Shown piece after piece: positions 1 to 37,150 of a stretch of 37,150 bases of DNA (the stretch's first letter is position 1; each line of letters starts with the position of its first letter). The stretch is from Promethearchaeota archaeon. Lineage in GTDB: Archaea; Asgardarchaeota; Lokiarchaeia; Sigyniarchaeales; SOKP01. Made by a program: the position numbers and the translations under genes. Below the pieces are notes generated by a model that made no database searches, was not told the origin of the DNA, and saw only the letters and a program-made list of their open reading frames with translations. The stretch is taken from the NCBI GenBank assembly GCA_011364925.1, contig RDOA01000037.1:1-37150 (forward strand), read 5' to 3'.

Positions 1-950
1 TTTTTAATTTTACCGCTCTTTAATCCCCGCTCTAATGATATGATTCCATCATTCTGACCGTTGTGCCCGATATCTTCGAAATATGTTGATTGCTTATACG
101 GATCTACTCCTACTGCTCTTGCTACATATTCAAAAGCACTCCTTTTCATGTGTAAAAGAGCTAAATAATCGATATCTTCTCTGGTATAGCCTGACAATTT
201 TAACGCATTATCGATAACCTTAACAAAAGAATCCATTGAAAATTTGTCTAATCTTTCCTTTAATCCTTCAGGATCTGGTACATCAAGATAAATCTGATTA
301 TTTTTAATTGCTTCTGTAGAAATTGGTTGCATTGTTCCCCCTGCAGGCACATACACATCGTCAGCAAAACGACCATCTGAAATTGCTGAAATTCCTAAAA
401 TTTCATTTACAGCATAATCTGCTTTAATAACAGCTGCAACTCCACTTGCAGCTAGGCTAATCATAAACCTTGACCTTAAATTTTTATAGCTAATTAAATC
501 CGAATTTCGATATCCACTTGCTATTAATACTCTTTTAATACTCAAATCAGTTTGCATCAAACTTTTTGCTAAAAGCATTCCTACTAAGAAAGTTCCACAT
601 CTTTGATTTATATCAAACGCCCAGGCGTTAGTGGGATTTCCTAAAAGTTGCTGTAGCTTGATTCCATAAGTCATCATAGGTCTTTCAGCATACACTTCAC
701 CCGCCCAAATAATTAAATCTAAATCATTTGGCGTCAAATTAGCTCTCTCGAGGGCTTGAAGACTGGCCTTTGCTCCCATTGCAACCGTGTGATCGTCAGG
801 TCCAGGGACAGTTTTTGCTTTTAATCCAAATTTATCTTCAAGCACTTCTTTTGGAATACCAGTTTCTTGAGCAATATAATCACTAGAATGCCGCTCTTTT
901 GGAAGATATACTCCCCACGATTCTAAACCAACTGGTCGGAAATGATTCAT
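1..950 (-). CDS. 3-oxoacyl-ACP synthase III (FabH/KAS III-like) family condensing enzyme; 3' end runs off the window
   Basis: Not in the ORF track. Manual translation from ATG at 950 gives MNHFRPVGLESWGVYLPK...AFDINQRCGTF (catalytic Cys)...LALLHMKRS (His)...EDIGHNGQND, open to position 1. It starts 2 nt after the ligase stop. Confidence 0.88.
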   Translation of the reverse strand, partial: MNHFRPVGLESWGVYLPKERHSSDYIAQETGIPKEVLEDKFGLKAKTVPGPDDHTVAMGAKASLQALERANLTPNDLDLIIWAGEVYAERPMMTYGIKLQQLLGNPTNAWAFDINQRCGTFLVGMLLAKSLMQTDLSIKRVLIASGYRNSDLISYKNLRSRFMISLAASGVAAVIKADYAVNEILGISAISDGRFADDVYVPAGGTMQPISTEAIKNNQIYLDVPDPEGLKERLDKFSMDSFVKVIDNALKLSGYTREDIDYLALLHMKRSAFEYVARAVGVDPYKQSTYFEDIGHNGQNDGIISLERGLKSGKIK

Positions 951-952
951 TT

Positions 953-2509
953 TCACATCTTTTCTAATTCTCTTTTTAAAATTTTACCCGTAGCGCTTAA
1001 AGGTAATGTGTCTCTTATTTCAAAATATTTAGGAATCTTATATTTTGCGAGTCTTGTGGTTAAATACTCTTGAATTTCCTCGGGTTTGAGCAATTTTCCC
1101 GGTTTTAGTGTTAAGAATGCTTTACCTACTTCCCCCCATTTTTCATCGGGAACGCCTATAACAGCTGCAAGATCAATCGCAGGATGTTTAAATAGGACAT
1201 CTTCAATTTCAACGGGGAATATGTTTTCTCCGCCGCTAATATACATTTCTTTCCTACGACCGACAATGTAATAAAATCCATCCTCGTCTCGCATAACTAA
1301 ATCGCCAGTATGAACCCATCCATCTTGCTCGATAGTTTTTCTCGTCTCCTCTGGTTCGAGCCAATAGCCTGAAAAGATGTGTGGACCTCTTAATAATAAT
1401 TCCCCGACTTCTCCTCTTTTTACGACTTGATCTGTTTTTGTATCTATTATCTTTGTATCGCAGTGGAATACGGGTAATCCAACCGATGTTGGTCTTTTTT
1501 TGATTTCTTGTTCTGGTAAGTAAAAGTTATTTGGTCCAACTTCAGTTAATCCATACCCCATTTTGAAAGGTTTATTTTTTGCCCAATATTGTTCCATGAT
1601 AGCGACAGGACATGGAGCGCCCCCAGAAATAAAAATCTTAACTGATTCGAAACTCGTATCTTTAAACTGTGGTAAATTAGCCATAGTATGAAACATGGTC
1701 GGAACTCCAATTACAATAGTAGCTTTTTCGCGCTCAATTACTTTTATTGTCTCTTCGGGATCGAAATCTCCCATTAATATCGTTTTAGCTCCAAGATGAT
1801 AAAACGGGACGAGTAGAACATTCCAACCCCCAGTATGGAACAATGGAAATAATAAGGGTTGAATGTCATCGGGTGTTAAACTCCAAGATAGTATTGTATT
1901 CACTGAGTTCCAAAATACTAAACGATGAGGTATAACTGCTCCTTTTGGTAAACCAGTTGTTCCCCCTGTAAATAATATTAAATGGGGGTCCTCAAAATCA
2001 ATTATAGGGCGCTCAACATTGGAACTTGACACTTTTTCTGTCATATTTGCCATTATATCATCGTTTAGAATTGATTTTTTACCCATTACAACATTGGTTT
2101 TGATCAATTCCATTTGTTTAATTTCTTGAGCTTTTTCTTTTAATCTTGGATCATAGAAGAAAATGGAAGGTGAAGTTTTCTTGATTAAATATTCGAGTTC
2201 TGGTGTAGATAATCGTATGTTAAAGGGGACTAGAATTGCACCAATTTTGCCTGTTGCTAAAAACAAATCAATGCATTCAAGTCTGTTAGTCGAGAACATT
2301 GCAACGCGATCCCCTTTAGAGATCCCTTCGTTTGATAGAACTCGAGCAAGCTTATTTGCTCTTAAGTTAAGATCATTAAATGTATAGAGCCTTTTCTCGA
2401 TATTATCGAATAGCGCTTCCCGATTTGGAGTTAAAACAGCACGTCGGCCTGCCCAATCACCTATCCATTCGAATTCAGTTGAAATTGAAAAGTCTCCAGC
2501 TTTAAACAT
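953..2509 (-). CDS. Long-chain acyl-CoA synthetase / AMP-dependent ligase
   Basis: ANL motifs FTGGTTGLPKG, GYGLTE, TGD, GRRKEMYISGGENI and ATGKILK. The ATG at 2509 follows an AGGTGG SD-like motif (the ORF track starts at GTG 2521). Confidence 0.93.
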   Translation of the reverse strand: MFKAGDFSISTEFEWIGDWAGRRAVLTPNREALFDNIEKRLYTFNDLNLRANKLARVLSNEGISKGDRVAMFSTNRLECIDLFLATGKIGAILVPFNIRLSTPELEYLIKKTSPSIFFYDPRLKEKAQEIKQMELIKTNVVMGKKSILNDDIMANMTEKVSSSNVERPIIDFEDPHLILFTGGTTGLPKGAVIPHRLVFWNSVNTILSWSLTPDDIQPLLFPLFHTGGWNVLLVPFYHLGAKTILMGDFDPEETIKVIEREKATIVIGVPTMFHTMANLPQFKDTSFESVKIFISGGAPCPVAIMEQYWAKNKPFKMGYGLTEVGPNNFYLPEQEIKKRPTSVGLPVFHCDTKIIDTKTDQVVKRGEVGELLLRGPHIFSGYWLEPEETRKTIEQDGWVHTGDLVMRDEDGFYYIVGRRKEMYISGGENIFPVEIEDVLFKHPAIDLAAVIGVPDEKWGEVGKAFLTLKPGKLLKPEEIQEYLTTRLAKYKIPKYFEIRDTLPLSATGKILKRELEKM

Positions 2510-2521
2510 TATCGAAACCAC

Positions 2522-3757
2522 CTAAACTGCACGATATATAGGCCACTTTCTCCATACATACGCGAATAATATTTCAATCCAGAGAAACCACAGTACAAAA
2601 GGAGTGGGATTCATCAACCAATAATTCGGATCATCTCCAAATATTATTGGTGATAAGAGATAATATCCGAAAAATGTTACCGTTCCAATAGCTATGACCA
2701 ACAGAAATCTGAATAAAAAGTTTTTCCATTGAGCATACTTCTTAGGCCAATTGTCGAAGAATAGAGAGACTAGCACTACAGCACAAATGAGAAAAATAGC
2801 GTAAGTAATACTCATCATATACCAACCTTTAAGCCTTGGTGTCGGACCTGGTGGAGTTCCTCCAATTGCAACAAAAAATGGATCGAAGGTGTTTTGTACA
2901 ATTACTGGAAAGAAGTAAGAAAGTAACAATCCCAGTAGGACACATGAGACAAACGCTATTATCCCAATAATTGGTTGCTTTCGACCCAATTTACTCCACG
3001 GCCAATACTCAAAGACCATTAAAGTTAATAATGAAAAGAAAATTATCCATTGCGTCCATCCAAGTGAAAATGCGTAGCTGGGGAAAGAGGTTATAGGTTT
3101 AACTGCATCAACTTCAGAAGAAGCCGTACGTTGCCCGGCAGGAATGAAAAGCAAAAACCAAACGAGTAGAGTAATTGCATTGCCAATAATCCAAACTATT
3201 ATTCCGCGTTTTGGTTGCTTGATTTTAAAGAATGGCCAATACATAGTACCAGCAACCCATAAAACTGCGAAAGAAAAGCAGGAACCACTTAAAGCACCAA
3301 AAATTGAAGCCCCGAGAAACCAAGCGATATAAGCATCATCCGGAAGACCCCTTTCTATAATTTCACTACCATAAATTGATGTAAACCATGGTAACAGTAA
3401 AAGCGTAAATATCACGATTATCACAAAATTTATGGCGGTTCCTACTAAACCTACCTTCCAGGGAGTTCGGAACCAATTATAGTAGGGCCAGTTCTCGAAC
3501 CAGATCGCCCAGACCACTCCAATTAATCCAAACCCACCAATAACGGTTGCCCATGCGGTAATTTCCATTTTAATATCAGGATTCGGATTAGGGTTGTGCC
3601 ATCGTGGATCGAAGAAAATCCACCACGTGATGATGCTAATTACAAAAACAAGAACAATCGATAAAATTCCAGCTAATGGTTGTTTATATCTCGCCATTAC
3701 AACCATGGGAGCTTCATCTGCGCTGGGAATTCCAACTTTTTCGCCTGCTAAAGCCAT
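2522..3757 (-). CDS. Polytopic membrane protein of unknown function (about 10 TM segments, repeated xxxxWP motif), possible transporter
   Basis: 411 aa with alternating hydrophobic segments. Recurring motifs WFENWP, GTMYWP, VFEYWP, FFDNWP, VWRKWP. Abuts the ligase gene. Confidence 0.7.
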   Translation of the reverse strand: MALAGEKVGIPSADEAPMVVMARYKQPLAGILSIVLVFVISIITWWIFFDPRWHNPNPNPDIKMEITAWATVIGGFGLIGVVWAIWFENWPYYNWFRTPWKVGLVGTAINFVIIVIFTLLLLPWFTSIYGSEIIERGLPDDAYIAWFLGASIFGALSGSCFSFAVLWVAGTMYWPFFKIKQPKRGIIVWIIGNAITLLVWFLLFIPAGQRTASSEVDAVKPITSFPSYAFSLGWTQWIIFFSLLTLMVFEYWPWSKLGRKQPIIGIIAFVSCVLLGLLLSYFFPVIVQNTFDPFFVAIGGTPPGPTPRLKGWYMMSITYAIFLICAVVLVSLFFDNWPKKYAQWKNFLFRFLLVIAIGTVTFFGYYLLSPIIFGDDPNYWLMNPTPFVLWFLWIEILFAYVWRKWPIYRAV

Positions 3758-3818
3758 AATTTCACCTATTCAATATTAATTGTATTTTTCAAAATATATT
3801 AAATAATTTACTATAATG

Positions 3819-4724
3819 TTATTTAAAAATAGCTTTTTTAGGGATAATATTAATTTTATTTTTCGTGAGACCCCATGATTTTAAGATTTCTGCGGCTTCA
3901 CCCATAATACCATCGATTAGTTCATGAATAGAGGTTTGTGTTTTTTGGTGAGCTATAGCAGCCGAAGGTACTCTGGTAGCTCCTAATTCTCGATGATAAA
4001 GTTGTTTATGATATTCTTCAGAAAGGAACTTCATCTCTAACCACATTTTCTTCCGTTCTTCGGAAGCAGGACTTTCTTTGGTTGTAAGGATTGCTGAACC
4101 TAAGCAGACTCCTTCGGCTCCCATTCCTAATGCTCCTAAAAACCCCCGTGCATCTCCAATTCCGCCTGCTGCAATTATTGGTGTTTTTAAAAATTGATTT
4201 GCTAAAGTAAGATTGATTAAGGTAGTATGTTGAAAAGGATTTTTAAACCCTGACGCTTCCATTCCTATTAAAGTGATAGCACTTGCTCCAACTTTTTCTG
4301 CGGAAATTGCGTGCCTTATTAATGCACATTTATGAAACCAGTTACATCCAGCTTCTATCACACGTTCACCTATGTGTGTCGCTTGGTACGCCGATGTAGT
4401 AAAGACTTCCACGCCTTCGTCGATAGCAATTTCCAAATACTTCAAGTAATCCTCTCTAGTTACATTACTAAGCGGATCGAAAGCTCTTACTCCTGGTGGT
4501 AAAACCGTTAAATTAACACCAAAGGGTTTGTCTGTTAGAGATTGCATTTTTATAAGCTCGGATTTGAAAGAATCTAATCTATAGTTTAATGCAGTAATAA
4601 TCCCTAACCCACCAGCATTCGAGAACGATGCTGCGAATTCAGTTCGACCTAAACCGGCAAAAGCGGCCATAATTAAAGGGTACTTGGTGCCCGTCATTTT
4701 GTTTATAGAAGTTTTCCAAATCAT
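3819..4724 (-). CDS. Nitronate monooxygenase / FabK-like FMN-dependent oxidoreductase
   Basis: KYPLIMAAF, SNAGGLGII, TDKPFGVNL, PIIAAGGIGDARG, ALGMGAEGVCLGS. Confidence 0.88.
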   Translation of the reverse strand: MIWKTSINKMTGTKYPLIMAAFAGLGRTEFAASFSNAGGLGIITALNYRLDSFKSELIKMQSLTDKPFGVNLTVLPPGVRAFDPLSNVTREDYLKYLEIAIDEGVEVFTTSAYQATHIGERVIEAGCNWFHKCALIRHAISAEKVGASAITLIGMEASGFKNPFQHTTLINLTLANQFLKTPIIAAGGIGDARGFLGALGMGAEGVCLGSAILTTKESPASEERKKMWLEMKFLSEEYHKQLYHRELGATRVPSAAIAHQKTQTSIHELIDGIMGEAAEILKSWGLTKNKINIIPKKAIFK

Positions 4725-4771
4725 AGTACTCAGTTAAATTTGATATTTTTTATCTTTTCTTACTTCACCGG

Positions 4772-5593
4772 CTACTCATAGTTATAAAATCCTTTCCCTG
4801 TTTTTTTTCCTAAATTACCTGCATCAACAAGGTCCTTTAAAGCTTGAGGTGGTTTATCATCGTCCCAACCACTTTTTTTATAATAGGACATTTCAATATC
4901 ATAGATAACATCAAGTCCTATTTGATCCATCAATTCAAAGGGAGCCGCTCCAGCTTGAATAAAAATTTTCCACGCTTTATCAACATCTTCAAAATCCGCA
5001 TATCCTCCCGCCCAGATTTTTAAAACTTCTTTTTTGATTGCTCGCCATACTCTATTAAATACAAACCCATAACATTCTTTCTTTACGATTAGTGGTGTAA
5101 TGTCAATACTTTCTACCCATTTTTTTCCTCTTTCAAAAGTATCATCGCTAGTTTTAGTGCCTCTCATGATATCTGCCATTGGCATAGTAAATAGGTTGTA
5201 AAAATGGATGTTTAGCAATTTATCCTTTTGATCGACAGCATCTTCTAATTTGGAGACAGGTATTGAAGAACTATTGGTAGCGATTATAGCATTCGGTTTA
5301 GCTGCTTTACCAATTATTTTAAATAACTCCTGTTTTAACTCTAATTTTTCTGGAGCTGCTTCAATAATTAAATCTGCATTTTTAACGACATCCTCAATAG
5401 AATTATGTGAAGTAACTTCCCCCTTAGTATTTTTTTTCTTATGTAAATCTTCTGAAAATTTTGCTAATTCTTCTGCATTTATATCATACAAGCGTAGAGT
5501 ATAATTTTTTAAGGAGGTTTTCTCAGCTATTTGTTTACCTAAATAACCTACACCTATGATAGAGACAACTTTTATATCTTCGATCATTAACAT
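4772..5593 (-). CDS. 3-hydroxyacyl-CoA dehydrogenase family protein
   Basis: Rossmann GVGYLG, IEAAPEKLELK, ATNSSS, IHF, GFVFNR, GPFE-like AAPFELMDQIGLD, LGKKTGKGFY. Confidence 0.92.
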   Translation of the reverse strand: MLMIEDIKVVSIIGVGYLGKQIAEKTSLKNYTLRLYDINAEELAKFSEDLHKKKNTKGEVTSHNSIEDVVKNADLIIEAAPEKLELKQELFKIIGKAAKPNAIIATNSSSIPVSKLEDAVDQKDKLLNIHFYNLFTMPMADIMRGTKTSDDTFERGKKWVESIDITPLIVKKECYGFVFNRVWRAIKKEVLKIWAGGYADFEDVDKAWKIFIQAGAAPFELMDQIGLDVIYDIEMSYYKKSGWDDDKPPQALKDLVDAGNLGKKTGKGFYNYE

Positions 5594-5674
5594 TCACTAT
5601 TATTTAATTTTAATAATTATAGTTTGAGCAGATCATATAATAATTTAATTAAGCATTAAATCAAATTCAATAGT

Positions 5675-6532
5675 TTATAGTTTTAATAACTTCATAGCGT
5701 TTTTATATAAGATCGCCTCTTTAAATCCCTCTGAAATCGGTAAATTTTGCACAGCGGGAACAATCTTATTCCAATGTTCGAAGGGATGATCAGAGGCAAA
5801 GAGAACCTTATTTTCAATTTTGTATTTTACGTAGGCATCCCAAGGAAAATACTGATAGAGGTCGCAATAGGTTGAAATATCAATATATACATTTGGGTGT
5901 CTTATGACCACTCCCCAAGCATCCCAAAACCATGGAACTCCCATATGTCCCATTATAATTGTTAAATCTTGATGTCTTGACGCTAATTCGTCTACTAGCA
6001 TTGGATGCCCATATTTAGATATTGCGTCAACGATCGAAACTAAATGGGATGTGTGTGTCCATAGAGGAACGTTAAAATCAATCATTTTTTTCCATAGAGC
6101 ATCATATTTTTTATCAGAGATATCAAATTTTTGTGCTGGAGGCACGAGCTTAACGCCTTTAAGTCCAAGTGAGGTTATAGCGTATTCAAGCTGGTCCATT
6201 GCGTCTGGTGCTGGTACATCGATACAAGCAAATCCAATAAATCTATCTGGGTATTTCTTCACAAAATCAGCAATATTATCGTTTGTTACTATACAGACTC
6301 CATAAGCGGTTGTAAGGTTATACGATACGATAACAGCTTTATCAATTCCCAGTTTGTCCATCTGAAGAATATAGTCATCAATTGATATTTTTGATTGGAG
6401 AACCTTGTAAAATTTAAACATCGCTCGACGACCTTTTTTATTTGTACCAAGTAAAACATCAGCCACAAAATTTAAATCTTCGCCCCAATAAGCCTCTTTG
6501 CAAAAAGGATGAACGTGCATATCGATAATCAT
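5675..6532 (-). CDS. Amidohydrolase family protein (Amidohydro_2 TIM barrel)
   Basis: IIDMHVH metal motif, PDRFIGF, GLKGVKL, IMGHMG, NVYIDIS, VLFASDHP. Confidence 0.9.
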   Translation of the reverse strand: MIIDMHVHPFCKEAYWGEDLNFVADVLLGTNKKGRRAMFKFYKVLQSKISIDDYILQMDKLGIDKAVIVSYNLTTAYGVCIVTNDNIADFVKKYPDRFIGFACIDVPAPDAMDQLEYAITSLGLKGVKLVPPAQKFDISDKKYDALWKKMIDFNVPLWTHTSHLVSIVDAISKYGHPMLVDELASRHQDLTIIMGHMGVPWFWDAWGVVIRHPNVYIDISTYCDLYQYFPWDAYVKYKIENKVLFASDHPFEHWNKIVPAVQNLPISEGFKEAILYKNAMKLLKL

Positions 6533-6603
6533 ATTTAAAACCTAGTAGTGTCTTAACGGAGTTAGTAAGAATATTAATAAATTATATTTTAAAGTTAGAT
6601 AGT

Positions 6604-7935
6604 TCATATAAAATTATCTATCGTTTTCTGTGTCTTAATGAAATTTATTAGTTTACTACTCTGTTTCCAATATTTGTAGCTCACCATAAATCCTTCCGCC
6701 ATCTTCTTTGTGGAATCATCGAAATTATCAAGAATCAGAGGATTTCCTTGTTCCATCGCATTTTTTACTGTTTCCCTTATCACCCATACTCCGAGTGGGA
6801 CAACATAACCTCCTTGTACTTCTCTAAAAATAAGAACCCTTGCTTGTCTTCCGATCTTATACAAGTATTCGCAAACTTCTTTTCGTGCTGCGTAATAAGC
6901 TCCAGTAATATTGCTGGCGTAATTTTTCCTACCGCCGTAAAACTCAAAATCGGTCATTATCTGAGGCTTTAAACTGCGAGTGTCCCCATTAAGAGAGATG
7001 TTCCATAAAGTGTTGGGTGCCCATACCTCGTTCATCTCGTAAGTAAATTTACCAGGAAAAAGAAGAATTTTAAAGTGGTTATCAAGATAAGTGCTTTCGA
7101 ATATTTGATAGTCGTTAATTTCTGGAAATCGCTTTATTTCATTGATGAGTGCTTTAGAGATGATATCGTCAACAGCAGTAATACTCCATCGTGTTGGGAC
7201 TATTCTACGCCTTGTTTTTTTTCCTAATAACCCAGCTGAGAAAACTCTCTTAATTGTTGATTCTGGAACCTGCCCCTCAAAATAAAGGTACTTAGAAACT
7301 GCTTCGGTCGCATTTAGATCTGTATCTGAAACTACATAATCCACTTTTGGATGAACTTTTGTATTTTCCGTAATCCGTATTTTCTCAGTCATACCAGTCG
7401 GTCCCATTGGCAACGCGTGATTATCCATCATCATTCTGAGATTCATCTTTGCTAATTTCGTCTCAGTATCTACAGGCCGGGCGGCCATTGATAATTCTTG
7501 TGATGTCTCCAGAAATTTTTGAAGCTTCAGTGGTGGAGTATTTTTTCGACTCTTTTTTCCAATATTAACATCGATTTTAAAATTATTTCGTACTAAACTA
7601 CTTCGATATCGCACGATATCTACTAAGTTTTTTCCGAACCATAGTTCAGGAGCATCCAAAATATGATAATCAGAAATTTTAAGATTTAATTCGAAATTTT
7701 GGTAAGGAACTAAGGGGCCAAGATATACTTTTGGATAATTAAAATGACCGACGAAAAAACCCGGAGGACTGGGAGCAAATAATTCGACATCCCTAATAGT
7801 TTTATCGAACTCAAATGGAACAAGAGACTTTAACACAGACTTCTTTAATAAGATTGGACACGTTTTCTTACCGCATAGTAATCTCGCTCCTTTACAACGC
7901 AAGCATATTCCTTTTTCTGTCTGAGGTCGTACCAA
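6604..7935 (-). CDS. nreA: Nre family DNA repair protein (DUF650/DUF651), PCNA-interacting
   Basis: N-terminal CLRCKG-x-LLCGKKTCP zinc motif, SPPGFFVG, RRIVPTRWSITAVD, GAYYAAR, VPLGVWVIRE, C-terminal PIP-box QKTIDNFI. TTG start. Confidence 0.92.
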   Translation of the reverse strand: MVRPQTEKGICLRCKGARLLCGKKTCPILLKKSVLKSLVPFEFDKTIRDVELFAPSPPGFFVGHFNYPKVYLGPLVPYQNFELNLKISDYHILDAPELWFGKNLVDIVRYRSSLVRNNFKIDVNIGKKSRKNTPPLKLQKFLETSQELSMAARPVDTETKLAKMNLRMMMDNHALPMGPTGMTEKIRITENTKVHPKVDYVVSDTDLNATEAVSKYLYFEGQVPESTIKRVFSAGLLGKKTRRRIVPTRWSITAVDDIISKALINEIKRFPEINDYQIFESTYLDNHFKILLFPGKFTYEMNEVWAPNTLWNISLNGDTRSLKPQIMTDFEFYGGRKNYASNITGAYYAARKEVCEYLYKIGRQARVLIFREVQGGYVVPLGVWVIRETVKNAMEQGNPLILDNFDDSTKKMAEGFMVSYKYWKQSSKLINFIKTQKTIDNFI

Positions 7936-8115
7936 TCTTATGTCTCTTTAATAATTATTCTCCTAATTTAAAAAGACTTCATCTATTATTAAAAAGGTAG
8001 ACGAGTATAAATTTTTAATATTTATTGAAAAAAAAATGTAAATTTTTATTTTGATTTGATAAATTCTATATCTTAAATTTAACCAAGGAGGAGGATATTA
8101 ATCCCCTGTACCTAT

Positions 8116-8937
8116 TCAAAAATAAATTTTGCTTTTTTGCTCCTTGATGCTTTCTTCGGTAACTTTTTCCTTATCCAATTTTTGGGACCAGGATTTAGAC
8201 ATGTCATTTATTTTTAGTACCTTTTCAGGGCAGATGTAAACACATCCTAAACAAGCGATACATTTTTCCTTGTCAGCTTCACCCGATTCAGCGTCCATGG
8301 CTCCAGTGGGGCAAAAATTTTCACAATCCAAACACATGATGCACTCTTCGCCATATCTGGTCGGGAGTTGGGTGACCTTCTTAAATCTTAATGTTTCGGC
8401 AAAATTTAGCTGTTCTTCAGTATATTCTGTCTTTTCTAATTCACCTAATATTCTATCATCCTCACCAGTAAATCTTTTGCAGGTAAGCTCAACATAATCT
8501 TTTGCCACTTCAAAATCAAGTTCACTAGGGCGATCTTCCAGAGCCCTCCAGCCACCAAGGTTGAATGTATGCGAGCCTAAGAAATCGGCGGATGACACAA
8601 CGATAAAATTTTGTTCTTTCAATATTTCTCTTGTGGAATAATGAGCTGGATGGACACCAAAGCCACCATATGTGAAAAACATTGAGCATTTTTTGCCTTT
8701 ACCATCAAGAGTTCTTAACCAATCCCTCAATACTCGCGGGGCTCGACGAGCGTGAGTTGGCGCCCCAAATACTACCCCTTGATATGGTTCGAAATTAATC
8801 TTCCTTTGCCTATCTCCTAAGGGGGTAATATCAGACATAGTGACCTTAAACCCCTCCTCTTTAAATTTCTCATTGATTACTTTTGCAATTTTGGCTGTGT
8901 TTCCTGTAGCTGAAAAGTACAATATCAATACATTCAT
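8116..8937 (-). CDS. EFR1-type flavodoxin / 2x[4Fe-4S] ferredoxin fusion protein
   Basis: Flavodoxin loop YFSATGNT, plus CIMCLDCENFCP and CIACLGCVYICP. The ATG at 8937 follows a GAGGAG SD-like motif (the ORF track extends to 9051). Confidence 0.9.
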   Translation of the reverse strand: MNVLILYFSATGNTAKIAKVINEKFKEEGFKVTMSDITPLGDRQRKINFEPYQGVVFGAPTHARRAPRVLRDWLRTLDGKGKKCSMFFTYGGFGVHPAHYSTREILKEQNFIVVSSADFLGSHTFNLGGWRALEDRPSELDFEVAKDYVELTCKRFTGEDDRILGELEKTEYTEEQLNFAETLRFKKVTQLPTRYGEECIMCLDCENFCPTGAMDAESGEADKEKCIACLGCVYICPEKVLKINDMSKSWSQKLDKEKVTEESIKEQKSKIYF

Positions 8938-9067
8938 ATTAATTTCTCCTCTCTTTTTAACTGTATAGATTATAATGCCTATTTTTTGCGACTTATAATC
9001 ACTATAATGAAAGCAAGTGCTAGTATGAAGCTCCAATATATGAAATAGCATTTGATAAACTTGATGC

Positions 9068-9172
9068 CTAAAATGATATAATTAAGGGAATTGCGAATAA
9101 GACTGCTATAGAAAGAGCAATTATTGCTGAAAAATATCTGAATCTATAATTGATTGTACTTGCCTTCATCAT
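9068..9172 (-). CDS. Putative 34-aa single-TM small protein
   Basis: Manual translation MMKASTINYRFRYFSAIIALSIAVLFAIPLIISF*: basic N-terminus followed by ~20 hydrophobic residues. Confidence 0.35.
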   Translation of the reverse strand: MMKASTINYRFRYFSAIIALSIAVLFAIPLIISF

Positions 9173-9440
9173 TATCAATCATAACCATTGCAATTATTTA
9201 AAACTTTATAGAAGCACCGTAAAGACAAAATTGTCTAGAAATAACAATCAAATGCAAAAATAATACCTTCAAATGGGCTTTTTTTAGAAAATAATAGCTA
9301 AACTGAAATTGATGGGTTGGACCACCTCGCTCTTTTGGGCAAGACCTAAACATTATATTCAAAATTCTAAAACAACAATACGATAAATAGAAAGTTCGAA
9401 AGTATAACTATTAAATAAAAACTTATTTATTTTAATTATA

Positions 9441-10733
9441 ATGGAAAAACGTAAATTAAATGAAATAGAACACTTAAACTGGCTTATTGGCCAGCCTTAC
9501 AATATATCTATGGTCATCACGATTAAAGGGCATTTAGAAATAGATCTATTTAAAGAATCTTTGGAAAAAGTCCAAAAAAAGCATCCAATATTACAAGCAC
9601 GATTAGATCTGAATGAAGAAGGAGGGCCTTATCTAATTTTTGGAGTAAATGGTCTGATTCCAGTAGAAATTATTCCTCGAACTAATGATGATCTTTGCAA
9701 AAGAATTGTAGACAAAGAATTTAGTATCCCATTTGAAAGAGGTATTAATTGCACTTCCCCATTAATTAGAGTGAAATTGTTATTTTCAGAAACTGTCTCT
9801 GATATTGTTATAACCATTGCTCATGTTATTGCTGATGGAATGTCATTAATATATCTTTTTCGTGATCTTATATTCTTCATGGTGAATTCAAAGAAAAAGA
9901 TTAAACCGCTCAAAGTTATAATGAGTGCTGAAGATATCTTGCCACATTTTTATCAAAAGAAGATACCTAACACAGCGAGAAAATTCAAATATCTCGTATG
10001 GTTTATTAAAAAGCTGATAGCCCTCCGAAAATTTATTCGGAAATTCAGTAAAAAACACCCAAAGGAGGAGAAGCTGGACACTAAAGACAAAAAAAAGAGG
10101 AATTATATAACTCGTGATTGGGTTTTAACTGAAGAACAATCCCAGTCATTAATTAGAAAATGTAAAAATAAAGGAGTTACGGTACATAGCGCATTATGCA
10201 CCTTGTTTCTCCCAGATTTTCCAGCTATTTATAATCCGGTTAATTTAAGAAAGAAATTAGCGTATCCCGTTGGAGAATCAGTAGGAGTGTATGCAGGAAG
10301 AATAGAGGTTAAGGTAAAATATAAAAAAAAATCCGCTTTTTGGGATATTGCTCGTGAATATCAAGAGAAATTAGTAAAGGGGTTAAATGGTGATGAAATT
10401 TTTAAAACTTTTAAGCTAATTACGAGAGCAGTTCCATTTAAGTTATTCGCTGAGGTGATGTCGTTAGAAACAGAACATAGTAATCGCATATGGATTACCA
10501 ATCTTGGATCACTCGATAAATTCAATGAATTCATCGCATCTAAAGGATTCACAATTAAAATGCTATATGGAGGAGTTTCACCAACTTATGAGGCAATTTT
10601 TGTTCCCGTATTTACTATAGATAAGAAAATCCATTTTCAATTGCACTGTTTAACACCACCTCACACTGAAGAAGAAATTGAGAAGTATATTAACAATAGT
10701 CTTAAGCAATTAAGTAGAGCACTAAATGATTAA
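9441..10733 (+). CDS. Stand-alone condensation-domain / PapA5-like acyltransferase (CoA-dependent acyltransferase superfamily)
   Basis: QKKHPILQARL, active-site AHVIADGMS (HxxxDG), GVTVHSAL, PVNLR, ITNLG. Confidence 0.82.
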   Translation: MEKRKLNEIEHLNWLIGQPYNISMVITIKGHLEIDLFKESLEKVQKKHPILQARLDLNEEGGPYLIFGVNGLIPVEIIPRTNDDLCKRIVDKEFSIPFERGINCTSPLIRVKLLFSETVSDIVITIAHVIADGMSLIYLFRDLIFFMVNSKKKIKPLKVIMSAEDILPHFYQKKIPNTARKFKYLVWFIKKLIALRKFIRKFSKKHPKEEKLDTKDKKKRNYITRDWVLTEEQSQSLIRKCKNKGVTVHSALCTLFLPDFPAIYNPVNLRKKLAYPVGESVGVYAGRIEVKVKYKKKSAFWDIAREYQEKLVKGLNGDEIFKTFKLITRAVPFKLFAEVMSLETEHSNRIWITNLGSLDKFNEFIASKGFTIKMLYGGVSPTYEAIFVPVFTIDKKIHFQLHCLTPPHTEEEIEKYINNSLKQLSRALND

Positions 10734-10791
10734 GGATTTGGGACAACTCTAATTTATTAATATAAAAATCTTGTTCCCTTCAATTTCTTGA

Positions 10792-11253
10792 TTATGGGAT
10801 AAAAGAAACTGTATCTTCAATTTTTCCAAATACCCCATAGGTAATGATTTTATCTGGTTTTACAATAATTCTTGTTGAAGTATGCAAACCTTCAGAAGTT
10901 AACTTTTTAAGGATTTTTTTAGTTATCCATCCATGGTAAGAGAGAAATTCATCAAAAGATTCTTGAGTTAATGGCTCCAGTTTCGCTACACCTTTCATAT
11001 ATACTACTTTAGGAATTTTAAAGAACCCGCTTGCGTCAAATGTTAACCAAATCCGATTATTTTGCTTGATATTAGCAATTTTTTTTCTTGTTTTTTTCGC
11101 TAAAATAATAACATCTAATTCTGAAGTTACTGAAGGTTGAACCATAGTTGTATGAGGATCTCCCTCATGGCAAGTACTTAAAGAGCAGAAGGTTACTCCA
11201 GAGAGTACTTTCTTTAGCTTTCTCTTCTGATCTTCATTCAATCTTTCATCCAT
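10792..11253 (-). CDS. Pyridoxamine 5'-phosphate oxidase-like split-barrel flavin-binding protein
   Basis: CSLST...PHTTMV, TRKKIANIKQNNRI, MKGVA, IIVKPDKI. Confidence 0.75.
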   Translation of the reverse strand: MDERLNEDQKRKLKKVLSGVTFCSLSTCHEGDPHTTMVQPSVTSELDVIILAKKTRKKIANIKQNNRIWLTFDASGFFKIPKVVYMKGVAKLEPLTQESFDEFLSYHGWITKKILKKLTSEGLHTSTRIIVKPDKIITYGVFGKIEDTVSFIP

Positions 11254-11548
11254 AATTTTACACCTTTAAATTAATATTCATTTATTTAACGGAATATAAA
11301 ATTTTTCAATTGTTAAAAGAATTACCGAATATTCTTTCTTCTTTCTGTAATACACTTTAGATATTCTAATTCCTTCTTTTTGTGTATTTTAATCAATTCT
11401 TCTTTTTGAGTTGATAAAAATATTTTTCCACATCCCAAACTGAATTTTGATTATTTATTCTCAATATACTATAATTATGGATTATCTAAAAAAAATTATT
11501 TTATTTTAAACAAAAATTTTTAATATTTATAGAAAGTATGGTATAAAT

Positions 11549-12628
11549 TTAATTGATCTTTATGGGATAATGCCCGTATTTCTCGATTGCTTTTGGAATC
11601 GCTAAGATGTTTTGAATGGGTACTCCCCACGGTAAGCTACAAACTGGACAGCAAATGTATCTACCGCCTGGAGCTAAATTTAAGATGTTTTCTTTTACTT
11701 TCTCTTCAACATCAGAAGGTGTTCCTGTCAGCATTTCTCGACTCACATCAATATTTGCACCAATTATTGCAATTTTTGGGTGCTGCTTTTTAAAATCAAT
11801 CCAATATTCAATGTCTAACGGATGGCTTCCATTAACCGCTATAAAATCAATTTCTTTAACAACTTCTGTAAAATATGGTGAAGTTCCACAATTGTGGAGC
11901 ATAAAAGGAACTTTTATTTTATTCATCATCCTCTTTATAAACTGCCCTTCATAGCGCATGGAATCTTGAAAACTCATCATATGGCGGTTAAATGCATATC
12001 CTGCAATAAAAACGTTTGGAGGCATCCCTACAACCTCAAGCCAATTCTCATAAATATCCATTTGAGATTCAAATATTTTTTCGCAGAGTTTTAATAATAA
12101 ATCCGGATTTCGACGCATATCTTTATAGGCTTCTAGACCACGCAACTCTTGGACAACAGACCAAATGCTTAAGCTAATTACCTGAGGAAATTTAGTTTTT
12201 TCATTGATCATTTTAGCAGTAAGCAAGGAATTTTTCCATAAATTATTCTTACTATGATCTGGAATTTCAAGTTTGTCAATATCTTCTTCAGATTTACAAA
12301 TTTCTCCTTGTTTACACATTAGAGGTTGATAATTAAACCATTTAATTGCATCTAATTTGTTGTTTGCTTCCGCAAATGCTAATCCTTCGCTTGGTCCTGC
12401 GTAAGCACTTGGAACGTTTATAGAATCGGCATTTAAAAACTCAAAAGTGGAGATAATCGCATTAGCATAAACTTTTGGGGAGCTGTATAGTTCTCTCACA
12501 GTTTTTCCTGTTATTCTACAAATCATTTGTTCTCCAGCGAATGCAAGAAATGGAACTTTATCAACTCGTTTGGATCCTGAGATTGTCCTAAATATTCTAT
12601 TTACAGAAGGAACCCAATCTTTAACCAT
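11549..12628 (-). CDS. URO-D superfamily methylcobamide:thiol methyltransferase (MtaA/CmuA-like)
   Basis: DKVP N-terminus, Zn ligands LHNCG and C-terminal CPVCSLP, GANID, LTGTPSDV. Adjacent to a corrinoid protein gene. Confidence 0.85.
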   Translation of the reverse strand: MVKDWVPSVNRIFRTISGSKRVDKVPFLAFAGEQMICRITGKTVRELYSSPKVYANAIISTFEFLNADSINVPSAYAGPSEGLAFAEANNKLDAIKWFNYQPLMCKQGEICKSEEDIDKLEIPDHSKNNLWKNSLLTAKMINEKTKFPQVISLSIWSVVQELRGLEAYKDMRRNPDLLLKLCEKIFESQMDIYENWLEVVGMPPNVFIAGYAFNRHMMSFQDSMRYEGQFIKRMMNKIKVPFMLHNCGTSPYFTEVVKEIDFIAVNGSHPLDIEYWIDFKKQHPKIAIIGANIDVSREMLTGTPSDVEEKVKENILNLAPGGRYICCPVCSLPWGVPIQNILAIPKAIEKYGHYPIKIN

Positions 12629-12644
12629 TTACTTCTTACACCCC

Positions 12645-13334
12645 TTAGATTTTAATTAAATTATGGATCTTTTTAATCCCTTCCCAACCATCTTTGGCAA
12701 AATCGTCAGCTCCTATCATTTCACACGATTCTTTTGACAAAATTCCACCGCCAACGATTATTCGAGACTGTATATTTTCACTCCTAAGCAAATTAACGGT
12801 TTCTACCATTTTAGAGATGCTCATTGTCATTAATCCACTCAATCCTATCAAATTAGGATTTATTTCTTTTGCTTTTCGGAGAAATTCTTCTGGTGGGACA
12901 TCTGAACCTAAATCGACTATTTCAAAACCTTGCCCTCGTAATATTGAGACTACCAAACTCTTGCCTATATCATGGATGTCACCTTCTACGGTTCCAATTA
13001 AAATAATACCTTTAGATTCTATTTCAGATTTTCCACTTAATGAATTCTTTAATATTTCCGTAGCGGCGTTAATAGCATCACCAGTCATTAGTAAATCAGG
13101 GAGAAAGTATTCGTCCTCTTCATATAATTTCCCAGCTTCTTCAGCGCCTTTAAGAATTGCTCTATTCAAAATCTCTTTAACAGGGATTCCAATTTTAATG
13201 GATTTTTCAACAAATTCAATCGCTTTATTAGGATTGCCTTCCAAAATCGCATTTTTTAATTGTTCTAACGATTCTTCTTCGTTCATAATTAATAAATTAT
13301 AAATTCCTTTAATTCCTTTAAATATCTTAATCAT
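12645..13334 (-). CDS. Methyltransferase corrinoid (B12-binding) protein
   Basis: Cap domain YFLPDL, GTVEGDIHDIGK (DxHxxG), DLGSDVP, GLSGLMT, IIVGGG. An alternative start exists at ATG 13286. Confidence 0.93.
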   Translation of the reverse strand: MIKIFKGIKGIYNLLIMNEEESLEQLKNAILEGNPNKAIEFVEKSIKIGIPVKEILNRAILKGAEEAGKLYEEDEYFLPDLLMTGDAINAATEILKNSLSGKSEIESKGIILIGTVEGDIHDIGKSLVVSILRGQGFEIVDLGSDVPPEEFLRKAKEINPNLIGLSGLMTMSISKMVETVNLLRSENIQSRIIVGGGILSKESCEMIGADDFAKDGWEGIKKIHNLIKI

Positions 13335-14139
13335 TCTTTAAGAAACTTATGATTAGTTGGTTTATTTGTTTAGGTTTCTCCATAAGAGCTAAATGCGTTC
13401 CACCCGGGATAAGTTCGAGTCGCGCATTAGGCATTGCATCAGTCATTTCTTGTATAGTTTTTAGTGGGTAAAGTAGTTCTTTTTCTCCATCGATTATAAG
13501 AGAAGGGCTTTCAATGATCTTCAATTGTTCTAACGTGAAGTTTGGTTCTCGCATTGCCATATCCATTCCTTTTTTGAGAAAATTTGGCCAATTATCTGGG
13601 TTAGATGCTACTTTTTCATACGCTTTCTTAATAAATTTATAACCTTTTGGTAAATTATTGGGATCAACATTACCGAATTGTTCAAAGATCTCCGGATAAT
13701 AATTAGATATATTATATGGAGTACCAATTAGTACTAGCTTATTTACTAATTCGGGATACTCTAGACCAAGAACCAATGAGGTACAACCCCCATCACTCCA
13801 ACCAATGAAACTCGCTTTTTTTATATCTATTTTTTCCATCAAATGATATATATCTAAAGCAAAGAGCTGATAACTTAGAGGTTTATCTGAATCTGTTGTC
13901 CTTCCATGTGCTCGAGTATCTGGTGCAATTATCCGAAAATGTTTTGCTAATTCTTTAATTTGAAAAAACCAACTTGTATGATCCACCATACCACCGTGCA
14001 ATAAAATAACTGGCTCTCCTGTACCAAACATGACATAGTGCATTTTAATATCTCCGATATCAACATAATTTTCAACAATGTTTTTTTTTTTCCAAATGTT
14101 GAATTTAACCTTACCTATTAACATTTTGATTACTGCCAT
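13327..14139 (-). CDS. Alpha/beta-fold hydrolase
   Basis: ILLHGG oxyanion motif, PDTRAHGRT, nucleophile GWSDGG, GGTH catalytic His. Confidence 0.9.
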   Translation of the reverse strand: MAVIKMLIGKVKFNIWKKKNIVENYVDIGDIKMHYVMFGTGEPVILLHGGMVDHTSWFFQIKELAKHFRIIAPDTRAHGRTTDSDKPLSYQLFALDIYHLMEKIDIKKASFIGWSDGGCTSLVLGLEYPELVNKLVLIGTPYNISNYYPEIFEQFGNVDPNNLPKGYKFIKKAYEKVASNPDNWPNFLKKGMDMAMREPNFTLEQLKIIESPSLIIDGEKELLYPLKTIQEMTDAMPNARLELIPGGTHLALMEKPKQINQLIISFLKND

Positions 14140-14404
14140 CAGTATTCAGCTCTGTTTTTTTATAACTTGTTATTGAATTAAGATTACTAATTAAATTTTC
14201 TCTTCATTGAAAATCAAAGAAAAGTTTTGATTTTTCGCTGATTTTCTGGTTGACTGATTAATTGGATACCAGTTTTGGGAAATTTCTAATACTAATATTA
14301 AAGAAGCAACATTTATAATACGAAAAGAAAATCTTAAGAATTAAATGAAAACTGAATTAATTCAATCAAGAATTTTTATTGAATGAAACCTAATAAGACA
14401 TAAT

Positions 14405-15331
14405 ATGAAAGCAATTGTATACCTAAAATATGGGCTCCCAGATGTTCTTCAATTCACGGAAGTTGATAAACCAATTCCCAAAGATAATGAAGTCCTTATA
14501 AAAGTTCACGCAACATCAGTAACAATAGGGGATGTGATAATGCGATCAGGTAAACACCCAACCTCTAAATTTCAAACTCTCATGTTACATTTAATGATGG
14601 GAATTAATAAACCAAAAAGACCTATTTTAGGGATGGAGCTAGCTGGAGAAATCGAAGAAATTGGAAATAATGTAAGGCGATTCAAGAAGGGAGACCAAAT
14701 TTTTGCTTCAACAGAAATGAAATTTGGTGCTTACGCTGAGTACAAATGTTTGCCCGAAGATAGAATCCTAGCGCTAAAACCAACAAATCTAAAACTTGAA
14801 GAAGCAGCTGCAGGGTATGCTTCTGGGGGAATTACAGCTTCAACTGTTCTTAAAAAGGCAAATATCCAGAAAGGTCAAAAAGTTCTAATTTACGGAGCTT
14901 CTGGAAGCGTAGGATCTTTTGGAGTACAAATTGCTAAATACTTCGGAGCTGAAGTTACGGGAGTTTGCAGCACCACGAATTTAGAAATGGTCAAATCTCT
15001 CGGGGCGAATAAAATTATTGATTACACTAAAGAGGATTTTACCCAGAGTGGCGCCATGTATGATGTAATCTTTGATGCAGTAGCAAAACTCCCGCGTTCT
15101 GATGGTAAAAAAGCTTTAAAGAAGGGAGGAACTTATCTTAATGTTATCAGGGATTCTCCGAGCAAGTTAAAGACAGTAGATCTCATCTTTATAAAGGAGT
15201 TAATTGAAACTGGAAATTTAATTTCGGCTATAGATCGCCGTTATTCCTGGGAAGACATCGTTGAGGCTCACAGGTATGTTGAAAAAGGACATAAAAAAGG
15301 AAATGTAGTAATAAATATTTATAAGGAGTAA
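14405..15331 (+). CDS. Zn-independent MDR NAD(P)-dependent oxidoreductase (quinone oxidoreductase/RTN4IP1-like), copy 1
   Basis: [50 protein letters not shown]. Confidence 0.9.
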
Positions 15332-15336
15332 TAACC

Positions 15337-16320
15337 ATGAAAGCGATTGTTTGGACAAAATATGGGGCTCCAGATGTTCTTCAGTTAACCGAGGTCCAAA
15401 GACCCATTCCTAAGGAGGATGAACTATTAATAAAAATACATGCGACAACAGTAACAATGGGAGATTGTGAGATGAGGAATCTCAAGCTATCTTTCTTTTT
15501 AGCTCTCTTCATGCGAATATACAACGGCTTTAGAAAACCAAAGAGAATAACTATATTAGGACAGGACTTAGCAGGAGAAATTGAATCTGTAGGTGAAGAT
15601 GTAAAATTATTTAAGAAGGGTAATCAGATTTTTGGATCCGCTGGTTTTAAAATGGGTGCTTACGCAGAATACATATGTTTACCCGAAAAAGGAGATGCTG
15701 TATTAGCACTAAAACCAATTAACATAAGTTATGGCGAAGCTGCAGCTATCCCCTTAGGAGGGCTTAATGCATTATATTTTCTTAAAAGAGCAAATATCTT
15801 GATAGGACAAAAAGTTTTAATTAATGGGGCAGGTGGAAGTATAGGTACTTTTGCAGTACAGCTTGCCAAATCTTACGGAGCAGAAGTGACTGGTGTGGAT
15901 AGCAAAGGTAAATTGGAGATGCTGCTCTCCATTGGTGCGGATAAAGTTATTGATTACAGTCAGGAAGATTTCACTAAAAATGGTCAGTCATACGATGTTA
16001 TCTTTGATTTAGTAAGAACAAGTTCGTATTCTGGCTGCATAAATTCCTTAAAAAAAAAGGGGATTTACCTTCAAGCTAACCATGGCTTGTTTCGAAGAAT
16101 TCGAGGACGACTAACATCAATGACAAGCAGTAAAAAAGTAATTGGTGGGACAATATCTGAAGAGAGTGAAAATTTAAATGTTCTTAAAGAGTTATTTCAG
16201 GACGCGAAGTTAAAATCAGTTATAGATAAAAGTTATCCATTAGAAAAAGTAGTCGAAGCTCATCGTTATGTTGAAACAGGACAGAAAAAGGGAAACGTAG
16301 TAATAATTGTGAGGAGGTGA
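15337..16320 (+). CDS. Zn-independent MDR NAD(P)-dependent oxidoreductase, copy 2
   Basis: Paralog of the upstream gene: ILGQDLAGEIE, GAYAEY, GAGGSIG, AHRYVETGQKKGNVV. Confidence 0.9.
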   Translation: MKAIVWTKYGAPDVLQLTEVQRPIPKEDELLIKIHATTVTMGDCEMRNLKLSFFLALFMRIYNGFRKPKRITILGQDLAGEIESVGEDVKLFKKGNQIFGSAGFKMGAYAEYICLPEKGDAVLALKPINISYGEAAAIPLGGLNALYFLKRANILIGQKVLINGAGGSIGTFAVQLAKSYGAEVTGVDSKGKLEMLLSIGADKVIDYSQEDFTKNGQSYDVIFDLVRTSSYSGCINSLKKKGIYLQANHGLFRRIRGRLTSMTSSKKVIGGTISEESENLNVLKELFQDAKLKSVIDKSYPLEKVVEAHRYVETGQKKGNVVIIVRR

Positions 16321-16327
16321 TAATGGT

Positions 16328-16696
16328 ATGGAAGATGTGAAGATAATACTTGCGTTTATTTGGGTTGCGACAATGTTATGTTTTTTGTTAGGTGATGTAT
16401 TGAGAATTTACGCTGGGGATTTTAAATCGGGAGAAATAGGAGGTAAACCAGTGTCTCATAAGATGTATTTTGGAATGGCAATCATAATGGTAATTCCAAT
16501 TGTTATGGTTGTTCTGACTGTAATATTGGATTTTCCGGTGAATGGTTGGGTAAACATCATAGTAGCGATTTTCTTTTTCGTATTCAATTTGATTGGGATA
16601 AAGGGTTACAAGGCTTACGATGTATTTTTGCTTGTTGTAAGTTTCATTTTTAACACATTGACTGTTTGGTATGCTGTGACTCGATTATTAGCATAA
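16328..16696 (+). CDS. Small 4-TM membrane protein (DUF6326-like)
   Basis: WVATMLCFLLGDVL, IPIVMVVLT, WVNIIVAI pattern. Preceded by GGAGGTGA SD and contiguous with the MDR genes. Confidence 0.7.
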   Translation: MEDVKIILAFIWVATMLCFLLGDVLRIYAGDFKSGEIGGKPVSHKMYFGMAIIMVIPIVMVVLTVILDFPVNGWVNIIVAIFFFVFNLIGIKGYKAYDVFLLVVSFIFNTLTVWYAVTRLLA

Positions 16697-16763
16697 ATTT
16701 TTTTATATTTTTTAACAAAATTCTAAATTAAAAGAAAAAAACATAATGAATAAATTAGTAAGA

Positions 16764-17225
16764 CTAGCCTAAAAAGTTCCTCAGAGTAGCGATATAATCT
16801 CTAATTTTAGCATCAGAGCCTTCGATAGCTGGTCCCTCTGGTTTTTCCATTTTGGCTTCGAGGTATTCTGGACAAACTTCTTCAAAACAGCTTGCTTTTT
16901 CGAGAGTTTTTTTCATGCCTTTTATAAACATGTTTTTCCACCCTAAAGCGTGAGTAGAAAAATATGCGACTTTTGGAATTGGCAAAGTAGCAACTAAATC
17001 TAAATTTTTTATAAAACCGCGCATCTCAAAGTCTGATCTGAATGCGAGAATTCGGGTAGCGACAATCAAGCCATAAGGTTCATCCTTGGAAATATCTTCC
17101 GGAGTAAGGTTTTTAATATGATTAAGACTGACATTGTAATCGGTTTTTAATCCCTCAGCAATCGTTTTTGAAATTTGCTCAGAATTCCCATGTAATGAAT
17201 TATGAATTATCCATATTTTCTTCAT
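16764..17225 (-). CDS. Flavodoxin-like protein
   Basis: IWIIHNSLHGNSEQISKTIAEGL FMN-phosphate loop, KVAYFSTH. Confidence 0.75.
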   Translation of the reverse strand: MKKIWIIHNSLHGNSEQISKTIAEGLKTDYNVSLNHIKNLTPEDISKDEPYGLIVATRILAFRSDFEMRGFIKNLDLVATLPIPKVAYFSTHALGWKNMFIKGMKKTLEKASCFEEVCPEYLEAKMEKPEGPAIEGSDAKIRDYIATLRNFLG

Positions 17226-17277
17226 AGTTAATATTAAAAAGTGAAAATTCTATATGAAACTTCAATAGTCCAATCTT

Positions 17278-17838
17278 TCATAAAGATTTCGCAATTGGAT
17301 TACCGTTAAGTTTCAGAGTCTTAATATTGGTTAATTCAGAAAGGTTCTCTACATCTTCAATTTTGTTATTTGAAAGATCTATAACTTTGAGGTTTTTCAG
17401 TTTCCCAATGTTTTTAATCTTTTTAATTTGGTTATTACTTAAATCTAATCGCTCAAGGTTAGCTAGATTTTCTAATCCATCAACGTCTATTAGCTTGTTA
17501 TGGTTCAATGATAATTCTTTTAATTTCTTTAAATGATTTAAACTAGCAATGCTAGAAATCTGATTCCCTCCTAACATTAATTCTTCCAAATTATATAAAG
17601 AATTTAAACCGTCAATCTCAGTTATAGTATTATCTTCTAAATGAAGTTTTTTAAGGTTTACAAGGTGTTCTAAGCCATCGATTTTAGTAAGCTTATTATG
17701 CTCTAAAAAAAGTCCCTGAAGATTAGAATACTTTTTTAGCTTTTTTATTTCGCGAATTTGATTAATATTACGGTTATCTAAGAATAAATTACCGTTATTA
17801 ATGAAAACTTTCTCCCCATTAATTTTAACATAATCCAT
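17278..17838 (-). CDS. Leucine-rich repeat protein (SDS22-like 22-aa repeats)
   Basis: About 7 tandem LxxLxLxxNxIxxIxxL units ending in LKLNGNPI. Confidence 0.92.
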   Translation of the reverse strand: MDYVKINGEKVFINNGNLFLDNRNINQIREIKKLKKYSNLQGLFLEHNKLTKIDGLEHLVNLKKLHLEDNTITEIDGLNSLYNLEELMLGGNQISSIASLNHLKKLKELSLNHNKLIDVDGLENLANLERLDLSNNQIKKIKNIGKLKNLKVIDLSNNKIEDVENLSELTNIKTLKLNGNPIAKSL

Positions 17839-17982
17839 AGAAATTAGGAAAAAATTTACTCTTATTAGTTATTCTTATAAAAATTATAAGTGTATTATTC
17901 AATCATATTATAATTCAAATGTTTCTGTTTAGGCAAATATTATATTTTATCTATACAGAGATTTTTTTTTCTTTATAAAGAT

Positions 17983-18573
17983 CTAGATCTTTCTACAAAT
18001 AAGTTCTCCTTTCCCAATTGGAACGATTAAGGCGTCAAGGCGTTTGTTTGATAATGCTTTATCAATCATAGGTTTTAAGGATTCATAGTGATTAATCGCA
18101 TTATCTGCAATTAGTATTCCTCCTTTTACCAAGTTAGGGACGATTAAATCGTAACAATCCTCGTAAATCTCTTTTTCTGTATCTAAAAAGCAAAAAGCTA
18201 TGTTCTTTTCCTCTTTTAAATAATCTCGGGCGTCGCCTTCTATTAAATCCACAAATTTATTCAACTTGCTCTCACTAAATGTTTCTTTTGCGAGTAGTAT
18301 CTTTTCTTTTAGAATTTCATAAGTTCTTATTCGAGTACCTTTTTCAATACAGGCAAGTGCGATCCACATTGTAGAATAACCAGCGCTGGTCCCTATTTCG
18401 ATAAGGTCTCCATTTGGAGCGCTAGCAGCCATAATTGAAAGAAATCTCCCCGTCTCTGGAGGAATTTGGCGAAGTCTTTGCATTCTAGGTGTACCGTCTA
18501 GTCTATCTTCAGCGTCTCTTTTTTCGAGAAATTTCATTCTACTTTGTATAGGTTTTGGGATATTATGGAACAT
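17983..18573 (-). CDS. Class I SAM-dependent O-methyltransferase (COMT/YrrM-like)
   Basis: [39 protein letters not shown]. Confidence 0.9.
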
Positions 18574-18634
18574 TAGAATCCATACGATATTGTTTTAAGA
18601 ATATTATATATAAGAAAAATTATAATCATTATCA

Positions 18635-19327
18635 ATGCAGCATGAGTTGCTTCAAACGAATTTAACACTGGATGAAGCTGAACGTCTTCAGGAGAAATAC
18701 CGTCAGATTATAAAAGATCAGACCGGTATAATATCAAAAAGTTCTGATGTTAAAAAAATTAGGTGGATTGTTGGAGTTGATGTTTCTTATTATCAAGAAA
18801 AGTTAAAAGAATACGGAAGAGCAGCAGCAATTCTATGGGATCTTCGTTTTAATAGGTTTATGACTCAAGCTTTGGCAAAAGACATCATTACATTTCCTTA
18901 CAAAACGGGATTTTTAGGTTTTAGAGAGTGTAAAGTGATGCTTGAAGCTATTAAAAAGCTTCCAGAAACTCCAGATTTGATAATGTGTGATGGTCATGGT
19001 ATCATCCACCCTAGAAGATTTGGAGAAGCGGTGCAATTAGGCTTAATTTTAAATGTTCCAACTTGTGGTATAGCTAAAAATCCATTTATTGGATCTTCCG
19101 AATGGAAGGTACTAAAAAGAATACGCGGGAATAAAACGCCAATTTTGGAAAATAAAGAAGTTTTAGGATACGCAGTTTGTTTAAATGATGGCATGAAGCC
19201 CGTATTCATTAGTGTAGGGTATAAAATTTCTTTAAATGTTGCGGTTGAAATTGCGCTAAAAAGTTCCTTAGATCACCGACAACCAGAACCGCTCTATCTT
19301 GCAGATCAATTTTCAAAGAGTGAGTAA
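18635..19327 (+). CDS. nfi: Endonuclease V (deoxyinosine 3' endonuclease)
   Basis: VGVDVSY, FPYKTGFLGFRE, CDGHGIIHPRRFG, GIAKN, PVFISVG, PEPLYLAD. Confidence 0.95.
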   Translation: MQHELLQTNLTLDEAERLQEKYRQIIKDQTGIISKSSDVKKIRWIVGVDVSYYQEKLKEYGRAAAILWDLRFNRFMTQALAKDIITFPYKTGFLGFRECKVMLEAIKKLPETPDLIMCDGHGIIHPRRFGEAVQLGLILNVPTCGIAKNPFIGSSEWKVLKRIRGNKTPILENKEVLGYAVCLNDGMKPVFISVGYKISLNVAVEIALKSSLDHRQPEPLYLADQFSKSE

Positions 19328-19470
19328 TTAAAAAATAAATAGTTAAAGATATAAAACTTTTATAACTCTTGACCTCTCCCTCCGATCTAATGATCTTGCG
19401 TTTGTGATATACATAAATACAAAATCTAATACTAATTCTTTGTATAAGGTGATCTATTATCTCTAAAATT

Positions 19471-19821
19471 ATGGTTGTTGACGACGACCGTACAATGCTA
19501 AAACTCTACGAGTTAATGCTAGCAGAAATTGGCAACTTTTCTGTAGAATTCTCTGTTAATGGTAAAAGCGCCATAGAGAATTTTAAAAATCAAATAGAAA
19601 AACCTAAAGTGATTATTATGGACCACCGAATGCCTATAATGAACGGATTTGACGCAATGAACGAGATTTTACAGCTTGATGGAAACACGAAAATTATATT
19701 TGCGAGCGCTGATACGGCGATGAAAGATATTTCAATTTCAATGGGTGCAACAGCATTCCTAAGTAAGCCTTTTAAAATCGAGGAACTAATGAACCTCATT
19801 AATAGAGCATTAGAAGAATAA
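19471..19821 (+). CDS. Single-domain response regulator (receiver)
   Basis: VVDDD, IIMDHRMPIMNG phospho-acceptor Asp, FASA, FLSKPF. The true start may lie slightly upstream. Confidence 0.93.
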   Translation: MVVDDDRTMLKLYELMLAEIGNFSVEFSVNGKSAIENFKNQIEKPKVIIMDHRMPIMNGFDAMNEILQLDGNTKIIFASADTAMKDISISMGATAFLSKPFKIEELMNLINRALEE

Positions 19822-19842
19822 TAATAAGGAGTGTTTTGAATT

Positions 19843-21732
19843 ATGGAAAAAAGAACAGAAAGGAGACAAACATTAAAAGAGTTAGAAAAAAGGTATAAAC
19901 TATTTTATGATTATGCTCCACTTCCTTATCAATCCTTAGATGAGGATACTAATATTATAGATGTTAATCAAGCTTGGCTTGATTTTTTAGGATATGAAAA
20001 GGAAGAAGTCATTGGGAAATGTTTTGGAGAGTTTTTAGTTCTCAAAAGTCGAGAATTACTTACGTCAAGATTTTCTCATTTTAAGGAGGTTGGCGTAATT
20101 CGAGATGTGGAATACGAAATCGTAAGAAAGAACGGAAATCATAGCATAATTTGGTTAGACGGTAGAGTAGAATACGATAAAAGCGGTAAAGTCAAACAAG
20201 CACATTGTTTTTTTAAGGATATTACCGAACGTAAAAAAGCGGAAGAAGAACTAAAAGAATCTGAAGAAAAATTCAGATCAATTGCTGAGCAATCTTTTAT
20301 GAGCATATACATTATACAAGATGGGTTGTTTAAATATTTTAATCAGCGAACAACAGAAGTAAGTGGATATAGTAGAGAAGAGATTCAAAATTGGGAACCT
20401 TACGAGTACGCAAAAGTTGTTCATCCCGAAGATCGAGATTTTGTATTTGAGCAATCTAAAAAAAAGCAAGAAGGCGATAAGGATGTCATAAACAATTATC
20501 AGTATAGAATAATTAAAAAGACAGGTGAAATTGCTTGGCTTGATCTTTTTTCTAAAACAATTAATTATATGGGTAGACCTGCAGATATGGTAATGTCGGA
20601 AGATATTACTAAAAAAATAGAAGCAGAACAAAAATTAAAAGAGTCCCAAGAGAAGTATAAATATCTTTTTGATAACGCACAAGTAGGATTATACTGGTCT
20701 AGAGTAACCGATGGTAAATTCATAGAATGTAACGAGACATTTGCTAAATTATTTGGTTATGGTACAAGAGAAGCATGTTTGGCAGATTATGTCGCGACTG
20801 AGCACTATGTTAACCCTCATCAAAGGGATGAAATTTTAGATGCGATTCGTACTAATAATGAAGTACGAGGATATGAGATATTAGTCACTAAAAGAGATGG
20901 GACACCTATTTGGTTAAGCATTTCTGCCCGAATGTTTGAAAACGAGAATCGGATTGAAGGTGCTGCGATTGATATCACTAAACGGAAAAAAGCTGAACAA
21001 GAATTAGTAGAATCTGAAGAACGATACAGGAAAGCGTATGATAAGGCAGATTTCTACAAGGATTTATTGGCGCATGATGTGAGTAATATTCTTAACAACA
21101 TTAATGCTTCAGTACAATTAATTAAAGTTTGGAAGGATGATTATAATTTAACTACAAATGAAAAAGATATGTTAAATATCATCAGACAACAACTAAAAAG
21201 AGGTGCGTCTTTAGTTTCAAACGTACGAAAGCTTTCAGAGATAGAAGAAAGTGAAATAGTTGTGAATCCAATCGATGTAAGAGACATAATAGAGAGGTCG
21301 ATCGAAGAGGTTCGCTCAAGATTCCATGAAAAGGATATGGAAATAAACCTTAATACTGCAGAAGATAATATCAAAGCTATTGGGGGTGAACTTCTAATTG
21401 ATGCCTTCGAAAATTTATTAATCAATGGTGTGATTCACAACGACAGCGAGAAAATAAGGCTGTGGATTGATATTTATAAAGTGAAGGAAGAAGGAAACCA
21501 TTATATAAAGATTGAATTTAAAGATAATGGTCTAGGAATAATTGACGAGCGAAAAACAGCTATCTTTAAGCGAAACTATAAACAAGACAGGAGTACGGGT
21601 GGAATGGGGATAGGTTTGTCCTTAGTGAAAACCATAATTACTAATTACGACGGGAAAGTTTGGGTTGAAAATAGGTTAACAAGAGATTATACGCAAGGCT
21701 CTAATTTTGTTATACTGTTAAAAGAAGGTTAA
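19843..21732 (+). CDS. Cytoplasmic PAS-domain sensor histidine kinase (3 PAS/PAC)
   Basis: DITERKKAE/DITKK/DITKRKKAE PAC ends, H-box LLAHDVSN, N-box FENLLING, DNGLGI, GMGIGL. Preceded by AGGAG SD. Confidence 0.93.
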   Translation: MEKRTERRQTLKELEKRYKLFYDYAPLPYQSLDEDTNIIDVNQAWLDFLGYEKEEVIGKCFGEFLVLKSRELLTSRFSHFKEVGVIRDVEYEIVRKNGNHSIIWLDGRVEYDKSGKVKQAHCFFKDITERKKAEEELKESEEKFRSIAEQSFMSIYIIQDGLFKYFNQRTTEVSGYSREEIQNWEPYEYAKVVHPEDRDFVFEQSKKKQEGDKDVINNYQYRIIKKTGEIAWLDLFSKTINYMGRPADMVMSEDITKKIEAEQKLKESQEKYKYLFDNAQVGLYWSRVTDGKFIECNETFAKLFGYGTREACLADYVATEHYVNPHQRDEILDAIRTNNEVRGYEILVTKRDGTPIWLSISARMFENENRIEGAAIDITKRKKAEQELVESEERYRKAYDKADFYKDLLAHDVSNILNNINASVQLIKVWKDDYNLTTNEKDMLNIIRQQLKRGASLVSNVRKLSEIEESEIVVNPIDVRDIIERSIEEVRSRFHEKDMEINLNTAEDNIKAIGGELLIDAFENLLINGVIHNDSEKIRLWIDIYKVKEEGNHYIKIEFKDNGLGIIDERKTAIFKRNYKQDRSTGGMGIGLSLVKTIITNYDGKVWVENRLTRDYTQGSNFVILLKEG

Positions 21733-22619
21733 GTTTGTGATAAAAGTTCAATTAAAGCCCTAGGAATTTCCTTATAATCGTTAACTGCTAAGAATTTACC
21801 TTGTCCAACTCGAGCTATTTCTCGGCACGTATCAATGCCTCTTTCTGCATCGTTCTCAGCAGGTATAGCAATGACATGTAATTTTGGATATCTTTTTGCC
21901 GATTCAATGGGGTCATTCCCTCTATTATAATTTCCGTCACTAATTAGTATCCCAAAATTGTGTCTTGTCTTTTCTTTAATTTTATTTAATTCTTTTAAAC
22001 CCATTTCTAGCCCGATATTAATGTTTGTAAAGCCTACTGCTTCAGAGTCAAGAATTTCATCTATAATTTTTATAACAGGTTTATTCTCGTCTATTTTTTT
22101 AAGAATCATAGCCGTTGAATTGAAAAGAATAATACCATACCTTTCTTTGTCCATATTATACGCTAAAACTGATGTAGTAAGAGCAGCATTAAGTAAAAGC
22201 TTCCCATACATACTTCCACTCGTATCTAAGATCATGACAATATTTCTCTTTTGCTTTTTTCTTTGGATTCCAAAAATATCTTTGTAAGTTAGAGTTTTTT
22301 TATAGATATTTAGTGGATTGTGTTGAATTGTTTCATCTATATCAAACTCTGGAGTTCCTATCCGATAATTAGGGACCACTTTTTTAAAATTCCCACGAAT
22401 TCCTTTGCTTGTAATTTTTAATGATGTTTTTAAGATGCTCTGTCTTGCTAACCGTTTAAAAATGTACTTGTATTTCTCTGAAATTGGTCGTCTTATAAAA
22501 AAATACACTTCTGCCATCGAGGTTTCAGAGTCTTTTGCTTTTTCCGAAAAGAATTTTACCCCCTCGTCGCAATTTAATGCGTCAGTTGCTGCGTATACAT
22601 TTGATTTAAGTAACCCCAT
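21729..22619 (-). CDS. von Willebrand factor A domain protein (CoxE/ChlD C-terminal-like); the frame stays open without a start codon up to 22856
   Basis: MIDAS DTSGSM, GFTNI, ISDG, and FDIDETI upstream of the vWA domain. Downstream of and co-oriented with the MoxR ATPase. Confidence 0.9.
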   Translation of the reverse strand: MGLLKSNVYAATDALNCDEGVKFFSEKAKDSETSMAEVYFFIRRPISEKYKYIFKRLARQSILKTSLKITSKGIRGNFKKVVPNYRIGTPEFDIDETIQHNPLNIYKKTLTYKDIFGIQRKKQKRNIVMILDTSGSMYGKLLLNAALTTSVLAYNMDKERYGIILFNSTAMILKKIDENKPVIKIIDEILDSEAVGFTNINIGLEMGLKELNKIKEKTRHNFGILISDGNYNRGNDPIESAKRYPKLHVIAIPAENDAERGIDTCREIARVGQGKFLAVNDYKEIPRALIELLSQT

Positions 22620-22840
22620 TATCGCTTCGAGATTTTTATGTTGAATCGATAAATAAGTTAACTCTTTAATCTGTTTGTAGTCTAAACTGTTCGCTAAATG
22701 TTGATAATAATCGGGCTTTTTCTTTTTCTTTCGAATAATTTCGTATCGGAGTATTTTTTCGTCGGGAATCCTTTCCGTAAGTCTTACATGGAGCCTTTTA
22801 TTCTCAATCTCCTCGGAATCTACCGCAGAGAAATCATCGA

Positions 22841-23713
22841 TTATTGAAAATCCGCTTTATTTAGAACGGATAGCACAATTCCTGCAATTATATCTTCTTT
22901 TGAACTAGTGGTACCATCCTCAAGTTCAATCTTGTTATACAGCGCCATAATTGCGATATTGACCCAATTCTTCGTACTTTTTATATTTTCTGTCTTAAAT
23001 GCTAGTTGAGCCAAATCAATCGCGCCTCGTATTGAACTACCTCTTCTAATCGATGTATGATTCCTTGATCGATCAACTATCTTTTGAGAAATTTGGGCAA
23101 TTTTATCTCCATTAGAATCGTTTAGAATAGCTTCCTGCTTGATGATAAGAATTTCCTCTTCAGCGGATTGAAAACCCAGGTTAATCCAGATGAACCTATC
23201 TTTTAAAGCTTCTCCAATAACAGTAACGCCAACATGCGCTGCAGGATTCTGAGTAGCAATTACAAAGAATTTCTCGTGAGCCTTGATCGTCTTTAGTTTA
23301 GGAATTTCTAAAATACCCTCGTCTAACGCTGTTAAAAGTGAATTTTGGGTGCTCTCAGGCATTCTATTAATTTCGTTAACGAAAAGACATCCTCCTTTTA
23401 ACATAGAGGAAGCAAGCGGTCCATAGATATACGAATCTTCTAAATACCCTTTTGAAATCACTAACGGAGGATCAAAATAACCTACTAAATTATGAGGTAA
23501 TGTTTCCTCAGAACAATCGATCCGTGTAAAGTTTGTGTCGTAATACGAAGCTATCGCTTTTGCGATTCGAGTTTTTCCTACCCCTACTTCACCCTCAATA
23601 AGAATGTTTTTATTGACAAGTCGTGCTAAAATAATTTTCTCTAACTCTTCGGTTCGACCAATAACTTTATATCTTTTTTGTATTTCTTTTACAATCTCAG
23701 ATGCGTTTAGCAT
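22841..23713 (-). CDS. MoxR-family AAA+ ATPase
   Basis: VIGR, Walker A GEVGVGKT, Walker B LFVNEINR, QNSLL, IATQNP, EALKDRF, SSIRGAI. Confidence 0.92.
   Translation of the reverse strand: MLNASEIVKEIQKRYKVIGRTEELEKIILARLVNKNILIEGEVGVGKTRIAKAIASYYDTNFTRIDCSEETLPHNLVGYFDPPLVISKGYLEDSYIYGPLASSMLKGGCLFVNEINRMPESTQNSLLTALDEGILEIPKLKTIKAHEKFFVIATQNPAAHVGVTVIGEALKDRFIWINLGFQSAEEEILIIKQEAILNDSNGDKIAQISQKIVDRSRNHTSIRRGSSIRGAIDLAQLAFKTENIKSTKNWVNIAIMALYNKIELEDGTTSSKEDIIAGIVLSVLNKADFQ
22847..22853 (-). other. Candidate -1 ribosomal frameshift slippery heptamer G_GAT_TTT
   Basis: Lies in the last codons of moxR (GCG GAT TTT CAA TAA). The -1 frame opens just after a TAA at 22859-22857 and runs in frame into the vWA ORF. 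Confidence 0.6.
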
Positions 23714-23821
23714 GATTTTAATAATATCGCATCTCTAAAAAATTGCACCTATGATTCATTTAGGATTTATTAAAGCCAAGAAGAAATTTTTAAAAAGAAA
23801 GGATATCAATTTAACCTAATA

Positions 23822-25876
23822 ATGCTAACAAAATCTACTTCTAGTAATCAGAAAAAAAATCATCGCTGTTTTGGATTGACATTCTCTTTATCTATACTTG
23901 TTATGCTGTTAATGTCAATCGTCTTAGCGCCTTTCAATATTAACAATCAATCCTTACCCGCGATATCTACCAGTAGTGAAAATTTTGACATCTTAAAATT
24001 TTGGGATACTGAAATGGCTCGCGTGAATAACACTCCATTAAGTATAGTTTATGGGAATAATAGGACCATAGAACACTCTGTCTCTTATACTAGTGTAAAA
24101 TATGAACTAAATGCTCAAGATATCTCTTTTGTTTCCCCTAATTGGGTGGGAGCAAACCCCCAGAATCTTATAATCCGTGGTGTTCTGCTTTATCCCGACG
24201 AAGTCAAGAGTAGTAATCCGGGAGTTTTATGCATGCATGGATTAAATGGCAACTTTGAGGATGCTTTTGATTTAGCAATACCTTACTTAGAAAAAGGCTT
24301 TGTAGTGTTATGCCATTCTCATCCCGGTCACGGGAATTCTGAGGGAGCAGAACCCAAACCAAGTAATCTTTATTATATAGGTGCATATAACAAGTCAGCT
24401 CATTTCTATCTCACTTTATGTGCGGCAATTCAAGGATTACGAGTTCTTGAATCCCTCTCATTCGTAAATAACTCGCAAATAATGGTCACAGGAAAATCCT
24501 ATGGTGGATTAAACGCTATGTGGCTAGCGGGAATTGCGGGGGAGAGAATTGCGGGCGTTTCAGTGTATATAGCAATAGGCGACATTGCTAAAGATTTACA
24601 GTATCCGGAAAAACTGATTTTCTGGGTATTGGGAAAAAGTCCTAAACAAATTCCGGATTCATATTTAACAAATCAACTCTTAAGATTCGATCCGATTTAC
24701 TATTTAAAATCTCCTGAAGTTCCCCCAATTATGTGGCAAATAGGAACAAACGACGATTTTTTTCATTATAGCTTAATAAGAGGAACTTACGATGCTGTGC
24801 AGCATCGCTCAAAATATCTCCAAATTTTTCCTAACGAGCACCACGGTTTTCCAGGATTTGAGGGTGCTGTTAAATATTTCATTGATTATGTTGTAAATAG
24901 GGGTTCGGAACCACCTCGCTTAAACATAACTAACATTTATAAAAGCCAAGATCTTCGAGGAGATAATTATCACATCTCTATAGAATTAAATTCCACCGAA
25001 GAAGTCAAGTCAGTGCAAATTGTTTACAAGTTTACTGATATTATTGGAACATGCTGGACACGAAAGAATTTAATCAATGTCGATGAGAATATCTGGGATG
25101 GAGAAGTAAATCCTACTCTTTTCAATTCTAATCTGGATTATTATATAATAATTAATTTAAAAAATGGTAGTAATGTTTGGTTTTCTTCAAATATTTTTTC
25201 AGGTGGGTTTATGAGAACCAATCTTGCTATCCCCTTTACAATATTAGTTTCCTTACTAGTGGTTATTCCAATTGCAGTAGCTATCCGAAGAAAGATTCGA
25301 AAGTTAGCTCAATTCGATTCAGAAGTAAGAATTAAGGCGAATTATAGTATTTTCTTCGAGGTTACAATGGTTTTTCTATTAGAATTTGTGTACTACCTCT
25401 CACTTTTATTACCATGGATTGTTTATGAAAGTGGAGGGGTTTCATTTAACCACATTTACTTTTTCAATAATGTCTACACGTGGAAGTTAAATGTTGGCGA
25501 GATTGCCCCATTTTTGACTGCGATCTTTTTTATCGCCTCAATAATTAACACTCAGTTAAGTTTCATTAATTTAAGGCTATCAGCACTACTCAAATTAATA
25601 TATCCAACCTTGATTTTAGGTTTTATTAGCGTTACGCCTTTCATTTCGGGAGCCTTAGATCCTTCTAGTTTGGCATATAATTTTGGGATTACATTTCCGG
25701 GAATCGGACCTTTCTTAATGATAATATCCGCCATCTCACTATTTATTCTTGGTAGATGGGAACATAGAAAAAAAATATCGTTAGGGTTGTCGAAAAAAAG
25801 AAAACTAAGTTGGAATAACTTTAAAGAGAAAACTAGGAGCACAATCAAAACCACATTAATAAGAATATATAAGTAG
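23822..25876 (+). CDS. Membrane-anchored alpha/beta serine hydrolase (acetyl-xylan-esterase/peptidase-like) with C-terminal TM region
   Basis: N-terminal TM segment, PGVLCMHG, nucleophile GKSYGG, GTNDDFF (Asp), NEHHGF (His), about 5 C-terminal TM helices. Confidence 0.8.
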   Translation: MLTKSTSSNQKKNHRCFGLTFSLSILVMLLMSIVLAPFNINNQSLPAISTSSENFDILKFWDTEMARVNNTPLSIVYGNNRTIEHSVSYTSVKYELNAQDISFVSPNWVGANPQNLIIRGVLLYPDEVKSSNPGVLCMHGLNGNFEDAFDLAIPYLEKGFVVLCHSHPGHGNSEGAEPKPSNLYYIGAYNKSAHFYLTLCAAIQGLRVLESLSFVNNSQIMVTGKSYGGLNAMWLAGIAGERIAGVSVYIAIGDIAKDLQYPEKLIFWVLGKSPKQIPDSYLTNQLLRFDPIYYLKSPEVPPIMWQIGTNDDFFHYSLIRGTYDAVQHRSKYLQIFPNEHHGFPGFEGAVKYFIDYVVNRGSEPPRLNITNIYKSQDLRGDNYHISIELNSTEEVKSVQIVYKFTDIIGTCWTRKNLINVDENIWDGEVNPTLFNSNLDYYIIINLKNGSNVWFSSNIFSGGFMRTNLAIPFTILVSLLVVIPIAVAIRRKIRKLAQFDSEVRIKANYSIFFEVTMVFLLEFVYYLSLLLPWIVYESGGVSFNHIYFFNNVYTWKLNVGEIAPFLTAIFFIASIINTQLSFINLRLSALLKLIYPTLILGFISVTPFISGALDPSSLAYNFGITFPGIGPFLMIISAISLFILGRWEHRKKISLGLSKKRKLSWNNFKEKTRSTIKTTLIRIYK

Positions 25877-25894
25877 AAAAGGTTGGTGATATAC

Positions 25895-27148
25895 TTAGGG
25901 GTAAAGATAAACCAACACATTATCGCCTTTTTTCATTCCTTCCATTTCCTCAGATATCTCTACAATTCCGTCAGATTGAGTCAATGAACTTATAACGCCA
26001 GAACCTTTTAATTTAACTGGTAACGCAAGAACTTTCGATCCTTTCTTTTCAAGCTTTACTCTTAAAAAATGAATATATCCCATTTGTCCTACGGGTACAT
26101 CTTGGCTCATTTCAGCTATGATTTCTATTCTTGGATCTAAATTAGAGCATCCTAGCATCTTCCTGATTGTAATTCCAACTATTGATAAAAAACAAACATA
26201 AGCAGCTACAGGTGTTCCTGGTAAACAAAAAATAAGTGATTGTTTTAACGATCCGATTAAGATGGGGGAACCCGGTCGCATTGCAATTCCATGAACTAAC
26301 ACCTCACCACATTCATGTACTATCTCGGGTAAAAAATCTTTAGTTCCAACCGAAGTTCCACCAGTAAAGATGATAATTTGAGAATCTGTAGAAGATAGAA
26401 GTAAATTTTTTTTAATTTCAGCCTTATCATCTTTAAGGCTTAATTTTCTTACAACTTGCCCCCCATAAGTTTCTACTAAACTGGAAATCATAGGACTGTT
26501 AGAGTTGTATATTTTGTTTATTGGGAGAGGGTTACCCGTTTCTATTAACTCGTCTCCTACAGCGAATATGCTAACCAAAGGCTTTTCTTTTACCTTCAGA
26601 ACATTAAATCCTAAGGAAGATAGAAGAGCGATATGAGAAGCTTTTATTTTAATACCTGATTTTAAAATTTCTGTTCCTCGAGGGATATCTTCACCTTTTT
26701 TAGACACATTTTTTCCTGGAACTACGGAGGTATAGAAAGATATTTCATTCTTGTCAATTTTAGTATCTTCTATCTTTACAACTGAATCAGAACCATTTGG
26801 TATTGCAGCCCCAGTTGATATTCTAATTGCTTGTCCAGGTTCAACTGCAAGATCGGATTGTTCTCCAATCTCGATGGTACCAATCTTTTTAATTTTTTTC
26901 GGATTACTAAGAGATGCTCCAAAAGTATCTTCAGCTCTAACTGCATATCCGTCCATCGCAGATCTGTTAAATGGGGGGATGTCTATCGCACTTATTATGT
27001 TCTCTCCCAATATTCGGTCTAATGCTTTTGATGTTTCTACTTCAATTAGAGAAGTTGATGTTGTTAAACTCGCGATTCTTTTCAACGCATCATCTAATAA
27101 TGTCAATTTTGAAAATCCAATTTTTTTAAGATCTTTCAAGATTTTCAC
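25895..27148 (-). CDS. moeA: Molybdopterin molybdo/tungstotransferase MoeA (copy A)
   Basis: PPFNRSAMDGYAV, ISTGAAIP, GDEL, NSN, TGGTSVG, HGIAMRPG, LPGTP. The GTG start overlaps the moaB stop. Confidence 0.95.
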   Translation of the reverse strand: MKILKDLKKIGFSKLTLLDDALKRIASLTTSTSLIEVETSKALDRILGENIISAIDIPPFNRSAMDGYAVRAEDTFGASLSNPKKIKKIGTIEIGEQSDLAVEPGQAIRISTGAAIPNGSDSVVKIEDTKIDKNEISFYTSVVPGKNVSKKGEDIPRGTEILKSGIKIKASHIALLSSLGFNVLKVKEKPLVSIFAVGDELIETGNPLPINKIYNSNSPMISSLVETYGGQVVRKLSLKDDKAEIKKNLLLSSTDSQIIIFTGGTSVGTKDFLPEIVHECGEVLVHGIAMRPGSPILIGSLKQSLIFCLPGTPVAAYVCFLSIVGITIRKMLGCSNLDPRIEIIAEMSQDVPVGQMGYIHFLRVKLEKKGSKVLALPVKLKGSGVISSLTQSDGIVEISEEMEGMKKGDNVLVYLYP

Positions 27149-27681
27149 TCTTTTTTATTTATCATATAAATTGTATGCCTAATTTCTGGTAGAATCAATT
27201 TATTCAAAGCCAATCCAACAGCATTGGGAGAACCGGGTAATAAAAAGATCGCTTTATCTTTAATTTTACCAGCTAATGCTCTAGAAAGCATCGAAGATGG
27301 CCCAATATCCTTGTAAGAAAGATATCTGAATAATTCTCCAAATCCATCTATTATTTTTTCTAAAAGTGGTTTAATCACTTCGTAAGTTATATCCTTTGGT
27401 GTTAATCCTGTCCCCCCGCTAAAAAGAATAGCATTCAGAGTAGGATTACTTAACAACTTATTTACGGTCTCTAAGATCTGATTTTCGTTGTCTGAGATTA
27501 TTTCTGAATATGTTAAAAACACACCGGGAAATTGATCTATGATTTGCTGCACTAACGGAATGGTCTTATCTGAGCTTATCTCCTTTTTTTGTAACTCATT
27601 GTATTTTGAAGTACTTACTATGATTAAAGCAATATTTACAAGTTCAGGCCCCTTTTTTTTATGTTCTTCATGAACTTTCAT
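27145..27681 (-). CDS. moaB: Molybdopterin adenylyltransferase MoaB/MogA
   Basis: SGGTGLTPKDITYE, GFGELFR, MLSRALAG, LPGSPNAV. Confidence 0.93.
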   Translation of the reverse strand: MKVHEEHKKKGPELVNIALIIVSTSKYNELQKKEISSDKTIPLVQQIIDQFPGVFLTYSEIISDNENQILETVNKLLSNPTLNAILFSGGTGLTPKDITYEVIKPLLEKIIDGFGELFRYLSYKDIGPSSMLSRALAGKIKDKAIFLLPGSPNAVGLALNKLILPEIRHTIYMINKKE

Positions 27682-28907
27682 TAAAAGAAATACACCCTTC
27701 TTTTTTCTCCTTCTTCAATAATTGATTCTAATTCATCTATTTCAACATAGCCATCGGCATAAAACATTGTACTGATTGCTTCTGAACCAGTTTTTACAGG
27801 AAAAATCTTATTCACACCATTGACATTTTTAATTTGGACGGGTTTAAATTCGTGACGTCCTATTGGGCTATATATTCTTTCTCCAACTTCTAATTGCTTA
27901 GAATAAGTTTCTTTTAAAGGGTACCCCGTATTTTTTCTTAGAAAATTGTCGATAAATACATAAAAACAGCTTAATGCTGAAGTTGGATATCCTGGGAGTA
28001 TAAAGATAATCTTACTGCCAAACTTTGTAAATATTATTGGTTTGCCCGGTTTAATCCTAACACCATGCACCATAACTTCTTTGTCTTTGTATTCTTCTAA
28101 AACTTTAGGACCTAAATCACCTTCGCCTTTAGATGTTCCTCCAGACATAATAACAATGTCACTATAATCTAAGGCTTTGTCGATTGCACATTTCAACTCA
28201 TTAAAATCGTCTTTCAGGATTCCAAAGAATTCTACAGATGCTCCTGTATTTTCAATTGCTTGGCTTAGAATCTTTGAATTCACTTCGTAAATCTTACCTA
28301 TGTCTAATTCTCTACCATTATCGCTGACAAGCTCATTTCCAGTGCTTATAAGTCCTACTTTTAATTTCTTATAGACAAGGACTTTTCTAATTCCACATGA
28401 AGCTAAAACTCCAAGAGTAGCTAAATCGATCATTCGATTTCTCTTAACAATAATTTCATTTTTCTTAATATCGTGTCCTACTTCTATTATATGAGTGCCA
28501 GGAGTTATAGCTTTAGATATAAGTATCTTTTCTCCTGCTTTTTCAGAAAACTCAACCATTACCACACCATCAGCATTTTTTGGAATTGCTGCCCCAGTAG
28601 CGACATAAGAACATTGGCCTTTAAATAATGCTTTCTGCGGTTTTTCCCCAGCAGGAATTGTCTCGATTAATTTCAATTCAATTAAATTATCCTCTTCAGC
28701 AGGAAATGTATCTTCTGCAATAACTGCGTAGCCATCCATTCTTGATTTACGGAAATGGGGTACATCAATCGGACTTACAACATCTTCGAATAACACTCTA
28801 TTATATGCTTCCTCGAGGGCAACGATTTCCTCTTTTAGTTCTATTTTTGGTATAGAGTCTAGTAATGTTTTAAACTCTTCAACTTTAATGGTTTGTAAAA
28901 ATTTCAT
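27681..28907 (-). CDS. moeA: Molybdopterin molybdo/tungstotransferase MoeA (copy B)
   Basis: PHFRKSRMDGYAV, ATGAAIP, STGNEL, SGGTSKGEGD, HGVRIKPGKP, LPGYPTS. Confidence 0.95.
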   Translation of the reverse strand: MKFLQTIKVEEFKTLLDSIPKIELKEEIVALEEAYNRVLFEDVVSPIDVPHFRKSRMDGYAVIAEDTFPAEEDNLIELKLIETIPAGEKPQKALFKGQCSYVATGAAIPKNADGVVMVEFSEKAGEKILISKAITPGTHIIEVGHDIKKNEIIVKRNRMIDLATLGVLASCGIRKVLVYKKLKVGLISTGNELVSDNGRELDIGKIYEVNSKILSQAIENTGASVEFFGILKDDFNELKCAIDKALDYSDIVIMSGGTSKGEGDLGPKVLEEYKDKEVMVHGVRIKPGKPIIFTKFGSKIIFILPGYPTSALSCFYVFIDNFLRKNTGYPLKETYSKQLEVGERIYSPIGRHEFKPVQIKNVNGVNKIFPVKTGSEAISTMFYADGYVEIDELESIIEEGEKRRVYFF

Positions 28908-28939
28908 CTGTTAAAATCCTAATAAGTAATTTTTTTAAT

Positions 28940-29389
28940 CTAATGAACCCATTCTGAGTTTCCATCCAAAAAAGTCTCTTTTTTCCAAACGGCAATCTCT
29001 TTCTTGTATTTTTCCACAGCAAGTCGTAATGCTTTAAAACCTTCCTCCCTATGAGAAGATGCAACTATAACATGCACTAACTCATCTTTAATTTGGAACT
29101 TCCCTTTGAAGTGAATTATAATAACTTCAATAATTCCAGATAACTCTCTTATTTCGTTACATATCTTATTAATACTTGCATTTGCAAGTTCATCGTAGGA
29201 ATCGACCTCTAAATTTCGAATAAGTTTTCCTTCCTGAGATGTTTCTCTAACTATCCCTGTAAATGTTAGAATCGAGCCTACTTTTGCAATTTTTGGATGA
29301 CTGTTAAGAGAACTTATAACATTAGCTAAACTAATAGCATCTTTATCGTAGATACCAGACTTAATACTAGCAAAATTGTTAGTATTCAA
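28940..29389 (-). CDS. moaE: Molybdopterin synthase catalytic subunit
   Basis: GSILTFTGIVR, IIHFKG, ASSHREEGF, VEKYKKEIAVWKKE. TTG start. Confidence 0.93.
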   Translation of the reverse strand: MNTNNFASIKSGIYDKDAISLANVISSLNSHPKIAKVGSILTFTGIVRETSQEGKLIRNLEVDSYDELANASINKICNEIRELSGIIEVIIIHFKGKFQIKDELVHVIVASSHREEGFKALRLAVEKYKKEIAVWKKETFLDGNSEWVH

Positions 29390-29394
29390 AGTTA

Positions 29395-29682
29395 TTAACC
29401 TCCCGAAAATGGTAATAAAAAAGATATCTTGTCTCCATCTGCTAATACCAGTTGCTCTTTTTCTTTATCTTGGACTATTTGATCGTTAATTACGAGAGAT
29501 ATGTTTTTCTTCAAGCCTTTTATGCGATCATCCCATATTAGGTTTTTTATTGGTTCATATTTTCTAAAAAGTTTTGATGTTAGTCCAATTAATGTGTTTT
29601 CATTCAATTCTAAAACCTCACGATCTTTTCCAGTTATATCCTTGAAATTAGCAAAATATAATACTTCTACTTTCATCATCAT
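29395..29682 (-). CDS. moaD: Molybdopterin synthase sulfur carrier (MoaD/ThiS/SAMP ubiquitin-like)
   Basis: VLYFANFKDITG, LADGDKISFLLPFSGG with C-terminal di-Gly. Confidence 0.93.
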   Translation of the reverse strand: MMMKVEVLYFANFKDITGKDREVLELNENTLIGLTSKLFRKYEPIKNLIWDDRIKGLKKNISLVINDQIVQDKEKEQLVLADGDKISFLLPFSGG

Positions 29683-29698
29683 AACAACTAAGATATTA

Positions 29699-30619
29699 TT
29701 AATAGTAAGGTTCTCTGGTTTCTACCACTTGTTTAACTATTCTTTCATAACTGGAAAGTGAGTGGTTATTCTTTAATGCTTCTTTAATATTAGTTCCTAA
29801 ATCAGATCGAAAAAGGCAACCAAATAAATTTCCATCACAACCAACTCGTAATTTTGTGCATCCCATACAAAATTCATGCCCAGGGGTAATGGTTTCGACT
29901 TTAGCGGTATTAGGTAATGTAAACACTTTCCGATTTTGCATATTACCTCTCGTCTCTATATGTATTGCACTATTTTCAAGATCTTTTATTATAGGTGACA
30001 CATCGTAATAGTACCTTTCATAAAATCCATTATTTTGATTAACAGCCTGAGAGGCTTTATGTAATTCAATTAGCTGTAAAACAAAATCATTTTCACCACA
30101 AAAATTAACCATATTTTTAAATTCCTGATCGTTTATCCCTTTAAGTATTACATAATTTAATTTCAGCGGTGTCAGTCCAACTTCTTTAGCTTTCATTATT
30201 CCTTTTAAAACATGATTAAAACTATCTGAACCATAAATAATCTTATAAATATCCGGTTTTAAGGTTCCTAATGAAACATTAATTCGATTTAATCCTGCAT
30301 TGTACAGGTCCTGTGCTTTATCAACTAAATTGAAACCGTTTGTTGTCATAGAAATATCTTTATATAACTTTAGTTCAGATACATTTCTGATAATTTCGAC
30401 AATTTCTTCTCTGAGTAACGGTTCCCCTCCTGTAAATTTAATTTTAGTTACCTTTAAAATCTGTGCTAAAATCCTACAGAGTTGTGTAATCTCGTCTACG
30501 CTAAGTTCCGTTGTTTTGGGCAGAAATCCTTCATGATCACAATAAATACAATTGTAATTACATTTCGAGGTTACCGAAAATCGGATGTGTTTAATTTCTC
30601 TATTACAATTATCCTTCAT
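29699..30619 (-). CDS. moaA: GTP 3',8-cyclase (radical SAM)
   Basis: RFSVTSKCNYNCIYC, FTGGEPLLR, MTTNG, RINVSL, FCMGCTKLRV...GCL. Confidence 0.96.
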   Translation of the reverse strand: MKDNCNREIKHIRFSVTSKCNYNCIYCDHEGFLPKTTELSVDEITQLCRILAQILKVTKIKFTGGEPLLREEIVEIIRNVSELKLYKDISMTTNGFNLVDKAQDLYNAGLNRINVSLGTLKPDIYKIIYGSDSFNHVLKGIMKAKEVGLTPLKLNYVILKGINDQEFKNMVNFCGENDFVLQLIELHKASQAVNQNNGFYERYYYDVSPIIKDLENSAIHIETRGNMQNRKVFTLPNTAKVETITPGHEFCMGCTKLRVGCDGNLFGCLFRSDLGTNIKEALKNNHSLSSYERIVKQVVETREPYY

Positions 30620-30628
30620 GGTTTATTC

Positions 30629-31060
30629 TTATATCTTTTTGATTTTTTCGTCCACTTTCACTTCATTAATAACTGTCTTTGGATATTGCCCGCTCTCGTC
30701 TTTTTCATACATCTTTACTACATCCCAGATATTTAATAAGGCGACATTTACTCCCATAAGAGCCTCCATTTCGACACCCGTTTTAGAAATACTTTTTACA
30801 GTACAGACTACTCTAATTGTATTATCATCGCTATAATCAAAGTCAATATCAATATTATTTATGGGAATTGGGTGACATAACGGTATTAGATCGGGAACTT
30901 TTTTAACAGCATTAATAGCTGCAATTTTTGCAATAGTAAAAACATCCCCTTTTTTAACATCGTTATTTTTAACTATTTCAATGGTTTCTTTCCTTAATCT
31001 TATTTTCCCCGATGCTATTGCAATCCTCATTATGGAATCCTTATGAGAAATATCAATCAT
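30629..31060 (-). CDS. moaC: Cyclic pyranopterin monophosphate synthase
   Basis: MIDISHK, KKGDV, LIPLCHP, TGVEMEAL, IWDVVK. Confidence 0.96.
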   Translation of the reverse strand: MIDISHKDSIMRIAIASGKIRLRKETIEIVKNNDVKKGDVFTIAKIAAINAVKKVPDLIPLCHPIPINNIDIDFDYSDDNTIRVVCTVKSISKTGVEMEALMGVNVALLNIWDVVKMYEKDESGQYPKTVINEVKVDEKIKKI

Positions 31061-31089
31061 GTTTCATGCATATTTGAGATTTATGTTTT

Positions 31090-31122
31090 TATTCGATTGC
31101 ACTTCTTATACATATCGATAAC
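31090..31122. promoter_or_regulatory. ModE-box-like operator, copy upstream of moaC
   Basis: TATTCGATTGCACTTCTTATACATATCGATAAC. The last 15 nt match the tupA-upstream copy at 14/15, and the TCGA(A/T)TG arm has identical spacing. Confidence 0.6.
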
Positions 31123-31147
31123 TTTCTCTCAATTAAAAAATTTAGGA

Positions 31148-32239
31148 TTATAAGATTTTAACATCAGTCGCTTTGAAGTTAATATACACTTCTGATCCAT
31201 TTTTAATTTCTAATTTTTGCTGAGATAATTTCGTAATACTTACTAAAAATTTCTCGGAATTAGTTCTAATTACAACATGGATTAAGTTTCCAAGATCTCG
31301 AACCTCCTCAACTTTACCTTTAAATAAGTTCAAAGAACTAACATTCTGAGGAGCATTTTTGGCAATTATAATACTTTCGGGATGGATACATACTTTCACC
31401 TTTCCTTCTTTTTGTGAGGAAGTCGTGATTACGAGGTCATTAATTTTTACATGATTTAAATGAGTTTTTAAATCAATAGAAGCCACACCTCCAAAGATGT
31501 TTTCATAACCTACAAATTGAGCTGTAAATTCATCTTTAGGACTTTGAAATATTAGACTCGGAGTATTAATTTGTTTGATGGTACCTTCGTTTAGAACTGC
31601 AATTCTATCTGCTAATCTTATCGCTTCGTATCTATCATGAGTGCTTAAGACAATAGTTTTTTGTTTATCTTGTTTTATTTCATTAATGAAATTGTCAAGT
31701 ATCTTCACATTCACGGGGTCTAAGTTTGCTGACACTTCATCAAGTAGATAAATTTCAGGTGTAATTATAAAATTCATAGCAATGACTACACGCTGCATTT
31801 CCCCTCCTGATAACGATCTAGCGCTTTTATTTTTCATTCCAGAGAGCCCTACACGCTTGATCATATCTTCAACCGAATTTTTATACTGTTTTAGCTTTAA
31901 ACCTCTTACTTTCAAACCAAAAGCAATGTTATCAAAAACAGAAGCATCCCTAACTAGAGGTTTCTGCCTTACAAATGATAATTCTCTTCGATATTGCGTT
32001 TTATGTTTGCGAGAAAGGTTTATTACATCTCTTCCTCGATATTGTACCTCACCTTGAGTTGGAGATTCCAGTAAACCTAAAATTCGCAATAATGTAGTCT
32101 TACCACTACCATTTGGACCTATGATAGCAAAAGTTTCTCCTTTTCGAATAGAAAAGTTGATATCTGAAAGAACCGGAATTACACCACCATCTTTTTTATA
32201 ATAATCTTTTGTAAGATTTTTTACTTCAAGAAGAACCAT
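31148..32239 (-). CDS. tupC: Tungstate ABC transporter ATP-binding protein with C-terminal TOBE domain
   Basis: GPNGSGKT, LSGGEMQR, LLDE, STHD, C-terminal NLFKGKV...INFKATDV TOBE. ATG at 32239 (the ORF track starts at GTG 32251). Confidence 0.88.
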   Translation of the reverse strand: MVLLEVKNLTKDYYKKDGGVIPVLSDINFSIRKGETFAIIGPNGSGKTTLLRILGLLESPTQGEVQYRGRDVINLSRKHKTQYRRELSFVRQKPLVRDASVFDNIAFGLKVRGLKLKQYKNSVEDMIKRVGLSGMKNKSARSLSGGEMQRVVIAMNFIITPEIYLLDEVSANLDPVNVKILDNFINEIKQDKQKTIVLSTHDRYEAIRLADRIAVLNEGTIKQINTPSLIFQSPKDEFTAQFVGYENIFGGVASIDLKTHLNHVKINDLVITTSSQKEGKVKVCIHPESIIIAKNAPQNVSSLNLFKGKVEEVRDLGNLIHVVIRTNSEKFLVSITKLSQQKLEIKNGSEVYINFKATDVKIL

Positions 32240-32240
32240 T

Positions 32241-32936
32241 TTATTTACCACTCCCTTGCAAGCGCGTCATTCCATAGTTTAATATGAAAGCTATGGTGAT
32301 CAAAATAATTCCTAACGCTATAGCCATCCCAAATTCACCCATACGCGTTTGTAAAACAATTGAAGTAGTAAATGTTCTTGTTGACCAACGTATATTTCCA
32401 CCAACGATCATTACTGCCCCCACTTCAGAAATTGCTTGACCAAAAGTTACGAGAAATCCAGCAATAATAGATTTTTTTGAGTCTTTAATTAATTCCCACC
32501 ATAATTGTCGTTCATTAGCACCTAACGAGAGGACAGTTTCTTTTAAAGCTGGCTCAACGCTTTCAATTGCTGCCTTGCCAGTCCCAAGAATAATAGGTAC
32601 TGCTAATAAAAATTGAGCAATAATCATGGCAGTTGTTGAGTATAGTAAACCTAAAAATCCAAACAATCCACTAGATGAGAGTAATAAAAACACGATAAGT
32701 CCCATTACTACTGGCGGAAATCCCATAAATGTATTTATTAGATTGCTAATGAATCTTTTTCCACGGAATTCTCTTAATCCAATAAAGGAACCAATTGGTA
32801 AAGCAACTAAAGTTGCTAAAAAAGTAGAAGTTAATGAAACGCGAAATGAGACTGCTATCACGCTCCAAACTTCAGGATCAAATGTAAATATTAAATAAAT
32901 TGCCTGAAAAAATCCATCTATAATCTCATTTGACAT
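32241..32936 (-). CDS. tupB: Tungstate ABC transporter permease
   Basis: NTFMGFPPVVMGL, AISEVGAVMIVGGNI, TRTFTTSI. Confidence 0.93.
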   Translation of the reverse strand: MSNEIIDGFFQAIYLIFTFDPEVWSVIAVSFRVSLTSTFLATLVALPIGSFIGLREFRGKRFISNLINTFMGFPPVVMGLIVFLLLSSSGLFGFLGLLYSTTAMIIAQFLLAVPIILGTGKAAIESVEPALKETVLSLGANERQLWWELIKDSKKSIIAGFLVTFGQAISEVGAVMIVGGNIRWSTRTFTTSIVLQTRMGEFGMAIALGIILITIAFILNYGMTRLQGSGK

Positions 32937-32953
32937 TTTTTTTTAGAATCTTT

Positions 32954-33964
32954 TTAATCAAATTCCTGTTGGTAGTTTGTCCAAAAAGCAATTTCTTCTT
33001 CTGTTGTTGGACAATTAGTTGTAATGTTACATACACCAAAATCTGCGTGAAATAAAGTTTCTCCGTTTTTTGTGTAATCATTTATTAAATTTTGACCGTA
33101 ATTAGAAGTAAGAAATCCAACAAATCTCAATACGCTATTATATTTAACGTGTGGATATAGATCGGGATTTATAGGAATTACTCCGTAAGGATTAAGTAAG
33201 TAATCTTCTCCTTCGACTGATTCTGCCAAAATCTTTAATGTTGTATAGGTGTCGTTAAAACTGAGCCAAGTACCTCTATCAATTAGAGTGTATCCTTGAT
33301 TATTCGCGTCTTGATAGGTCATCAGTAAGGTAGCTGCCATACCCTGGCCAGATTCGGTGTATTTATCAGGCTCTCCAAACCATTCTATATCTGGAGTAAT
33401 CCCAATAGCTGCCCATAGGGAGATTTCTTTAGAATAAGTTCCAGAACCGTCTCCTCGAGAATAAAATGTCGAATTGCCTGTGTTTATGCCATTTTTTAAT
33501 TTAGTCATTACAATTGTGATATTATCGTTTGGAAGTAATCCTGCAGGATTATTCTCGTGACCTACTACAATGAAATCGTTGTACATAACGCACGCTCTAT
33601 GAACCCCATAAGGTGTTTGTCCATCACTATCGTTTACAAAGGCATCTTCTCTTGGTCTAGAATGGACAAGTATTACATCAACATCCCCACTTTTACCATA
33701 AGCTATTGCCTCTCCAGTACCTACGGATAGAACTGAAACTTCAATACCAGTTTTTTTAGTAAATTCTGGTAATAAATAATCTAGTAACCCAGAATCATAA
33801 GTAGAGGTTGTTGTAGCAAGTGTAATTCGAGAGGGATTTCGAGCGGATAATAAATCAAAGATGAAATAAGTTCCAACAGAACCTCCAATTATAAGTATTA
33901 ATATAATTAGAAAAGCAACTTTATGCTCACTAACTATTGTTTTTATTGTTTTTCTCTCACTCAT
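32954..33964 (-). CDS. tupA: Tungstate ABC transporter substrate-binding protein with N-terminal membrane anchor
   Basis: TupA signature LATTTSTYDSGLL, VGTGEA, DVILVH, MYNDF, SRGDGSGT, GQGM, DRGTW, LLNPY. Confidence 0.95.
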   Translation of the reverse strand: MSERKTIKTIVSEHKVAFLIILILIIGGSVGTYFIFDLLSARNPSRITLATTTSTYDSGLLDYLLPEFTKKTGIEVSVLSVGTGEAIAYGKSGDVDVILVHSRPREDAFVNDSDGQTPYGVHRACVMYNDFIVVGHENNPAGLLPNDNITIVMTKLKNGINTGNSTFYSRGDGSGTYSKEISLWAAIGITPDIEWFGEPDKYTESGQGMAATLLMTYQDANNQGYTLIDRGTWLSFNDTYTTLKILAESVEGEDYLLNPYGVIPINPDLYPHVKYNSVLRFVGFLTSNYGQNLINDYTKNGETLFHADFGVCNITTNCPTTEEEIAFWTNYQQEFD

Positions 33965-34039
33965 AGTATATTCATATCCTTATAATCATTTTTTGATATA
34001 AATTCAAATTTTCCAATCTCCACTTCTCTCAAGTGAAAA

Positions 34040-34072
34040 TTATCGAATGTTATGGTGATACATAACGATAAC
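34040..34072. promoter_or_regulatory. ModE-box-like operator, copy upstream of tupA
   Basis: Imperfect palindrome TTATCG-AATGTTA-TGGTGA-TACATAA-CGATAA (ATCG-N20-CGAT), just downstream on the minus strand of a TTTTAAA TATA-like box at ~34076-34083. Confidence 0.65.
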
Positions 34073-34264
34073 TAGTTTAAAAAATTTTTTTTTTGAGTGA
34101 GCAGCTTTTCATGAATTTTAAAATTCTTAGTCAAATTCTTGTTCAAAAATAGAAATGAGGTTACATATCTTTTGATATTTTTTTAAGAAAATCCTTTTTG
34201 TTTAGAATTACATGAATACCTCTTCTAATCATAATGATATTTAGATTCTCTATTAGTTTTTCCG

Positions 34265-34301
34265 TGAAACTTATTCTATAATAATTGAAACTTATTCTAT
34301 A
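34265..34301. repeat. Tandem direct repeat, 2 x 16 bp TGAAACTTATTCTATA with 21-bp period
   Basis: Exact copies at 34265-34280 and 34286-34301. Confidence 0.85.
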
Positions 34302-34419
34302 TTCAATTCTTAGCAGTTAGCAAAATGGAGATTCGATGAAGCACCCAATAATAATTGTGAATTTTTCAAAAGGAAGATTAAAATTACATTTCTTTTGAGA
34401 TTTCGTTATTATTTTAAAA

Positions 34420-35628
34420 TCATGGTTCAATTAAACTTTTAATTTCTGTTTTAGAGGGTAGAATCATATCTGCGAATACATATTCTTTTGTCAGACTATC
34501 ACTATCTTCCAAAATTTTTTTTAGTTTAGAATAAAAATCGCTCCTGAGAGATTGGAACTTATTGTGTTGTTTTTCACTTAAGAAGTGTAAATTAACTGAC
34601 GATTTTACAAGTGTTTCTATTATTCCCTTTTGAGGAATTGGATCCTCAAGCATTTTTTGAGTCAAAGTCCTCAATGAACCACAATATTTTTCGTGAATTA
34701 GTGAGAGAATATACATTTTTCTCCAAGATTCTTCTCGAATTTTTATCAAGTCTGTAATCTTATTTGGATCTGAAAACTTATTGTCATAATACTCAGAAAT
34801 ATCTTTAAAATCTGAGCAAATAGAATAGTACTTTCTTTTGATCGAACCAGGTGTCTTTTCAAATTCAATTTCACTAGCTTGAATGATTCCTAACTTTGTA
34901 AGAACGCTTGTTCTACGAGAAATTGTAGATTTACTTTTATTTAAATAATGTGCAAATTCTGTTAGGCTAAGTACCTTATAAATATTTAAAGCAATGAGGA
35001 TTTCGAGATTTAAATCTACTGAAAAGGCTTTACTATAGTTTTGATTTATTATTTTACCAAGAAAGATTTCAAATGAATTTTTAATTTTATTTCTGTATTC
35101 TTCTGACTTCTCGAAATCATTTGAAGAAAATGTATTGTAAAAGAATGATCCTCCTTTATTAAGAATTTTAGTTTTCTTATTGCCATTTAATTTAGATTTT
35201 AGCTTATCTGGTTGAACTAGATCAGCTTTAGTTCCAATAGTACCAAAAGGGAATTTGAATTTCTTAATAATTTTCATGCATTCAAGAGCTATTTGAAATG
35301 ATTCTAATCTAGAAAGGTCAAAAACTACTAATGCGCCTGAAGCTCCCTTGAAATGATAATTAGCAAGAGTATCAAGTTTGTTATCACCTTTTAAATCCCA
35401 AAAATGAAATCTGTATTTTTTAACTTCGAAATTGAAACCTTTCAATAGATAATCTAGTCCCAATATTCCTATATTTTCATTATTTCTCAACACATAGCTA
35501 ACATTTTTGAATATAGCATCTTTTTTTGTACTTTCTTTGTATAAATATTCAGCAAAATTAGAAAGGAACGATGTTTTGCCTACTCCAGAGGCTCCAATAA
35601 CTAGTATTTTATATATTTGTATAGACAT
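34420..35628 (-). CDS. Rab/Ras-like small GTPase domain fused to a winged-helix (ArsR/MarR-like) DNA-binding domain
   Basis: YKILVIGASGVGKTS (G1), FWDLKG (G3), GASGALVVFDLS, GTKADL (G4), then LSLTEFAHYLNKSKSTISRRTSVLTKLGII...RKYYSI wHTH. Confidence 0.85.
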   Translation of the reverse strand: MSIQIYKILVIGASGVGKTSFLSNFAEYLYKESTKKDAIFKNVSYVLRNNENIGILGLDYLLKGFNFEVKKYRFHFWDLKGDNKLDTLANYHFKGASGALVVFDLSRLESFQIALECMKIIKKFKFPFGTIGTKADLVQPDKLKSKLNGNKKTKILNKGGSFFYNTFSSNDFEKSEEYRNKIKNSFEIFLGKIINQNYSKAFSVDLNLEILIALNIYKVLSLTEFAHYLNKSKSTISRRTSVLTKLGIIQASEIEFEKTPGSIKRKYYSICSDFKDISEYYDNKFSDPNKITDLIKIREESWRKMYILSLIHEKYCGSLRTLTQKMLEDPIPQKGIIETLVKSSVNLHFLSEKQHNKFQSLRSDFYSKLKKILEDSDSLTKEYVFADMILPSKTEIKSLIEP

Positions 35629-35683
35629 TGAACTATCAACTTGAATATTATTTGTTTGTCAAATCAGTAAATGATAAGTTGGC

Positions 35684-35710
35684 AAAATATTTAAGTTTTC
35701 GCAACGTTGC
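35684..35710 (-). promoter_or_regulatory. Archaeal BRE-TATA promoter of the GTPase-wHTH gene with an abutting palindrome GCAACGTTGC
   Basis: Minus strand reads GCAACGTTGC-GAAAA-CTTAAATATTTT, about 60-80 nt upstream of ATG 35628. Confidence 0.5.
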
Positions 35711-35762
35711 ATAATTGATATTTTTTTGCGACAATAAAATATGTGAATTTAAGTAAAAGAAA

Positions 35763-36599
35763 TTACATGTCTTTAGATATTTCTTTTATGAAGTTATTTT
35801 TATTGAGGATTATACTAAGACGTCTTCTATGTATAACAATATTGAGGTTCTCTATTAACTTTTCAGTGAAGTATTTAAAATCAAAATGCATTGAAGGATT
35901 GTTGAGATAATACGTTTTTAAAAAAAGGTTTATCAATTCAATTTTTGCTTTAGGAACGGTTTGCTCGAATATCCCTGGATTAGTATCTAATAAAGAACAA
36001 CATACCCACGCTAAGTCATCAATGTGATTGCCTTCGTAGGAATCTTCGAAATCTAAACCATAAATCTCTTTTTTGGAAGGATTATAAATGAAATCTCGTA
36101 GTTGTGTATCTCCCTTGTTTAATACTATTCTTTTAGGCTCATCTTTTTCTTCAACTATATTGTGTGAATGCAAACGATTAAACCATTCTGCTAGCTTCTC
36201 TATTGAAGATTTTATTTCTTTTTTATGTTCAGAATTTAAATTTTTTAATTCTACAACATCTACTAAGTTTTCGTTAACAAAATCACACAAATTGACTCCA
36301 TTAATCTTTTCTAAAATTAAATAGGGTTTTTTATAAAAAAGAACATCAGGAATATGTAGATCCTGTTCTTTTAGTTTTTTCAAGGTATTAAATTCGTTAT
36401 CTGCATTATCAGTTTGAAATATCTTAATAATCACTTCTTTAGGTAAGTGTTCTGTTTTTCGATTAAAGGTTAGACCGACAACAGAATTTTTTTTACTTTC
36501 AATAGGAAATAGAATGAAATGATTAAACTTGTCAACCAATTCAGGTAGATCCACCCTAAGATCTGTAATGAGGTCTTTACGTGTTTTTAGAAGTTCCAT
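35763..36599 (-). CDS. Protein-kinase-like (APH/RIO/Bud32-type) phosphotransferase
   Basis: VIIKIF (Lys), NEFNTL (Glu), LILEKING hinge, LNKGDTQLRDF catalytic loop, GLDFED, DDLAW. Confidence 0.8.
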   Translation of the reverse strand: MELLKTRKDLITDLRVDLPELVDKFNHFILFPIESKKNSVVGLTFNRKTEHLPKEVIIKIFQTDNADNEFNTLKKLKEQDLHIPDVLFYKKPYLILEKINGVNLCDFVNENLVDVVELKNLNSEHKKEIKSSIEKLAEWFNRLHSHNIVEEKDEPKRIVLNKGDTQLRDFIYNPSKKEIYGLDFEDSYEGNHIDDLAWVCCSLLDTNPGIFEQTVPKAKIELINLFLKTYYLNNPSMHFDFKYFTEKLIENLNIVIHRRRLSIILNKNNFIKEISKDM

Positions 36600-36801
36600 C
36601 TCTATAAATTAACAATACTACGATGATTATACCAAATTGGTATATGGAAGTCACTTAACTAATATCTAAATATTAAAGATAGAAGATAAATTTCTCTATT
36701 TCTCTACTCATAATTCTAATTCGTGAAGATGTTCGGGCATAATAATAAATTATTTATGAAATATCAGAGTAACAAATAAAAAATCATATTTTATTGCATT
36801 C

Positions 36802-37150
36802 ATGATGAGCCAACAACAAAAACAGTATAAACTTGGAGTCTTTTATGGTTCAGATCCAGATACGGAAATGCTCGCACAAAAATTCGTAGGAAATCTGATC
36901 AATAACGACAAATTTTGTAAAGCATGTGAGTTGCTTGAAAAGGATGTAAAATGTGATAAATGCAGAGAATATGTGGGAAACTTTTCAAATTCGATTTACT
37001 TCTACGAGAAAATTGGTGAAAATGTTCCAGATTTTATTGAAGACCCTGAAGAATATTTCCCTAAGTCTTTACCTTCAATAGATTTTCTTATGGTTGTCGG
37101 AATTCATCAAGATTTACTTTCAGGTTTGCCCGATTATTTAAAAGATAAGA
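36802..37150 (+). CDS. DUF166 family protein; 3' end runs off the window
   Basis: Not in the ORF track. MMSQQQKQYKLGVFYG...FCKAC...CDKCR...PDFIEDPEEYFP...GIHQDLL, open to the window end. Confidence 0.75.
   Translation, partial: MMSQQQKQYKLGVFYGSDPDTEMLAQKFVGNLINNDKFCKACELLEKDVKCDKCREYVGNFSNSIYFYEKIGENVPDFIEDPEEYFPKSLPSIDFLMVVGIHQDLLSGLPDYLKDK

Follow-up and report, generated by a model that had tools for sequence, protein, structure and literature searches.

The window analyzed here is the whole 37,150-nt stretch of DNA from a Promethearchaeota archaeon (contig RDOA01000037.1), and the locus of interest lies on its minus strand, where the reading frame of an AAA+ ATPase is followed, in the −1 frame, by sequence encoding a helical domain and a vWA domain. 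The features are:

22841–23713, minus strand: reading frame of a MoxR-type AAA+ ATPase (Pfam AAA_3, AAA_5), the predicted short, unshifted product of 290 aa
22847–22853, minus strand: slippery heptamer G_GAT_TTT, one codon ahead of the ATPase stop
22802–22840, minus strand: kink-turn-like hairpin, beginning 6 nt past the heptamer, with the same core in an l7ae leader
22620–22850, minus strand: start-less segment of the −1 frame, 77 codons, encoding an acidic linker and the opening helices of the middle domain
22413–22763, minus strand: middle domain of the fusion, predicted to be all-helical (AlphaFold2 model residues 30–146)
21765–22244, minus strand: vWA domain with intact MIDAS (DxSxS, T, D), from Pfam VWA (1.4e-9), alignment, and Foldseek
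21729–23713, minus strand: whole recoded gene with its predicted 661-aa AAA-linker-helical-vWA product, from frame geometry and in-frame homologs

The −1 frame opens at 22856, after a TAA at 22859–22857, and runs uninterrupted to 21729 (375 codons); the first ATG, GTG, or TTG within it is the ATG at 22619, 77 codons past 22850. The TAA, the 77 start-less codons, the ATPase stop at 22843–22841, and the lengths of the two products had been given in a first-pass annotation of this DNA, and the geometry of the reading frames reproduces all of them. The ATPase alone is 32 kDa and the predicted fusion ~75 kDa. The same annotation held that the two frames overlap only across the heptamer, which is incorrect: the actual overlap is the 13 nt before the stop. 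The heptamer itself is in the phase of the ATPase.

The ATPase has the domain and the catalytic motifs of the MoxR clade of AAA+ proteins, with Pfam matches to AAA_3 (1e-20) and AAA_5 (1e-19) that both pass the cut-off. Walker A, sensor 1, and the Arg finger are invariant across 37 orthologs, and Walker B reads NE, not DE, in all 37. Sequence matches to the ATPase include CbbQ and NorQ, and the best PDB sequence match is Midasin/Rea1 (E 4e-39 over two stretches). The adjacent vWA domain retains an intact MIDAS, in which D209, S211, S213, and D305 are invariant and T275 is nearly so; a PDB sequence search with the vWA part gave no match, and Foldseek returned BatB and the VWA domain of NorD. 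The middle domain is modeled by AlphaFold2 as a block with pLDDT mostly 80–94. Clustering of neighboring genes found none common to the loci across Asgard families, and a scan for bacterial-type promoters scored at chance level.

A match to the vWA part is present in 256 of 400 Asgard genomes. Among 122 orthologous Asgard loci, the vWA frame is −1 in 108 (20 families), +1 in 8, and fused in 6, counts that overstate the case because related loci are not independent; one locus (L086) was left out, its ATPase being cut by a contig end and mis-assigned, and four (L030, L063, L099, and L109) are without the ATPase half. Over the 225 nt past the ATPase stop of the −1 loci, each other frame is stopped in 108/108 and the −1 frame in 0/108, a result favored by the way in which the loci were found, via their vWA frame. 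In-frame AAA-vWA fusions exist within the same subfamily, and nearly all of the in-frame homologs (n = 70, 563–719 aa) have both AAA and vWA domains. The alignment of orthologs that the first-pass annotation had proposed shows that a phased slippery site, the nearby stop, and the start-less linker are conserved. Across linker codons 19–77, dN/dS is 0.04, and N73 and A76, both upstream of Met78, are invariant. At the junction, synonymous variation drops about fourfold (pS 0.14 across codons 1–18 vs. ~0.6 elsewhere), and a single codon is used at codons 1, 5, and 16 in 46/46 loci of family f1, and Ile at codon 4 is always encoded by ATC, as against 0 of 192 conserved columns so locked elsewhere.

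The assignment of G_GAT_TTT as the slip site is likewise supported, although it proves to be one of several interchangeable heptamers: it occurs in 38 of the 47 f1 loci, and variants of the XXY/YYZ type occur in 19 other families, with A_AAC_CCT at one locus. All 108 of the −1 loci have a phased slippery heptamer shortly ahead of the ATPase stop. The A-site codon is TTT at 103 of 107 loci (background 68%), and the nucleotide immediately ahead of the P-site codon equals the first base of that codon in 89 of 107 (background 29%), the two covarying as GG, AA, or CC. That G_GAU_UUU is a known viral −1 slippery sequence holds for an umbravirus, in which the identical heptamer is also followed by a stop one codon on (PMC5009743). 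Taking together the geometry of the frames, the slip site, the coding character of the linker, the conserved RNA element on the 3′ side, and the natural fusions, all of them sequence-based, we regard it as very probable that this is one recoded gene, expressed through programmed −1 ribosomal frameshifting.

The 3′ element begins 6 nt past the heptamer, within the spacing of 3′ stimulators (∼5–9 nt). It has the bulge, GA pairs, and flanking C and NC helices of a standard kink-turn: a C-helix (22840–22839 paired with 22803–22802; 2 bp in f1), a GAU bulge (22838–22836), tandem GA pairs (22835–22834 with 22805–22804), and an NC helix (22833–22827 with 22812–22806). A weak hairpin at 22831–22808 had been noted earlier as lying farther off than is usual for a stimulator; it is indeed the MFE fold, and its stability does not exceed that of shuffled sequences (z −0.05), but it is the inner helix of the larger element, which stands at canonical spacing, and its importance is visible only in cross-species comparison. 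The 3-nt bulge and the tandem G.A/A.G pairs are invariant in 44/44 f1 loci, and covariation within f1 involves four pairs, a level that 0 of 500 shuffles reach. A kink-turn of opposite polarity occurs in 28 of 61 loci outside f1 (8.2 expected by synonymous shuffling) and recurs in ~11–14 families there; within f1 it was rejected (15 observed vs. 27.5 expected). Helix pairing holds in 49/60 and 38/60 cases, as against 37 and 25 when partners are swapped between families. The bulge is GAU in 32 of 44 opposite-polarity loci, and the −1b:−1n pair is C:G in 44/44 f1 and 32/44 other loci, with compensatory U:A in seven. The genome has an l7ae gene, the leader of which shares the kink-turn core with the frameshift element; because of this match, L7Ae may stimulate the slip. 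An Rfam search gave no match at the site, and RNAalifold did not select the outer C-helix, proposing instead a small hairpin that covers the heptamer. Splicing of a bulge-helix-bulge was rejected, the ATPase stop being upstream of the element.

If frameshifting is real, the 3′ element could still be a plain hairpin whose GA motifs reflect the Asp/Glu codons of the acidic linker, a reading to which we assign a minor but appreciable share of the probability. The GA steps do coincide with codon starts, the C-helix of f1 is short, and the kink-turn rule was tuned after the data were seen, its loose form matching 123 places in the genome. Five families (f10, f13, f16, f17, and f33) are without the motif, so that the kink-turn is not essential; f16 has a plain hairpin at equivalent spacing. 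Against this reading, the kink-turn bases are synonymously locked (GAG in 46/46 vs. 21% background), the element exceeds synonymous shuffles, two polarities share one core that is matched by the l7ae leader, and −1b:−1n is mostly C:G, as in natural k-turns (PMC6298567).

The locus might instead comprise two coupled genes, with the vWA protein re-initiating at a non-canonical ATC or ATA that overlaps the ATPase stop. The overlap of stop and ATC resembles a classic stop/start couple, the ATC is found in 45 of 47 f1 loci, and in f13–f15 an ATG often lies 59–68 nt past the stop. The other two f1 loci, which belong to different genera, read GTC, retaining only the TC that is paired in the kink-turn; outside f1, codons of the stop region are diverse, and any near-cognate start occurs there in only 32 of 61 loci. 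An ATG ahead of the first conserved helix is present in only 3 of 47 f1 loci, and the orthologs lack a conserved start and carry a phased slippery site. Re-initiation also leaves unexplained the locked upstream heptamer, the separate motif of the +1 loci, and the fusions, and we consider it improbable. Slightly less probable still is transcriptional slippage or RNA editing that inserts a U at the T run, so that the fusion would be made from a variant mRNA: runs of 6–8 T in several families and the long A runs of bacterial homologs would suit it, but in the window, as at most loci, the run is only T4, polymerase realignment is tied to >8 T (PMC3711429), and the signal is codon-phased, with a covarying base 5′ of the P-site codon and a 3′ element at ribosomal spacing. 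Although the data are a MAG, an assembly error or recently broken gene is extremely unlikely, given that the same break and stop recur in >100 independent assemblies, several of them single-contig genomes, and that both halves are under purifying selection; the coding linker and the synonymous drop at the junction argue strongly against both this explanation and ordinary re-initiation.

Relatives carry other candidate frameshift signals. All 8 of the +1 loci carry TTT_TTT_CGN, and Njord-type fused genes retain this motif ahead of an out-of-frame stop, so that they probably still yield both products. The slip site was not seen in some fused homologs, and the short product is therefore not universally made by a slip; a separate close AAA-only paralog in fused lineages was unsupported in five f24 genomes (76–91% completeness). 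Bacterial homologs have A-rich −1 sites with long A runs, and one divergent Heimdall paralog is also A-rich.

Under the proposed mechanism, the majority of ribosomes would terminate to give the 290-aa ATPase, and a minority would pause, the P site holding Asp-tRNA and the A site Phe-tRNA, and slip back one base on G_GAU_UUU, yielding the 661-aa AAA-linker-vWA protein. The pause would be set by the kink-turn-like hairpin at the mRNA entrance, which is weak by itself; the putative clamping of this hairpin by L7Ae seems to us evenly balanced. We lean somewhat toward the view that both products co-assemble as a MoxR-type hexamer with one or few tethered MIDAS adaptors, remodeling a client protein, and this client is not a chelatase large subunit.

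The same strategy is already used by the fs-chlD genes for Mg/Co chelatases (PMC3711429, PMC9227772; review, PMC5009743), in which one gene, broken by a frameshift after its AAA part, gives AAA-only and AAA-linker-vWA products, mostly by −1 and sometimes by +1 shifts, and has fused homologs. Some genomes with fs-chlD are without the large subunit (PMC3711429, PMC9227772, PMC5009743). In contrast to fs-chlD, the ATPase here is of MoxR/AAA_5 type and far under the ChlD family cut-offs (TIGR02031, 18.5 bits vs. 499.55; TIGR02442, 21.4 bits, or 59.9 for a fused homolog, vs. 779.45), and thus not a ChlD/cobaltochelatase member; a PF02514 search for CobN/ChlH in the genome (100% complete, controls positive) found none. 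The slip sites are U-rich tandem heptamers instead of A_AAA_AAR, the putative stimulator is kink-turn-like, and slip sites are retained in in-frame fusions. Similar to NorQ/NorD and CobS/CobT (PMC13036017; bioRxiv 10.64898/2026.10.09.757910), a hexamer-type AAA+ ATPase is combined with a MIDAS vWA adaptor; those are separate genes, whereas here the adaptor is predicted only as a fusion to the ATPase subunit. The ring, acidic linker, and MIDAS architecture recall Midasin/Rea1. Midasin has six AAA modules per chain, unlike the single AAA domain here. The k-turn of the archaeal l7ae 5′ leader is likewise a low-stability hairpin with a GAU bulge and tandem GA pairs, known in both polarities (PMC5539422, PMC6298567), but it blocks initiation, whereas the element described here is in coding sequence past a slip site. 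The UUU_CGN of the Asgard +1 lineages is also found in the influenza PA-X +1 site, UCC_UUU_CGU (PMC3498833); in contrast to the viral sites, this is a cellular archaeal gene, and one gene family uses both −1 and +1 kinds.

Only a small number of cellular frameshifts have been established for archaea (PMC5009743). Literature searches on frameshifting combined with Asgard, MoxR, or kink-turn/L7Ae, with Antonov 2020 (MBE) outside their scope, returned nothing on this system and no case of a protein-stimulated, potentially regulated frameshift from an initiation-control motif. The fs-chlD strategy is here extended to a subfamily of MoxR type, found in Asgard archaea as well as in bacteria and without CobN/ChlH. 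Because much of the Asgard phylum has the putative frameshift, annotations of these loci probably err in showing two genes and a vWA protein that is cut short. In a broader proposal, which we rate a little below even, L7Ae, a protein of the ribosome and of snoRNPs, binds a coding-region kink-turn and trans-activates frameshifting in a cellular gene. In most Asgard archaea the AAA:AAA-vWA ratio in a midasin-like ring would then depend on how much free L7Ae is available, and the family would have swapped repeatedly among −1, +1, and frameshift-to-truncate signals with both products kept. If the kink-turn requires L7Ae, the frameshift would be stimulated by a protein and potentially regulated, and it would reuse a motif familiar from the control of initiation.

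Re-reading the window sequence bore out all coordinates that the first-pass annotation had given for the MoxR-type ATPase gene and the vWA frame, and its claim that the latter lacks ATG, GTG or TTG before 22619. The layout is as follows:

23713-22841, - strand: ATPase ORF, 290 aa, the upstream part, AAA_3/AAA_5 by Pfam
22856 (opening) to 21729, - strand: -1 frame, the downstream part, vWA by Pfam
22853-22847, - strand: G_GAT_TTT slippery heptamer, one codon ahead of the ATPase stop

Slippage at the heptamer would give a predicted fusion of 661 aa, and programmed frameshifting at this locus is, on sequence grounds, very probable. G_GAU_UUU with a stop one codon on also serves pea enation mosaic virus as its slip site (PMC5009743). 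Close relatives (71-74% identity) are mostly labeled Promethearchaeota, which makes a Loki-type Asgard origin the most likely one for this genome. Walker B (23372-23383) reads Asn-Glu in place of Asp-Glu in 37 of 37 aligned orthologs, which may alter ATPase activity. Upstream of the locus (25895-28907, - strand), two tandem moeA genes flank a MoCF_biosynth gene, a linkage to the AAA gene found mainly inside the window's family.

Of 400 genomes from the phylum, 256 gave a match to the vWA frame. Among the 122 loci read with both halves (ATPase and vWA), the vWA part lies at -1 in 108 (20 families), at +1 in eight (four families), and fused in frame in six; none is a plain gene pair with a shared start codon. 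A quick tree requires at least four changes for +1 and at least eight for fusion (counts without order or root). Orthologs share no ordinary start at the linker head, as the first-pass annotation had anticipated: first start codons of the vWA frame are spread between -280 and +605 nt relative to the ATPase stop, and an ATG precedes the first conserved helix in only 3 of 47 loci of the window's family. Phylum-wide invariant residues occur upstream of Met 22619, and the proposed constraint on the start-less linker is evident (dN/dS = 0.04 for codons 19-77, similar to the rest of the gene). Seventy longer homologs (563-719 aa; names include Njordarchaeales, Bathyarchaeota, and Promethearchaeota), nearly all AAA-vWA fusions, confirm the predicted fused architecture. 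Members of families f13-f15 (L081, L085, L090, L092, L093, L095, L097, L059, L061) often have an ATG 59-68 nt past the ATPase stop, just ahead of the conserved helical domain, which is a possible second, independent start.

The expected phased slippery heptamer with a nearby stop is conserved: in 107 of 108 -1 loci, U_UUY lies no more than eight codons from the stop and almost always in the last two or three, the remaining locus having A_AAC_CCT. The A-site codon is TTT in 103/107 (background 68%) and the base 5' of the P-site codon is identical to that codon's first base in 89/107 (background 29%), counts that include related, non-independent genomes, so that agreement between families weighs more. 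This base also changes with the P-site codon (G_GAT, A_AAT, C_CAT, G_GGT, C_CGT), a pattern expected of tandem tRNA slippage and of neither a start site nor slippage by the polymerase.

A downstream hairpin had been described as weak and too distant; alone it is indeed weak (z -0.05), but the conserved element begins only 6 nt after the heptamer. There, UC-GAU-GA is invariant across 44 members of the window's family (f1), as is GA-GA ∼30 nt beyond, and the helix they enclose has compensatory changes in four pairs (0/500 shuffles). Synonymous divergence at the junction is 0.14 versus about 0.6, and the codons bearing these bases are locked, with equivalent locking at 0/192 conserved columns elsewhere. 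The element is likely a kink-turn, comprising a C-helix (2 bp in f1), a 3-nt bulge, tandem G.A pairs, and an NC helix. The same core, in opposite polarity, occurs in 28 of 61 non-f1 loci versus 8.2 under synonymous shuffling, by rules tuned on the same data, a loose version of which matches 123 sites genome-wide. Its GA lies 8 or 11 nt past the heptamer, it occurs in at least 50% of loci in 11 families, and its pairing is family-specific on both sides. Five families lack the motif, f16 having instead a plain hairpin at unchanged spacing.

The same core occurs in the l7ae leader of the window's genome and of relatives. In the former (G000:C54, L210, about 15392-15345, - strand), the hairpin ends 5 nt ahead of the ATG; four of five relatives checked have a similar core, less clear in G050. 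This arrangement suggests L7Ae autoregulation via a leader kink-turn in Lokiarchaeia. In archaea, the k-turns of l7ae leaders are of low stability, occur in both polarities, and carry a GAU bulge (PMC6298567); k-turns within coding sequences are bound by L7Ae as well (PMC5539422). That frameshift stimulation depends on L7Ae is an evenly balanced proposition.

All eight +1 loci carry an in-frame TTT_TTT_CGN ahead of the stop, resembling the PA-X UUU_CGU site (PMC3498833), although a -2 slip may instead reach their vWA frame. TTT_TTT_CGN is also kept at the AAA domain end in every Njord-type fused gene examined (five genomes and four contigs, one a likely duplicate: L102, L103, L105-L107, L249-L252), with out-of-frame stops within about ten codons and a chance of about 0.13 per locus given the residues. 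These genes probably slip out of frame into a short product, as dnaX does; no comparable site was seen in the other fused homologs examined. In L249-L252 the fused gene follows cdc48, with rpoL and EAP30 on the flanks. The -1 arrangement is shared by about 20 homologs from bacteria (Bdellovibrionota, Myxococcota, Thermoleophilia, Armatimonadia), most of which have A_AAA_AAR or C_CCA_AAA type sites, and a similar A-rich -1 junction occurs in L174, a second and divergent paralog from Heimdall.

In its mode of operation the window gene resembles fs-chlD (PMC3711429, PMC9227772), but since it fails the ChlD family tests it is, as judged from sequence, a variant on that strategy outside the family. 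Two paralogous pairs of MoxR and an 836/861-aa vWA protein in the same genome (G000:C49:32695-36183, + strand; G000:C61:19406-15642, - strand) have ordinary ATG starts and a related ORF next after each; vWA paralogs of similar length occur across the order.

CobN/ChlH was not found in the window's genome, and neighboring genes are not conserved across Asgard families. The top PDB match of the ATPase is midasin, an architectural parallel only. In the structural model, the shifted part consists of an acidic linker predicted to be disordered, a helical domain, and a vWA domain that resembles BatB and NorD. In NorQ and CobS hexamers, the vWA partner is engaged in the central pore (PMC13036017; bioRxiv 10.64898/2026.10.09.757910). 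Several non-Njord fusions adjoin corrinoid methyltransferase genes; L254, L255, and L256 adjoin trimethylamine methyltransferase (MTTB) genes, some with DUF2284, URO-D or RACo nearby. We infer that most ribosomes would terminate at the ATPase stop while a minority would slip at the kink-turn, and that this minority fusion product would provide a ring carrying a tethered MIDAS adaptor. The neighborhoods of L254, L255, and L256 hint at corrinoid proteins as clients.
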